The translations under genes were made by a program, and so were the position numbers. Positions 1 to 64,000 of a stretch of DNA of 64,000 nt are shown here, one piece after another. The number at the start of each line of letters is the position of its first letter. Position 1 is the first letter of the stretch. The notes beneath the pieces are model-generated. The model saw only the letters and a program-made list of their open reading frames with translations. It searched no databases and was not told the DNA's origin. Origin of the DNA: Candidatus Multivorans sp. (GTDB lineage Bacteria; Acidobacteriota; Thermoanaerobaculia; Multivoradales; Multivoraceae); assembly GCA_965224025.1 (NCBI GenBank), contig OZ245033.1, positions 3,968,001 through 4,032,000 on the forward strand. The letters are read 5' to 3'.

Positions 1-1140
1 CGGCTCGAGAGGGAAGTCGCCGCCGCGCACACGATCCTGGACGTCCAGGGAAAAGTTGCAGGGCTGCTGGGATTCAGCCTCGAAGACGGGAAGGACTGCT
101 GATGGCGGCAAGGTCCCTGGCCCGGCAGGTCGGCATCGCGCCGGCGTGCCGGGCGCTGGGCGTGTCGCGATCGACCTTCTATCGTCGTGCGAGGCCCGCT
201 CCCGGGCGACGGCAGCCCCGCCCCACGCCTGCCCGGGCACTGAGCCAGATCGAGCGGAAACGGGTCGAGGCCACGCTTGCGTCGCCGCGTTTCGTCGATC
301 GTTCGCCGGGAGAAGTGGTGGCCACCCTGCTCGACGAGGGCCGCTACCTGTGCTCGGAGCGCACGATGTACCGCATCCTCGAAGCGAACCACCCCGTGAG
401 GGACCGCCGCAATCAGCGCGTCCATCCGTCGTACGCCAAGCCGGAGTTGGTCGCTGTCGCGCCCAACCAGGTCTGGTCGTGGGACATCACCAGGCTGCTC
501 GGACCGCAGACCTGGACCTACTACTACCTCTACGTCCTGCTCGACCTCTTCAGCCGCTACGCGGTCGGCTGGATGGTCGCCGACCGCGAGAACTCCGCGC
601 TCGCCCAAAGGCTCATCGAGGAGACCTGCCTCAAGCACGGCGTCAAGCCCCATGTCCTGACCCTGCATTCCGATCGAGGCGCCCCCATGACCAGCCAGGG
701 CACCGCCCAACTGCTCGCCCGCCTCGGCGTGAACCGCTCCCTGGGCCGACCGCGGGTCAGCGACGACAACCCCTACTCCGAAGCACAGTTCAAGACCCTC
801 AAGTACCACCCCGACTTCCCCAGCCGCTTCAACTGCCAGGACGCCGCGACCGACTACTGCAGGTCCTTCTTCCCCTGGTACAACACCGAACACCGCCATG
901 CCGGCATCGCCATGCTGACTCCCCAGACCGTCCACTACGGCCGGGCGCAAGCCGTCATCGAGCAGCGCCAACGCACGCTGAGCGCCGCCTGGGAGAGCTC
1001 ACCCGAACGATTCGTCGGCGGCCAACCGATGCACACGCCACTGCCCCGGGCCGTCTGGATCAACAAGCCCGACAACGAGACTGCAGAGACCACTCAGTAA
1101 ATCCTGAACCCCGCTGTGTCAATGTCGTTGACAGGTTCCG
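1..1140 (+). mobile_element. IS3-family-like insertion sequence, left part outside the window
   Basis: OrfA tail ends in TGA overlapping the ATG at 102, followed by an rve integrase ORF. Right-end motif TGTGTCAATGTCGTTGACAGGTTCCG (about 1115-1140) recurs inverted at 48155. Confidence 0.85.
102..1100 (+). CDS. IS3-family transposase OrfB (DDE/rve)
   Basis: Motifs WSWDIT, HSDRG, DDNPYSEAQFKTLKY. Confidence 0.9.
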   Translation: MAARSLARQVGIAPACRALGVSRSTFYRRARPAPGRRQPRPTPARALSQIERKRVEATLASPRFVDRSPGEVVATLLDEGRYLCSERTMYRILEANHPVRDRRNQRVHPSYAKPELVAVAPNQVWSWDITRLLGPQTWTYYYLYVLLDLFSRYAVGWMVADRENSALAQRLIEETCLKHGVKPHVLTLHSDRGAPMTSQGTAQLLARLGVNRSLGRPRVSDDNPYSEAQFKTLKYHPDFPSRFNCQDAATDYCRSFFPWYNTEHRHAGIAMLTPQTVHYGRAQAVIEQRQRTLSAAWESSPERFVGGQPMHTPLPRAVWINKPDNETAETTQ

Positions 1141-1352
1141 GACCGAGTCATGAGCACGGAGACATCTCCTACCGACCCCACATTCATCAGGCAACCTCAA
1201 AGGCCATCGCGTCCGGCAAGAAGCCCGAAAGCGAGGCCAAGGAGACCGACCGGTTTGTCACACTGGAGGGGGCATTCGCCTGCCTGCTTGACGACTTTCG
1301 CATCGCCGGCGTTTTGGCGACGCACGACACACAGAGGGTTCTTCCCCTATGA
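1141..1352 (+). pseudogene. C-terminal remnant of a small His-rich protein (DUF6978-like), truncated by the IS
   Basis: Frame GPSHEHGDISYRPHIHQAT begins right at the IS end; stop overlaps the next ATG (ATGA). Confidence 0.5.
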
Positions 1353-2128
1353 CTATTGACATGGACGCATTGCAAGGGCTCCTGTGCGAACGCCTCTGCA
1401 CCGAGGTACGGCTCGTGAGACGGCCCGACGACGCCCTGATGTTGCGCACACACTTCGAGTTCCCAGACGGGGACAGGTTCCCCATTCATGTGTCCGAGTC
1501 TGGAATCGGCGGCGTGCGCTTGTCAGATCGCGGTCACACGTTGATGAATATCAGCTACGACCACGATGTAGACGCCTTCCTGGAGGGGACCCGAGGTCGC
1601 CTGATGGAACGCATAGTCGCCGAAACCGGTGTTGAACAGAACGGCAGCGTGTTCTTCATCGATACTGCGCTAGAGGGACTGCCCGAGGCGGTGTTTCGCT
1701 TTGGGCAGGCGCTGACCAGAATCCACGATCTCACCTTGCTCTCAAGAACACGTGTCAGGGCCACGTTCTATGACGACCTGGCCGATTTGCTCCACAGCTT
1801 GGTCGCAGAAGAGAAGATCCAGGCGGAGTACTTCCCCGAGGACCTGCCGGACCCCGAAGCGTACTGCGTGGACTACCGGATAGAAGGCCAAGACGATCCG
1901 CTGTTTCTCTACGGCGTGCCGAACCGCGACAAGGCGCGCCTGACCACGATCATGCTGTCCCACTTTCACAGGCATGGTCTTCGGTTCGAGTCCATACTCG
2001 TCTTCTCGGACCAGTCGGAAATACCGCGACTCGATCTTGCCCGTCTCTCGGATGTCGGAGGCGAGATGATCTCTTCCCTCGAATCGAGCGCGGACCTCGA
2101 ACGGAAGCTCCTCAAGCGAGTCGCCTGA
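1349..2128 (+). CDS. DUF1828/DUF1829 domain protein
   Basis: T-x-F-x-F-PDGD and LSDRGHTL N-terminal motifs; C-terminal VDYRIE segment resembling a nuclease-like fold. Confidence 0.75.
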   Translation: MTIDMDALQGLLCERLCTEVRLVRRPDDALMLRTHFEFPDGDRFPIHVSESGIGGVRLSDRGHTLMNISYDHDVDAFLEGTRGRLMERIVAETGVEQNGSVFFIDTALEGLPEAVFRFGQALTRIHDLTLLSRTRVRATFYDDLADLLHSLVAEEKIQAEYFPEDLPDPEAYCVDYRIEGQDDPLFLYGVPNRDKARLTTIMLSHFHRHGLRFESILVFSDQSEIPRLDLARLSDVGGEMISSLESSADLERKLLKRVA

Positions 2129-2203
2129 ATCCGATACTGATCGCCGGCGCACCAGTCTGCTGCAACTGCGACACGGGCCGGCAGGCGGTTGTGTCTCTCC
2201 CGC

Positions 2204-5200
2204 CTACTCCCGCTCGAAGCCGTGACTGCTGAACTTCAGCGTTCGGCTGTTCTCGGTTACGGTGCGCACGACGTGCTCGGGGGCCCCGTCAGGGATCTGC
2301 GCCTCAATCTCCAGCATGACCGACACGTCCGCGCCCACAAGACCAGCCAGATGGGTGATCACTTCCTCGGCGATTCGGCTCGCGTCGCGCCCGGCCCGGT
2401 TCGCATCGAGCGAGACGCTGCCGTGGAAGCGCTTCGGCAGGTCACCATCCGCCTGGCCCGGTCCTGATCCCGGTTGGTCCTGTGAGCCGGTACCGTCTCC
2501 CGCTTCCGGCGGCAGACCAGCGGGTGGACTGTCGGGTTCCCTTTCCGCGTCCATCTGCTGCCTCGCGGTAGCCGCCGCTACAAGAACGCCGGGAGTGCTC
2601 GCATCGGAGAGTGAGATCACCTCCCCACCGCGGAGGCCCCGGTACCGCTCAGCGTCGTCGTCGACGCTGTCCGCATAGGCGAAGGCCTCGCGTTCCCAGG
2701 TCAGCAGCCGCACTCCGTCCTCCACACCGCGGAGCAGGACGGACGGCTCCTGCAGGCGAGGTAGATACATGTAGCGGGCGAAGTCCTCGACAAGCTGCCG
2801 CACCTCGACGTGATCTCCGCGCCAAAGAGGCACCCGGTCAAGTTCCAGCCGGAGGCGGGTCCCGGCGAGACCGCTAAGGAGATACTCCTCACTCTTCAAA
2901 CGGCGGGCCGCCCTGGGCGCCAGCGCCTCCTGACTACCCAGCCGCGCGGCCTCCCACTTGATCGAGGCAGCCGGATCGGCCTGGACCGGCACGAGCAACC
3001 ACTGGTAGGTCTCGGGCAATCGGGAAGATACGGTCTCGGCCGCAGCCTGACACTGCGTCTCGGCCTGCCTGACCTGATGGAGGGATAGGTCAAGAGCCTC
3101 CCGTTCGCTGAGGATCGACTCCCAAGCGAGGCGGCGCCGAATGGCCTCATCCAACTCTTGCAGGCGGGACTGATCCGGAGCCAAGAAGACGAGCGTGTTG
3201 CGGTAGATCCGGGGAGCGGCCCCTCGAGTCTCAAGAATGGCTCCGGCCGCCGTCTCAGCCGGGGAGCCCGGCTCACGGTGGTACGGATAGTCCACACCAA
3301 GGACGACGAGACGGGTCTCCAACTCGTCCGGCACGTCGTGCCCTGACTGGGGAGCCGTGTGGATCCGGCTGAAGCCACCGGTATCGCGGAGGGCAACGCG
3401 CAGCGCTTCACCGATCGCCCGCTCCACACGGTCGCGGTCGCGTCGAAACTGCTCGGCCCGATCCTCCGCGAGCTTCGTGACCGTCGGCCGGGTGTCGTAC
3501 CAGTAGCGGGTCCCGTCCTGATACAGATATGTGGCGCGGGTCGCGAGCCTTCGCAGAGCGTCTCCGAACACCGCGGACGATTCACCCGGCAGCACGCAGC
3601 CGAGCTTGATACGCCGATCCTCGAGGCCACGTTGAGCCGAGCCCGCACTGGGCGCCGATCCGAGATACACCGTTCGCGCAACCCTCCGGCACGCCGAGAA
3701 CTTGCCCAAGTTGGCAACCTCGCCATCGATCCGCTGTGGCAGCGACTGCTGCCCGTCGATGTCCTTCTCGATCACCGGAACCCAGTTCTCGGGCAGATAC
3801 CGGCTGAGCTCGGGCCCAACGCGGGCATCGTCAATCGAGATGTTCGCAGGCAGGATAAGCGGGCTCCTGTCGCCCTTCTCCCACAGGCTGTGAATGACCG
3901 CCGCCATGAGCCGGAGCACGCCGCGAGTCCGCTGGAAGGTCACCAAGGTCGACCAATCCGAGTAGAGCCGGTCAAAGATCTCCGGGTGAATGGGATACGC
4001 GGCCTTGAGGCGCTGCTCGTAGTCCGCGTCGCGACACTCAGCCGGGAACTCGTCGCGTTGGCCTCGGTAGAGGTCGGCGAACGCTCTGGCCACAACGTCG
4101 CGGTCCCTAAACTGTGCGGCGTCCGAGAACGGTTCGAAGAGGCGCCTTCTGACTATCTCGAAGCCTTCCTCGGCGCTAGCCGGCCGCCAGGACGACTCCA
4201 CGCGCCCGATCACATTGCGCAGCCGGTCAAGCGCCTCCCGGCCACGCTGGCCGCCAACCTCGATGTCGTCCGCCTGGGTGTGGGAAGAGCCACTCGTGTC
4301 AGAGGCCGGAAGACTCACTACCAGCAAGCAGCCGGGTACAGCCTTGACCGACTCAGTAAGAGTCTGGGCGAACGTGAACTGAGTCTCGAAGCTCCCCGCC
4401 GGCAGGTCGCTTTCGTCGTGGAGCTGCCGCGCGTAGGCAACCCACTCGTCGATCAGGATCAGACATGGTGCGTGCTCCCTGAGGAGCTGCCGCAAGGCGT
4501 CCCCGGGGCTCGTTGCCCGCTCGTCATCCGCCGCCACACATGCATAGGCCTCGGCGCCGCCCAACTGCCACGCCAACTCGCCCCACAACGTGCGCACGAC
4601 GGTGCCGTCTTCCTTGGTTACCGGGTTTCCCGGCGAGATGCGAATACCGACCAGGACGACGCGCTTCACTTTCGGCAGCTTGACTACTCCGGCTTCTTTC
4701 ATCAGCACTTCGGCGCCCGCGAGGCCGCTTGGCGAAACCCCAGAGAAGAGGTGGTAGAGCGCAAGCATCGAGTGGGTCTTGCCACCTCCGAAGTTCGTCT
4801 GCAACTGGACCACCGGATCACCGCCTCGACCGGTGAGCCGCCTGATTGCGCTGGCGAGCATGCCCTTGAGGCTCTCCGTCAGGTAGGTACGTCGGAAGAA
4901 CTCGACCGGATCCCGGTACTCCGTAGCTCCCTCGCCTTCGTGCACCTGCCAGAGATCGGCTGCGAACTCCGCTTGTTGATACCGGCCGCTCGCGACGTCC
5001 TGGTGCGGTGTCACGACCTCGCGCCAAGGCTTCAAGGTGGCCGCAGTAGCGCCGATGGCAAGGCCAACCTGTTTTCGACGCTCTCCACGGGCCTGCTCGT
5101 CGAAACGGACCCGAAGCAGCTCCATCTTCAGCTTCTCCGCTTCCACCGCCTCCTTGGCCGAAATCGCCGTCAGCAGCCGAGTGGCTGTGTCCAGCACACG

Positions 5201-5530
5201 GTACGCGTCATCGCTCGAGAACGGTCTCTGGTGGGCCCACCGGTTCCGCTGTTCGCGCAGCTCACTCACAAAGCTCCGTTCAGCATGCCCAAGAACCGGC
5301 CGGAACACGCTTTGCCACAGGTCGCACATCAACGTGAGAAGCGCGGCAACATCCATGTCGCCGACTGACCAGGCACTTCGACGCCGGTCGTGGCCAACCC
5401 ACCCGACGGCACCGGCGTCGACGCGCTTCGCCTTGACTGCTCGGCGTAACTCGCGCTCGACGAACGGGCCTAGCCCAGCCTTGACGAGGTCGAGTGCCTT
5501 GCCGACTCGCTCCCGATTCGTTGTCGCCAT
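2204..5530 (-). CDS. DUF499 family AAA+ ATPase with N-terminal Swt1/HEPN-like domain
   Basis: RNRWAH (Rx4H), PWREVVTPH, EFAADL, Walker A FGGGKTH, Walker B LILIDE, AYPIHPE. Confidence 0.9.
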   Translation of the reverse strand: MATTNRERVGKALDLVKAGLGPFVERELRRAVKAKRVDAGAVGWVGHDRRRSAWSVGDMDVAALLTLMCDLWQSVFRPVLGHAERSFVSELREQRNRWAHQRPFSSDDAYRVLDTATRLLTAISAKEAVEAEKLKMELLRVRFDEQARGERRKQVGLAIGATAATLKPWREVVTPHQDVASGRYQQAEFAADLWQVHEGEGATEYRDPVEFFRRTYLTESLKGMLASAIRRLTGRGGDPVVQLQTNFGGGKTHSMLALYHLFSGVSPSGLAGAEVLMKEAGVVKLPKVKRVVLVGIRISPGNPVTKEDGTVVRTLWGELAWQLGGAEAYACVAADDERATSPGDALRQLLREHAPCLILIDEWVAYARQLHDESDLPAGSFETQFTFAQTLTESVKAVPGCLLVVSLPASDTSGSSHTQADDIEVGGQRGREALDRLRNVIGRVESSWRPASAEEGFEIVRRRLFEPFSDAAQFRDRDVVARAFADLYRGQRDEFPAECRDADYEQRLKAAYPIHPEIFDRLYSDWSTLVTFQRTRGVLRLMAAVIHSLWEKGDRSPLILPANISIDDARVGPELSRYLPENWVPVIEKDIDGQQSLPQRIDGEVANLGKFSACRRVARTVYLGSAPSAGSAQRGLEDRRIKLGCVLPGESSAVFGDALRRLATRATYLYQDGTRYWYDTRPTVTKLAEDRAEQFRRDRDRVERAIGEALRVALRDTGGFSRIHTAPQSGHDVPDELETRLVVLGVDYPYHREPGSPAETAAGAILETRGAAPRIYRNTLVFLAPDQSRLQELDEAIRRRLAWESILSEREALDLSLHQVRQAETQCQAAAETVSSRLPETYQWLLVPVQADPAASIKWEAARLGSQEALAPRAARRLKSEEYLLSGLAGTRLRLELDRVPLWRGDHVEVRQLVEDFARYMYLPRLQEPSVLLRGVEDGVRLLTWEREAFAYADSVDDDAERYRGLRGGEVISLSDASTPGVLVAAATARQQMDAEREPDSPPAGLPPEAGDGTGSQDQPGSGPGQADGDLPKRFHGSVSLDANRAGRDASRIAEEVITHLAGLVGADVSVMLEIEAQIPDGAPEHVVRTVTENSRTLKFSSHGFERE

Positions 5531-5601
5531 GAGGCCGGAAGTCTAATGCCACCGCGTGTCCAATGCACTTGACGCGGCCACCGCTGACGAAACGTGCTTC
5601 G

Positions 5602-8600
5602 CTACCGCGGCGCCTCCGCTTCGGCAAGGAGCTCCCTCAGCGTGTAGTTCACGCTGGCTGCGCCGAAGTCCGGCTCACGCCGGAACGGCTGCCGGACGTA
5701 GTGGACCGCGTGGTGCTTGTCTTCGCCGAACAGGACGATCGCCAGGATGAAGTCGTCCGGCTTGTTCAGCGAGTAGAGAATCTCGTTCCGTGTCACGGTG
5801 ATCGTCGCGGCGTCGCTTCGTCGGCCCTTGACTTCGACGAACCGCAGCTTCCCGGTGGCCGGATCCCGGCTCTCGATGTCGTAGCCGAGCTTGTCGAGTT
5901 CCCGGTCCGTCGGTTCGAAGCCGAGCCCACGCTCGGTCTCCATGACGATCTCGCGGGCGCGAGCCGCGGATTCCTGGGTGTCGATCGTGGGCCTCGGACG
6001 CTCCGAACGACCTGCCATCGCCTCGATCAACCCCTGCGGCGCCACCAGCAGCCCGCCGAGCACCAGCGGCGGCCTCGGTGAGATCTGCTTCTCTCGCTTC
6101 AGTTCCTCGAACCGTTTCTGCAAGCGGCCCGCAAGGGTGTCCGCGCGCCGGCGGGCCTCGCCCGAGTTGAGCCGGGCTGCCGGCTTGCCGGCCTCCTCGG
6201 CGAGCTTGAGCTGGGCGGCACTGTGGTCCCAGTGGTTGATCTCCTTGGTCAGGCGATCCTTGACGGCCGCTTCGGTCTTGCCGATGAACTCCAGCCGTGT
6301 GTCGCGGACTTCCTGCAAATGCTCGGGTACGACATGAGCTACGGCGTACGCCTGTGCCTCCTGCTCGAGACCGCAGTCTATCCACTGGCACTCCGGGCGT
6401 TCGAGGAACTCTTCGACCGTAGGTTCGCCATCCTCGAGTGGCCGATAGTCGAGGTAGGGGGCGTAGTGGATATGGCGCTTGACTCCGGCCGAATCCAGTT
6501 CCACGTAGAGCACCCGCTTCGAGATGACGCGCCGGTCGCCGTTGCGGGTAGTGCTTCCGTCCTGCAAAGCGTGCTCGATGGAGAACAGAACCCGCGGCGC
6601 CGTTCCGCCGTCCCGCTCGTCGACGAGCACCGCACCGCGCCTCAGCAGGTCGCGGTGGCGTTCGAGGGTCAGGTCGATCACCGCCTCGAGCAGCGGATGG
6701 CCCGGACAGACAAAAGCCGCGAGCGGATGGCCCGGCGGCGCGACCAGGTGCTTCTCGAAGACGACCCGTTCGTAGCGTGGGAGCACCGCCTCCCGCACCC
6801 CGATCAAGCGGTCGCGGTACTTCACCGGCCCCGGCACATGGCTCACCTGGTAGCGGCGCGCCTCGCGTTGCCGCAGTTTGCCGCCCAAGCACCCGAACGC
6901 CTCGCGGAAGAAGGACTCGATGTAGTGCGGCTGCAGGCGGCGGGCTTCCGCACGCGCCATGTCTTCCCGGACCCGCTGCACGCCCGAGGCGTCCATCGCG
7001 TCGTGGGCCAACTGGCGCTCTTCCAGCAGTTCCTGCAGCGCGAAGCGGTCGACCGCGTGATCGACGGCAACATCCAGCCGCGCCCGCACCTCCGGCCGCT
7101 CGCCGTAGCGGATCGCGTCCAGGAGAAGGTTGCGGAGGGAACGACCCTCGAACTCCAGCTTGCCCAGCACGTCGAACACCTGCCCGCCGAGCGTCTGCCG
7201 GGCCTGTTCCAGCTTCTCCAGCAGCCGGTGGTAGACGTCGCCCTCGCGGGTGTCCTGGGCAACCAGGTTCCAGAGATGGCACACCTCGGTCTGGCCGATT
7301 CGGTGGATGCGGCCGAAACGCTGTTCGAGCCGGTTCGGATTCCAGGGCAGGTCGTAGTTGACCATCAGGTGGGCGCGCTGCAGGTTGATCCCCTCGCCGG
7401 CGGCGTCGGTCGCCAGCAGGACCTGGACCTGCGGGTCGTACTGGAAAGCCTGCTGCACTTCAAGGCGCTTCTCTCGACCGATGCTGCCGTGGATGACCGC
7501 GACGGCAGACTCGCGGCCCAACAGGGTGGCGATGCGCTCGTACAAGTACCGCAGCGTGTCCCGATGCTCCGTGAAGAGCACGAGTTTCTGTCCAGGAGAC
7601 TGCGGCGGAAGTGTGGCGGCGCCGTCTCCGGAGGTCTGGTCCCGCTTCCCCACTCGATCCTGTGGACCAGAGGCTGTGAAGATCTCCGCTAGCAGGGTCG
7701 CAAGCTCGCGCCACTTGGTGTCTCTGCCGGCACGCCGCACCTCCAGCGCCAGCGCCTCAAGTACCTTCAGAGTCTCGATCTCCGCCCTCAGTTCGGCGAT
7801 CGATTGGGCGGCAGTTGCCTGATCGAGGATCTGCGCCTCGGTGTCTTCGACTTCCTCCTCCGGGGCATCGGCAAGATCCTCGACATCGTCCTCATCGAGT
7901 TCGGGCGCCAGGAACGCCACGACCAGGGAATGCTGGCCGCCTCGCTGCAGCACCTCGAGCTCGCGCAATCGACTCTCCAGTCGCTCCCGGCGACGACGCA
8001 GCGCCCGGTAGATCGCCTCGGGCGACGACGCCAATCGCCGCTGCAGGAGCGTCAACGCAAAGCCGACCGTACCGGCGCGTTTCGCGTTCGCCAGCGCTTC
8101 CGCGCGGTTGAACTCCTCGCGCACGTAGCTGGTGACCGCCGCGTACAGCCGGGCCTCGTCGTCGGACAGGCGGTAGGGCACGGTGTGCGCGATCCGCTCC
8201 GGGAACAGCGGCTTGCCGTCGAACTTGAGCAGCCGTTCCTTGACCATCCGCCGCATCAGGTCGGAGACGTCGGTGGTGTGGACTCCGTCGCGGAAGCGCC
8301 CCTCGAAGCGGTCGCCGTCGAGCAACGCCATGAAGAGCTGGAAGTCCGTTTCCTTGCCGTTGTGGGGCGTCGCCGTCATCAACAGGAAGTGGCGCGTCAA
8401 GCGGGACAGGAGCTGCCCGAGCCGGTACCGTTTCGTGTACCTGATCTCAGTGCCGTAGAGCGTCGCGGAGAACTTGTGCGCCTCGTCGCACACCACGAGA
8501 TCCCAGTCCGCGTCAGGCGCCTGGAGCTTCTGCTGCACGTCCTCGTCGCGCGACAGCTTGTCGAGGCGCGCAATGACCAGGTTCTCTTCACGGAACCAGT

Positions 8601-9177
8601 TCCCGGTGCGCGCAGCTTCGAGCTTGTCGTTGGTCAGGATCTCGAACGGGAGGTTGAAGCGTCGATGCAGTTCGTCCTGCCACTGCTCCGCCAAAGCCCC
8701 CGGACACACGACGAGGCAGCGCTCCAGGTCGCCCCGGGCGATGAGTTCCTTGATCAGCAATCCCGCCATGATCGTCTTGCCTGCGCCCGGGTCGTCGGCG
8801 AGGAGGAAGCGCAGCGGCTGGCGCGGCAGCATTTCGTCGTAGACGGCGGTGATCTGATGCGGCAGAGGCTCGACCACCGAGGTGTGAACGGCCAGCACCG
8901 GGTCGAACAGGTGCGCGAGGCGAATGCGCTGCGCTTCGGAAGCCAATCGGAACAGAGCGCCGTCGCCGTCGAAGCTCCACGGCCGTCCGTGGTCGACGAT
9001 CTCAAGGCGGGGCTCGTCGTGGCGGTACAGGAGCTCGTTGGCGACGGCGCCATCGCCAGTCTTGTAGGTCAACTCAAGCGCCTCCGAGCCGAACCACTCG
9101 GCGCTGACGACCGTCACCGAGCCCTCGGGATGGACACCGCGAACTGTGCAGCGCGGTTGAAGATCTTCAAGACGCAC
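5602..9177 (-). CDS. SNF2-family helicase with C-terminal DUF3883 (PD-(D/E)XK) nuclease domain
   Basis: LLADDPGAGKT, DEAH, TATP, QRFGRIHRIGQ; C-terminal GYDIES..FVEVKGR. Confidence 0.92.
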   Translation of the reverse strand: MRLEDLQPRCTVRGVHPEGSVTVVSAEWFGSEALELTYKTGDGAVANELLYRHDEPRLEIVDHGRPWSFDGDGALFRLASEAQRIRLAHLFDPVLAVHTSVVEPLPHQITAVYDEMLPRQPLRFLLADDPGAGKTIMAGLLIKELIARGDLERCLVVCPGALAEQWQDELHRRFNLPFEILTNDKLEAARTGNWFREENLVIARLDKLSRDEDVQQKLQAPDADWDLVVCDEAHKFSATLYGTEIRYTKRYRLGQLLSRLTRHFLLMTATPHNGKETDFQLFMALLDGDRFEGRFRDGVHTTDVSDLMRRMVKERLLKFDGKPLFPERIAHTVPYRLSDDEARLYAAVTSYVREEFNRAEALANAKRAGTVGFALTLLQRRLASSPEAIYRALRRRRERLESRLRELEVLQRGGQHSLVVAFLAPELDEDDVEDLADAPEEEVEDTEAQILDQATAAQSIAELRAEIETLKVLEALALEVRRAGRDTKWRELATLLAEIFTASGPQDRVGKRDQTSGDGAATLPPQSPGQKLVLFTEHRDTLRYLYERIATLLGRESAVAVIHGSIGREKRLEVQQAFQYDPQVQVLLATDAAGEGINLQRAHLMVNYDLPWNPNRLEQRFGRIHRIGQTEVCHLWNLVAQDTREGDVYHRLLEKLEQARQTLGGQVFDVLGKLEFEGRSLRNLLLDAIRYGERPEVRARLDVAVDHAVDRFALQELLEERQLAHDAMDASGVQRVREDMARAEARRLQPHYIESFFREAFGCLGGKLRQREARRYQVSHVPGPVKYRDRLIGVREAVLPRYERVVFEKHLVAPPGHPLAAFVCPGHPLLEAVIDLTLERHRDLLRRGAVLVDERDGGTAPRVLFSIEHALQDGSTTRNGDRRVISKRVLYVELDSAGVKRHIHYAPYLDYRPLEDGEPTVEEFLERPECQWIDCGLEQEAQAYAVAHVVPEHLQEVRDTRLEFIGKTEAAVKDRLTKEINHWDHSAAQLKLAEEAGKPAARLNSGEARRRADTLAGRLQKRFEELKREKQISPRPPLVLGGLLVAPQGLIEAMAGRSERPRPTIDTQESAARAREIVMETERGLGFEPTDRELDKLGYDIESRDPATGKLRFVEVKGRRSDAATITVTRNEILYSLNKPDDFILAIVLFGEDKHHAVHYVRQPFRREPDFGAASVNYTLRELLAEAEAPR

Positions 9178-9220
9178 GTGATCGATCCGCAGCTCTAGGA
9201 GATTCGTGGCCCGGCTGGAA

Positions 9221-10483
9221 CTAGCCGCCGTCCTCGCCGCCCCGCCCGCCGACGATCACCTGGTGCGCCTTGAGCCGCAGCGCGTTGAGGCGGATGAACC
9301 CCCGGGCGTCGGTCTGGTCGTAGCCGCCCTCGACGTCCATGGACGACAGGTTCTGGTCGTAGAGCGAGCTCGGCGACTCGCGGCCGAGGATGCTCACGCC
9401 GCCCTTGTAGAGGCGCAGGTGGACGGTGCCGTCGATGATCCGCTCGGCCTGGAGGAAGGCGGCGCGGATGAACTCCATCTCCGGCGAGAACCAGAAGCCG
9501 TTGTAGATCAGTTCCGCGAACTTGGGCGACAGGCCGTCGCGCAGGCGCTGGACTTCCCGATCCATGGCAACGCCCTCGAGGTCGCGCAGGGCGTGGTGGA
9601 GGATCGTGCCACCCGGGGTCTCGTAGACGCCGCGCGACTTGATGCCCACGAAACGGTTCTCGACGATGTCGATGCGGCCGATGCCGTTCCGGCCGCCGAT
9701 TTCGTTCAGGTACTCGAACAGGGGCAGGGAATCCGAGTGCTCGACACCGGCGGTGCGGTCGCGCACCCGCACCGGGCGCGCGTCCTTGAACTCGATCTCG
9801 ATCTCGATGGGCTCGTCCGGCGCGTCAAGCGGCGACACGGTGAGCGAGAACATGTCTTCGGTCGGCGTCTGCATCGGGTCCTCGAGCAGGCCGGCCTCGT
9901 AGCTCTTGTGCATCAGGTTCTCGTCCATGCTGTACGGCTTCTCGGACGAGGCCTCGATCGGGATGCCCTGCTCTTCGGCGTAGTCCAGAAGGTCGGTGCG
10001 GCCCTGGAAGCGGCGCAGGAACTCGGCGTCCTTCCAAGGCGCGTAGACCTCGATGGACGGCGCCAGCGCGGCGTAGGCGAGTTCGAAGCGGACCTGGTCA
10101 TTGCCCTTGCCGGTAGCGCCATGGGAGAGCACGTCGGCGCCCTCGCCAATCGCGATCTCGGCCTGGCAGCGCGCGATCAGCGGCCGCGCCAGGGCAGTGC
10201 CGAGCAGGTAGCGGTTCTCATAGACCGCGTTGCCGGCGATCGCCGGGTAGATGAAGTCGGTCACGAACTCGCGCCGCAGGTCCTCGACGTAGACCTTCGA
10301 GGCGCCGATCGCCTCGGCCCGGCGGGCCTGGCGGTCGAAGTCCTCGCGCTGGCCCACGTCGACGATCACGGCGACGACGTCGAAACCGCGCTCCTGCAGG
10401 GTGCGCAGGATCACGGAGGTGTCGAGACCTCCGCTGTAGGCGAGTACGGCCTTCTTCTTCGGAAAGACTGGCTTGCTCGGCAT
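9221..10483 (-). CDS. argG: Argininosuccinate synthase
   Basis: [35 protein letters not shown]. Confidence 0.98.
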
Positions 10484-10567
10484 GGCTCAGTGGACCTCTC
10501 TGGGGCCCGGAGATCGCGCCGGGCCGGCGGGAGACTATCCGGGCTGCGGCCCGCGGTGAAGCTCCGT

Positions 10568-11974
10568 TCAGGCGTCGTCCATGGAGTCGGCCGGCAGCAG
10601 GGGGACCAGGCTTCGCCGCCAGAGACGCCACCGCACGCGAAACGCAAGGAAGGTGGCGACAAAGACCAGACCGAAGGTCAGCCCCCACCACAACCCGCTC
10701 GGGCCAAGCCCTCTCTCGAAGGTCAGCCACGCGCCGGCCGGTATGCCCACCACCCAGTAGCCCACGAGAGCGACCCCCGCGGGAAAGCGCGTGTCGGCAG
10801 CGCCCCGGAGCACACCGGCGGCGGCCACCTGGAGGCCATCGGCGACCTGGAACAGGCCGGCGATCGGAATCAGCGCGGCGGCCGCCGCGATCACGCCGGG
10901 CACATCGCTGAACAGGCGCGCCAGGAGCTGCGGCAGCGAGAAGAACACGAGGCCGAAGGCGGTCATCACACCGGCGCCGAAGCCGAGGCAGACCAGGGCC
11001 GAGCGGCGAGCGGCCACCTGATCCCGGCGCCCGATCGCGTTGCCGACGCGGGTGGTGGCGGCACCCGCGAAACCCAGCGGAACCATGAAGGAGATCGAGG
11101 CCAGACTGATCGCCACCTGGTGACCGCTCAGTTCGGCCTCGCCCAGCCGGCCGATGAGGACGGCCGCGAAACTGAACACACTGACCTCGAGCGAAACCTG
11201 AACCGCGATCGGCACGCCCACGAACAGGAAGGGTCGCAACGCGGCCGGGCGCAACCAGGACAGCCGCCATCCGCTGACGTACGGGCGCAGGTGACGCCAG
11301 CCGAACACCGCGATCGTGATCAGCATCACCCAGCGAGATCCCGACGTGGCGTAGGCGGAGCCCCGTACACCGAGCGCCGGGAAGCCGAGGTTGCCGAAGA
11401 TCAGCGCCCAGTTCGCGAGCGCGTTGAACACGTTGGCGACGACGATCGAGATCAGGGCCGGCCTCACGATGCTCATCGCCTGAAGCGTCTGCCGCAGACA
11501 CATGAAGAGCAGGAAGGCGATCACGCCGGGGCCGATGCCGTGAAGGTAGGCGGTGGCCGGTTCGATGATCGCCTGGGGCTGATTCGTGAGCGGCAGGACG
11601 CGATCCAGTTCCAACACGATCAGCGTGGCCGGCACCGACAGCAGGACCGCCATTCCCACGCCCCGGCAAAGCACGCGGCCGATTCGCCGGTGGTCGCCGG
11701 CGCCGAACGCCTGCGCCGCCATCGGATCGATCGCCAGCAGAATGCCGATGAAGGACCAGATCACCGCAATGCTGAGCGCGTTGCCGATCGAGCCGGCCGC
11801 CAGGTCGGTCTCGGAAACCCGGCCGAGCATCATGGTGTCCACGGCGCCCATCAACACCATGCCGACCTGCACCAGGATGACCGGCGTCGCCAAGCGCAGC
11901 ACGGCACCCAATTCCGTTCGCACGTCCGCGGACGGACGCGCGATCCGGGTCGCGCGTGACGCGGACCGCGTCAC
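10568..11974 (-). CDS. MATE family multidrug efflux transporter (NorM-like)
   Basis: About 12 hydrophobic segments; VDTMMLG, TRVGNAIG, LRGAADTR. Confidence 0.92.
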   Translation of the reverse strand: MTRSASRATRIARPSADVRTELGAVLRLATPVILVQVGMVLMGAVDTMMLGRVSETDLAAGSIGNALSIAVIWSFIGILLAIDPMAAQAFGAGDHRRIGRVLCRGVGMAVLLSVPATLIVLELDRVLPLTNQPQAIIEPATAYLHGIGPGVIAFLLFMCLRQTLQAMSIVRPALISIVVANVFNALANWALIFGNLGFPALGVRGSAYATSGSRWVMLITIAVFGWRHLRPYVSGWRLSWLRPAALRPFLFVGVPIAVQVSLEVSVFSFAAVLIGRLGEAELSGHQVAISLASISFMVPLGFAGAATTRVGNAIGRRDQVAARRSALVCLGFGAGVMTAFGLVFFSLPQLLARLFSDVPGVIAAAAALIPIAGLFQVADGLQVAAAGVLRGAADTRFPAGVALVGYWVVGIPAGAWLTFERGLGPSGLWWGLTFGLVFVATFLAFRVRWRLWRRSLVPLLPADSMDDA

Positions 11975-12068
11975 GCGGGTGCACGGCGAAGCGGCCGGGC
12001 GTCACTGACTGGGATCGCGCTCTTCAAGGGACGGTATTGTAGGCGCCGCTCACACTTCGAGATCGACC

Positions 12069-13049
12069 TTGCTCAGCTACATCCTCCGCAGGCTTGCCAC
12101 CGGGCTGGTCACCCTGTTCGGCATCTCGGTCATCTCGTTCTTCATCATCCAGCTCGTTCCGGGGGATCCGGCGCAGCTCCAGACCTCCCAGATCGCCGAC
12201 GCCGCGGTCTCGGAGCGCGTCTACCAGCAGTTGCGCGAGCTCTACGGACTCGACAAGCCGATTCCGGTTCAGTACTGGAACTGGGTCCGCAAGCTGGCCG
12301 TCGGCGACCTCGGATCGTCCTTCCACGACGGAAGGAGGGTGTCCGCCAAGATCGGCGAGGCGCTGTGGCCGACCTTGTCGGTCGCGCTCCTCTCCTTCAT
12401 GCTGACCCTGATCATCTCCACGCCGATCGGGATCTACAGCGCGCTCAAACAGGGCGGCGGCTTCGACCGCTCGGTCAGCACCGGCCTCTACATGCTCTAT
12501 TCGGTGCCGAACTACGTCGCCGGCATGCTGCTGATCCTGTACCTGGGCGTGAAGTGGGATCTGCTCCCCTTCCGCGGCATGCGGTCCGACGGCTACGACG
12601 ACATGACGACGCTCGGCCAGATGTGGGACCTGGCGCAGCACTACGTCCTGATCACGTTCTGCTTCACCTTCGGCAATCTCGCCTACTACTCGCGCTTCAT
12701 CCGCCAGAACCTGCTTGAGGTGGTGCGTCAGGACTACGTCCGCACCGCGCGAGCCAAGGGTCTCGGGGAGCGCAGCGTCGTGCTCAAGCACGCCTTCACG
12801 AACAGCCTCATCCCCCTGATCTCCCTGATCGGTCTGACCTTCCCGTTCGTGCTCAGCGGCAGCGTCATCCTCGAGTACATGTTCAACTGGCCGGGGCTGG
12901 GCCGCCTGTACTTCGAGTCCGTGCTGCAGCGCGACTATCCCACGATCATGGCGCTCAACTTCATCACCGCCCTGCTCGTGCTGGGCATCACCTTCATCGC
13001 CGACCTGACCTACGGTCTGGTCGACCCCCGGATCAGCTACGACAAGTGA
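12069..13049 (+). CDS. Peptide/nickel ABC transporter permease (DppB/OppB-like)
   Basis: PGDP, DYVRTARAKGL (EAA loop), RDYP, DPRI. Confidence 0.93.
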   Translation: MLSYILRRLATGLVTLFGISVISFFIIQLVPGDPAQLQTSQIADAAVSERVYQQLRELYGLDKPIPVQYWNWVRKLAVGDLGSSFHDGRRVSAKIGEALWPTLSVALLSFMLTLIISTPIGIYSALKQGGGFDRSVSTGLYMLYSVPNYVAGMLLILYLGVKWDLLPFRGMRSDGYDDMTTLGQMWDLAQHYVLITFCFTFGNLAYYSRFIRQNLLEVVRQDYVRTARAKGLGERSVVLKHAFTNSLIPLISLIGLTFPFVLSGSVILEYMFNWPGLGRLYFESVLQRDYPTIMALNFITALLVLGITFIADLTYGLVDPRISYDK

Positions 13050-13050
13050 A

Positions 13051-14118
13051 ATGACGGCCGAAGCGACGAACAACCCGCCGGTGGCGCGCTCCTACTGGCA
13101 CATCACCTGGCGGCGCTTCCGCGGCCACCGGCTCGGCATGGTCGGGCTGTGCGTGGTGGCGGCGCTGTTCCTGGTCTCGTTCCTGTCGCCGATGCTGGCC
13201 AACGATCAGCCGATTCTCTGCCGCTTCGACGGCAGCTTCTACTACCCGGCGGTGATCGATCTGATCCACCAGGTACCCGGGACCCGACTGATCATCAAGA
13301 AGCAGAGGCCGTATCGGCTCGCGACCTTCGATTTCAAGCGCGAGTTCGACCCGGAACGCGGCGACTGGGCGCTGTGGACGCCGACGCGCTACGGCCCGCG
13401 CGAGATCGCCGCCGAGCCCCTGGCCGGGCCGTCCAGGCGTCACTGGCTGGGCACCGATCAGTCCGGGCGCGATGTTCTGTCGCGCATGGTCCACGGCACC
13501 GTGGTGTCGATGAAGGTCGGCTTCCTGTCGATGGGCATCGCGGTCATTCTCGGTCTGGTGCTGGGCTGCATCGCCGGCTACGCCGGCGGCATCGCCGACC
13601 TCGTCATCTCGCGCTTCATCGAGATCGTCATGTGCTTCCCGCCGTTCTTCCTGATCCTCGCGGTCCTGGCCTGGTTCCCGCCCAGCATCGAGAACGTGAT
13701 GATCGTGATCGGACTGACCCGCTGGGTCGGCATCGCGCGCTTCGCCCGCGGCGAGATCCTGCGCATCCGCGAGACGGACTACGCGCTTGCGGCGCGCTCG
13801 CTGGGCGTCCGGTCGGCCCAGCTCGTGCTCCGCCACCTGCTGCCCAACGCCCTGGCGCCGGTGCTGGTCAGCGTCACCTTCGGCATCGCCGTGTCGATCC
13901 TGATCGAGGCCGGCCTTTCCTGGCTCGGCTTCGGCGTCCAGCCGCCGGACCCGTCCTGGGGCACGATCCTGCGTTCCGGCTACGAGAACCTGTTCACCGC
14001 CGGCCACATGATTCCGCCCGCCTGCGTCGCGATCTTCGTCGCCGTGCTGAGTTTCAACCTGGTCGGCGATACGCTGAGGGACGTGATCGACCCGCGGCTT
14101 CAGGCGGAGCGCGGGTAG
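13051..14118 (+). CDS. Peptide ABC transporter permease (DppC/OppC-like)
   Basis: HWLGTDQSGRD, HLLPN, PSWG, GDTLRDVIDPR. Confidence 0.93.
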   Translation: MTAEATNNPPVARSYWHITWRRFRGHRLGMVGLCVVAALFLVSFLSPMLANDQPILCRFDGSFYYPAVIDLIHQVPGTRLIIKKQRPYRLATFDFKREFDPERGDWALWTPTRYGPREIAAEPLAGPSRRHWLGTDQSGRDVLSRMVHGTVVSMKVGFLSMGIAVILGLVLGCIAGYAGGIADLVISRFIEIVMCFPPFFLILAVLAWFPPSIENVMIVIGLTRWVGIARFARGEILRIRETDYALAARSLGVRSAQLVLRHLLPNALAPVLVSVTFGIAVSILIEAGLSWLGFGVQPPDPSWGTILRSGYENLFTAGHMIPPACVAIFVAVLSFNLVGDTLRDVIDPRLQAERG

Positions 14119-14153
14119 ACGCTGCTAGCGTTCGACCAAGGAGGTAGGCAGCG

Positions 14154-17051
<2,898 letters not shown>

Positions 17052-17073
17052 GAACTCAGCGAAGGCACTCCAG

Positions 17074-18522
17074 ATGACCTACGAAGTCACGATCCCCGAG
17101 ATCGGCGAATCGATCACGGAAGCGCTGATCGTGCGCTGGATCAAGCAGGCCGGCGATGCCGTCGGCCGCGACGAGCCGCTCGTCGAACTCGAGACGGACA
17201 AGGTGACCGTCGAGATGCCGTCGCCGGTAGCCGGTGTCGTGTCCGAAATCGTCTGCGCGGAAGGCGAGACCGTTCCCATCGGCGGCGTGATCGCCCGCAT
17301 CGAGGAGGGCGCGCCCGCCGCCACCGCCAAGCCGGCTCCAAGCGTCGCGACGGCAGCGTCCGCCGGGACGGCAACCATCGGTGCCCAGGCCGACCTGCTC
17401 GCCGGCGCCGCCGCGGCGGCGCCTCCAGCGCCCGCCTCGGCGCCCACTCCCGTGCCTACGCCTCCCGCAGGCGGCTCCGATCCTGGAAACGCGGGCGTCT
17501 CGCCCGCATCCGCTGCCGCCGCCGTTCCGCCAACCGAGGAACCACTGCGCATCCTGCCCGCCGCACAACGCCTGATCGCCGAGCACGACCTCGACGCCGC
17601 CGTCATTCCCGCAACGGGCAAGGGCGGCCGGCTGCTGAAAAGCGACGTGATCGCCTACCTCGCCTCCCGCGAGGCGGAAGAGCCAGCCCCTACCAAGCCG
17701 GGCCCGGCCCCTACTCCGCCGCCGGCCGCTCCCGCACCGGCGCCGCGGGCCGCGACTGCCGCCCAGCCTGCACCCGCCCAACCGCTACCGGCCGCCCCGG
17801 CGGCGTCCGCCCCAGCCGGCGGCCGCGCCGAGGAACGGGTGACGATGACCCCGATCCGCCGCCGGATCGCCGAACGGCTGGTCGAGTCCCAGCAGCAGGC
17901 CGCTCTCCTGACCACGTTCAACGAGATCGACATGTCCGCGGTAAAGGACTTCCGGACGCAATACCGGGACGACTTCGAGAAACGTCACGATGTCCGGCTC
18001 GGCTTCCTGTCCTTCTTCGTCAAGGCGGTCGTCGACGCTCTGCGCCGCTTCCCGCGCCTGAACGCCGAAATCTCCGGCGCCGACATCATCTACCGGAACT
18101 ACTACGACATCGGCATCGCCGTCAGCACCGACCGCGGCCTCATGGTGCCGGTCCTGCGCAGCGCGGAGCGGATGTCCTTCGCCGAGATCGAGTCCCAGAT
18201 TGCCGACTTTGCAGGCCGAGCCCGCACCGGGCGCATCCGGATCGACGAACTCCAGGGCGGCACCTTCACGATCACCAACGGCGGCATCTTCGGTTCCCTG
18301 CTGTCGACGCCGATCATCAACCCCCCGCAAAGCGGCGTCCTCGGCCTGCACGCGATCCAGGACCGCCCCGTGGTGGAGAACGGCGAAGTCGTCGTCCGGC
18401 CAATGATGTACGTCGCCCTGACCTACGATCACCGCATCGTCGACGGCCGCGAAGCGGTCACCTTCCTGATCCGAATCAAGGAGGCAATCCAGGATCCGGC
18501 GCGGATGCTTGTCGAGGTCTGA
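17074..18522 (+). CDS. sucB: Dihydrolipoyllysine succinyltransferase (E2)
   Basis: Lipoyl motif ETDKV, E3-binding domain, LTTFNEID, DHRIVDG. Confidence 0.97.
   Translation: MTYEVTIPEIGESITEALIVRWIKQAGDAVGRDEPLVELETDKVTVEMPSPVAGVVSEIVCAEGETVPIGGVIARIEEGAPAATAKPAPSVATAASAGTATIGAQADLLAGAAAAAPPAPASAPTPVPTPPAGGSDPGNAGVSPASAAAAVPPTEEPLRILPAAQRLIAEHDLDAAVIPATGKGGRLLKSDVIAYLASREAEEPAPTKPGPAPTPPPAAPAPAPRAATAAQPAPAQPLPAAPAASAPAGGRAEERVTMTPIRRRIAERLVESQQQAALLTTFNEIDMSAVKDFRTQYRDDFEKRHDVRLGFLSFFVKAVVDALRRFPRLNAEISGADIIYRNYYDIGIAVSTDRGLMVPVLRSAERMSFAEIESQIADFAGRARTGRIRIDELQGGTFTITNGGIFGSLLSTPIINPPQSGVLGLHAIQDRPVVENGEVVVRPMMYVALTYDHRIVDGREAVTFLIRIKEAIQDPARMLVEV
17482..17512 (+). repeat. REP-like palindrome inside the sucB linker
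   Basis: CCTGGAAACGCGGGCGTCTCGCCCGCATCCG, same family as copies at 28555, 29058, 34983, 52385. Confidence 0.75.
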
Positions 18523-18598
18523 ACCGAACCCGGAGCGGCCACGGGAACAGCAAACCGCCCTGGACGCGCCGGGGAGATGCATCCGTATACTCCACTGC

Positions 18599-19207
18599 AT
18601 GTCCGTGACGCTGCTTGAACAGCCGCCGCTGACCGTGCCCCGCGACCTTGGGCCGTATCGCCGGGAGGACTACGCCGCCCTGCCGGAGGAGCCTCGGTGC
18701 GAGCTGATCCACGGCAGGTTCTACTTGAGTCCCAGCCCCATCCTCCGGCACCAGTTCCTGGTGACTCACGTGTGGCAGGTACTGAAGGCCGCCGCCGACC
18801 GGGAGGGTGGTCTTGCCGTCGTCGCCCCGATGGACGTCCACCTCGCCGACCACACCGTGGTCCAGCCGGACGTCCTCTACGTTTCGCCTGAGCGACGCGA
18901 GATCGCCCAGACCTGGATCGAAGGCGCCCCGGACCTCCTGGTCGAGGTCCTGTCGCCAGGGACCGCCCGCGTCGACCGCCTCCAGAAGCTGAACCTCTAC
19001 GCCGCCTCCGGCGTGGCGGAGTACTGGATCGTCGATCCCGCGAACCGGACGGTCGAGTTCTTCGTCCACGACGGCGACCGCTTCGGAGTCCACACGCCGA
19101 AGGGGAGGCTCTGGACATCACCCGCGGTCCGCGGCGTCCAACTGGACATCGAGGCTCTCTGGACCGCAGTCGAACGCGAGTTCGGGCCGCAGAAGGCAGC
19201 GGACTGA
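18599..19207 (+). CDS. Uma2 (DUF820) family endonuclease-fold protein
   Basis: ELIHG, VQPD, APDLLVEVLSP, GVAEYWIVDP; TATACT 7 nt before the ATG. Confidence 0.92.
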   Translation: MSVTLLEQPPLTVPRDLGPYRREDYAALPEEPRCELIHGRFYLSPSPILRHQFLVTHVWQVLKAAADREGGLAVVAPMDVHLADHTVVQPDVLYVSPERREIAQTWIEGAPDLLVEVLSPGTARVDRLQKLNLYAASGVAEYWIVDPANRTVEFFVHDGDRFGVHTPKGRLWTSPAVRGVQLDIEALWTAVEREFGPQKAAD

Positions 19208-19368
19208 CGCCGCGAATCCGCCTAGGCCGGCCACCGCCACCACGCCGGACTCGCCGCGCCCGGCCACCATCGTTCCAATGGCGCCTGAGGCGGCGGCGCC
19301 ACCTCCGGGCAGGAGGAACGATCGCGGCCGCCCGTCCGGTTCCGTTGGGGCGCCCGAGTTCCGGGCGA

Positions 19369-19404
19369 TTGACACGCGCGCCAGCCGGGTAATACCGTAA
19401 TACT
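19369..19404 (+). promoter_or_regulatory. Candidate TA promoter/operator
   Basis: TTGACA at 19369 followed by tandem GTAATAC repeats just before ATG 19406. Confidence 0.5.
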
Positions 19405-19405
19405 C

Positions 19406-19649
19406 ATGACCACGATTCTCATTCAAGGTCGACGAACACGAGGCGCGGGCCATCCGCCTGCAGGCGAAGCGGGAAGGGGTCAGCGTGTCGGAGTTCCTTC
19501 GCCGCATGGCGCGCCTCGCCCTGGCGCCTCCTGAGAAACCCCGCACGGTCCGCTGCCGCCATACCGGCGCCGAGATCTTCGCCGCTCCTGAGCGCCTGCC
19601 TCCCCTCTCCACCGAGATGGTGCGCGACCTGCTCTCCGATTTCCCGTGA
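19406..19649 (+). pseudogene. RHH-type antitoxin with a +1 frameshift at about codon 4-5
   Basis: Removing one base gives MTTISFKVDEHEARAIRLQAKREGVSVSEFLRR..SDFP; stop overlaps the GTG of the PIN gene. Confidence 0.7.
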
Positions 19650-20071
19650 AGTACCTGCTGGACGTCAACATTCTGGTCGCGTGGGGCTGGTCGGATCATG
19701 TCGCGTACGAACACACCGCAGCATGGATCGCAGCCACTCGCGCGGCGCCCAGGTCGAAGCTCTTGACGTCGGCGATCCCCGAGCTCGGTTTCGTTTGCGT
19801 GTCGGTCCAGCACACCGGAGGCAGCGTCACGGTCGAAGAAGCTGCCAGCACGCTGGCGGGCATGTTGGGCTCGCTGGGACCAACCCACGCGTTCGTCCCG
19901 GACGACAGGGCCGCCCGGCAGTTCCCCAACTGGTGCAGGTATGCATCCCAGACGACTGACGCGCATCTGGTGCAGTTGGCGGCCGCGCACGGCGCCCTGC
20001 TTGCCACCCTGGACACCGGGATTCCCGGAGCCTTCGTCGTGCCCGATGTGACGGCGGACCGCGGAACATGA
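19646..20071 (+). CDS. PIN-domain (VapC-like) toxin
   Basis: YLLDVNIL, ELGF, TDAHL, LATLD acidic residues intact. Confidence 0.88.
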   Translation: MKYLLDVNILVAWGWSDHVAYEHTAAWIAATRAAPRSKLLTSAIPELGFVCVSVQHTGGSVTVEEAASTLAGMLGSLGPTHAFVPDDRAARQFPNWCRYASQTTDAHLVQLAAAHGALLATLDTGIPGAFVVPDVTADRGT

Positions 20072-21483
20072 CCCTCGACGTCTTCGACATCACCGTCGTC
20101 GGCGCCGGTCCCGGCGGTTACGTGGCCGCGATCCGAGCGGCCCAACTCGGATTCCGGACGGCGGTGATCGACGAGCATCCGGCGGCGGGCGGTGTCTGCC
20201 TGCGGGTCGGCTGCATTCCGAGCAAGGCGCTGCTTGAGTCGAGTCAGAGGCTGCATGCCGCACGCAGCGAACTCGCGACGCACGGCGGCGTCGCGGGCGA
20301 GATCGGCCTTGATCTGCAGGCGATGATGAAGCGCAAGGACCGGGTCGTCACCACTCTTACTCGCGGCGTCTCTTCCCTCCTCAAGAAGAACAAGATCGAG
20401 CACATCCAGGGCCGGGCGAAACTCGGCGGGCAGCAAGGCGAGACGCGGAGCGTCGAGGCGGCAACCGGGGACGGCGAACGGACGATTCAGGCCAGGAACG
20501 TGATCGTCGCCACGGGTTCCCGTCCCGCCAGTCTGCCCGGCATCGACCTCGACGGTGACCGCATCGGCACCAGCACGGAGGCGCTGGCGTACGACGCGGC
20601 GCCCGAGCGCCTGGTCGTGGTCGGTGCCGGCTACATCGGCCTTGAGCTCGGCGCGGTCTGGAACCGGCTCGGCTCGAAGGTCACCGTGCTTGAGTACCTC
20701 GACCGCATTCTGCCCGGCGCCGACGCGGAGATCGCGGCGGCCGCGGCGAAGATCTTCAGCCGCCAGGGCCTCGACATCCGGCTCGGCAGCCGGGTTCTGG
20801 GCGCCTCGGTCCAGACCGGCAAAGACGGCGACCGCTGCGTGGTCGAGGTCGACGGCGCCGATCCGATCGAGTGCGATCGCGTCCTGGTCGCGGTCGGGCG
20901 CACCCCGATCAGCGACGATCTGGGACTCGTGGAAGCCGGCGTATCGGTCGACGAGCGCGGCTTCATCCAGGTGAACGAACGCTTCGCCACCTCCGCGCCC
21001 GGCGTCTTCGCGATCGGCGACGTGATCGGCGGCCCCCAACTGGCTCACAAGGCCGAAGACGAGGGGATGGCCTGCGTCGAGGGCATCGCCGGCGGCTACG
21101 TTCACATCGACTACGACGCGATCCCCGGCATCGTCTACACCGAGCCCGAAGTCGCTTCCGTCGGCAAGACGGAAGAAGAACTGCAGGAAGCCGGAATCGC
21201 GTACCGCAAGGGCTCCTTCCCTTTCCGCGCCATCGGCCGCGCGCGCGCCACCGGCAGCCTGGAGGGCTTCGTCAAGATCCTGGCCGGCGCCGAGACGGAC
21301 GAGGTGCTCGGCGTCCACATCCTGGGCAGCCACGCCGGCGACCTGATTGCCGAGGCGGTGGCGGCGATCAGCTTCGGGGCCTCGGCGGAGGATCTCTTCC
21401 GCACCTCCCACGCCCACCCGACACTCGCCGAAGCGGTGAAGGAAGCCGCCCTGGCGGTGCACGGCCGCCCCATCCACATGTAG
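20068..21483 (+). CDS. lpdA: Dihydrolipoyl dehydrogenase (E3)
   Basis: GAGPGGY, GGVCLRVGCIPSK, HAHPTLAE. Confidence 0.97.
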   Translation: MTLDVFDITVVGAGPGGYVAAIRAAQLGFRTAVIDEHPAAGGVCLRVGCIPSKALLESSQRLHAARSELATHGGVAGEIGLDLQAMMKRKDRVVTTLTRGVSSLLKKNKIEHIQGRAKLGGQQGETRSVEAATGDGERTIQARNVIVATGSRPASLPGIDLDGDRIGTSTEALAYDAAPERLVVVGAGYIGLELGAVWNRLGSKVTVLEYLDRILPGADAEIAAAAAKIFSRQGLDIRLGSRVLGASVQTGKDGDRCVVEVDGADPIECDRVLVAVGRTPISDDLGLVEAGVSVDERGFIQVNERFATSAPGVFAIGDVIGGPQLAHKAEDEGMACVEGIAGGYVHIDYDAIPGIVYTEPEVASVGKTEEELQEAGIAYRKGSFPFRAIGRARATGSLEGFVKILAGAETDEVLGVHILGSHAGDLIAEAVAAISFGASAEDLFRTSHAHPTLAEAVKEAALAVHGRPIHM

Positions 21484-21642
21484 CCAGCCAACCCGGCATC
21501 CGGGTCCACGATTCGTAACCTCCGGCAGCGCCGAGGCTTCACCCGGCGCTGATAGACTGCGCCGATTCTTCGCCACTCCACCGCGTATTCACGATCCACC
21601 CCGCATTCGCCACCTACCCGCACTTTCTGGAGGCCGAGCGCC

Positions 21643-23961
21643 GTGACCCTTTTCCGCACCAGCGCCCCGAAGCCCCTCGCACGCTCGGTGTTTCGGCCCA
21701 TCCCATCCTCAACCTGGAGCTCGCGCAGCGGAACCCGAGTGGCGCGATCCGCGCCACCCCTGAACCAGGCCGAGCGCCCGTCCACGGGCGCTCGGATGGC
21801 ACTTGCGTCGCGGCGGTCCGCGGCGCCAGCTCCAGGTATTCCGATCTGGCTCGCGACGTTCGCCGCCATGATCCTGCTCGCCGCGCTACCGGCGATCGCC
21901 CAGGAACCCGCCGATGCGGAGGCGGATGCAGAAGCCGCCGACCAGGCCGACGGCGCCGAAGAGGGAAGCGCCGGGGACGAGGAAGAGCCGCCGCTCCCGC
22001 CCGGCGCGGAGCTCCAGGTGTCGCCGACCGAGTTGACCCTGGAGGTCGGCGACAAGGCCGCTCTGACCGCGACCGTCCTGGACGAGGATGGCGAGCCGAT
22101 CGAGGACGTCACCGTCGTCTTCTTCTCCCGCAACCGCCGGCGGCTCGGAGTCAACCCGGCCGGCGAGGTCGAAGCGCACGGTCCCGGGAACGTCACCGTC
22201 ATCGCCTTGGTGCCGAAGGAGGCCGAGGACGAACCGAGGCGCGCGGAAGCGCTGCTTCGAGTCGAAGTGGAAGTGACGATTCCGAACCCGCCGGTCGAGA
22301 GCGTTGAGGTCGTGGACCTCCCCGGCGTCTTCTACGCCGGTACCGACCTGCCCCTTCAGGCCCGCGTCGTCGACATCACCGCGGTCGAACGCGATGACGT
22401 CGAGGTCAGCTACTCGAGTTCCGACACCGGCGTCGTGGCGCCCGACGGTTTCGGCGGCCTGAGTCTGGTGGCGCCCGGGACGGCGACACTTACGGCAACC
22501 GCCGAGAATGCCTCCCACGAAGTCGAGATCACCGTCGTCAAGAACCCCACCGCACGACTCGAACTGACCGCCTCCGCCGACAACACGCGCACCGGCGACG
22601 TGGTCTGGTTCGAGGCGGTCGGGCTTGACGGGGACAGCGACGAGGTCGAGGACCTGCCCGTCCGGTTCCTGGTCGCGGGCGCACCGTCGGCGCAGATTCT
22701 GGCGCCCGGCGCCGCCGCCCAGATCGAGCAGGACGGCGCCTTCGTGGCCGAACGGTCGGGCATCTACACGGTGACGGCTCTGGCGGGCAATCACTCCGCC
22801 AGCCTGCCGGTGCGGGTGACGCCGCGGAAGGTGAACAAGGAGATCGAGTTCGTCGGCCAGGGCAAGGTCAGCGACCGCCGCACGTCCGACCTCTGGGTCT
22901 GGGAAGGAACCGACGGCAACGACTACGCGATCACGGGCACCTGGGGCGCCGAGGGCCACGCCTACGTCTGGGACGTGACCAATCCGGAGAGCATCGTGCT
23001 CATCGACGCGGTCCGCGTGGACGCCCGTACCGTGAACGACGTCAAGGTCTCCGAGGACGGCCGGGTCGCGGTGATCAGCCGCGAGGGCGCCTCGAACCGC
23101 AAGAACGGCTTCGTCGTCCTCGACGTTTCCGAACCTCAGGTCGGCGTGCGCATCCTGTCCCGGTTCGACGATCAGTTGCGCGGCGGCGTCCACAACGTGT
23201 ACATCCATGACGAGCACGTCTACGCGCTCTCGAACGGCCGGCGTTTCGACGTGATCAGCATCGAGGACCCGTCCCAGCCGTACCGTGTCGGCCGCTTCGA
23301 GTTGGACACGCCGGGGCACTCGATCCACGACGTCTGGGTCGCCTCTGGCGTCGCGTTCACCTCGAACTGGGAGGACGGCGTGGTCGCGATCGATGTCGGC
23401 GGCGCCGGCATGGGCGGTGCCCCGAACAATCCCGTGCAGCTCGGCAGCTACGCCTACCCGAGCGGCTGGAACCACGCCGCCTACCCCTACCGCAGCGAGT
23501 CGACGGGCAAGTTCTACGTCTTCGCCGGCGACGAGGCATTCCCGTACGGCGAACTCGGACGCGACCCGCGCGCCGCGCCGCCCCGCGCCGCCGGCTGGAT
23601 CCACGTCATTTCGTGGGACGACTGGGAGAGCCCCCGCGAGGTCGCCCGCTACCAGGTGCCCGAGGCCGGGACCCATAACCTCTGGATCGAGGACGACATC
23701 CTCTACGTCGCCTACTACAACGGCGGCCTCCGGGTCGTCGACGTCTCGGGTGAGTTGCGAGGCGATCTCTACCAACAGGGCCGCGAGATCGGCATGTTCA
23801 TGCCCTTCGATCCCGAGGCTGTCGTGCCCAATGCGCCCTTCGTCTGGGGTCCGCAGCCCTACAAGGACCACGTCTTCTTCTCGGACTGGCACTCCGGGCT
23901 GTGGGCGGTCAAGCTGAAGGATCCCGATGATCCGAACCGCATCATCGGAGAGCCGCACTAG
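21643..23961 (+). CDS. Secreted Ig-like (Big_2) plus LVIVD-repeat beta-propeller protein; true start may be downstream
   Basis: Signal-like segment, Ig-like repeats, VVLDVS / LRVVDVS repeats, HN/HD blade motifs. Confidence 0.75.
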   Translation: MTLFRTSAPKPLARSVFRPIPSSTWSSRSGTRVARSAPPLNQAERPSTGARMALASRRSAAPAPGIPIWLATFAAMILLAALPAIAQEPADAEADAEAADQADGAEEGSAGDEEEPPLPPGAELQVSPTELTLEVGDKAALTATVLDEDGEPIEDVTVVFFSRNRRRLGVNPAGEVEAHGPGNVTVIALVPKEAEDEPRRAEALLRVEVEVTIPNPPVESVEVVDLPGVFYAGTDLPLQARVVDITAVERDDVEVSYSSSDTGVVAPDGFGGLSLVAPGTATLTATAENASHEVEITVVKNPTARLELTASADNTRTGDVVWFEAVGLDGDSDEVEDLPVRFLVAGAPSAQILAPGAAAQIEQDGAFVAERSGIYTVTALAGNHSASLPVRVTPRKVNKEIEFVGQGKVSDRRTSDLWVWEGTDGNDYAITGTWGAEGHAYVWDVTNPESIVLIDAVRVDARTVNDVKVSEDGRVAVISREGASNRKNGFVVLDVSEPQVGVRILSRFDDQLRGGVHNVYIHDEHVYALSNGRRFDVISIEDPSQPYRVGRFELDTPGHSIHDVWVASGVAFTSNWEDGVVAIDVGGAGMGGAPNNPVQLGSYAYPSGWNHAAYPYRSESTGKFYVFAGDEAFPYGELGRDPRAAPPRAAGWIHVISWDDWESPREVARYQVPEAGTHNLWIEDDILYVAYYNGGLRVVDVSGELRGDLYQQGREIGMFMPFDPEAVVPNAPFVWGPQPYKDHVFFSDWHSGLWAVKLKDPDDPNRIIGEPH

Positions 23962-23981
23962 CGGCATTCGGGATCGGCCGG

Positions 23982-25145
23982 ATGCGCATGTCGACTTCCT
24001 GGCTGCCGTGGTGGGCAGCGGCGACGGCCCTCGTTCTGGCCGCCGCCACGGTGACCCCGGAAACGGTCCGCGCAGAGTCCGATCCCGTCCCGCCGTCACG
24101 CAACTACTACGCCTACGTCTGCGCCGAGTCCGAGGACGAGGTGGCCCTGATCCGGTTCGGCCCTTCCGGTACCTCGATCGTCAAGACGATCACCGTCGGC
24201 AGCTTCCCGGCTGAGATCGAGGGCCCCCACGGCATCAACATCTCGGCCGGCGGCCGCTACTGGTACGTCTCGATCGCCCACGGCAACCCCTTCGGTTCCA
24301 TCCACAAGTACGCCACCGGCACCGACGAGTGGCTGGGCGACACGAGAGTCGGCATGTTTCCGGCCACCCTCGACATCGCCGCCACCACGGGGCTGCTGTT
24401 CGTCGTCAACTCGGACTTCTACGGCGACCACGTGCCGAGCACGATCTCCGTCGTCGAGACGTCGACGATGACCGAGATCGCGCAGTTCGAGAGCGGCACG
24501 ATGCCGCACGGAGCAAGGCTCAGCCGTGACGGCCGGAAGCTCTACAGCGTGAACATGATGGACGACGAACTCGTCGAGGTCGACGCGCTCCGCTTCGAGG
24601 TCGGTCGGCGACTCAAGCTGGGTACCGAGACCGGCATGGGCGGCGCCCACGGGAAGCACGGCGACCATCAGACCGGAGAGAGCCACGCGAATACCCACGC
24701 CGGCGCCGCGGTCGAGCCCTCCTGGGTCACACCCCCGACGGCCGGCGGCCTCATCTACGTCACGGCTCTTTCGGGCAACGCGATCTACGAGGTCGACACC
24801 GGCAAGTGGAGTGTCTCGCGACGCCTGGACACCCCGGTGCCCGGCCCCTATAACGCGGCCGTCACACCGGACGAACGCCTGCTGGTCGTGACCTACAAGA
24901 AGAGCGATTCGATCGGCTTCTGGGACCTGGAAACGGGCAGCGAAGTGGCTCGCGCCGATACCACCCGACGCATTCCGCACGGCGTGGCGATCACTTCGGA
25001 CGGCCGCTTCAGCCTGGTCACGGTCGAGGGCGTCGGCGGCGAACCGGGAGTGGTCGAGGTCTACGACAACGCCGCATACCGGCGCGTCGCCCATATCGAC
25101 ATCGGCAAACAGGCCGGAGGCATTGCTCTCTGGGAACCGAATTGA
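23982..25145 (+). CDS. YncE/YVTN beta-propeller secreted protein
   Basis: Signal peptide, repeated PHG motifs, His-rich insert. Confidence 0.8.
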   Translation: MRMSTSWLPWWAAATALVLAAATVTPETVRAESDPVPPSRNYYAYVCAESEDEVALIRFGPSGTSIVKTITVGSFPAEIEGPHGINISAGGRYWYVSIAHGNPFGSIHKYATGTDEWLGDTRVGMFPATLDIAATTGLLFVVNSDFYGDHVPSTISVVETSTMTEIAQFESGTMPHGARLSRDGRKLYSVNMMDDELVEVDALRFEVGRRLKLGTETGMGGAHGKHGDHQTGESHANTHAGAAVEPSWVTPPTAGGLIYVTALSGNAIYEVDTGKWSVSRRLDTPVPGPYNAAVTPDERLLVVTYKKSDSIGFWDLETGSEVARADTTRRIPHGVAITSDGRFSLVTVEGVGGEPGVVEVYDNAAYRRVAHIDIGKQAGGIALWEPN

Positions 25146-26584
25146 GCCCGCCTGAAGCCGATTCCCCGGTCGCCGGCCAGGCCGCGGCCGGTCTGCGCAG
25201 CGACTTCCTGCGGCGCCTTGCCGCGGTTGACCGGCGGCTCCGCCTGCGGCGCGCCCTCGCGGCGTTCGTTTGGCTGGTGCCCGCGATCTGCCTCTGGCTG
25301 CTCTCGACCTGGCTGCTGAACCTCGCGGCCGGCGCCGACGGCAGCGCCGCGGCCTTGTGGCCGTCGTGGGCGGGCGGCATCGTCCTCCTCGCGCTGCTAC
25401 TCCGCGAGGCCGTCTCGCTCGGCCACAATCTTCCCGCCGCGGCCCGGGCCGTGGATCAGGCGGGCGATCTGCACGACACGGTCGCCACCGCCCTGGAGAT
25501 GCAGAAGAGCGCCGCCGAAACCGTCTGGCCACCGCCCTGGATCGCGCTCGTCCTCGAACGCGGAGTCGCGGGCCTGGAGCGCACCGGCGCGCGCAAGGCG
25601 GCGCCCCGCCTCATTCCCCGGGGCGCTGCGGTCTCGGCCATCCTGAGCGCGGTTCTGCTGGTGCCGATCGCCTTGCCGACCTCCTTTGTCGGCGAGGCGC
25701 TGGCCGCGGCGATGACCGGCGACGACGCGGAATCAGCCACGCGCGGCCTCGAAGCGGCTGCGCTACTGGAAGAAGAACCCGGTCGCCGTCCCGGTGTTCC
25801 TGAGTTCGACGTACGGCTCAGCGACCTGCCCTTCCTGACCCTCCGGATCCGCGAGCCCGATTCGTCGGACGATGCCCGGAGAGGCGTCGGAGACGGCGCA
25901 GACGGCGCCGAGGGAAGTCTCGGCGACGACCCGCAGGCCGAACCCGCCGAAGGCAACGGCGAAGGCGGCGAGGCCACGGCAGCCGATCTCGCCGGCGAAC
26001 TGAACTCCGAGACCGGCGCCGACCTGATGCGTGAACTGGACACCGGCGAAGGCGCCGGAGAAGATGAGTTGAGCGCCCCCGGCACGCCGGGCGAAGGTGA
26101 GGGCGCCGAGGCCGGAGCCGAAACCGCAGCCGGCGAGGGCGCCGGCGGCCAACCCACGGAAGACGGCGAAGGCTCCGGCAACGAGAGCGGCACGGCGGCG
26201 GCCGTCAGCGAAGAACCTGGAGCCAGCAGCGCCGAGGCCGACGGCGGCACGGCCGGTGTCGGTACCGGACCGCAGGACGAGATGGTCGATCCCTTCGGCG
26301 ACCTCCTGGCACCAGCCCTCAGCCTCGAACAGGCACTCGAGACGGCCGTGCTCGAGTCGCGCGAGGAAATCGAACGGCGGCCCCTGACAACGACCAGTGC
26401 CACCCAGTTTCGGGCCGCGGAAGTGGCGATGCGCGGCTCCGGCGCCAGCGTCGGCGCCAACAACCCAACCGCCGCAACGGGCGATTTGCCGCAGCCCCGG
26501 CATCCGATCGCCTGGCGCCACCGGGTTTCCGTGCGGCGCTACCTGGAGTCGCTAGAGGACGTTTCTTCGGAGGACAGGGAGTGA
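25142..26584 (+). CDS. Membrane-anchored hypothetical protein with acidic Gly-rich tail (MoxR operon)
   Basis: Three TM segments, TALE motif, C-terminal VRRYL; overlapping start/stop with neighbours. Confidence 0.7.
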   Translation: MSPPEADSPVAGQAAAGLRSDFLRRLAAVDRRLRLRRALAAFVWLVPAICLWLLSTWLLNLAAGADGSAAALWPSWAGGIVLLALLLREAVSLGHNLPAAARAVDQAGDLHDTVATALEMQKSAAETVWPPPWIALVLERGVAGLERTGARKAAPRLIPRGAAVSAILSAVLLVPIALPTSFVGEALAAAMTGDDAESATRGLEAAALLEEEPGRRPGVPEFDVRLSDLPFLTLRIREPDSSDDARRGVGDGADGAEGSLGDDPQAEPAEGNGEGGEATAADLAGELNSETGADLMRELDTGEGAGEDELSAPGTPGEGEGAEAGAETAAGEGAGGQPTEDGEGSGNESGTAAAVSEEPGASSAEADGGTAGVGTGPQDEMVDPFGDLLAPALSLEQALETAVLESREEIERRPLTTTSATQFRAAEVAMRGSGASVGANNPTAATGDLPQPRHPIAWRHRVSVRRYLESLEDVSSEDRE

Positions 26585-27594
26585 ACGACACCGCCGAACC
26601 CCGGACCGCGACCGACCTGGCGCTGCAGTTGACCGAGTTCGCCGAACGCTGCAGCCAACTGCGCGGCGAGATCGGCAACGTGATCGTCGGCCAGGACGAG
26701 ATCGCCCTTGGCGTGATCATCGGTCTGCTTGCCGACGGCCATGTCCTGCTCGAGGGCATTCCCGGTCTCGGCAAGACGCGGCTGGTGCGCACCCTGGCCG
26801 ATGCTCTTCATGTCGAGTTCTCCCGCATCCAGTTCACACCGGACCTGATGCCCGCCGACATCGTCGGCACCCACGTCCTGCGCGAAGACGAGAGGGGCCG
26901 GCGGCGGCTCGTGTTCGAGCCCGGACCGATCTTCGCGAATCTCCTGCTCGCGGACGAGATCAACCGCGCCACGCCGAAGACCCAGTCGGCCCTGCTCGAG
27001 GCGATGCAGGAGACGACGGTCACCGTCGGCGGCGAGACGAACCCCCTGGGGCCCCCCTTCTTCGTCCTCGCCACCCAGAACCCGCTGGAAATGGAGGGGA
27101 CGTACCCGTTGCCCGAGGCGCAGCTCGACCGCTTCCTGTTCAAGCTGCGGATGACGTACCCGGGGACCGAGGAACTGCACACGATTCTCGACCGCACGAC
27201 ATCAGGGCACACGCCGACCGCGGCCGCGCTTTGGACCGCCGAACAGGTGATGACGATGCGGCGAGCGGTCCGCCTCGCCCCGATCGCGCGTCCCGTCCAG
27301 GACTACGCGATCCGGCTCGGCTTGGCGACCCGGCCCGAAGGAGACCGTCCCGCCGAGGCGGTTCGCCGCTACGTGCGTATCGGCGCCAGCCCGCGTGGCG
27401 TGCAGGCGATGGTCCTCGGCGCCAAGGTTCACGCACTCATCCGCGGCCGTGCGCACGTCTCCCGCGAGGACATCCGCGCCGTCGCCCTGCCCGCCCTGCG
27501 CCACAGGGTCCTGCTCAACTTCGAGGGCGAAGCGGAACGCATCGACCTGGACGATCTGCTCCAGGACCTGGTCGACAACGTGCCCGAGGGCTGA
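26581..27594 (+). CDS. moxR: MoxR family AAA+ ATPase
   Basis: GIPGLGKT, RIQFTPDLMPAD, DEINRA, ATQNP, LPEAQLDRF. Confidence 0.96.
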   Translation: MNDTAEPRTATDLALQLTEFAERCSQLRGEIGNVIVGQDEIALGVIIGLLADGHVLLEGIPGLGKTRLVRTLADALHVEFSRIQFTPDLMPADIVGTHVLREDERGRRRLVFEPGPIFANLLLADEINRATPKTQSALLEAMQETTVTVGGETNPLGPPFFVLATQNPLEMEGTYPLPEAQLDRFLFKLRMTYPGTEELHTILDRTTSGHTPTAAALWTAEQVMTMRRAVRLAPIARPVQDYAIRLGLATRPEGDRPAEAVRRYVRIGASPRGVQAMVLGAKVHALIRGRAHVSREDIRAVALPALRHRVLLNFEGEAERIDLDDLLQDLVDNVPEG

Positions 27595-27614
27595 GAAGGC
27601 TCTACCCGCCCGCC

Positions 27615-28520
27615 GTGGCCGACCATTCCGCCTTCGCCTTCGAGCCGGCCTTCCTCGCCCGCCTGGAGCGCCTCCGGCTGCTGACCCGCCGCGTGCCCGC
27701 GGGCGGCTTCAAGGGGGAGCATCGCGCCACCCACTTCGGCTCCGGAATCGAATTCGCGGACTACCGCCCCTACGTCGAGGGCGACGATGTACGCCACCTC
27801 GACTGGCGCGCGTACCTGCGGTTCGACCGCCTGCTGCTGCGGATGTTCGAGGAACACGGCGATCTCGCGGTCTACATCCTGCTCGACTGCAGCCGCTCCA
27901 TGGCGCCCACGCCGGGCGCCTTCGGCCGTCGCAAGTTCGATGCCGCGCGCCGGCTCGCGGCCGCCCTGACCTACATCGCCCTCGCCACCCTCGACCGGGT
28001 CACGCTGGCGCCCTACTCGAGCCACGCACACCAGGTTCTCGGGCCGCTGCACGGTTCCCGACAGGTGTGGCGCGCGCTCGACTTTCTGGCAGATCTCCAC
28101 ACCGGGGGCGACACCCGGCTCGACCACGCCGTCCGCCAGGTGTTCGCCGCCGGCCGCCGGCGCGGCCTGGTGATCCTGATCTCCGACCTGCTCTCGGACA
28201 CGACGGAGGGCGGTCTCGACCTGCTCCTGCCGCTGCGCCACGACGTCGCGGTCCTCCAGGTCACCGATCACCAGGACCTGGAAGCGCCGCTCGACCGCGA
28301 CACGACGCTGGTCGACAGCGAGACCGGGGACACCATCCGCGTCCATGGCGCTCCCACACTGCTCCACAAACTGGAAGACGAGGCCGACGCCCACCGGGAC
28401 GAGATTCGCGCCCGCTGCGCTGCCCGTGGCTGGTCCTTCATCCAGGCACCGGTCGAGATGCGCTTCGAGGAGCTGGCTCTCGGCGCCCTACGCCAGGGTC
28501 TGCTCAGCCGGGGCCGCTAG
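27615..28520 (+). CDS. DUF58 domain protein
   Basis: GIEFADYRPYVEGDDVRHLDW, DCSRSM, ISDL. Confidence 0.93.
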   Translation: MADHSAFAFEPAFLARLERLRLLTRRVPAGGFKGEHRATHFGSGIEFADYRPYVEGDDVRHLDWRAYLRFDRLLLRMFEEHGDLAVYILLDCSRSMAPTPGAFGRRKFDAARRLAAALTYIALATLDRVTLAPYSSHAHQVLGPLHGSRQVWRALDFLADLHTGGDTRLDHAVRQVFAAGRRRGLVILISDLLSDTTEGGLDLLLPLRHDVAVLQVTDHQDLEAPLDRDTTLVDSETGDTIRVHGAPTLLHKLEDEADAHRDEIRARCAARGWSFIQAPVEMRFEELALGALRQGLLSRGR

Positions 28521-28554
28521 AGTCTTGCTCGGCCCAACCACTCACAACCCCGAA

Positions 28555-28600
28555 CCTGGGAACGCGGGCATCCTGCCCGCATCCGGCGCGCAGCGCCGGT
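28555..28600 (+). repeat. REP-like palindrome with adjacent hairpin
   Basis: CCTGGGAACGCGGGCATCCTGCCCGCATCCGGCGCGCAGCGCCGGT. Confidence 0.8.
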
Positions 28601-28604
28601 TCGG

Positions 28605-30473
28605 TTGGCCCTAGCCATGCCTCTCTGGCTACCTCTCCTGCTCGCCGCCCTCGCCGTGCTCGTGATCTACCTGATCCGGCCCACGGCGCAGACGCTGTCG
28701 GTTGCCTCCACGTTGCTCTGGCGGCGCCTGCTGGCCGCCCGGCGGAAGCGGCACGACCGCCTGCGCTGGCTGCTCTCGCTGCTTCTCGCGATGACCGTGG
28801 CCGGCTGTCTGGCGCTGGCCGCCGGCCAGGCGCCCTGGCTCCAGCCCGGCGGCGGCGATCGGATCGCTCTCGTCTTCGACTCCTCGCCCACCATGCGCGC
28901 CGCCCTGCCGGACGGAGCGGCGAGCCGGATGGAACTGGCAATGGCCGAAGCGCGCCGGATCGTTGCCGAAGCCGATGCCGGCAGCCGCTTCACGCTGGGC
29001 ACGGACCCGACTCAGCTCACAGCCGCGGAGGCTCTGCTCGCCCTGTCCGGATCGGCTCTGGGAACGCGGGCGTCTCGCCCGCATCCCGTACCGCCCCACG
29101 GAGACCGTGCGTCCTTCGGTCCCGAGGAGGCGGAAGGTAACCCCGAACCGGCGATTCCCGCCGCGGACATGGTCTACCTCTTCACCGACGGCGCCTCTGA
29201 CTGGAGGCCGATCACGGACCCCGCCACAGCGATCCGCACGGTGTCGGTCCTCGCGCCGGCCCGGAACGCGGGCATCGTCCTCTTCGTGACCCGCCCGGCG
29301 CCCAGCCACGAAGCGAAGCCGGAGGCACTGCTCGAAGTCCTGGCTACAGATTCCGTCGACATCTCCGATCCGGTGCCCGTGGAATTGACGGTCTCCGATT
29401 CCGAGACGATTCGCATCCGGCGGCAACTCGAACTGCCTCCAGCCAACCGTTTCACCGCCCTGATCGACATCAGCGGCTTCGTCCCCGGTCCGGTGACGGC
29501 GCGCCTCCAGACGCCCGGCGATGTCTTCCCACTGGATGACCGGGCGACCCTGATCGACGCAGGCAGCACGGCGGCCGCCGACGCGGTGCCGCGTGCCGCG
29601 CTACTCCATAGCCGCCTGAGCAGCGAGCGGCGCCTGTTCGTTCATACCCGCAGCCGAGCCTCCTTCGGCGATTCTGCCGCCGCGCGCGCTTTCGAGGCCG
29701 ACCCCTCCGTCGAAGTCGTCGCCGTGCAGGCAGAAACGGAGGCCGACGCCGGCGAAACCGGCGCGCAGTCACCGGCAGCAGCCGACACAACCGTTACAGC
29801 CGACATCGCCGTCTTCCACCGCACCGCGCCGGCGAGGCCCCCAGCCCTGCCCCGCCTGTTCCTCGACCCCCCGGAAGCCCTTGCGGCCGGAGGACTCTCG
29901 GCCGCCGAAGCTGCGCCCCGGGCTCAGCGCCGCATCGACCGCGTCGCAGTCGACCACCCGATCCTGGCCGGTGTCTCGCTGCTCGGTCTGCCGGCAACCA
30001 TCACGGCGCGCGAACTCGACCCCCGCTGCAGACCCCTGGCCACGGCCGGCAACCTGACCGCCATCGCCGCCTGCGATCCCGCCGACCCCGCCTCGCCGCC
30101 GCTCTCCTCCTCCGATCCCGCACCGCCGGACCTCACGGCCCGCTCCGTCGTCATCGCCTTCGACCTCGACCTCTCCCCCCTGTCTCAGCGCCCCGACCTC
30201 GCCGCCCTGCTCCAGAACGCCACCGAATGGCTCGCCACGGTCGACATCCACGCCGACGAACCGTCCGCCACCGGCCTCCAGGACGCCATCAATCTCCAGG
30301 AAGAATGGGCCACCCGGATCAACGACTCCGACCTCGAACCCGTAGCCCCCGATCGTCTCGCCGAACTCACCGAAGACACCCGCCGCCCCTGGTCCTGGCG
30401 CACCCTCGCCCTGGCCGGCCTCCTCCTCGCCTCCATCGAGGCGGTCACCTTCTTCCGCGGCCTCACGGTGTAA
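28605..30473 (+). CDS. BatA-like N-terminal TM plus vWA domain protein
   Basis: ASTLLWRR, degenerate MIDAS DSSPTM, FTDG, C-terminal TM. Confidence 0.8.
   Translation: MALAMPLWLPLLLAALAVLVIYLIRPTAQTLSVASTLLWRRLLAARRKRHDRLRWLLSLLLAMTVAGCLALAAGQAPWLQPGGGDRIALVFDSSPTMRAALPDGAASRMELAMAEARRIVAEADAGSRFTLGTDPTQLTAAEALLALSGSALGTRASRPHPVPPHGDRASFGPEEAEGNPEPAIPAADMVYLFTDGASDWRPITDPATAIRTVSVLAPARNAGIVLFVTRPAPSHEAKPEALLEVLATDSVDISDPVPVELTVSDSETIRIRRQLELPPANRFTALIDISGFVPGPVTARLQTPGDVFPLDDRATLIDAGSTAAADAVPRAALLHSRLSSERRLFVHTRSRASFGDSAAARAFEADPSVEVVAVQAETEADAGETGAQSPAAADTTVTADIAVFHRTAPARPPALPRLFLDPPEALAAGGLSAAEAAPRAQRRIDRVAVDHPILAGVSLLGLPATITARELDPRCRPLATAGNLTAIAACDPADPASPPLSSSDPAPPDLTARSVVIAFDLDLSPLSQRPDLAALLQNATEWLATVDIHADEPSATGLQDAINLQEEWATRINDSDLEPVAPDRLAELTEDTRRPWSWRTLALAGLLLASIEAVTFFRGLTV
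29058..29086 (+). repeat. REP-like palindrome inside the vWA gene
   Basis: CTGGGAACGCGGGCGTCTCGCCCGCATCC, encoding LGTRASRPHP. Confidence 0.75.
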
Positions 30474-30478
30474 CGGGA

Positions 30479-33109
30479 ATGACCCTGCTCCATCCGTTCT
30501 GGTTGCTCGCGGCGCTGCCGGTCGCGGTGCTGCTGTGGTCGCAGCGCAGCGATCGGCCCGACCGTCAGCGGCGGCGGTTGCTCTGGATGCGTGGATCGCT
30601 GCTGGCGCTGGTCGTGCTGGCGCTTGCGGAACCGGTCGTCACCTGGAGCAGCCGTGACCTCGATGTCGCCGTGCTGGTCGATGTTTCCGCCAGCGTCGAA
30701 CCGGCGAGCCTCAATCGCGCGCTCCAGGCGATCGAGCGTGGCGTGGATCCCGAGGGTCCGGTGTGGCTGTTCGCGTTCGCCGACCGCGCGGCGGCCGCCG
30801 GCGGCGCGGAGAACCTGCGACGCCTGGAAGTCGCCGACTCCAGCACCGCTTCGGCCGGCAACGCCACCCTCGACCGCGGCAGCACGCTGCCGGAGGCCGC
30901 GCTTCGCCAGACCGCGGCCGCGCTGCGAGCCGATCGCGTCCGCCGCATTCTGCTCCTGTCGGACGGCCAGAACACAGGCGGCATCGCTGCCCGAACCGCG
31001 GCCCGGTATCCGGAACTCCGCATCGACACGGCGGTTCTCGACCGCGTGGCGCCGCCGGTGTGGATCGAGTCGGTGGGAAGAGACGACGACAAGCGCCCCC
31101 TCCGGGCCGGCGAGCCCCGCAACTGGGTCTTCCGCCTCGGCAGCCGCGCGTCCCTGCCTGAGGCCCCTCTGACCCTGCGCGGCGGCGGCGCCGAAGAGCT
31201 GCACAGCGTCCCGCTCGCTCAAGGGGTCACAGAAGTCGAGCTTGAGTGGACGTTCGCCGAGCCCGGACTCCAGACCTTCGAAGCCGTACTCGGGAGCGGC
31301 GAGGGGGAGGCTCCCGCCCAGGGCGCCGTCTGGCGAGGCAGTCTCCGCGTCCAACCCGAGCACCACGTCCTGCTGCTTGCGCCCACCGACCACTCGGGCG
31401 ATCTCGAGCGGCTGCTGGAAGCTCAGGGACTCCAGGTGACCCGGTCCACACCGGATCGCACCACGCTCAACCCCGCCGCGCTGCTTGGGTACGACGCCGT
31501 CCTGCTGAGCAACGTCGCGGCGGACAGCCTCCCCGGACCGGCCCAGCAGGCGCTTGGGCAGTGGGTCGAGGAAGAGGGCGGCGGCCTGCTGTTCGTGGCC
31601 GGCGAGGCGACCTTCGGCGAGGAGGGATACCGGGACTCGCCGCTCGAACATGTGCTGCCGCTCGACTTCGAGATCGAGGAGGAGCGCAGCGAAGTCGCGC
31701 TGATGATCGCGCTCGACAAGTCCTACAGCATGAAGGGTCCGAAGATGGAACTGGCCAAGGAAGCCGCCAAGGCCGCCCTCGGCATGCTGAACGAGCAACA
31801 CCGCTTCGGCCTCGTGGCCTTCGACTGGCACACTCACCAAATCGTCCCTTTGCAGTTCGTGCGCGAACAGGAGCGGCTCGCGGACCGCGTCGACCGCATT
31901 GAGGCCAGCGCCCAGACCAATTTCTATCCCGCGCTCGAGGCCTGCCTGGATCAGCTCTCGGAAGTCCAGTCCGAGGTCAAGCACGTGATCCTGGTCTCGG
32001 ACGGCCGCACCTACCCGGACGAATACGAGAGCCTGGTGCTCCGCATGCGGCAGGAGGAGATCACCGTTTCCACCGTCGCCATCGGCGTCGAGTCCGACCG
32101 CGAGCTGCTCGCGGACATCGCCGACTGGGGCGACGGCAACGCCTACACGATCGAGGATCCCTCGTCGGTGCAAAGCATTCTGATCGACGAGACGATGAAC
32201 CAACTCCCCGACTCGACCCGGGAGGAGGAAATCCGTGTCGAGCAGCGCGGCCAGTCAGAAGTGCTCGCGGGAGTCGACATCGCCAAAGCACCCCAGCTCT
32301 ATGGCCGCATCGCCGCGGTGGCCAAGGACAGCGCCGAGCTCATTCTCGGCGCCGGTGCAGGAACCCGTGACGGAGGCGACCCGATCCTGGCCAGCCGCTA
32401 CGTCGGCCTGGGCAAGACCTGGATGTTCACCTCCGATCTCCAGCCCCGCTGGGCGAGCGACTGGCTGCGATGGCCTGAACTGCCCCGCCTCGTCGCCCAG
32501 GTCGTCCGCGACGCGGCCGACCGGCGCGCCAGCGCAGAGTGGGAACTGCGCCTCGGCCGCCGGGACGAGGGCCTCGAAGCCGAACTCAGCGTGATCGAGG
32601 ACGGCGGGCGCTTCGCCAGCGACCTCTCGCCGCGGCTCGTGGTGCTCCGCGGCGAGCGCCGCGTCGAAGCGCCGATGCAGCGCACCGGTCCCGGTCTCTA
32701 CCGTCTCTCGCCCGAACAGGGCCTGCAACTCGCGCCAAGCCTCGAGCCCTACCGCGTCGAGGTCCACACCGGAGAACCGGGCGCCGAGGCGAACGTCGGG
32801 CCAGGCCGCACCATCTTCTTCCCCGCCCGCGATGAGCTGCGTCCCGGCGCCCCCGACATCGCCGCCCTCGCCGAACTCGCCGCCGCCACCGGCGGCCTGT
32901 TCCACGAGACCCTTGGCGGCGCCGTGGCCGCGATCACCGCACCCGGCGCCCAGACCGCGGTCCGGCGCTTCGAGTTGTGGTCGGTCCTCGCCACCGCCGC
33001 GACCGTCCTGTTCCTGGCCGAACTCCTCCTGCGCCGCCGCCGCCGGCATGTGGCTACGGCTACGGCTACCGCCACCGCGGCCCGCAGCGCTAACCGGCCG
33101 GCTGCGTAG
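30479..33109 (+). CDS. Double vWA domain membrane protein with GATase-like (DUF1355-type) region
   Basis: DVSAS and DKSYSM MIDAS motifs, LSDG / VSDG, GYDAVLLSNV, GGGLLFVAG. Confidence 0.85.
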   Translation: MTLLHPFWLLAALPVAVLLWSQRSDRPDRQRRRLLWMRGSLLALVVLALAEPVVTWSSRDLDVAVLVDVSASVEPASLNRALQAIERGVDPEGPVWLFAFADRAAAAGGAENLRRLEVADSSTASAGNATLDRGSTLPEAALRQTAAALRADRVRRILLLSDGQNTGGIAARTAARYPELRIDTAVLDRVAPPVWIESVGRDDDKRPLRAGEPRNWVFRLGSRASLPEAPLTLRGGGAEELHSVPLAQGVTEVELEWTFAEPGLQTFEAVLGSGEGEAPAQGAVWRGSLRVQPEHHVLLLAPTDHSGDLERLLEAQGLQVTRSTPDRTTLNPAALLGYDAVLLSNVAADSLPGPAQQALGQWVEEEGGGLLFVAGEATFGEEGYRDSPLEHVLPLDFEIEEERSEVALMIALDKSYSMKGPKMELAKEAAKAALGMLNEQHRFGLVAFDWHTHQIVPLQFVREQERLADRVDRIEASAQTNFYPALEACLDQLSEVQSEVKHVILVSDGRTYPDEYESLVLRMRQEEITVSTVAIGVESDRELLADIADWGDGNAYTIEDPSSVQSILIDETMNQLPDSTREEEIRVEQRGQSEVLAGVDIAKAPQLYGRIAAVAKDSAELILGAGAGTRDGGDPILASRYVGLGKTWMFTSDLQPRWASDWLRWPELPRLVAQVVRDAADRRASAEWELRLGRRDEGLEAELSVIEDGGRFASDLSPRLVVLRGERRVEAPMQRTGPGLYRLSPEQGLQLAPSLEPYRVEVHTGEPGAEANVGPGRTIFFPARDELRPGAPDIAALAELAAATGGLFHETLGGAVAAITAPGAQTAVRRFELWSVLATAATVLFLAELLLRRRRRHVATATATATAARSANRPAA

Positions 33110-33158
33110 CCAGAATCGAGTGTTCCTCGCACGGGCGGCGAACCGCTATGCTCTGACC

Positions 33159-33389
33159 ATGCTGGCCAAGGCCCAAATCCAGAAAGAAGCTCTGAACCTG
33201 CCGGCGCAGGAACGCATCGAACTCGTGGTCGAGCTCTGGGACAGTCTGGCGCCGGGGGAAATTCCCCTCCCCGAGTGGCAGCGGGATCTTATTCAGGATC
33301 GGTTGGCGGCCCTGGATGAGATCTCGCCCGACGAACGTTCGGCGCCTTGGGAAGCCGTCCGCCCGCGAATCTTCGCCGACAAGGCGTGA
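33159..33389 (+). CDS. Addiction module antitoxin (TIGR02574-like)
   Basis: ALNLPAQERIELVVELWDSL..W; TATGCT 6 nt before the ATG. Confidence 0.85.
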   Translation: MLAKAQIQKEALNLPAQERIELVVELWDSLAPGEIPLPEWQRDLIQDRLAALDEISPDERSAPWEAVRPRIFADKA

Positions 33390-33682
33390 CCCTAGCCGTC
33401 CGCCTGACATCCGCCGCAGTGCGGGATCTCGCGCTGGCCGAACGGTGGTACTCCGACGAAGCTCCCTACATGTTGGCTTCCTTCGAAGAGGAAGTCGACG
33501 CCGCCTTTGGCCGTATTTCGGGGGGACCTGACCTGTACCAGATCGTGGAGCCGACGATTCGACGCGCACCCTTACGAAAGTTCCCGTTCTCGATCTTCTA
33601 CCGGGCACTGCCCCAGTGGATCGAAGTCATCGCCGTGCTACATCAATCCCGGGATCCGAGGACATGGCACCGGCGGGTCTGA
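33386..33682 (+). CDS. RelE/ParE family toxin
   Basis: RDLALAERWY, RRAPLRKFPFSIFY, VIAVLHQSRDP. Confidence 0.88.
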   Translation: MTLAVRLTSAAVRDLALAERWYSDEAPYMLASFEEEVDAAFGRISGGPDLYQIVEPTIRRAPLRKFPFSIFYRALPQWIEVIAVLHQSRDPRTWHRRV

Positions 33683-33965
33683 CTACGGAGCGCGCAGCCT
33701 CGGTTGGCACTACCTCGGCCCGCAACATCTGCCACGGCAAGCGCACGAGGTTCTCGTCGAGGACCACGTTCCGGAGGCGCTGATCCGGCTCAATCCTGAG
33801 ATTGCCGCACAGCCTGATCGGGCCGACGACGTATCGGCTGCGAGCCATCCTGATGGGCGTGCGAACCGACGGCCTGGAGAAGGCGAACGAAGAATTCGCG
33901 GCATGACTGTGCGGAGAACGGTCGCTGCCGTTCGGCGCGGATGGCGAACACGTGACGATTCCGTC
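33683..33965 (+). pseudogene. hsdR: Fragment of type I restriction enzyme HsdR N-terminal domain
   Basis: LGWHYLGP..EVLVEDH..ALIRLNPEIAAQPDRADDV, then shifted frame LRAILMGVRTDGLEKANEEFAA*. Confidence 0.65.
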
Positions 33966-33985
33966 TGCCTCGCTGCGGAAAGAGG

Positions 33986-34972
33986 TCAGCGACCTGGAGA
34001 AACAGTCGCCGCCCACGCCAGCACGCCGGCCAGACCGGCATCCGTGCCGAGAACGGCCGGTTCGACGCGCACATCGTCGACCGGGAACACGCGCACGCGC
34101 TCGGCCAACTCCTGGCGGACGCCGTCGAACAGCAGGTCGCCGAGGCCGGCGACGCCGCCGCCAAGCACGATGAGCTCCGGATGGAGGGCAACGACGACGT
34201 TGGCCACGGCAATGCCGACGAGGCCCGCGATCCGTTCCAGTTCCCGAGTGACCGCCTCGTCGCCGGCCCTGGCGGCCTCGCCCATCGTCTCGGCCGTCAC
34301 CCGGCCCGCGCCTCCTCCCGCGAGTTCGAACAGCCGCGGCGCCTGGCCCGAGCGCAGAAGCCGGACGCCGGCGCCGGCGATCGCCGGGCCGCTCGCCACC
34401 GCCTCCAGGCAGCCGCGATTGCCGCAGCCGCAGAGCGGGCCGGTCGGGTCGACGATCTGGTGGCCGAGTTCTCCCGCCGAACCAAGCGGTCCCAGACGTA
34501 GCTTGCCGTCCACCACGACGCCGCCTCCGATCCCGGTGCCGAGCGCGAACAGAGCCATCGTCGACGTTCCGCGCCCGGCGCCCAGCGTGAACTCGCCCAG
34601 GGTCGCGGCACGGACGTCGTTCAGGAGATGGACGGGTGCCTCCAACCGTTCGCCGAGAATCCGCGCCACTGGTACGTTGCGCCACTGGGTCGGCAGGTTG
34701 GGCAGGAAGCGGGTTGTCCCGGCCTCGAGATCCACCAAACCCGGACAGCCGACGCCAACCGCGGCGGGGCGCTCACCGACCTCCTGCCCAAGTTCCAGGA
34801 TGCCCGTGGCGATCCGGTCAAGCACCGGTTTCCACCCGTCATAACCGCCGCCTTCGAGGTTCCTCCTCGCAACCAGACGGTACTCGCCCGCCGCCGGGTC
34901 GACGGACCCCAGCGCCAGCCCGATGTGGGAACCGCCGAGATCGACGGCGCCGTATAGCCCTTCAGCGGTCAT
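33986..34972 (-). CDS. ROK family sugar kinase (glucokinase-like)
   Basis: VDLGGS, NDVRAA, LGTGIGGG, GELGH, CGCGNRGCLE. Confidence 0.93.
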   Translation of the reverse strand: MTAEGLYGAVDLGGSHIGLALGSVDPAAGEYRLVARRNLEGGGYDGWKPVLDRIATGILELGQEVGERPAAVGVGCPGLVDLEAGTTRFLPNLPTQWRNVPVARILGERLEAPVHLLNDVRAATLGEFTLGAGRGTSTMALFALGTGIGGGVVVDGKLRLGPLGSAGELGHQIVDPTGPLCGCGNRGCLEAVASGPAIAGAGVRLLRSGQAPRLFELAGGGAGRVTAETMGEAARAGDEAVTRELERIAGLVGIAVANVVVALHPELIVLGGGVAGLGDLLFDGVRQELAERVRVFPVDDVRVEPAVLGTDAGLAGVLAWAATVSPGR

Positions 34973-34982
34973 CGGGCACGCA

Positions 34983-35048
34983 CCGGATGCGGGCAGGATG
35001 CCCGCGTTCCCAGGGCCGGATGCGGGCAAGATGCCCGGGTTCCCAAGG
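34983..35048 (-). repeat. Two tandem REP-like palindromes
   Basis: CCGGATGCGGGCAGGATGCCCGCGTTCCCAGG and a variant immediately following. Confidence 0.8.
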
Positions 35049-35110
35049 GCAGACGGCGCGCCCAACGGTGTGGACGCGCCGCATATCGAAGACTCTTCGT
35101 TGTGGGGCGG

Positions 35111-36454
35111 TTACTGACCGCCGCCGGCCGCAGGCGTCGCGGTCGCCGGGGCGTCCTCCGCCTCGGTGACCTGCTCGTCGCCCCGATCCTCCGAGTAGTC
35201 GATGAAGCCGATCATCATCTCGTCGGTGGTCGGACCGCCGAAGCGGATGGCGCGGGTGGTGTCGAGCTCCAGGACAGTGGCTTCGTTCCGCTCCTCGGTG
35301 TTGACGTAGGTCATCAGCACGTCGATACGGGTGCCGGCCGGTATGTCCTTCGGCTCCTTGTAGGTGTAGTTCGCCTGCCAGTTCCAGTCGTAGGCCGGAA
35401 CGTTGAGCAGAACCTCCTCGGTGCCGTCGGGGTAGTACGCGGTGTACTTCGCGTCCAGACCGCGCAGATGGGAGTGCGGCAGGTAGCCGTAGATCGTGGC
35501 GGGGTACTCGAAGACCTTGGAGGCGCCGATCACCCAGTTCTCATGGCCCGGCGGGATCTCGAAGTCGCTGTTGCCGACGCCTTCCCACTTGACGATGCGG
35601 TCGATCTTCGCGTCCTTCGGGTGGAACTTGAAGGCCATCCGGGAGCGATCCCAGACGCCGGTGTCCACGCCCGGCTCCTTGTTGTAGTGCATCGAGAAGT
35701 AGAGCTGGGTGCCCGGCACCAGCAAGCGGCCGGCGCCGTCAGGAAGCTGGAAGGGCTCGGTGCCGGGAGCGATGCCGCCGATCAGGCCCGCGGCACCGGG
35801 CGTCTCGGTCTCGGCGGCGATCCGGGAACCGACGACGTGATGAACCACGTCACTGCCGGGCCGGAACTCGATCGCCTTGATCCAGCGCGGCTCGGAGAGC
35901 ATCTCATCCGTGATCATCTCGGCCTTCAGGCTGATGTTCAGGTCCTTCACGTCGTCGTCGACCCAGAACGGCTCGGCCAGATCGAGCACCAGGTCCGGCT
36001 CGCCGATCAGCCATCCGGTCGGCCACTCGACCGGCGCCGGCGCCTTCGCCGGATCGCCGCGGCGGGCACCCGTGTTGGTCCAGGTGAGAAGCGTGTCGAT
36101 CTCCTCCTGGCTCAGAACCCGCTCGTTCGTGAACTGGCCGTGGGTCTCCTCGCTCGCGAACCAGGGCGGCATCCGCTTTGCCTCCACCTGGCGGGCGATG
36201 CTGCGGGCCCAGGGGCGGGCCTCCTCGTAGGTCGTCAACGCCATCGGCGCCTTCATGCCGCCGTAGGCGACGCCCTCGGGGCGATGGCAGCCCTGACAGG
36301 AGCGCTGCAGGATCGGCTCGACGTCTTCATGGAACGTCACAACGTCCTTGGACGCGTTGGGGCCGGCGGCGAAAGCCGGAGCGGCAGCGACAAGCAGCAC
36401 GGCGACAAGAGCGCAGCAGCGCCAACGGTTGGAAATCACGAGGTTGGAGATCAC
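35111..36454 (-). CDS. Secreted cytochrome c plus copper type II monooxygenase-like protein
   Basis: RBS GGAGG and GTG; signal peptide; CQGCH, MPPW, VVHH, PHSH, DEMM. Confidence 0.8.
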   Translation of the reverse strand: MISNLVISNRWRCCALVAVLLVAAAPAFAAGPNASKDVVTFHEDVEPILQRSCQGCHRPEGVAYGGMKAPMALTTYEEARPWARSIARQVEAKRMPPWFASEETHGQFTNERVLSQEEIDTLLTWTNTGARRGDPAKAPAPVEWPTGWLIGEPDLVLDLAEPFWVDDDVKDLNISLKAEMITDEMLSEPRWIKAIEFRPGSDVVHHVVGSRIAAETETPGAAGLIGGIAPGTEPFQLPDGAGRLLVPGTQLYFSMHYNKEPGVDTGVWDRSRMAFKFHPKDAKIDRIVKWEGVGNSDFEIPPGHENWVIGASKVFEYPATIYGYLPHSHLRGLDAKYTAYYPDGTEEVLLNVPAYDWNWQANYTYKEPKDIPAGTRIDVLMTYVNTEERNEATVLELDTTRAIRFGGPTTDEMMIGFIDYSEDRGDEQVTEAEDAPATATPAAGGGQ

Positions 36455-36547
36455 GAGCGTCCTCCCGGGTCCAGGGTTGCTGGTTGGCGGTTCAGAATCT
36501 TCCGGCAATGTACCACGTCCGGGCTGCTTCGCCCAAACGGAAAGCGC

Positions 36548-36710
36548 TGTCCAACGAGAAGTGATCGTGAGTCGCCGGTGTCGGCGATCATCGGAGAATG
36601 ATCGTGAGGCCACAGACGCACGGTCTAAAGACGCTGGACGACGTACGGGCCTTCCTGGTCGGCAGCGGAGGCGTGGACCTGGAACCCTTGGACCGGGAGG
36701 TCGGCGTACC
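36548..36710 (+). pseudogene. Possible 5' stub of an integrase-type IS transposase
   Basis: ATG 36598 MIVRPQTHGLKTLDDVRAFLVGS resembles N-termini of rve-type IS proteins, from recall only. Confidence 0.3.
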
Positions 36711-36884
36711 GGCGCCCCCGGGACGGTGTTCGAGATCGAGAAGACGAAGGCCGTGACGGTTCCGATCGGCGAGCGCAGCAAGCCGAGGCCGGGAGGTCGG
36801 CCGGGGTTCCTGCGGGGCGAGGTAGTGGACGAGAGAAGGCCGTACAAGGGAGCGCTACCGCTACCAGGACACCATGACCGTCTC

Positions 36885-36986
36885 TTGAGGCAAGTTTCGG
36901 CCAGAGCCATGCATCGACCGTTCGCCCACAGGCAACGGCGAAGTCCGCAAGAACATGCTCGTCGGTCTGAGGCGAAGCCTCGCTGG
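36885..36986 (-). mobile_element. Degenerate copy of the CTAG-ended non-autonomous element
   Basis: TTGAGGCAAGTTTCGGCCAGAGCCATGCATCGA and AACATGCTCGTCGGTCTGAGGCGAAGCCTCGCTGG are reverse complements of parts of 38222-38356. Confidence 0.8.
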
Positions 36987-37013
36987 TATTGGACAAGGAT
37001 GCCTGGCTCGCGC

Positions 37014-37817
37014 TCAACACTGCGCCATCGCCGCAAGCTCCGGCACTCGGCTGCGAAGCCTCCGTCTGAACGCTCCGCTCTCCGTGCAGGCCACGCTCAG
37101 GGTGTCGGCCACGATCGCCTCCAATTCCGGGGGCAGGGGCTCTTCCAGATCCCAGGTCAACGCGTGCACGACGCCGTCCAGGCGCATGTCCAGGCTGATG
37201 CGGCGGCCCCAGCTCCGTCGAAGCCCCAACTCCCATTCGCGCGCTCCGGGGCACGCCTCCCCGTCACCGAGGCGCCCGAAGGACCAGCCCGGGCCGCATG
37301 TGCCTGCCGCGAGACTTTCAAGTTCCGGGACGGTCCACGCCTCCGCCAGGGCACGCATTTGCCCTTCGTTCATCGAATCGCAGAGTGTCGCTTCGTGTTT
37401 CATGTACGTAACGCCTCCGGTCAGGTTGACCTTGAAGCTCTGGAAGGAACCCGCGGGAGCAACTACGTCCAGGCTCAGCAGCTTCTTCGGCCTCCAGCCC
37501 GCTCCCTGGCCGGGGAAGAGGCACACGGGGTCGATGTAGGCGCAGGCCGAGACCGCCAGCAGCGCGGCCGCGGCAGCTAGTCTCCCCAGCGGTAGATGCG
37601 CCTGGAGGCCGCCGCGCAGCGATCCCGTGCTTGGGCTGGCGCCGCCAGATCGGTCCGAGGTGCCGCCATTGGCCCCCGCCTGCAGGCGCCAGCAACCCGT
37701 GCGGAAGGACTCGCTCCTTTGCGCGCTGCGGCACAAGCTGCCAAGTCCGGGGCCGTCTTGTTTGCTGTCAGCGAACCGCGGGCCCATCGCACTGGTGATC
37801 CGGAGGCGAGACCGCAA
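37014..37817 (-). CDS. Hypothetical Cys-containing putative lipoprotein; start uncertain
   Basis: LAAAAALLAVSAC lipobox-like stretch; directly downstream of the PLA2-like gene. Confidence 0.5.
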   Translation of the reverse strand: MRSRLRITSAMGPRFADSKQDGPGLGSLCRSAQRSESFRTGCWRLQAGANGGTSDRSGGASPSTGSLRGGLQAHLPLGRLAAAAALLAVSACAYIDPVCLFPGQGAGWRPKKLLSLDVVAPAGSFQSFKVNLTGGVTYMKHEATLCDSMNEGQMRALAEAWTVPELESLAAGTCGPGWSFGRLGDGEACPGAREWELGLRRSWGRRISLDMRLDGVVHALTWDLEEPLPPELEAIVADTLSVACTESGAFRRRLRSRVPELAAMAQC

Positions 37818-38221
37818 CTTCTACTCCTCGATGGGCCCGGAGGGACACCTCGGGTCAGGCGGGCAGCACGAGGAGGCCCTGCCATGTTCCCCGATGGCTC
37901 TGCACATGTCCGGGTTGCAGAGAGCACACTGCGCCTCTGCGAACTGCTCCAGGTTGAGCGACACGCCAACGAACGCCGCAGTGGCGGCGCTCTCGCACAG
38001 CTTCCTGAACTTCTTGATCTCCGTCTTGCTCGATCCAGCGGCCCTCATGAACACCTCCGCTGCCGTGCATATAGCCAGCAAGTCTCCGTACAACCTCAAG
38101 TCGCACCCCACCTTCAGGCCAAATCCGGGAAACCCCGTGGCACACGACCCCGGTGTTCGCCAGCAAAGGTCGTGGCGGAGGCACGAGTCCAAGAGCGCAC
38201 GGTCCAAGCGGTGCTGCACCA

Positions 38222-38356
38222 CTAGCGAGGCTTCGCCTCAGACCGACGAGCATGTTCCTTGCGGCCTCGGCGGTCGCCCGCGGGCGACGTATCGATGCAT
38301 GGCTCTGGCCGAAACTTGCCTCAACTGTAAAGGTCACGCCTGCTCAAGGTATCTAG
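38222..38356 (+). mobile_element. 135-bp non-autonomous element (MITE-like) bounded by CTAG
   Basis: First 34 nt identical to one end and 39 subterminal nt identical to the other end of the 41435-43295 element. Confidence 0.88.
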
Positions 38357-39435
38357 TGTAGTGTCTCCAACATGGCTTTACTACGTGTAACCTTTGCGAC
38401 GATGCTGTCGGCGGTGGCCGTCCAGACGAACGGCCGGGAGTTTTCGTTGCTGTGGTCCACATAGTCGTAGATGGTCTTTACGAGGTCGTTGACGCTCTGG
38501 AATGCACCGCGCCGGATCGCCTTCGTGGTCAGACCGCCCAGCCAGCGTTCGACCAGGTTAAGCCAGGGCGACGAAGTGGGAATGAAATGGAGGTGGAAGC
38601 GAGGCTTTCGCTCCAGCCATGCGCGCACGGCGGCGTGTTTGTGGGTCTGGTAGTTGTCCAGGATCAGGTGCAGGTCGAGGTGCTTTGGGATCTCACGGTC
38701 GAGACGCTTGAGGAAACGGAGAAACTCCTGGTGGCGCTGCCGGCCCATGCACTCCGCGATCACCGTGCCCTCCAACACGTTCAGCGCAGCGAACAACGTC
38801 GTCGTCCCGTTGCGCTTGTAGTCGTGGGTCATCGTTCCCGCGCGGCCGCGCTTGAGCGGCAAACCCGGCTGGGTCCGGTCCAGAGCCTGGATCTGGCTCT
38901 TCTCGTCCACGCACAGCACAAGCGCATTCTCGGGCGGATTCCGGTACAGGCCCACAACGTCCCGCAGCTTTTCCACGAACCTGGGGTCGTTACTCAGCTT
39001 GAACGTCCTGACCAGATGGGGCTTCAGCCCGTGCGCCGCCCAGATGCGCTGGACCGCCGCCGGACTGATGCCCTGGGCCCGAGCCATCGAACGCACGCTC
39101 CAGTGGGTCTGACCGGGCGGCTTCTCGTGCAGCGTCGCTTCGATCACTTTACGCACGACCGACTCCGAGAGCGGCGGCTTTCCGCAACCGCGGGGACGAT
39201 CCCTGGTCAGCCCCGAAGGCCCGTCCTCCGCGAACCGACGACGCCACAGCAGCACCGTGGGCCGCGAAACTCCGAGTTTCGCCGCGATCGCCCGATTGGC
39301 CGTGCCCTCCGCCGCAGCGAGCACGATCCGGCTACGCCGGACCGTGCGTTGCGGCGTCGTCGGCGCCTCTACGCATTTCTTGAGAAGCGCTCGATCGCTC
39401 TCTTCGATGTCAAGTCGTTCCGCTGGTTCCCACAT
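38353..39435 (-). CDS. IS630 family transposase
   Basis: CVDEKSQIQALDR, THDYKRNGT, ILDNY, WLNLVERW. Confidence 0.95.
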   Translation of the reverse strand: MWEPAERLDIEESDRALLKKCVEAPTTPQRTVRRSRIVLAAAEGTANRAIAAKLGVSRPTVLLWRRRFAEDGPSGLTRDRPRGCGKPPLSESVVRKVIEATLHEKPPGQTHWSVRSMARAQGISPAAVQRIWAAHGLKPHLVRTFKLSNDPRFVEKLRDVVGLYRNPPENALVLCVDEKSQIQALDRTQPGLPLKRGRAGTMTHDYKRNGTTTLFAALNVLEGTVIAECMGRQRHQEFLRFLKRLDREIPKHLDLHLILDNYQTHKHAAVRAWLERKPRFHLHFIPTSSPWLNLVERWLGGLTTKAIRRGAFQSVNDLVKTIYDYVDHSNENSRPFVWTATADSIVAKVTRSKAMLETLH

Positions 39436-39494
39436 GAACGGAATACTGACGAACTTAACCGAAACTGTCAACCCATGTCGGAGACACTACACTA
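38354..39494 (-). mobile_element. IS630-family element with TA duplication
   Basis: TIRs GTGTAGTGTCTCC(A/G)ACATGG (19/20) at 38356 and 39492, each flanked by TA within CTAG. Confidence 0.93.
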
Positions 39495-39851
39495 GTGGGA
39501 GCATCAAGCTACAGCCATCCGGATCAGGCAGCGTCGACTGCTGGATCGACGCCGTCGGTTCGATTGCCCCAATGGGAGCCTCGGAGCGCTCGATATCGAC
39601 GACCAACCACTCGTTGTCTCGATCCTGCGGCGAGACGGCGGTCGCCAAGGCTACGGTGGCGAAGAAGAAAGCGAGAACGCTCAACGGCGTGCGATGGATC
39701 CGAGTCTCTCGGTTCATTGGAGGACCTTCGCTTGTTCAGGCGAGGAGCGTAGCACGCTGGGACAAGGCTCTTCGTGTCGCGGTTCTGGCAGCAACTTGCT
39801 CCCTCTATTGCCCTTGAACGCACGTCAAAGGCGTGAACCCGAGTGCCTAGC

Positions 39852-39895
39852 CTAGACTCCTTGAACAGGCGTGACCTGTCAAGTTTGGCCGAGGG
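39852..39895 (-). mobile_element. Divergent terminus of the CTAG-ended element family
   Basis: CTAGACTCCTTGAACAGGCGTGACCTGTCAAGTT versus CTAGATTCCTTGAGCAGGCGTGACCTTTACAGTT. Confidence 0.7.
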
Positions 39896-40002
39896 ACCTT
39901 GCCAGTTCGGTGCCCGCAAGTCGCCGATGTCTGATCTCTGGATAATGGGATGGTCCGCCCCGCACCTTTTACGGCCTCAGATGGGCCAGGATGGTGTTTT
40001 TT

Positions 40003-41353
40003 GCCTCTTTCGAGTTGCGAGTGGGTAGGGCGCGGGCGAGTGCAGATGCTGAGGGGGTCTTGGGATAGCGGCCTCCGCCGCCGTAGCCGCCGCCGTCGGG
40101 CTGTGGAATCTGCGGAAGACCGGTAGCGGCGAGGGCGCAAGCTGTCCGGTGGGGAGGGCGTTCGCGGCGATTTCGGGTGGCGGCGGTAGTCGCGGGCGAT
40201 CGGAATGAGCAAGACTCGTCTCTCCTGTTCCGACTGAAGGAGGACGAGAGATGCAGAGGGAATTGTTCGCGAGAGCGCTGGGCGTGTCGGCGCCGTGGTT
40301 CGTTGACGGCGTGGACTTCTGTGAGAGGGAGCGTCGGTTGACGATACGGATCGACTTCAGGAAGGGCAGCCGATTCGCCCACGAGGGGGACGGCGGTTCT
40401 CATCCGGTGCACGACACGCAGATCAAGCGCTATCGGCACCTCAACTTCTTCCAGCACGAGTGCCTGCTCGAGGCGCGAGTGCCCCGTGTGCGACTCCCCG
40501 ACCAGCGGGTGGCGTTGGTGACTCCGCCCTGGTCGGGCAGATTGTCCGGCTTCACGCTGCTGTTCGAAGCCTTGATTCTGGCCATGTGCCGAGACATGAC
40601 CTTCGCTGCGGTGGCCCGGTTGACCGGGGTGTCGTGGCATCGGGTGCACGCGATCTGCAAGCGCTACGTCGAGCTGGCGGTCGACCGGGACGACCTCTCC
40701 GAACTGCGCCACGTGGCCATTGACGAGACTTCCCGCGCCAAGGGGCACGACTACGTGACCGCGGTCGCCGACAGCGAGCGCCGGCGCGTGGTGTTCCTCG
40801 CCGAGGGACGCAAGTCCGGCACGATCGAGGAGTTCGCCGACGATCTGCAAAGGCGCGGCGGCGATCCCGCCGCGATCAGCCGGGCGTCCATCGACATGTC
40901 GGCCGCCTTCCTCAAGGGCGTCGCCGAGAATCTCCCCAACGCCGAGGTGACCCTCGACCGCCTCGTCAAGAGGGTCGCCGGCCGACGCACCGCACGCGCC
41001 TGGCTCTACCGGGAGCAGCTTCGCGAAATCCTCAACCGCAAGCAGATCAACGTCGTGCTGCGAATGCTCCATCAGTGGTGCACCAACGTGAACCGCTCCA
41101 AGGTCGAACCCATGAAGGCCGTCGCCCGCACCATCCGAAAGCACCTGCAAGCGATCGCTGCCTGGGCGCGAACCCGGCAGACCAACGGCTTCCTCGAAGC
41201 CCTCAACGGACTCTTCCAGTCCGCCAAACGCAAGGCCAGAGACTACAAGCGATTCGACACCATACGCATCGCCTTCTTCCTCATCGCCGGCAAACTCGAC
41301 TTCCACACGCTCAACCCGCACACGGCCTGACCCACTCGTAATTCAAAAGAGCC
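40003..41353 (+). mobile_element. ISL3-family element
   Basis: IRs GCCTCTTTCGAGTTGCGAGTGGGT / ACCCACTCGTAATTCAAAAGAGCC; 8-bp target repeat TGTTTTTT / TGTTTTTC. Confidence 0.9.
40251..41330 (+). pseudogene. ISL3 transposase with in-frame internal deletion
   Basis: AIDET, SIDMS, TNGFLEALN present; the expected D-x-FH region is missing at VTLD/RLVK. Confidence 0.8.
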
Positions 41354-41434
41354 TGTTTTTCTCCAAACAACAAGGAGGAGGCGGACCGTGGAAGAGATTA
41401 CTCGAGTCGGGATCGATCTGGGGAAGCACGTGTA

Positions 41435-43295
41435 CTAGATTCCTTGAGCAGATTCCTTGAGCAGGCGTGACCTTTACAGTTGAGGCAAGTTTCTGCGGCA
41501 AGTTACCCGCGCTGGTGTTCATGCTGCGAGCGGTTGTCCGATCCAGGCTCTCTGGAGCTCGCGATCATAGGAGGCAAGAGCGCTGCGGATTTTCGAGTTG
41601 GCTTCCGGGTCGCTGGTGGCCGAGAGGACAGGTCCGAGCACTCGTGCGTGCGTTCGGTGGTAGGCGAGAGCGATGCGGAGTCCTTCGGGAGTGAGCCGGT
41701 ACCTCTGGGTGTGGGGAATCCGTTCGATGATTCCCCGCAGACGGAGGCGTCGCAGATCGTAGGTCATGCGGGAAGGCCCGTAGTCCTCCGGTTGGAGTCC
41801 GCACAACCCGGCCACGGTCTGGCGCAGGTCGCGATTGCGGAAGCCCTGCGGCAGCAGGTTGAACCGCAGCAGGGCGGCGAACAGGCCCTGCACTCTTTGG
41901 TCGCCGAAGCGGAGTGCCGAAGCGCGTTGGCCGTTGGCGCAGGTCGGACGGTGCAGGTCGTCGAGCACCTGGGCTCCGATCATGCAGTCGCGGCTGAGAC
42001 GTTGGACGCCGAGCAGGCGTCGATTGGCGGCGAAGCCGATCCTTTCAGATCATCGAGGTTTCTCAGCCGGCGACCGACATCGAAGTCGTAGGTGTCGTTG
42101 ATCACCGTTTCGGTGCGCAGGGCGCGCCCTTCCTTGTAGTACTGCTTGATCCGCGAGTGCTTGTAGTCCACGTGCAACGACGGCGTCACTCCCGAGGTGA
42201 TGACGCGCGTGCGGTACGCCGAGGGCGTGCGGCGGGTGATCCGCCGGTCGAAGATCAACTGAACGTGCTCGGGCCGACCCATGTCGAGGTTTTCCCGCAT
42301 CACCTCCTCGAAGAAGACCCGGCCCTGCAACGGACGGTCGAAGACCTGGGTCAAGGCGAACTCGGCCTGAAGTATCGACAGGTCGTAGCGAATGCCTTGC
42401 CGCCTGTCCCGGGCCGCGAACGGGTGAGGCAGTCGGGCCAGCCACTTGCGCAGCAGCGCATCGATCCTGTCCGCGTCGAGGCTGTCGGCCAACTGCTGCA
42501 TCGCCTCCGGGTCCGAGCAGTGCAGAATGCCGTTGTCCAGCGACTCGTACCTGATCCCCCGCTTGCTCAACTGACGCTTCAGGTACTCGTGGCCGTTGAT
42601 GCACAGCTTCGCGTTGTACGGGAAGTACGAGCAGAACTTCACGAAGAACGGACCGAAGTCATCGTCGAACGCGTAGAAGTAGTAGTGGTTCACCATCGCC
42701 GTCGAGTCCGTCAACCACGGATACCAAACGCCCGACGAACTCTGGCGGCGCCGCGAGCGCAACACCCGAGCCTTCTCCTGGGCCTTGCCGATGTACAGCA
42801 CACCCTCCCCACCGCGCCACTGGCGAAGGAACTCCCGGGTACGGTCGTCTTTCCGCTCGCCGCGCCGGAACGAGACGATCTCGACCCGGTGCTGCCTCGC
42901 GTAGCCCTTGATCGCCGCCACGAAGCGCCTCGTCATCGGCGCCATCAGTACCGACGACGGCACCTGCCAGCCCTGCAACTCCCGGAAGAACCAGGCCGCG
43001 CCGACGCCCCGCTGAAGCAGCGGAACATAGACGTTGAGGTACATCCTGTCGACGCTCTCAAGCGTCAACGACGTGTGATCCGAAAGAACCTCGGCTACGC
43101 TGCGTGCTACCTTCATGGACGGACTCCGGTCGATGGGCTCCTCACCGGCCAGCATACGGCCACCTTCGCCCATGAGCGACTATCGAGGCGGATTCTCTCC
43201 GCGGCTGGAGCAGCGCCCGGGGTCCGATCAAGCTCAGACCCACAACCAGACACCGCCCAGTACATGCTCGTCGGTCTGAGGCGAAGCCTCGCTAG
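41435..43295 (-). mobile_element. CTAG-bounded element with non-inverted ends encoding a putative transposase
   Basis: CTAG at 41435-41438 and 43292-43295; ends shared with the 135-bp copy; one long ORF inside. Confidence 0.82.
41519..43116 (-). pseudogene. Putative transposase (about 530 aa) with C-terminal winged HTH; -1 frameshift near 42045
   Basis: Frames join as NLDDLK/RIGFAANRRLLGVQRLS; DRMYLN, IKQYYKEGRALRTETVIN, YDLRRLRLRGIIERIPHTQRYRLT. Confidence 0.75.
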
Positions 43296-43297
43296 CG

Positions 43298-43759
43298 TTA
43301 GCCCAGGACTTCGACGACCAGGTACTCGCCCTCGCGGATGACCGGGTAGGTCTCGGCCGTGTACGGCCCCTTGACCATGCCCGGGGCCGGGGCCTCGGGG
43401 TCTTCGATCGGGGCCTCGGCGAGTTCCTCCCCGGCGACCGTTTCGACTTCGTAGCGACGCACCCGCAGTCGTTCGGGCGCGCACCAGGACTGGCCGGTGC
43501 GGACGTGGAACTCCCAGCCGTGCCAGGGACAGCAGAGGATCTCGCGGCTCGGGCGGTACTCGAAGGCGCCGGGACGCTCGGAACGGAGGACGCCCCAGAG
43601 CTTGCCCTCGCACAGCTTGCCGCCCTGGTGCGGGCAGCGGTTGCGGAGCGCGAAGAACTCGCCGTCGAGATTGAAGATGCCGATCGAGCGGCCGGCGACG
43701 GTCACGATCTTGCGGCCGCCCGATTCGATCTCGGACGCCTCGGAGACGACGTACTTCAT
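43298..43759 (-). CDS. Rieske (2Fe-2S) ferredoxin
   Basis: CPHQGG and CPWHGWEF. Confidence 0.92.
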   Translation of the reverse strand: MKYVVSEASEIESGGRKIVTVAGRSIGIFNLDGEFFALRNRCPHQGGKLCEGKLWGVLRSERPGAFEYRPSREILCCPWHGWEFHVRTGQSWCAPERLRVRRYEVETVAGEELAEAPIEDPEAPAPGMVKGPYTAETYPVIREGEYLVVEVLG

Positions 43760-43799
43760 GCGCGGATCGCCTACGCCGAGATCGAGCCCCGCGAATGCC

Positions 43800-44909
43800 C
43801 TAGAGCCCGTAGAGGGCGCGCGCGTTCTCGGACTGGATGCCGCGGACGAGATCCTCGTCGAGCCCCGACGGGAGCACGACATCTGGATTGTCGCCGTCCC
43901 AGTGCGGGTAGTCGCTGGCGATCAGGATGTGGCTTGCCAGGCCGCCGAAGTGCTCGATCAGAGCCAGGAAGTCCCGGCGCCTGGGCGGCTCCTCGATCGG
44001 CTGCGTGGTCACGTAGACGTGCTCGGAGATGACCTCCGACGGCAAACGCCCAAGATGCGGCGCTTCCTCACGCAGCAGACTCCAGGCGGAGTCGAGGCGC
44101 CAGATCAGGGGCGGCAGCCAGGCGAAACCGTTCTCGACCGAGATCATCCGCAGGCTCGGGAAGCGGTCGAACGCGCCCTCGACGACCATGCTGGTGATGT
44201 TCGCCTGCACCGCCTGCGGCGGGCTCGTGTGGTCCTCGATGTAGTACGAGGCGTGGCCGGCGCCGGTGATCGGGTGACCGTAGGCGCCGAAGGCGTGCGA
44301 GGCGACGTGCATTCCGGTCTCGGCGCAGGCCTCGTAGATCGGCCAGTACTTGCGGCGGCCCATCGGCTCCTGCATCCGTCCCAGGAACAACACCTGGACG
44401 AAGCGACCGTCGGCGCCGCAGCGCCGTATCTCCGCCGCCGCGGCGACCGGGTCCTGCGGAGTCACGACCACGGACGCGCGCAGCCGCGGCTCGGGGTCGA
44501 GCCACTCGGCGATCTGCCAGTCGTTGGCGGCGGTGGCAAGCGCCGCGCCGAGTTCCAGGTCGAGCGCCGAGGTCACAGGCGTCAGCGGGTTCAGGATGGC
44601 GTACTCGACGTTGTACGGATCGAGGAAGTCCTCGGCGGCGAAGCCGACTTCCGAGCCGGGGGTGCGGCCTGACGGCGGCCGCGCCTCCTCGCGATGGTCC
44701 ATGAAGCGCGGGTAGTAGCCGCTGTTCGGGTGGCGCACGCCGAAGGTCTTGAGGTGGTTGCGCCAGCGCTTCGACAGATACGGGTAGAGGTCCTTGATCG
44801 AGTCGAGCTCGTTGTGGAAGTCGCAGTCGATGATCGGCGGTCGCTTCGGCGCCACCGCGGTAGGAAGCGCCGAGGCCTCCGTGGATGGCTCGATCAGGGT
44901 GACGGTCAT
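43800..44909 (-). CDS. Amidohydrolase_2 family protein
   Basis: IDCDFH, ENGFAWLP, ASDYPHWD. Confidence 0.9.
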   Translation of the reverse strand: MTVTLIEPSTEASALPTAVAPKRPPIIDCDFHNELDSIKDLYPYLSKRWRNHLKTFGVRHPNSGYYPRFMDHREEARPPSGRTPGSEVGFAAEDFLDPYNVEYAILNPLTPVTSALDLELGAALATAANDWQIAEWLDPEPRLRASVVVTPQDPVAAAAEIRRCGADGRFVQVLFLGRMQEPMGRRKYWPIYEACAETGMHVASHAFGAYGHPITGAGHASYYIEDHTSPPQAVQANITSMVVEGAFDRFPSLRMISVENGFAWLPPLIWRLDSAWSLLREEAPHLGRLPSEVISEHVYVTTQPIEEPPRRRDFLALIEHFGGLASHILIASDYPHWDGDNPDVVLPSGLDEDLVRGIQSENARALYGL

Positions 44910-45928
44910 GGCAACCCTCCTTCTGAAAGGCGGTAGAAGCTGCGCGCGTTCTCCGACCTGATCTTACGCCCAAGCCCTTCCGGCAGCAGCCGCAGCAGCA
45001 GATCGCCGGCGTCGCGGACGTGGACGTGGGGGTAGTCGCTGGCGTAGAGCAACAGGTCGTCCGAGCCGAGCTGGTCGACGACTTCGCACAGGTGCGCCGG
45101 GTCCGGCGGCGCATCGAGCGGCTGGATGCCGACCCTCACGTGCTCGCGGAAGTAGTCGGACGGCGGGCGGCGCACCCAGGGCACCAGCCGCCTCAAGTTC
45201 CGCCACTCCTTGTCCATCCGCCAAAGGTGAGCTGGAATCCAGGTGAAGCCTGACTCCAGGAAGACGACCCGCAGATTGGGACAGGCGTCGAACACCCCCT
45301 CGACGATCATGCTCGTGAGCTGGGTCGCGAACACCTGCGCCATCGCGGTGTACTCCTCGAGGAAGAAGGACGGCCAGCCGGTCGGCGTCGGCGGCATGAC
45401 GGGGGCGCCGCCGAAGTGGATTGCCGCCACCAGCCCGCTCTCCTCGATCGTCTTCCAGAGGGGGTGGTAGTGGCGGCTTCCCAGCGGGTGCTCGGTGCGA
45501 ACCGGGATCAGCACCTGGACGAAGCCGGGTCGGTCGGCGCAACGCTCGACCTCCTCCGCGGCGTCAGCCGGCAGTTGGATCGGCGCCACCATCGAACCGC
45601 GGAGCCGCGGCTCCGGCTCCAGCCAGTCCCGGGCCTGCCAGTCGTTCACCGCCCTCGCGAGCGCGATGGCGGCATCCGGGTTGTGGATGCTGTCGACCGC
45701 GTAGAGGCAGCTCGAGATCGCCAGCTCGGCGCCGCCCTGATCGAAGACCGTCTCGCGCAGTTCCTCCAGGCCGCCGCGGCGGCCGGCTACCGGCGACCGC
45801 GGCGGGTAGTACTCCTGGGAGGCGCCCTTGTCCACCGTGTTGTTGAAGTGCTCGACCCAATGGCCGGGCAGCAAGGGCAGCAGATCCTTCAGGCGCGGAT
45901 TGGGGATGTGAACGTCGGCGTCGATCAT
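44906..45928 (-). CDS. Amidohydrolase_2 family protein
   Basis: IDADVH, ESGFTW, ASDYPH. Confidence 0.9.
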   Translation of the reverse strand: MIDADVHIPNPRLKDLLPLLPGHWVEHFNNTVDKGASQEYYPPRSPVAGRRGGLEELRETVFDQGGAELAISSCLYAVDSIHNPDAAIALARAVNDWQARDWLEPEPRLRGSMVAPIQLPADAAEEVERCADRPGFVQVLIPVRTEHPLGSRHYHPLWKTIEESGLVAAIHFGGAPVMPPTPTGWPSFFLEEYTAMAQVFATQLTSMIVEGVFDACPNLRVVFLESGFTWIPAHLWRMDKEWRNLRRLVPWVRRPPSDYFREHVRVGIQPLDAPPDPAHLCEVVDQLGSDDLLLYASDYPHVHVRDAGDLLLRLLPEGLGRKIRSENARSFYRLSEGGLP

Positions 45929-46308
45929 GGCCCGGTCGCTCCCGGCTCGAAGTAGTAGTGCCAGTGGTTGGAACAGCCGGGATTGAACGCCGCGCCGCAA
46001 GCCGGGCAGGTCGAATCGCAGGCCATGTACTGAGCAATCGTGAGCCGCAGGCCGCAGTTTCCACGCAAGACGGCTTCCCGGTCCCGTTCAGCCAGTGGCC
46101 AGACGGTCACGGGGTGGTCGGCCCCCTCGCGGTGGCAGTCGATGCACGGAAACCACTCGCCGCAGCACCTAAAACGCATGGCGACCACGTCGGTCGGGCC
46201 GTGGTAGTGGGCGCAGCGGGTCTGGGCATCGACCCGCACCCCCCGGACGACCGGCCGCGTTTGTTGCGCCGGCACGCCGGCACGCCCGGAAGACAGGTCC
46301 ACCGTCAT
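45925..46308 (-). CDS. CHY-type zinc finger protein
   Basis: RCAHYH, CC..FPC..CH, CPAC..FNPGC..H. Confidence 0.85.
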   Translation of the reverse strand: MTVDLSSGRAGVPAQQTRPVVRGVRVDAQTRCAHYHGPTDVVAMRFRCCGEWFPCIDCHREGADHPVTVWPLAERDREAVLRGNCGLRLTIAQYMACDSTCPACGAAFNPGCSNHWHYYFEPGATGP

Positions 46309-47261
46309 GGCAGCGCCAGCGCCACCAGCTTCGGCGTCGTCCCGGCGCTAAACGCCGCGATCTGTTCCTCCGTGAGGTCCAGGCCGGCGTCTTCCGCAAG
46401 CTCCCCGATATTGGCGAAAAACGAGCCGCCGCCCGCGCTCGGCAGCATCAGCGTGCCGGCGCCTGCGCTCGGCGGCGTGAACAGCGGACCCATGCGGAAC
46501 CTGGACGCGATCTTCTTGGCCTCGGCGAGCAGTTCCGGCGTCAGATCGATCAGATCATCCTCGCTCACGCCCTGACGATCGAAGGGCACCGGTTTGGTCG
46601 GGAACGGCTGGGTCTCCGAGGCGCGCTCGCCGGGAACGTCGGAGACGGGCACGGGGAGTTCCTCGATGTCCCAGACCGGATCCCCGGTGACGCGGTCGAG
46701 AACGTAAGCGAACGCCTGCTTCGAGACCCGCGCCAGCGCCTTGATGTCCCGACCGTCGACGGTGATATCGACCAGTTGGGGCGGAGTCGGGAAATCGTAG
46801 TCCCACGGCCCGTGATGGATAGCCTGAAAGTGCCATACCCGCTCGCCGGTCAGGCCGTCGAGCGCGATCAGCCGGCGGTCGTGGGTGGGAAGGAAGATCC
46901 GCGTTTCGTCACGACTGCGGCCGTCCTGTTCGACCGACCCCCGCCAGGCGGCCACACCGCGGTGCTGGAAGCCGATGTTCGCCGGCCGGCCCGCGCGCCA
47001 GGACTCTGGATCGTAGGACCACAGAGTCTCTCCGGTGGCGGCGTCGACGGCCGCTGCCTGGGCAACCTCGGTGGCGACGTACACCACGCCGCCCAGCATG
47101 ATCGGAATCGGCTTGAACTGGCCCGGCTTGACCGCCTTGTTCGCGTCGGCGTCCTGGGCGAAGCAGGGCGTCCCCAGGGCAAGCGCCACCATGGCCGCGG
47201 TTCGGCTCGCGCGCCAACAGTTTCTTGCCAGTCGCACCCGATGCAGCCGCGTCTTGTACAT
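46305..47261 (-). pseudogene. PQQ-dependent (glucose/quinate-type) dehydrogenase remnant with in-frame internal deletions
   Basis: RGVAAW, WHFQAIHHGPWDYD, ETQPFPTKP; only 318 aa. Confidence 0.75.
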
Positions 47262-47330
47262 CGCCAGAGCCTACAGTCCAGACGGCGCAACCGTTCCGCT
47301 CCAGAGTTATTCGGCAGTACAATCCCGCAC

Positions 47331-47588
47331 ATGCATACCACCAATCTGCGCAAGGTCGGCGGCTCGGTCATGCTCGCGGTGCCCCCGGTGCTTCTTGATC
47401 TTCTGAAACTCAGTGCTGGCGCCAGGGTGGATATCGGCGTCGAAGGGGACCGTCTGATCATTGCGCCCAGAACCCGCGCGAGCTACTCGCTCGACGAGCT
47501 GCTGGCCCAGTGCGACGAGACCGCCCCGGTCGACGACGAGGATCGGGCGTGGCTCGACGGCCCGCCTCTCGGCAACGAACTCTTGTAA
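47331..47588 (+). CDS. AbrB/MazE (PemI-like) antitoxin
   Basis: TNLRKVGGSVMLAVPP, YSLDELLAQCD; TACAAT 7 nt before the ATG. Confidence 0.9.
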   Translation: MHTTNLRKVGGSVMLAVPPVLLDLLKLSAGARVDIGVEGDRLIIAPRTRASYSLDELLAQCDETAPVDDEDRAWLDGPPLGNELL

Positions 47589-47800
47589 TGCGGCGCGGCG
47601 AGATCTTGCTCGTCAGCCGATCCCACCGCCGGCCATGAACAACGGGGGACACGGCCGGTCGTGATTGTCTCCCCCGCACGCTTCAACGAGTTGACCAGGA
47701 CGCCGGTCGTCCTCCCAATCACTAAGGGTGGAAGCTTCGCGCGCCAGCGCGGCTTCACGGTCTCGCTCCACGACGCGGGTACTCGAACCGTCGGCAGTTC
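47588..47800 (+). pseudogene. PemK/MazF toxin, frameshifted and truncated
   Basis: MRRGEILLVS / DPTAGHEQRG / RPVVIVSPARFN..PVVLPITKGG in shifting frames. Confidence 0.8.
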
Positions 47801-48154
47801 GTTCATCCCCGCGGACGGCCGCTGGAGCAGAGCCCAGCGCCACCGCCGGTGGGGCTCCGGTGGTCCCGGAAACTGGACAGGTCGCCAAGGCGCGGCCATG
47901 GCGACGACTCAATTCCTTCGGGAATCGTGAATCTGGCGGCCCAGCCACGACGACAGTCGTTAGCTGCTGCGGAATCAGCAAATACCGCCAGGACGACTCC
48001 TGAAGCCCTCCCAAAGGGTAGCTCGTCCGTCTTGACCGCTACTGACTTGCGACCCTTTGGCCGATCTGCAGTAGACCTGCGGACAGGGTCTGAGCTATCT
48101 GCGTGACTTTCGCTTCTGCGACCTGCCGGGACGCCCTCTCCGCTCTCGGCGTAG

Positions 48155-48854
48155 CGGAACCTGTCAACGACTTGACACAGGACTTCTCGGACTTACTGAG
48201 CCATCTCCGATGTTTCGGGGTCGGGCCTGTTGATCCAGACGGCTTGGGCCAGCGGTTTGTGGGTGGTTCGCCGCCGACGAATCGTTCGGAGTGGCGTTTC
48301 CAGGCGGCGCGCGGGGCGCGCTGACGCTGTTCGAGCGCGGCCTGCGCCCGGCCGTAGTGGACGGTCTCGGGTGTCAGCATGGCGATGCCGGCATGCCGGT
48401 GCTCGGTGTTGTACCAGGGGAAGAAGGACCTGCAGTAGGCGGTCGCCGCGTCCTGGTTCGGAACCGACCGGGGAAGTCGGGATGGTACTTGAGGGTCTTG
48501 AAATGGGCTTCGGAGTAGGGGTTGTCTTCGCTGACCTGGGGCCGGCCCAGGGATCGATTCACACCGAGGCGGCGAGCAGTTGGGCGGTGCCCTGGCTGGT
48601 CATGGGTGCGCCTCGATCGGAGTGCAGGGTGAGAATGTCGGGCTCTACGCCGTGCTTGAGACAGGTTTCCTCGATGAGCCTTTGGGCGAGCGCGGAGTTC
48701 TCCCGGTCGGCGACCATCCAGCCGGCCACGTAGCGGCTGAAGAGGTCGAGCAGGACGTAGAGGTAGTAGCAGGTCCAGGTTCGTGGTCCGCGCAGCCTGG
48801 TGATGTCCCACGACCAGACCTGGTTCGGTGCGGTGGCGACCAGCTCCGGCTTGG
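48155..48854 (-). mobile_element. Degenerate partial copy of the IS3-like element at 1-1140
   Basis: Homologous to orfB 3' half (NPYSEAHFKTLKYHPDFP) with frameshifts; same terminal motif. Confidence 0.85.
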
Positions 48855-49169
48855 TCGCGCATGAACTCGGCCATGCACTATCAGGAACGTGAGGCAGCCG
48901 AGGATCGCCTCAGCCCAGCGGATTCTGCTTCGCCCATCCAGGCGTAGCCCCAGAACCCCGGTGGAACCCTGAGCAGGGGACAGGCCCCCCCGCCGATGCG
49001 GCCAGCCAACCCGGTGGGCCTCACTCCTCGACCCCGGCGACCGCCGACCGTCTGTAGTCTCCATCCTCTCCACGGTCCGAGCACGCTAACGCTCCTCTGG
49101 CAGCGATCAACCGAAGGTACGGTGAGCGAGACCTTGGGTCGTGCGGGGGCTCGGCCGCTTGGCCGACGG

Positions 49170-49350
49170 ACGGCCCCGGCGGGTCAAGGCGCTGCGGGAG
49201 CATGAGATCGGGGCGATCATTGCGTACTGCGATCGACTGGCGGCGCGGAAAGCGAGCCGGACCATGGCGATCCGGGACGCGGCCGTGATCGCCGTAGGCT
49301 TCGCCGGGACGCTGCGCAGGTCGGAGATCTGCGAGTTGCGCCTTGAGTCG
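49170..49350 (+). pseudogene. Tyrosine recombinase fragment
   Basis: RDAAVIAVGFAGTLRRSEICEL box I motif. Confidence 0.65.
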
Positions 49351-49447
49351 CCGCTTCGCCGCGTTCCCAGGACCGGCCATCCGCCCTCGGTAAGCCCAAG
49401 AACCGGGTTATCGTATGCGCCCGCAACGCACAGCCAGGAGGCCACTC

Positions 49448-50686
49448 ATGCCAGCACTCGACGGCCTGCGCATTCTCGATCTGACGCAGTACGAAGCCGG
49501 AACTTCGTGTACCCAGGCCCTGGCCTGGCTGGGCGCCGACGTGGTCAAGGTGGAGCGCCCGGGGACCGGCGATCCCGGGCGCGGTCTCGCGGGCGGGCGG
49601 AGCGCCGATGACTCCGAGTACTTCATCAACTGGAACAGCAACAAGCGCAGCATCGCGATCAACCTCGCTACGGAGGAGGGACGCGATCTGCTGCTGAAGC
49701 TGGCGCCCCGCTTCGACATCCTGATCGAGAACTTCGGCCCCGGAGTGGTCGAAAAGCTGCGCCTCGACTACGACTCGATTCATGAGGTTCACCCGGACGT
49801 GATCTACGGCCGGATCAAGGGCTTCGGCAATAGCGGCCCCTACAGCGACTTCAAGTGCTTCGACCCGGTGGCCCAGGCCGCGGGCGGCGCGATGTCGATC
49901 ACCGGCGACCCGGACGGGCCGCCGCTACGCCCCGGCACGACGATCGGCGACTGCGGAACCGGTGTGCTGATGGCGCTTGCGCTGTGCGCGGCTCACGCCA
50001 ACAAGCTCCGCACCGGCAAGGGTCAACTGGTCGAGATGTCGATGCAGGAGGGAGTGACCTGGTTCATGCGCACCGCGATCGCGATGGGCGGCGACTTCGG
50101 TGAGAAGGCCGCCCCCCGCAGCGGCTCCGGTCGCGGAGCGATGATGAACCTCTACCCCTGCAAGCCGTTCGGCCCCAACGACTACGTCTACATGCTGGTG
50201 GTCACGAACCGGATGTGGCACGCGCTCTGCGAGGCCATCGATCGCCAGGACCTGGCCGACGACGACCGCTACGCCACGCCCAAGCTGCGGCACGAGAGCA
50301 GCGACGAACTGTTCGAAGCGATTATCGACTGGACCCGCCGCCACACGAAGCAGGAGGCCATGTCCATCCTCGGGGACGCCGGCGTACCGGCCAGCGCGGT
50401 GCTCGACACGCTCGACCTGTTCGCGGATCCCCACCTCAACGAACGCGGGTTCGTGCACACCATCGACCACGAGGCCAAGGGTCCGGTCCGGCTGCTGGGC
50501 TCGCCGATGAACCTCAGCGACAACCAGGTCGAGATCGAGGCGGCGCCGCTGCTGGGCCGCCACACCGACAGCGTCCTGGCCGACGAACTCAACCTCACGC
50601 AAACTGACATCGACCGGCTGCGCGCGGACGGCGTGCTGGGCGCACTGCCTACTCCCGACGCAGACGGCCAGGAGACCAGGAGATGA
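49448..50686 (+). CDS. CoA-transferase family III (formyl-CoA transferase-like)
   Basis: ILDLTQYEAG, NSNKRS, ENFGPG, TIGD, APLLGRHT; RBS AGGAGG. Confidence 0.92.
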   Translation: MPALDGLRILDLTQYEAGTSCTQALAWLGADVVKVERPGTGDPGRGLAGGRSADDSEYFINWNSNKRSIAINLATEEGRDLLLKLAPRFDILIENFGPGVVEKLRLDYDSIHEVHPDVIYGRIKGFGNSGPYSDFKCFDPVAQAAGGAMSITGDPDGPPLRPGTTIGDCGTGVLMALALCAAHANKLRTGKGQLVEMSMQEGVTWFMRTAIAMGGDFGEKAAPRSGSGRGAMMNLYPCKPFGPNDYVYMLVVTNRMWHALCEAIDRQDLADDDRYATPKLRHESSDELFEAIIDWTRRHTKQEAMSILGDAGVPASAVLDTLDLFADPHLNERGFVHTIDHEAKGPVRLLGSPMNLSDNQVEIEAAPLLGRHTDSVLADELNLTQTDIDRLRADGVLGALPTPDADGQETRR

Positions 50687-52338
50687 CGACCGCCACCGGC
50701 GCCGCCCTGATCGCCCGCAGCCTGAAGCAGCAGGGTGTCGAAACCATGTTCGGCATCGTCGGCTTCCCCGTCTACGGGGTCGCCCACGCCGCGCAACAGG
50801 CCGGCATCCAGTACTTCGGCTTCCGCAACGAGCAGGCGGCCAGCTACGCGGCGGGCGCGGTGGGCTACCTGACCGGCCGCCCCGGGGCCTGCCTCGCCGT
50901 GTCGGGCCCCGGCATGGTGCACGGCATCGCCGGTCTCGCCAACGCGGAGAAGAACTGCTGGCCGATGGTGCTGCTCGGCGGCGCCAACGACCGCTACCAG
51001 AACGGCCAGGGCGCCTTCCAGGAGTGCCCCCAGGTCGAGGCGGCGCGGCCGTTCTCGAAGTACTCGGCGGAAATCGACGCCGCTCACCGGGCGCCCTTCT
51101 ATGTGGAGCAGGCGGTCCGCACCTCGATCTACGGCCGTCCCGGCGCTTCCTACCTGAACCTGACGAACGATGTCCTGACCGCCCAGGTCGACGAGGACGA
51201 CGTGGAGTTTCCACCCCGCTGTCCGGAACCGCCGACCTCTCTCGCCGACCCGCGGGAGGTCGAACGCGCGGTGGCGGTCCTGCGGGAGGCCAAGAACCCG
51301 CTGGTGATCGTCGGCAAGGGCGCCGCCTACGCCCGCGCCGAGAGTGAAGTGCGCCGCTTCGTCCAGCGCACGAACCTGCCCGTGCTGCCGACGCCGATGG
51401 GCAAGGGCGTCGTCTCCGACGACGATCCCCACGTGGTCGCCCCGGCGCGCTCCTTCGCGCTCCAGAACGCCGACGTGATCCTGCTGATCGGCGCCCGTCT
51501 GAACTGGATCCTCCACTTCGGGCTGCCGCCGCGGTTCAAGAAGGGCGTCCGGGTGCTGCAGATCGACCTCAATGCGGAGGAGATCGGTACCAACGTTCCG
51601 ACCGAAGTCGGCATGGTCGGCGACGCGCGGGCGGTGACCGCGCAGTTGAACGAGGCGCTCGACGCGGAGCCCTTCACACTCTCGGCCGACAACGAGTGGC
51701 TGGCGAGCCTGCGCGAGAGCGCGACCCAGAACCAGGCCGCGGTTCAGGCGATGCTCGACGACGACAGCGAGCCGATGGGCTACTACCGCGCCCTGCGCGA
51801 GATCGCCGACCGCCTCGAACCGCAGGACATGCTGATCGCCGAAGGCGCGAACACCATGGACATCTCGCGCACCGTGCTGCCGAACATGGAACCGCGCAAG
51901 CGGCTCGACGCCGGCACCTTCGGCACCATGGGCGTCGGCACGGGGCTGGCGATCGCGGCGGCCGTGGTCCACCCGGACCGGCGCACGATCTGCGTCCAGG
52001 GCGACTCGGCGTTCGGCTTCTCCGGCATGGAGGTCGAGGTCGCGTGCCGGTACAACATGCCCATCACCTTCGTCGTCATCAACAACAACGGCATCGGCGG
52101 CGGCGTCAGTGAGTACATTCCGGGCAAGCCGCTGCCGACCTCCACCTACACACTTGGCGCCCGCTACGAGCGCGTGATCGAGGCCTTCGGCGGCAAGGGC
52201 TATCTGGTCGAGAAGGTGGCCGACCTCGGCCCGACCCTTGATGCGGCGCTCGTCTCCGACCGGCCGGCGCTGGTCAACGTGCTGATCGACCCGAAGGCGC
52301 AGCGGAAGCCGCAGAAGTTCGCTTGGCTCACCCGCTAG
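50683..52338 (+). CDS. ThDP-dependent 2-hydroxyacyl-CoA lyase / oxalyl-CoA decarboxylase family enzyme
   Basis: FRNEQAA, EGANTMD, DAGTFGTMGVG, GDSAFGFSGME..NNNG. Confidence 0.92.
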   Translation: MTTATGAALIARSLKQQGVETMFGIVGFPVYGVAHAAQQAGIQYFGFRNEQAASYAAGAVGYLTGRPGACLAVSGPGMVHGIAGLANAEKNCWPMVLLGGANDRYQNGQGAFQECPQVEAARPFSKYSAEIDAAHRAPFYVEQAVRTSIYGRPGASYLNLTNDVLTAQVDEDDVEFPPRCPEPPTSLADPREVERAVAVLREAKNPLVIVGKGAAYARAESEVRRFVQRTNLPVLPTPMGKGVVSDDDPHVVAPARSFALQNADVILLIGARLNWILHFGLPPRFKKGVRVLQIDLNAEEIGTNVPTEVGMVGDARAVTAQLNEALDAEPFTLSADNEWLASLRESATQNQAAVQAMLDDDSEPMGYYRALREIADRLEPQDMLIAEGANTMDISRTVLPNMEPRKRLDAGTFGTMGVGTGLAIAAAVVHPDRRTICVQGDSAFGFSGMEVEVACRYNMPITFVVINNNGIGGGVSEYIPGKPLPTSTYTLGARYERVIEAFGGKGYLVEKVADLGPTLDAALVSDRPALVNVLIDPKAQRKPQKFAWLTR

Positions 52339-52384
52339 AGCCCAGGTGTCCGACATCGGCTTCAGGCGGCAGCCGCGGCATCGA

Positions 52385-52407
52385 ATGCGGGCAGGATGCC
52401 CGCGTTC
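52385..52407 (-). repeat. REP-like palindrome (partial)
   Basis: ATGCGGGCAGGATGCCCGCGTTC. Confidence 0.7.
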
Positions 52408-52654
52408 GGCCTGGAACGAACTCGACGGTCCGTTCTGGCAGGGGATCCGCGACGCCGGCTTCCCGCGCGAACAGGTCGACCTGGTGGTCTGCACCCACCT
52501 GCACATCGACCACGAGGCCGCGATCGCCGCGCGCCGCGGCTTCTGCGGGCGCTTCGGCGACACCGGCATTACCGTCGCCGGCACCCACTGGGCCGCGCCG
52601 ACCGGAGTCCTTCTCACGGCACACGGCGACGTTTGGAAGACGCAGGTCGATTGA
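52408..52654 (+). pseudogene. Metallo-beta-lactamase fold hydrolase remnant
   Basis: VDLVVCTHLHIDH fused directly to the C-terminal GTHW segment. Confidence 0.7.
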
Positions 52655-52750
52655 GCCGGCTCGCCGGGCCACGCCAAGCTGGTCCTGGTCGATGAGGCTG
52701 GCCACGAACCGGAGCGCCACCGGCCCACTCCGCTACACTCCGCGACCGTC

Positions 52751-53233
52751 ATGACCGTCGCCAGGAAGCTGTTCGCCCTGCCTGCAGTCGCCGCAGTGGC
52801 CCTGTCGCTTGGGTCCTGCGGCAGCGAGGAAACCGAACCGCCTTTCCGCGAGGTCGCGGGCGTTCGGCTGCTGATGGCCTCGATGATCGAGCCGGCGGCC
52901 GATCACATCTGGGCCTCGGCCGGCACGATCATCACCGCCGAGGAGACGATCGAAATCCAGCCCGAGACGGACGAGGACTGGATCCTCGTCCGGAACGCGA
53001 CGGTCGCAGTCGCAGAAGCCGGCAATCTGCTGATGATGGAACGGCGCAGGATGGACGACGGCGACTGGCTCGCCTGGTGCCGGCAGATGATCGATGCCGG
53101 CGACGCCGCGATGCAGGCGGCCGACGCCCGGGACGTCCAGGGCATCTTCGATATCGGTGAGCAGATCTACTTCTCCTGCACCGGCTGTCACGCGCAGTAC
53201 TGGACCAACGATCCGAATCAGTTCCGCCAGTAG
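52751..53233 (+). CDS. Cytochrome c'-like lipoprotein
   Basis: Lipobox LGSC; helical body; C-terminal CTGCH. Confidence 0.75.
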   Translation: MTVARKLFALPAVAAVALSLGSCGSEETEPPFREVAGVRLLMASMIEPAADHIWASAGTIITAEETIEIQPETDEDWILVRNATVAVAEAGNLLMMERRRMDDGDWLAWCRQMIDAGDAAMQAADARDVQGIFDIGEQIYFSCTGCHAQYWTNDPNQFRQ

Positions 53234-53281
53234 GCGTCTCCGCTTGCGGCGGCGGCGATCAGGGAAGGCGCTCTCGGCCGG

Positions 53282-54919
53282 ATGCCGGCCAGAAGGCCGG
53301 CCCACCCGGACTTGCGGCTTCGGCACGAACCAGGGGGCCTGCCGGCCAGAGGACGCTTCGTGTTGCGTCGCACGCTGATCGTCCTCCACCGCTGGCTGGG
53401 CATCGCCGGCAACCTGCTCTTCGTGGTCTGGTTCGCCTCGGCGCTGGTCATGATGTACGCGCGGATGCCGACGCTCGACCCCGGCGATCGCCTTGGCCGT
53501 CTGCCGCCACTCGATCTGGAGGCGGTCCGCGTAGATCCGGCGCAGGCCGCGGTAGCCGCCGGCCTGGATGCCGGCGGCCAGGAGGCGCTCCAGGTCCGCC
53601 TCGGCATGGCCGGCGACCGGCCGATCTACCGGCTGCGCACCGTGGCCGGCTGGACCGCGGTCTACGCGGACACCGGCAGTCCGATGCTGCAGCTCTCGGA
53701 GGCTCAGGCGGCGGCGGTAGCAGCGCAGTTCGTTCGGCCACCGAACGGCCAGACCACGCCGCACCCACTCCGCTACGACCGACTGCTGCCCCGCCCCGAC
53801 CAGTGGACCCTGGAACTTCCCTCCCTGTTCCCCCTCCACCGCATTCGCACCGCCAGCAATGTGCTCTACGTCTCGGATCGCACCGCCGAGGTGGTCATGG
53901 AGACGACCGCGACATCACGGTTCTGGGGCACCAGCGGCGCGGTGTTCCACTGGCTCTACTTCACGCCGCTCCGTTCACACTCCACGCTCTGGTACCAGTT
54001 GGTCGTCTGGGCATCCGCTGCCGGCTGCGTGCTGACCCTGTCCGGGCTTGCCGTCGGCGTGATCCGCCTGAACCGGCGGAAGCGCTCGCCGTACTCGGGC
54101 ATCATGCGCTGGCACCACTACAGCGGCCTCGTCTTCGGCGCCGCGGCCTTCACCTGGGTGCTGAGCGGCGCGTTGTCGATGGATCCCTTCGGCTGGCACG
54201 CCGGGAGAACGACCAGCCAGGGCCAGCACGCCGCGGTCGCGGGCGGTGGACTGCGGCTCGACGGTTTCGACCTCGTCTCGATCCGGACCGCCCTGGAGTC
54301 GATCTCCGAGTCCTTCCCGGCCCGCGAGGTCGAGTTCCTGACGTTCGACGGCGAACCCCTGTTCCTGGCGTACCGCCCGCCGACCTCATCCGGTGACGAT
54401 CGCTACCGTGGCGCCTCCTGCGCCGGTGGTCCCTCCGAGTTCCAGGCCGCCGTACAGCCCTTCGAACACCGGCTGGTTGCGCTCGGAAGCGGAGAGACGC
54501 GCCGCTTCGAGCGCGACGAACTCCTGACCGCAGCCATCGCGGCCATGCCCGGCGCAGAGGTCGTCGATGCTGCCGAACTAACGAAGTACGACGTCTACTA
54601 CGGCAACCGCAGATATCGCCGTGCGCCGCTTCCGGTGCTGCGGGTTCGTTTCGACGATACGGACCGGACCTGGCTCTATCTCGACCCGGCGTTAGGCCGT
54701 ATCGTCCACCGCGAACAGCGCCGGAGCCGCGTCGACCGCTGGCTGTACCGCGGCCTGCACCGCCTCGACTTTCCGGGCTTCTACCACCGCCGCCCGCTGT
54801 GGGACGTCGTCGTCATCGTTCTGCTGCTGGGCGGCCTGTTCTCCGCGGCCTCTTCCTTCGTCCCGGCGGCAAAACGCCTCAGGCGGCACGCGGCGCGCCT
54901 GAGGCGCAAGACGGACTGA
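53282..54919 (+). CDS. PepSY-associated TM helix domain protein; start probably near 53361
   Basis: LHRWLG, HWLYF, WHHYSGL, WLYRGLH. Confidence 0.85.
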   Translation: MPARRPAHPDLRLRHEPGGLPARGRFVLRRTLIVLHRWLGIAGNLLFVVWFASALVMMYARMPTLDPGDRLGRLPPLDLEAVRVDPAQAAVAAGLDAGGQEALQVRLGMAGDRPIYRLRTVAGWTAVYADTGSPMLQLSEAQAAAVAAQFVRPPNGQTTPHPLRYDRLLPRPDQWTLELPSLFPLHRIRTASNVLYVSDRTAEVVMETTATSRFWGTSGAVFHWLYFTPLRSHSTLWYQLVVWASAAGCVLTLSGLAVGVIRLNRRKRSPYSGIMRWHHYSGLVFGAAAFTWVLSGALSMDPFGWHAGRTTSQGQHAAVAGGGLRLDGFDLVSIRTALESISESFPAREVEFLTFDGEPLFLAYRPPTSSGDDRYRGASCAGGPSEFQAAVQPFEHRLVALGSGETRRFERDELLTAAIAAMPGAEVVDAAELTKYDVYYGNRRYRRAPLPVLRVRFDDTDRTWLYLDPALGRIVHREQRRSRVDRWLYRGLHRLDFPGFYHRRPLWDVVVIVLLLGGLFSAASSFVPAAKRLRRHAARLRRKTD

Positions 54920-54971
54920 CGGAGCGCAGAGCCGAACCCCGGCGAAGCAAGCATCTCTCGCGACTCCAGAG

Positions 54972-55017
54972 ACCGGCGCTGCGCGCCGGATGCCGGCGAG
55001 GACGCCGGCGCACCCAG
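54972..55017 (-). repeat. Variant REP-like element between convergent genes
   Basis: ACCGGCGCTGCGCGCCGGATG is the reverse complement of 28580-28600, followed by a variant palindrome CCGGCGAGGACGCCGGCGCACCCAG. Confidence 0.65.
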
Positions 55018-55021
55018 TCAG

Positions 55022-55462
55022 CTACCCGGGCGGCTCGGTCGGGTCGCGACCGTCGCGCGGCGCGCCGGTACCCGAGGAACCCATGAAGATCTTGCTCCCG
55101 TCCTCGAAGGTCACGTCGCGGCCGTTCGCACGCCGGGAGCGGTCCTTGCTCTGGTAACCGTCGACGACGATCACCGTTCCCGGCTGCAAGTCGTCGCGGG
55201 AGAGACCGCGGCGGAGCAGGGTGTTGGGCGTACCGCCCTCCACCATCCAGACGTGCTTGCTGCCGTCTTCCTCGGTGTGCTCCACATGAATCCAGGTGTG
55301 CGGATTGACCCACTCGACCTTGACGACCGGGCCCTTCAGCAACAGCGGACGGTTGGGATCGAACTCGGCGCCGAAGGCATGGTGCGCTACCAAGGGCACC
55401 GTCACCGCGATTGCCGCGACGACAAAGCCGATCCCCGTGATGATGATGGCTCGCTTACTCAT
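55022..55462 (-). CDS. DUF6152 family secreted protein
   Basis: AHHAFGAEFD, WVNPHTWI, W.VEGG.PN.L.R.G. Confidence 0.85.
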   Translation of the reverse strand: MSKRAIIITGIGFVVAAIAVTVPLVAHHAFGAEFDPNRPLLLKGPVVKVEWVNPHTWIHVEHTEEDGSKHVWMVEGGTPNTLLRRGLSRDDLQPGTVIVVDGYQSKDRSRRANGRDVTFEDGSKIFMGSSGTGAPRDGRDPTEPPG

Positions 55463-55559
55463 GGACGTCTCTCACTCCTCTGTTTGTGTCAGTGGGTTTG
55501 TCCTTCGCTCCAGACTTGGGCTGTCCGTGAACCGACTTTAGCAGGATCCGCTACGCGGA

Positions 55560-56660
55560 CTACTCTCCGGAACCGCCCGAACCGGCGGCCTTGGCCGCCG
55601 CATCTTCTTCCAGCAGCCGGGCGCCGCGCATGATGTTGCCGAGCGCGTAGTTGCCCTCGTGGCAGGCGTACTCGTAGAGCAGCGTGTCCGTGCGCGGCCA
55701 GACGTATTCGCCGCTCCACGACTCGGTCCACACGTTCGGGTCCTCGACCGTGAACTGGTAGAGCACGTGATCCTCGCCGATCGGCGAGAAGCGCTCGACC
55801 GTGTGCAGATCCCGAGTCGCCGAGCGCAACGCCACCCGATCGCTGAAGTTCTTCGTGTCGATGACGAGCGTGTCACCGTCCCACCAGCCGATCGAGTCGC
55901 CCAACCACCGCCGCTCCGTCGCCGGCAGATGCTCGCCGCCAATGCGCACGATGCGTGCGTCGTGGACCATTTCGACCAGGATCATCACATGATTCTCGGT
56001 CTGCACGATCCTCTTCAGGTTGTTGTACAACGCCGGCAGCATCGGCGGTCCCGCCGTGGAGCTGAAACCGAGCAGGCAGCGCTCCGCAAGCGGCCGCAGC
56101 TCCGGATCATCGTAGGGACCCGGCCCCTCGCGCTCGAGCCACCATGCCTCACCGGTGTTGGCCCGGAAGAAGCCTCTGCGAGAGGCGAAGCGCTCCCGGA
56201 CAGCCTCGGTCACCGGCGGAAAGCGCCCGTTCTTCGGGTGCGTGATGATCGAGGTCCGGAACTTGCCGTCCACCTCGAACACGTCGGTGCCGTTGTCGAT
56301 CCAGAACGAGTTGTAGCCGCCCACGTTGCCAGCCGCGCCGGGTGAACCGTCGCCGCCGTCGGGAGGCGCCTCGCGGTCCGGATCGCTGGCCTGAGACGTC
56401 GCCGCGCGGCGCAGCGCGGCCTGCTTCACCCTCCGCTCGGCCTCCTCGCGGCTCATGAACAACTCGTCGCCGAGCGCCGCCGGCCGCACCAGCGGCGTCA
56501 GCGTGGCGACATCGTAGTGACCCGAGAAGTCGGGGCGCCCGGAGGCGGTGCGGGGAAGGTCCTCGTCGCCGGCGGCCAGCATGGGCGCGGCGATTCCAAC
56601 CAGCGCGACCAGGGCCAGAGCTGCCTTCCGTTGGGGTTCACGCCGTCCGGGTTCACGCAT
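55560..56660 (-). CDS. Conserved secreted hypothetical protein (DUF6152-associated family)
   Basis: PRTASGRPDFSG, ERCL, GDSIGWWDGDTLVIDT, EYACHEGN. Confidence 0.8.
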   Translation of the reverse strand: MREPGRREPQRKAALALVALVGIAAPMLAAGDEDLPRTASGRPDFSGHYDVATLTPLVRPAALGDELFMSREEAERRVKQAALRRAATSQASDPDREAPPDGGDGSPGAAGNVGGYNSFWIDNGTDVFEVDGKFRTSIITHPKNGRFPPVTEAVRERFASRRGFFRANTGEAWWLEREGPGPYDDPELRPLAERCLLGFSSTAGPPMLPALYNNLKRIVQTENHVMILVEMVHDARIVRIGGEHLPATERRWLGDSIGWWDGDTLVIDTKNFSDRVALRSATRDLHTVERFSPIGEDHVLYQFTVEDPNVWTESWSGEYVWPRTDTLLYEYACHEGNYALGNIMRGARLLEEDAAAKAAGSGGSGE

Positions 56661-56736
56661 AGTGCTTCTCGCTTCGGTGTGCGTTCCGGCGGGACCGCCA
56701 GGGCCTCAGCCCGAACCGCCTGAGCCGCCTCAGTCG

Positions 56737-57732
56737 TTAGTCGACCAGCTTCATCCGCGGCAGCGGGTTGCGCCGGTACTCGCCGTACATCAGTTCTTCA
56801 ACGAACTCGACGCAGCGGAAGTCCATCAGACGGGCGTTCGGCTCCATCCGCCGGTAGAGCGGCATCTCGATCGTCCACGGCTCCGTGTACGTCATCGGGT
56901 CGGTGAGGGTTGCCTCGTAGTGCATGTGGTTCGGACCGGCCAGCGTGTAGCGCTCCTCCACCTGCAACTGGTTGCTGTAGTGGTTGCCCGAACGGTCGAG
57001 CCAACCGCCGCACCCGGGCATGTCGCCCTCGCGCATCGCACAGTCCTTCGCCAGCAGCCCGCTCACGTCCACGACCAGGGTGTCGCCCTCCCAGCGGCCG
57101 TAGGACGTGCCCATCCAACTGTCGACCTGGGAAGGCTTCGGGTCCTCCATGTAGATGTCGCGGACCGCACCGGCGTACTGGTAGGCGATGAAGACCGCGT
57201 TCTCGCTGTGGAAGAGCTGCAACGGCTGCGGCATGTACGTGGCACGCGGCACGCCCGGCAGGTAGCAGAAGACCTCCTGGTCGCGAGTGGACCAGTTCGC
57301 CATGTTGTCGTTTCTCTTTGCGAGCGCTTCGTCCGTGTACGGGATCTTCCCGCCGCCCTTGATCACGCCCATGCCCGGGGGCACCGAGCCGACCGCGCCG
57401 AAGTTGAGGACCTCAGCCGCGGGGATCGGACCGTGCGGACCCTCGCGCAACTGCATCGCGGCGCGCGCCATGTGCAGTTCCAGGTCGTAGTTGGCCGCGT
57501 TCAGGGCCTGCCAGATGCCGTTCAGATCCGGGTGACCGTCCGACAGCCGTTCCGGGTCGAAGTCTTGAGCCGCGAGCGGCGCCACCGCCACGGCGAGGAC
57601 CGCGACCGCAGCCACGGCAGTTGCCATCCGAGCGCCCGCTGGCGGGTGCTCGGACTGCTTCACGAGTGGCGCAGGAGGCGCCACGCGGGTTCGAGAAAAC
57701 ACGCTGGTTCCGAGTTTCATGACGTTGGCCAC
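56737..57732 (-). CDS. Conserved secreted hypothetical protein, related family
   Basis: GHPDLNGIW, CYLPGVPR, GRWEGDTLVVD, DFRCVE. Confidence 0.8.
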   Translation of the reverse strand: MANVMKLGTSVFSRTRVAPPAPLVKQSEHPPAGARMATAVAAVAVLAVAVAPLAAQDFDPERLSDGHPDLNGIWQALNAANYDLELHMARAAMQLREGPHGPIPAAEVLNFGAVGSVPPGMGVIKGGGKIPYTDEALAKRNDNMANWSTRDQEVFCYLPGVPRATYMPQPLQLFHSENAVFIAYQYAGAVRDIYMEDPKPSQVDSWMGTSYGRWEGDTLVVDVSGLLAKDCAMREGDMPGCGGWLDRSGNHYSNQLQVEERYTLAGPNHMHYEATLTDPMTYTEPWTIEMPLYRRMEPNARLMDFRCVEFVEELMYGEYRRNPLPRMKLVD

Positions 57733-57860
57733 ACTCCTCTTCGGCGAAACGCCGAGTTGTCTGAGCGGAATGCGCGAACCCTGTCAGCTTCGGCCCATGG
57801 GGTCAACCCCGAAGCCGGTCCTCTTGTGCAGCGTCGCGGGAAGCCCCGAAGTTGGCGCTC

Positions 57861-58379
57861 TCAGAAGGCTCGAGCTCGCCGCTTCGCGGCATCGAGCCAC
57901 CAAGCGGTGCCCGTGTTCTCGTAGCCGAACGGAGGCAGCGTTTCGAAGCGCGCCCGCCCCGCCTCGGTTCGGAGCGGGAAGCGTCCGTTCGGTGGATCCG
58001 TGAGCACTGAAGTGCGGTACTTGCCGTCGACCTTGAAGGCAGCCGTGCCCCGGTCGAGCCAGAAGGCGTTGTAGGCGCCGACGCCCCGGTATCCCTCTTC
58101 CGCGCGGCTGGCGATCACGCCCCGGTCGGGTTCGCGGACTTCCTGATCGCGGGCGTTGGACGCAGCCAATCCATCCGCGATCGCCTGTGCCTCCTCGTCG
58201 GTCAGGTACAGCCGGTCGCCGAACCTCGGATCCCGCTCCAGCGGCGTGAGGGATGAAACGTCGTAGTTGCCGGAGAAATCGGTCCTGCCGCTCGGGGTAC
58301 GCGGAATGTCGTCCGCGGCGAGACACGGCACGAGGAGCAGGCTCGCCGCTGCACAAAGAGAGAGGGCCCGGGTCTTCAT
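57861..58379 (-). pseudogene. Truncated paralog of 55560-56660
   Basis: PRTPSGRTDFSG, YNAFWLD, RTS..PPNGRFP, AWWL then stops. Confidence 0.75.
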
Positions 58380-58434
58380 TCTCGACCTCCTGGAAGACGC
58401 TGTCTGTGGACTGGTCGAGCCTAGCAGCGAGCAC

Positions 58435-58668
58435 TCACTGAATGCGGCGATCCCTCGCGAGCCAAAGCACGCCGGAACACAACGCACCGCCAAGGAAGCC
58501 CAGGATCGCCAGCACCGGCGGCCAGATGTCGACCAGCGACGCGAACGGCAAGGCGCCGGGCGCAACATTGTCGGTGACCTCAATGAGTGCACCCACGAGT
58601 ACACCAGCGGCTGCCCAAGTAAGGGGCACCCGGATCGGGAGCGGAATCCGTTGCATCCATCTCTTCAT
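58435..58668 (-). CDS. Small two-TM membrane protein
   Basis: RBS GGAGG, two hydrophobic segments. Confidence 0.55.
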   Translation of the reverse strand: MKRWMQRIPLPIRVPLTWAAAGVLVGALIEVTDNVAPGALPFASLVDIWPPVLAILGFLGGALCSGVLWLARDRRIQ

Positions 58669-58683
58669 GACGACCTCCAGGCC

Positions 58684-60063
58684 TCACTTGAAACCGAACA
58701 GGGGCGGAAAGACCACGACAACGAAGGCCGCCCACGCGGCGTAGACAGGCAGGTAGGCGGTCTGCCAGCGCACAAGCGCCGAAAACGGGCCGCGGCCGGC
58801 CAGGAAGCGGCCGTACAGCCAGGCCGACCACGTCAGGTTGACCAGCAGAACGAGGTTCTCGCCCAGCGCCGCCAACTTGTTCGGACTGACGCCGAACTCG
58901 GTGATCCGCCCGGCGATGGCGGCCAGCGCTACGATGTCGACCACCAGCGCGCAGACGACCAGCAGAAGCCGCAGCCCGTCGAAGAGGCCCGGCGGGGCCT
59001 GCGGGTCGCGCGCCGAGACCGAATAGAGCAGCAGACCGAGCACGACCACCAGGAGCAGATCGAACGCGATCAGCACCTCCCTCTCCATGTCGATTCCGCT
59101 GCGCGTCCAGATCATCGTGCCGAGGAAGGCGAGCAGCACCGCGGCGAACAGCGGCGTGAACAGGCGCGTCAGCACGGGCGCCATGTTCTCGATGACGCCC
59201 TGCTTGGCTTCCACGAGCCAGGCGCCGACGATGACGGCCCCCATGGCGCCGCTCGGGAGCATCCACAGGGCAATGAAGCTCCCCGCGTCCAAACCGATGG
59301 CGGCGAACGTGAGGCCGGTGAAACCCATCAGTACGCCGCCGCCGAGCGCCAAGAGCACGTAGTAGATGAACAGTTCGCCGGAGAAGCGTACGAAGTCCAT
59401 CCGACCGCTGCCGTCGCGCCAGCGCCCTCCGGTGTAGGCGATGCCCACGACCAGCCAAAGCGCGATCGGCAGGTGGAGCGCCGCGAGCGTCGTCGTGTGA
59501 CCGGGCGGCGCGGACGGGAAGACGTTGATGGCCAGCGCACCGGCGGCAAACGCCAGTGCCAGCCTCACGCAAGCCGCTCGGTTCAGCCGGCGCTTCCACG
59601 CGAAGTAGCCGGCGAGGAACGGCAGCACGAAGAAACTGACATTGGGAAAGTACAGGAGATGGGTGTCGAAGAAGCCGGCTCCCGACCCGATCCGCGGATA
59701 GCCGAACAGCTCGGGCAGCTTGATCGCCGCCGCCGCGGCGAATGCCAGCGCGATGGCCACGAGGGTCTCTCGCGAGGCGCTGCGGTCCGCCCCGTCCGTC
59801 GCCGCGGGCATCACGAGCTGCTTCCAGAGCCGCTCCGAATGCTCACGCGCGAACTCCCGCGACACCGCGTCGAGGTTGCCCATCCGCTTTACGGCCACCA
59901 GGAACGCCTCGTCCGCGGCAAGACCGTTGGCGCGGAGCGCCGCGACCACGTCGCGAAGGTGGCCCTCGAGCTCCTCCACGTCCGAATCGCCGATCGCCGG
60001 ACGCCGTCGCAGCCAGTTCCGCCACTGGGCGATCTGCGCTTCGAGCGCCTCGTCGTGCGTCAC
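58684..60063 (-). CDS. Permease-prefix domain membrane protein (PadR-associated)
   Basis: VEELEGHLRD, EAFLVAVKRMG, many TM helices; GTG overlaps the PadR stop. Confidence 0.85.
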   Translation of the reverse strand: MTHDEALEAQIAQWRNWLRRRPAIGDSDVEELEGHLRDVVAALRANGLAADEAFLVAVKRMGNLDAVSREFAREHSERLWKQLVMPAATDGADRSASRETLVAIALAFAAAAAIKLPELFGYPRIGSGAGFFDTHLLYFPNVSFFVLPFLAGYFAWKRRLNRAACVRLALAFAAGALAINVFPSAPPGHTTTLAALHLPIALWLVVGIAYTGGRWRDGSGRMDFVRFSGELFIYYVLLALGGGVLMGFTGLTFAAIGLDAGSFIALWMLPSGAMGAVIVGAWLVEAKQGVIENMAPVLTRLFTPLFAAVLLAFLGTMIWTRSGIDMEREVLIAFDLLLVVVLGLLLYSVSARDPQAPPGLFDGLRLLLVVCALVVDIVALAAIAGRITEFGVSPNKLAALGENLVLLVNLTWSAWLYGRFLAGRGPFSALVRWQTAYLPVYAAWAAFVVVVFPPLFGFK

Positions 60064-60452
60064 CACGCCGGCGCGAGCCCCCATCGCGGCGACGCTCGTC
60101 CAGCATTGACCGCCGTCGAAGACATCCTCCAGATTCCGCGCAGCGTGGCGTCCACCACCTGCCATTGCCGCTGCTGGGTCTTCAGGCGCGCCCGTCCCGC
60201 CTTCGTGATGCTGTAGTACCGGCGCCGCCGGCCGCTCTCCGCGGTCGCCCAACGCGCCTCGACATAGCCGAGACGCTCGAGACGGTGAAGGACCGGATAG
60301 AGCATGCCGTCCGTCCACCTGAGCTGGCCGTCCGACAACTCGCCGACCCGCTTGATGATCGCGTAGCCGTAGCTGTCGCCCTCAACCAGGATCGCCAGGA
60401 CGAGCGGCGCGGCCGAGGCGGCTACCAGGTCCTTGCTGATGTTCATCTTCAT
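60060..60452 (-). CDS. PadR family transcriptional regulator
   Basis: SYGYAI, GMLYPVLHRLE, RRRRYYSIT. Confidence 0.93.
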   Translation of the reverse strand: MKMNISKDLVAASAAPLVLAILVEGDSYGYAIIKRVGELSDGQLRWTDGMLYPVLHRLERLGYVEARWATAESGRRRRYYSITKAGRARLKTQQRQWQVVDATLRGIWRMSSTAVNAGRASPRWGLAPAW

Positions 60453-60485
60453 CCTCTGCGTTGACCGGAACGCGACCACGAGACC

Positions 60486-60522
60486 AATACATAGCACAAC
60501 AATGCATACCTGTGCAATGTAG
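60486..60522 (-). promoter_or_regulatory. Candidate PadR promoter/operator
   Basis: AT-rich imperfect repeats ATACATAGCACAACAATGCATACCTGTGCAATGTA upstream of padR. Confidence 0.45.
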
Positions 60523-60599
60523 CGGAGGGCAAGGGAGCCGCTTCTGGAGAGGCACGATGAGGAGTCCCGGCGCTGGAGTCCTCTGATACGAGAGCCGCT

Positions 60600-62105
60600 G
60601 CCGCGGCTGTTCGACCGAAACCAAGTCAATCCCCTCGTTCTGCCCTTCGTCGCCGGCCTGCACAGCCTGGAGGTCTCGGGCCAGCTCTCGGCCGGCGACC
60701 TGAACGAAAGCCAGATCCGCCTAGCGGTGACGATCCTCTACCTTTTTCGGCTAGCCGACCCGAACAGCGCCGACGGGGCCGGCCAATACCGGCCCAAATG
60801 GTCCCGGGACCTGCTGCGCGACGAGCCGGCGTTGTTGGCTGACGTGCTTCGCCGCAGCGCTGGGCTGAAACTAGAGACCGGCCTCCAACCGGCGGCAGAA
60901 CTGCGCGAACTCGCAAACGCCGAAGACCATCGAGGGATTGCCGAGTTGGTCTCCCTGTCTTTGCTTGAGGGCTTCCCGAAGGCGGAGACCGAAGCCGCCC
61001 TGATGTCGCTCTGTTGGTTGCTGAACGCGGCACTGATGAGTTGCGACTGGCCGAAAGTCGGCAGCGTGATTGAAGAACGGCTCGGAACAGGCGGCCAAGA
61101 GGAGGCGGAACACGGTTGCTGGCTGGCAGCGGGGTATCTCGTGGCGCCGGAACGGTTCCGGGAGGACCTTCGCAGTTTGGCGAAAGACGGGGACGGTCTG
61201 AAGTGGCTGGCGAGGTTCGTGACGGCCGGGAGACTCCCGATGGACTTCACCCGGCGGTTCACTACTGGCGACTTCGAACCGCTCGTAGCCGCGATGGGAG
61301 CAGCGCTGAGGCTCCACGGATTGCCGGAAAGAGCGTACTGGGCCACGGCGGACGTGATCGCCACGCTCGGCGGCGACCCGAGCGCCGCTGCAACGGAAAC
61401 TCTGGAGGCGCTGACGAGAATGCCCGATGCGAAGCCCTGGTCGCCCGCCATTGCAAACGCCAAGGAGCGCCAGGCCCGGAAACGCCGAGAACACGAGTAC
61501 CGCCATAGCGACCTCCGGCAGGTCGTCCGGACGCTCGACAACGCGGCCCCGGCGAACGCGGGAGATCTCGCGGCACTCGTGTCGCTGAGCTGGAGAACCT
61601 CTGCCACAAGATTCGCGACGGGAACACGTCGGACTGGCGCCAATACTGGAACGTCGATGGCTACAGCCGCCCGGAGAAACCCAGGCCGGAGGACGCATGC
61701 CGGGACGCGGTGCTGTCCGACCTGCAGGAGCGACTCGGTCGGTTAGGCATCGATGCTCAGCGAGAAGGCTCCTATGCCGAGGACAAGCGGTCCGACATCC
61801 GCGTCAGCTACGGTGGTTTCAATATTCCCGTGGAGATCAAGCGAAGTTGCCACCGTGACGTTTGGACGGCGATCCGACGTCAACTGGTCGCCAAGTACAC
61901 CCGGGACCCCGGGGCCGCAGGCTACGGAATCTACCTGGTGTTCTGGTTTGGCGACACCGAGACATGTCGGCCCACGAAGTGCGAAGGCTGGACTCCGCAG
62001 ACGGCGGAAGACCTCAGGTCGAGGATCGAGCAGTCGTTCGACGATCAGGAACGCCAGTTGATTGCGGTCTGCGTGGTGGACGTCTCCACGCCGGCCTGGT
62101 CCTAG
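60600..62105 (+). pseudogene. C-terminal part of a large NACHT/ATPase-type defence-like protein with nuclease-like tail; frameshift near 61583
   Basis: PANAGDLAALV / IRDGNTSDWRQYWN, EDACRD, RSDIRV..PVEIK, QLVAKY, GIYLVFWFG; no N-terminus. Confidence 0.65.
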
Positions 62106-62130
62106 CTGTCAGCGAACGGTCCCCGCGACC

Positions 62131-62388
62131 TCAGGCGGCGTCGCCCTTACCGATCCACTCGCGAAGCGCCGCATCGATTCGCGTCTGCCATCCGCGACCG
62201 CCGGCCCTGAAGTGATCGATCACGTCGCGCGAGAGACGGATCGTCGTCGACACCTTCGGCTTGGCGCTTCGCGGCCGGCCCCGGCGAACCGTCGTCTTCG
62301 CGAACTTCTCCGGCCAGCCGTCGGCGGAAAGGTCCGGAGCGAGGTCCTTCTCAGAATCTCGGGCCGTAGAGCGTTTGTTCGCGTTCAT
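62131..62388 (-). CDS. brnA: BrnA antitoxin
   Basis: RGRP, TTIRLSRDVIDHFRAGGRGWQTRIDAALR. Confidence 0.9.
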   Translation of the reverse strand: MNANKRSTARDSEKDLAPDLSADGWPEKFAKTTVRRGRPRSAKPKVSTTIRLSRDVIDHFRAGGRGWQTRIDAALREWIGKGDAA

Positions 62389-62620
62389 TGGCTTTCCTCA
62401 TGCTGATGATCCGGTAAGCGCCGTCGCGCCGTGTCCAAACGAGAACCACCATCCGGTGGTCAAGGAAACCGATCGTGATGAAGCGGTCCTCTTCGTAGTC
62501 CTGCCGGACGTCTTCGACGGTCAGTGTTGCGCCCTCGAGCACCTCACCAGCCCGGGCCATGTCGAGGCCCCTGGCCTTGAGAGTCGCCGAGCGCTTCGCG
62601 GTGTCGAACTCGATCCGCAC
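62351..62620 (-). CDS. brnT: BrnT toxin
   Basis: EFDTAK, DYEEDRFITIG, RIISMRKAN. Confidence 0.9.
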   Translation of the reverse strand: MRIEFDTAKRSATLKARGLDMARAGEVLEGATLTVEDVRQDYEEDRFITIGFLDHRMVVLVWTRRDGAYRIISMRKANEREQTLYGPRF

Positions 62621-62714
62621 AATTGATGTTACTACAAAAATGCGGTGCGCCGCCCAACAGCGAGCCGCTACAACTCGTACCGGTTCGGCCGGGCCGACGG
62701 ACCGGGAAGGACCG

Positions 62715-64000
62715 TCAAGGCAGCGCGAACACGAACAGCGTGTTGTTGGAACTCGGACGGAGCTCCGACGTCAGCCTCCGGAAGGTCGAGGTCGAGCCGC
62801 CCTCGGCGCCGGTGCCGACGGCCACGTACTGGCGTCCGTCCACCGCGTAGCTGACCGGAAAGCCGGTCACCGAGGAGCCGACGTTGATCTCCCACAGCAC
62901 CTCGCCGGTTTCCTGGTCCAGGGCCCAGAAGCGGCCGCCCACGTCGCCGCCGAAGACGAGACCGCCCCCGGTTGCGGCGAGCGACATGGTCGCCGGCAGG
63001 CGCTCGTGGAGCCAGCGCGTTTCACCGGTCTCGGCGGAGATCGCGTAGACCGTGCCGAGCAGTTCCTTCCCAGGCGCGAACTGGGTGTCGTTCACGAGCG
63101 CGTAGTGCATGGCGCCACGGCCCACGCGCGTCGTCATCTCGGAGCACAGGTTCCGGAGCGGGTAGTACATCGTGTTCGTCAGCGGACTGTAGGCGCCGGC
63201 CTCCCAGTCCTTGCCGCCGAGGAGCGAGGGGCAGATCAGCCGCTGCTGCTCCAGCTCGGTGAACACGACTTCCGGGTTCTCGATCACGGCGCCGGTTTCG
63301 CCGTCGATCCGCTCGATCACGTTCTGGGGCACGGTCGGACGCGCCCACAGGAACTCGCCCGTCTCGCGGTCGAGGGTGTAGACCAGGCCGGTCTTGCCCG
63401 GCACACCGGTTACGACTCTGCGTATCTCACCCGCTTCGATCCGGGGATTCCGCCACGCGACGGCCTCCTCGTCCGGCGCCACGGCCGTATCGACGAGCAA
63501 CCGTTCGAACGGATGGTCCAGGTCCCAGTGGTCGTTCAGGTGCTGGTAGTACCAGGGCACGTTGCCGCTATCGACCTCCAGCGCCAGGGTCGAGTTGTGG
63601 AAGAGGTGCCTCTTCTCGTGGCCGCCGAGCAGGAACTTGGGCGCCGGCGAGGTGACCGACGTGCCCAGGATGAGCAGTTCGAGTTCCGGGTCGTAGCTCG
63701 GCGCCATCCAGGACCCGACGTGGTGGCGATCCTCGAACGGCAAGTCGCCCCAGGTCTCGTTGCCGGGCTCGCCCGGCCGGGGGATCAGCGGCCGGCGCCA
63801 GAGTTCTTCGCCGGTCACAGCATTGTGGGCCGCGATGAAGCAGGCCTCGGGCCCCCGGTGCGGCCGGCAGCTACGCCCCGAGATGACCCGGCCCGCGGCG
63901 ACGATCGGCCCGGTCGAGTGCCTGGCCGGATCCTCCTCGTAGTCGACGATCTGGGTCTCCCAGGCCAGTTCGCCGGTCACCGCGTCGAGCGCATACACGT
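62715..64000 (-). CDS. PQQ-binding beta-propeller dehydrogenase, 5' end outside the window
   Basis: ALDAVTGE, WYYQH..DHWDLD, LDRETGEFLW, SYAVDGRQYVAV. Confidence 0.88.
   Translation of the reverse strand, partial: VYALDAVTGELAWETQIVDYEEDPARHSTGPIVAAGRVISGRSCRPHRGPEACFIAAHNAVTGEELWRRPLIPRPGEPGNETWGDLPFEDRHHVGSWMAPSYDPELELLILGTSVTSPAPKFLLGGHEKRHLFHNSTLALEVDSGNVPWYYQHLNDHWDLDHPFERLLVDTAVAPDEEAVAWRNPRIEAGEIRRVVTGVPGKTGLVYTLDRETGEFLWARPTVPQNVIERIDGETGAVIENPEVVFTELEQQRLICPSLLGGKDWEAGAYSPLTNTMYYPLRNLCSEMTTRVGRGAMHYALVNDTQFAPGKELLGTVYAISAETGETRWLHERLPATMSLAATGGGLVFGGDVGGRFWALDQETGEVLWEINVGSSVTGFPVSYAVDGRQYVAVGTGAEGGSTSTFRRLTSELRPSSNNTLFVFALP

Follow-up and report, generated by a model that had tools for sequence, protein, structure and literature searches.

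A short insert that splits a gene in the window (the whole 64,000-nucleotide stretch of DNA analysed here) raises two questions: whether it is a mobile element that depends on another element for its movement and, if so, which protein would move it and into what target. The initial annotation had taken it for a non-autonomous derivative of a longer element nearby, with CTAG as the target. It is almost certainly that, a miniature (mini) derivative of a parent family with a CTAG target. The mini element and the parent-type long element, each with a left end (LE) and a right end (RE), lie in the window as follows, a slash marking the junction after CTA:

38222..38356, + strand: mini element, non-autonomous, 135 bp, with its LE at 38222 and its RE at 38356
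38222..38255, + strand: LE core, made up of CTA/G, the hairpin GAGGC-TTC-GCCTC (38227-38239) and then AGACCGACGAG
38273..38288, unstranded: internal perfect palindrome of 16 nt, within the mini element's own middle segment
38311..38356, + strand: RE, made up of box A (AAACTTGCCTCA, 38312-38323), a variable spacer and box B (CTCAAGGTATCTA/G, 38343-38356)
41436..43295, - strand: parent-type element, 1860 bp, with its LE at 43295 and its RE at 41436 and CTAG at start and end

Both ends of the mini element equal those of the long element, as had been proposed. In a search of the window, its first 34 nt (38222-38255) recur at 43262-43295 (- strand) without a mismatch (34/34), and also at 36953-36986 (- strand) with 1 mismatch, while 39 subterminal nt of its RE (38311-38349) recur at 41455-41493 (- strand), again with 0 mismatches (39/39); the same searches in shuffled sequence, run as a control for the 34-mer and the 39-mer, gave 0 matches. 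The middle segment has no BLAST match to the long element and holds the palindrome at 38273-38288, which agrees with the earlier description of a differing middle with a hairpin of its own. Other mini subfamilies, read by eye, have a different, shorter or imperfect inverted repeat at about the same place. Folded as DNA on both strands, the whole 135 nt is no more stable than its shuffles (z 0.27 and -0.06). Like MITEs, the mini elements are small (124-135 bp), non-coding, present in several copies (12) and bounded by ends that they have in common with an autonomous element. Terminal inverted repeats are absent, the two ends being unrelated to one another both in the window and in 54 LE and 35 RE sequences. 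The element thus appears to behave like a MITE or a PATE and yet, judged by its ends, is strictly no inverted-repeat element.

The insertion can be undone in silico. The mini element lies within a gene and itself carries a further insertion, so that three more features are needed here:

37821..38225, - strand: distal part of the host gene, a cysteine-rich secreted-type protein with no family match
38356..39492, - strand: IS630-family element, 1137 bp, nested at the TA within the right-hand CTAG of the mini, with DDE_3 and HTH domains
39496..39717, - strand: proximal part of the host gene, with a start codon and a signal-like N-terminus

Deletion of 38226-39495, which takes out the mini body and the IS630 element along with one CTAG and one TA, leaves a single CTAG within the motif CCACTAGTGG and a 208-aa open frame on the - strand. 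Four homologous frames can be aligned with it, at 44-54% identity, and show no gap where the two flanks meet: two are paralogues from one same-genus genome, the third comes from another such genome and the fourth is a paralogue in this genome. Excision together with the nested IS630, leaving one CTAG, therefore does restore an in-frame gene and a perfect palindrome, as the initial annotation had claimed. With three of the four letters left, the frame would shift and a stop codon would arise, so the unoccupied host site held CTAG. Mobility is also borne out at a second locus: the copy at C1:1478020-1478153 is exactly absent from the orthologous site of a same-genus genome, where the flanks are adjacent and 90-91% identical in a DNA alignment, and where the empty site reads CTGG, not CTAG. 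The same copy is missing from four more same-genus genomes, in which the intergenic region is more diverged, and a fifth (G024) has unrelated sequence at that place. Two other copies offer no usable orthologous empty site: the left flank at C1:1180341 is the end of an IS110 copy, and the right flank at C1:1266441 consists of repeats that are rearranged in relatives. For the empty window site, a metagenome scan with the 24-nt left flank gave 0 matches, and the joint of 38225 with 39496 was not seen among the 15 joints listed of 49 in contigs from public runs.

A BLAST search of the genome (5.14 Mb, 67.6% G+C) with the mini element found 12 mini copies of 124-135 bp at different loci. The CTAG target is supported by this search, with CTAG at both ends in 10 of the 12; in another copy the left boundary is CTGG and the right one CTAG, and one is truncated and lies in the window, as does a remnant of an RE:

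36885..36986, - strand: truncated, diverged mini copy whose LE begins with CCAG and whose RE is missing, one of the 12
39850..39893, - strand: diverged solo RE-like remnant starting at CTAG, recognised by eye against the RE alignment and weakly matched in BLAST by the second long copy's RE

CTAG is rare in this genome (base composition predicts 15426 sites in 5.14 Mb and 2311 are observed, an under-representation of about 6.7-fold), so the CTAG boundaries of the copies are not due to chance. Copies of a 125-bp subfamily are 96-99% identical to one another, and the genome also holds a decayed third long copy and a solo left end. The mini copies are mostly intergenic.

The genome has two long copies, which match at 100% over 1846 bp. 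The second follows a mini copy in head-to-tail arrangement, and these two have a single CTAG in common. The RE of the copy in the window contains a 13-nt tandem duplication at about 41440-41465. Its coding capacity lies in two pieces:

41983..43173, - strand: ORF part 1, 397 aa, the predicted TBP/Rep_trans-like domain of a family protein of about 533 aa
41519..41983, - strand: ORF part 2, 154 aa, the winged-helix domain

When aligned with intact homologues of 533 aa, the window copy proves to lack one base near 42041-42043, at the point between ...DDLK and ...IGFAANRR; the ATG of ORF part 2 overlaps the stop of ORF part 1. By tblastn, the ORF is split at residue 359 in both long copies; the only other copy is a relic, and the genome holds no intact parent gene. 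Over 41464-42463 the window is matched without any difference by a short-read contig at a depth of 82.7, about twice the 43.1 of neighbouring unique sequence, so the frameshift is real and not an assembly error. One extra base behind 42043 restores the frame and is carried by much of the depth in the four runs examined (398 of 622 in X7, 857 of 1047 in X9, 411 of 433 in X1 and 166 of 259 in X11); intact relatives are therefore present in the community, though not in this genome. Because the base loss in both parent copies separates the nuclease domain from the winged helix, the minis are probably immobile here at present unless an intact copy comes from elsewhere. For a peptide of 16 residues at 41388-41435, a resemblance to IS110 N-termini is not supported, since a tblastn search of the genome returned only its own site at a meaningful E-value.

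What the element needs in cis, and what exactly it repeats on insertion, can be read from its relatives. We examined the ends at 80 loci, which by their record titles represent Acidobacteriota classes, Gamma-, Alpha- and Betaproteobacteria, Actinomycetes, Chloroflexota, Planctomycetota and others; within a genome, the copies are identical exactly up to the element boundaries. The LE motif CTA-R-CGAGGC-NNN-GCCTC-AGACCGACGAG is found at 75 of the 80 loci, with an unbiased base before its CTA (A 27, C 16, T 16, G 16) and a fourth letter that is A in 46 and G in 29 of the 75. The RE, locatable in 54 loci, reads AAACTTGACTCA, about 22 variable nt and then TCAAGGANTCTA, the base after its CTA being G in 54 of 54, and both boxes are kept in 35 aligned REs. 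In the explanation that we favour, the consensus is AAACTTGNCTCA, a spacer and TCAAGGANTCTA/G for the RE, and CTA/R, a hairpin with a 5-bp stem and AGACCGACGAG for the LE. Since 46 of the 75 left junctions are CTAA while the right junctions are CTAG, the fourth left base belongs to the element, and a 4-bp duplication of CTAG is therefore excluded for the family: at most CTA is repeated. In the lineage of the window the boundaries look like a CTAG repeat because the element's first base there is G. The earlier suggestion that insertion either duplicates CTAG or recombines through it accordingly stands only in part. The 4-bp duplication is lost to the CTAA junctions; judging from the junctions, it is only CTA or TA that can be duplicated or act as a crossover core.

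The LE hairpin pairs in 270 of 270 cells across 54 distinct LEs, while its loop varies freely; compensatory change affects 2 of its 5 pairs and rests on 3 sequences. This covariation would fit a palindromic double-strand binding site equally well. No consensus pairs were found by RNAalifold in 35 REs. Conservation in relatives of many phyla covers about the first 30 nt of the LE and about the last 45 nt of the RE, and the 135-bp mini retains 34 nt of LE and about 46 nt of RE. A 66-bp derivative in this genome consists only of about 30 nt of LE joined to about 37 nt of RE. In a gammaproteobacterial genome the LE motif occurs 18 times, and 7 of 10 extra sites examined are 97-bp minis (30 nt of LE, about the last 20 nt of the ORF and the RE), the others being one 113-bp mini of another subfamily, one degraded RE and one site of the full-length type. 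The minis with a recognised RE in that genome are all bounded by CTAG...CTAG in different flanks, and two of them stand head-to-tail before full copies; in two other genomes, 8 of 8 extra LE sites are of the full-length type. As far as their sequences tell, gene-less derivatives recur across the family and agree on the parts retained. The view that these termini are the cis elements thus holds up well, given that the ends are conserved across phyla and that the 66-bp and 97-bp derivatives keep essentially these parts.

The single conserved ORF would, we infer, encode the transposase. The AlphaFold2 model of a full-length homologue, 85% identical to the window ORF over residues 1-359, has a pLDDT of 87.2, and that of ORF part 1 from the window a pLDDT of 87.8. 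In the model, long antiparallel strands arranged as two lobes make up the first ~378 residues, and residues about 382-508 resemble PadR, MarR and HxlR winged helices (Z 9.0-9.5, rmsd 2.2-3.2, 88-97 residues aligned). The structural matches of the N-domain (VIA) are the TBP 1MP9 (Z 7.9, rmsd 4.1, 171 aligned), two further TBPs (Z 7.0, rmsd 3.7-3.9, 165-167 aligned), RepDE 4CWC (Z 6.9, rmsd 5.0, 182 aligned) and RepSTK1 4CIJ (Z 6.6, rmsd 4.4, 184 aligned), all with Z below 8, a grey zone in which such values can reflect a common arrangement only. The first four Foldseek rows for this domain are the four chains of 4CIJ (E 4.9e-4 to 2.2e-3, probability 0.84-0.97); in the ESM Atlas, residues 1-380 matched unnamed clusters only (scores 0.77-0.81). 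At the level of sequence, a profile search of the PDB returned noise, with ribosomal protein S2 best at E 0.04, and hhalign against pT181 RepC gave a probability of 0.14 and no link to Rep_trans. PF02486 and PF25227 have no match in the two ORF pieces of the window, and both are absent among the matches listed for 26 family members at E<=1 (best 25 of 26 families).

The protein of about 533 aa is thus predicted to combine a TBP/Rep_trans-like fold with a C-terminal winged helix. Its invariant or near-invariant polar residues are D23/R24, E114, Y147/Y149/D152, N175/H177, N196, Q251/E253, K325/Y327/K329, R335/E337 and D345. K325, Y327 and R335 are invariant and K329 and E337 near-invariant, all of them on two neighbouring strands. 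Several conserved pairs are spaced two residues apart on strands and should for that reason face one side of the sheet. In the numbering of the 533-aa homologue, Y327 is a candidate nucleophile, with K325 and K329 beside it, and D23, E114, E337 and D345 are candidate acidic metal ligands. As one report describes them, Rep_trans nucleases have a TBP fold with the catalytic tyrosine in a YxxK context, and archaeal Rep-Arvir initiators have a TBP-like domain and a MarR-like winged helix, with E25, Y283 and E303 essential (PMC13107129). On that description, the architecture of Rep-Arvir is the one predicted for the family protein, a nuclease domain followed by a winged helix of the MarR/PadR type.

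These features suggest the following course. The mini element has to be moved in trans, and the family's single protein of about 533 aa would do so as a Rep_trans-like tyrosine nuclease with a TBP fold, directed by the C-terminal winged helix. On the left, one strand would be nicked after CTA, between the CTA of the flank and the R of the element, and on the right, one strand would be nicked after the element's last CTA, before the G of the flank. Joining of the ends would then yield a circle or rolling-circle product in which they meet as ...TCTA-RCGAGG..., and this intermediate would be pasted into the CTA/G of a target. The junctions show that insertion is into the tetranucleotide CTAG, that CTA is found on both sides afterwards and that the base after the left CTA is the element's own. 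Nicking and joining at CTA would account for all the junctions seen, for a restored donor CTAG and for head-to-tail arrays that share one CTA(G), which are found in this genome, in other genomes and in one metagenome contig. A contig from one run shows an RE-LE junction, which is indistinguishable from a tandem array. Taken as a whole, the best explanation is that a mini derivative of a CTAG-targeting family is moved by a TBP-fold nuclease, and we consider this explanation likely by a modest measure. The chemistry assigned to it, with a tyrosine nuclease nicking and joining at CTA, draws on the predicted model, and the chances for and against it seem to us about equal. It is a tentative proposal, slightly more apt to fail than to hold, that the parent family forms a further mechanistic class, in which a TBP-fold Rep_trans-like nuclease would move a single strand into CTAG after a cut at CTA; the enzyme would be unrelated to DDE, DEDD, HUH, serine-recombinase and tyrosine-recombinase enzymes, and the 135-bp, 97-bp and 66-bp derivatives would mark out all that it needs in cis, roughly 30 nt at the left end and 40 nt at the right.

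The strongest alternative keeps the family and its protein and has them act on double-stranded DNA, either by cut-and-paste with a 2- or 3-nt stagger (duplicating TA or CTA) or by conservative recombination of a circle with CTAG through a CTA core, the TBP-like domain being in that case a new scaffold. We regard this as unlikely, though it deserves serious weight. A duplication of CTA or TA leaves the same letters as a shared nick site, a palindromic target together with a palindromic LE motif fits a dimeric binder of double strands, and head-to-tail arrays are expected of any element that seeks CTAG. Moreover, the copies show no bias of orientation relative to cumulative GC skew (8 co-directional and 9 opposed, with no lagging-strand preference, on an irregular skew curve). 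However, the ends are strongly asymmetric and have no terminal inverted repeats, which is unusual for cut-and-paste enzymes that treat both ends alike; initiators that nick a single strand are among the best structural matches; and DDE, serine-recombinase and tyrosine-recombinase domains were not found with Pfam and NCBIfam.

Movement by a protein of another family is far less probable than movement by the family's own. One such reading, which we hold to be very improbable, is that the element is an IS110-type, bridge-RNA-guided one and that an IS110 recombinase, of the many in the genome, moves the minis. IS110 elements have no inverted repeats and a short repeated core at both ends, and the genome has 32 matches to the IS110 DEDD domain model. 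These 32 matches, however, lie elsewhere, and the long element's ORF contains neither DEDD_Tnp_IS110 nor Transposase_20. BLAST queries with the mini and long elements matched only each other's copies and remnants, and the same ends accompany the 533-aa ORF in genomes of many phyla. Nor does an Rfam family match any element in 36000-44000 at E<=1, the only row being a chance one for RsmY outside the element.

The nested insertion suggests another candidate, an IS630-family transposase that has the target CTAG or TA in common with the mini and would move it as an ordinary MITE of the Tc1/IS630 type. The nested element has 13-bp perfect inverted repeats at its ends and is surrounded by a repeated TA (38354-38355 and 39493-39494), and all 6 full-length copies of this type in the genome are flanked as CTA/IS/TAG, that is, they sit in CTAG with TA repeated (6/6). 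Besides the IS630 nested in this mini, the end of another abuts the left CTAG at the LE of a second mini copy, at C1:5017763. Since each boundary of the mini and long copies carries CTAG, these copies offer sites to the IS630-type element. Even so, we give this candidate almost no credence. DDE_3 and terminal inverted repeats at TA are found in the nested 38356-39492 alone, not in the mini or the long element; the mini lacks terminal inverted repeats and shows no resemblance to the IS630 ends (GTGTAGTGTCTCC...), and both its ends are those of the long element, kept across phyla together with an ORF of their own. Finally, an immobile dispersed regulatory or REP-like repeat spread by recombination, which the small size, the internal palindrome and the mostly intergenic copies might suggest, is refuted by the empty sites and hardly credible at all, given that exact removal restores the frame of the interrupted gene, that a copy is exactly absent at an orthologous site, that the boundaries are always CTA or CTAG and that the ends equal those of a protein-coding element.

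The favoured reading, a mini element moved by a TBP-fold nuclease of its own family, resembles several known systems in part. The closest in logic is IS200/IS605, in which an HUH Y1 TnpA, often accompanied by TnpB, carries out single-strand 'peel and paste' and the miniature derivatives are called PATEs. In both, the ends are asymmetric and without inverted repeats, a hairpin lies near the left end, one 3-4-nt cleavage word adjoins the left end and a second stands at the extreme right, long target duplications are absent, and short gene-less derivatives are reduced to the ends. The proposed circle-and-paste logic is likewise that of IS608-type elements, though the enzyme here is unrelated: in Pfam and NCBIfam the family protein has no Y1_Tnp, HUH or TnpB match, and it is about 533 aa long with a predicted TBP-like fold and a winged helix. 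In this family, moreover, both junctions show one and the same word, CTA, insertion is into a palindrome, CTAG, and there is neither a conserved right-end hairpin nor an orientation bias.

With the Rep_trans proteins (pT181 RepC and RepD, RepDE 4CWC and RepSTK1 4CIJ) and the MOBT relaxases, the family has in common the predicted two-lobed TBP-like fold, a candidate tyrosine in a basic strand motif and a hairpin beside the presumed nick site. It differs in that its gene lies in a multi-copy chromosomal element of 1.8 kb whose ends and target word are both fixed, rather than in a plasmid, a virus or a conjugative element, and has no replication or transfer genes alongside; similarity of sequence to the family protein is undetectable by PDB profile, Pfam and hhalign. 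IS91/ISCR and Helitrons are rolling-circle transposons of the HUH Y2 kind. Their two ends are likewise unlike each other, they target a tetranucleotide and they give rise to tandem or read-through products, but their enzyme fold is unrelated, and the present family is very uniform in size and ends, with no captured flanking DNA seen. IS630/Tc1/mariner elements and their MITEs are similar in the target, CTAG or TA (as in 6/6 for the nested type), and in the abundance of minis, and they differ in that the parent here has neither terminal inverted repeats nor DDE_3. In its abstract, the Replitron paper names three Rep-mobilised groups, all of them HUH.

If the Rep_trans-like chemistry is true, rolling-circle-type transposition arose a further time from another nuclease fold, one known so far from plasmids, phages, conjugative elements and archaeal viruses. 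The mini element itself turns an anonymous family of 'hypothetical proteins' into a transposon system that can be tested, and it reveals the roughly 75 nt needed in cis, the target word and a junction that is CTA rather than CTAG. Annotation is affected as well: genes are disrupted by these elements and their minis, which also provide the scarce CTAG sites to which IS630-type elements are drawn and cause metagenome assemblies to break up.

A miniature derivative that depends on a protein in trans is a familiar kind of element; the family to which this one belongs is outside every IS model of NCBIfam and Pfam. Neither the ORF pieces of the window nor 26 diverse members (down to 29% identity) have a transposase match in these collections, and the 26 members gave weak winged-helix rows only. 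Full-text literature searches gave, among the results listed, no description of the element family, which is very widespread and apparently undescribed. On plasmids of Rhodococcus, Burkholderia, Caballeronia and Mycobacterium, the matched features are 'hypothetical protein', 'uncharacterized protein' or unannotated, and a Caballeronia RefSeq plasmid record names the family protein 'hypothetical protein'. Among clusters at 90% identity the family has at least 8000 members (8000 of 8000 scored candidates matched), and among representatives at 50% identity 11019 match at E<=1e-3 and 1236 at E<=1e-30. A scan of species genomes with a pattern built from 8 closer family members gave 594 matches, 582 of which were confirmed, and many homologues lie on contigs of about 1.8 kb.

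In the long copy of the element (window 41436-43295, minus strand), a frameshift separates the nuclease-like domain of the parent protein, a family protein of about 533 residues, from its winged helix, and it does so exactly at the domain border. At 41980-41983 the ATG of the second reading frame overlaps the stop codon of the first as ATGA, an arrangement that resembles coupled gene pairs. Inside the right end of this copy, at 41440-41465, lies a tandem duplication of 13 nt (plus strand ATTCCTTGAGCAG); through it the conserved box beside the terminal CTA is present twice. The genome's other long copy lacks this duplication.

Among the distinct insertions at loci L008-L087, which come from many phyla, 21 of 74 have at least one extra CTA word in the 14 nt that precede the left end. 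Part of these words are short repeats of the first letters of the element, as in the left flank of L084 with its three CTAGC-type units, and, judged by eye, extra CTA words are much rarer in right flanks than in left flanks. The reaction may have left the upstream words behind as a stutter or a footprint.

Features beside the long copy and among the small derivatives
Window 39850-39893: diverged remnant resembling the right end, followed by unique sequence
Window ~40000-41355: ISL3-family element, transposase at 40251-41330
Window 41388-41435: 16-residue reading frame, preceded by a Shine-Dalgarno-like GGAGG
Source genome G000, contig C1, 1209210-1209275: 66-bp derivative with only ~30 nt of the left end and 37 nt of the right end

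The 66-bp derivative lies head-to-tail behind a 125-bp mini copy, and a single CTAG is common to both. At L108, the locus around another mini copy, two short stretches immediately to its right (locus positions 822-878 and 1092-1164; C1:1180462-1180804) match many places at 85-97% identity in the same-genus genomes searched; they are perhaps further small repeats, or else RNA genes.

The unique sequence after the remnant is interrupted by the ISL3-family element. A related form lacking the ISL3 part is present in two public sequencing runs, where 39969 is joined to 41354 across 25 different letters (depth 360 in run X7), and window 39850-41439 is therefore part of some further repeat. The 16-residue frame stops at the CTAG that opens the long element. 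It is reminiscent of IS110-type N-termini, a reading for which tblastn in the genome gave no support. The IS110 DEDD domain has 32 matches across the whole source genome, mostly in two families, one with 13 near-identical copies and the other with about 15, and the mini copy at C1:1180341 directly adjoins the end of one IS110 copy. The cumulative GC skew of C1 is flat and noisy from 0 to 2 Mb, climbs from there until 3.46 Mb and then declines as far as 5.0 Mb, giving no clean two-arm curve, and this irregularity may reflect rearrangements in a repeat-rich genome.
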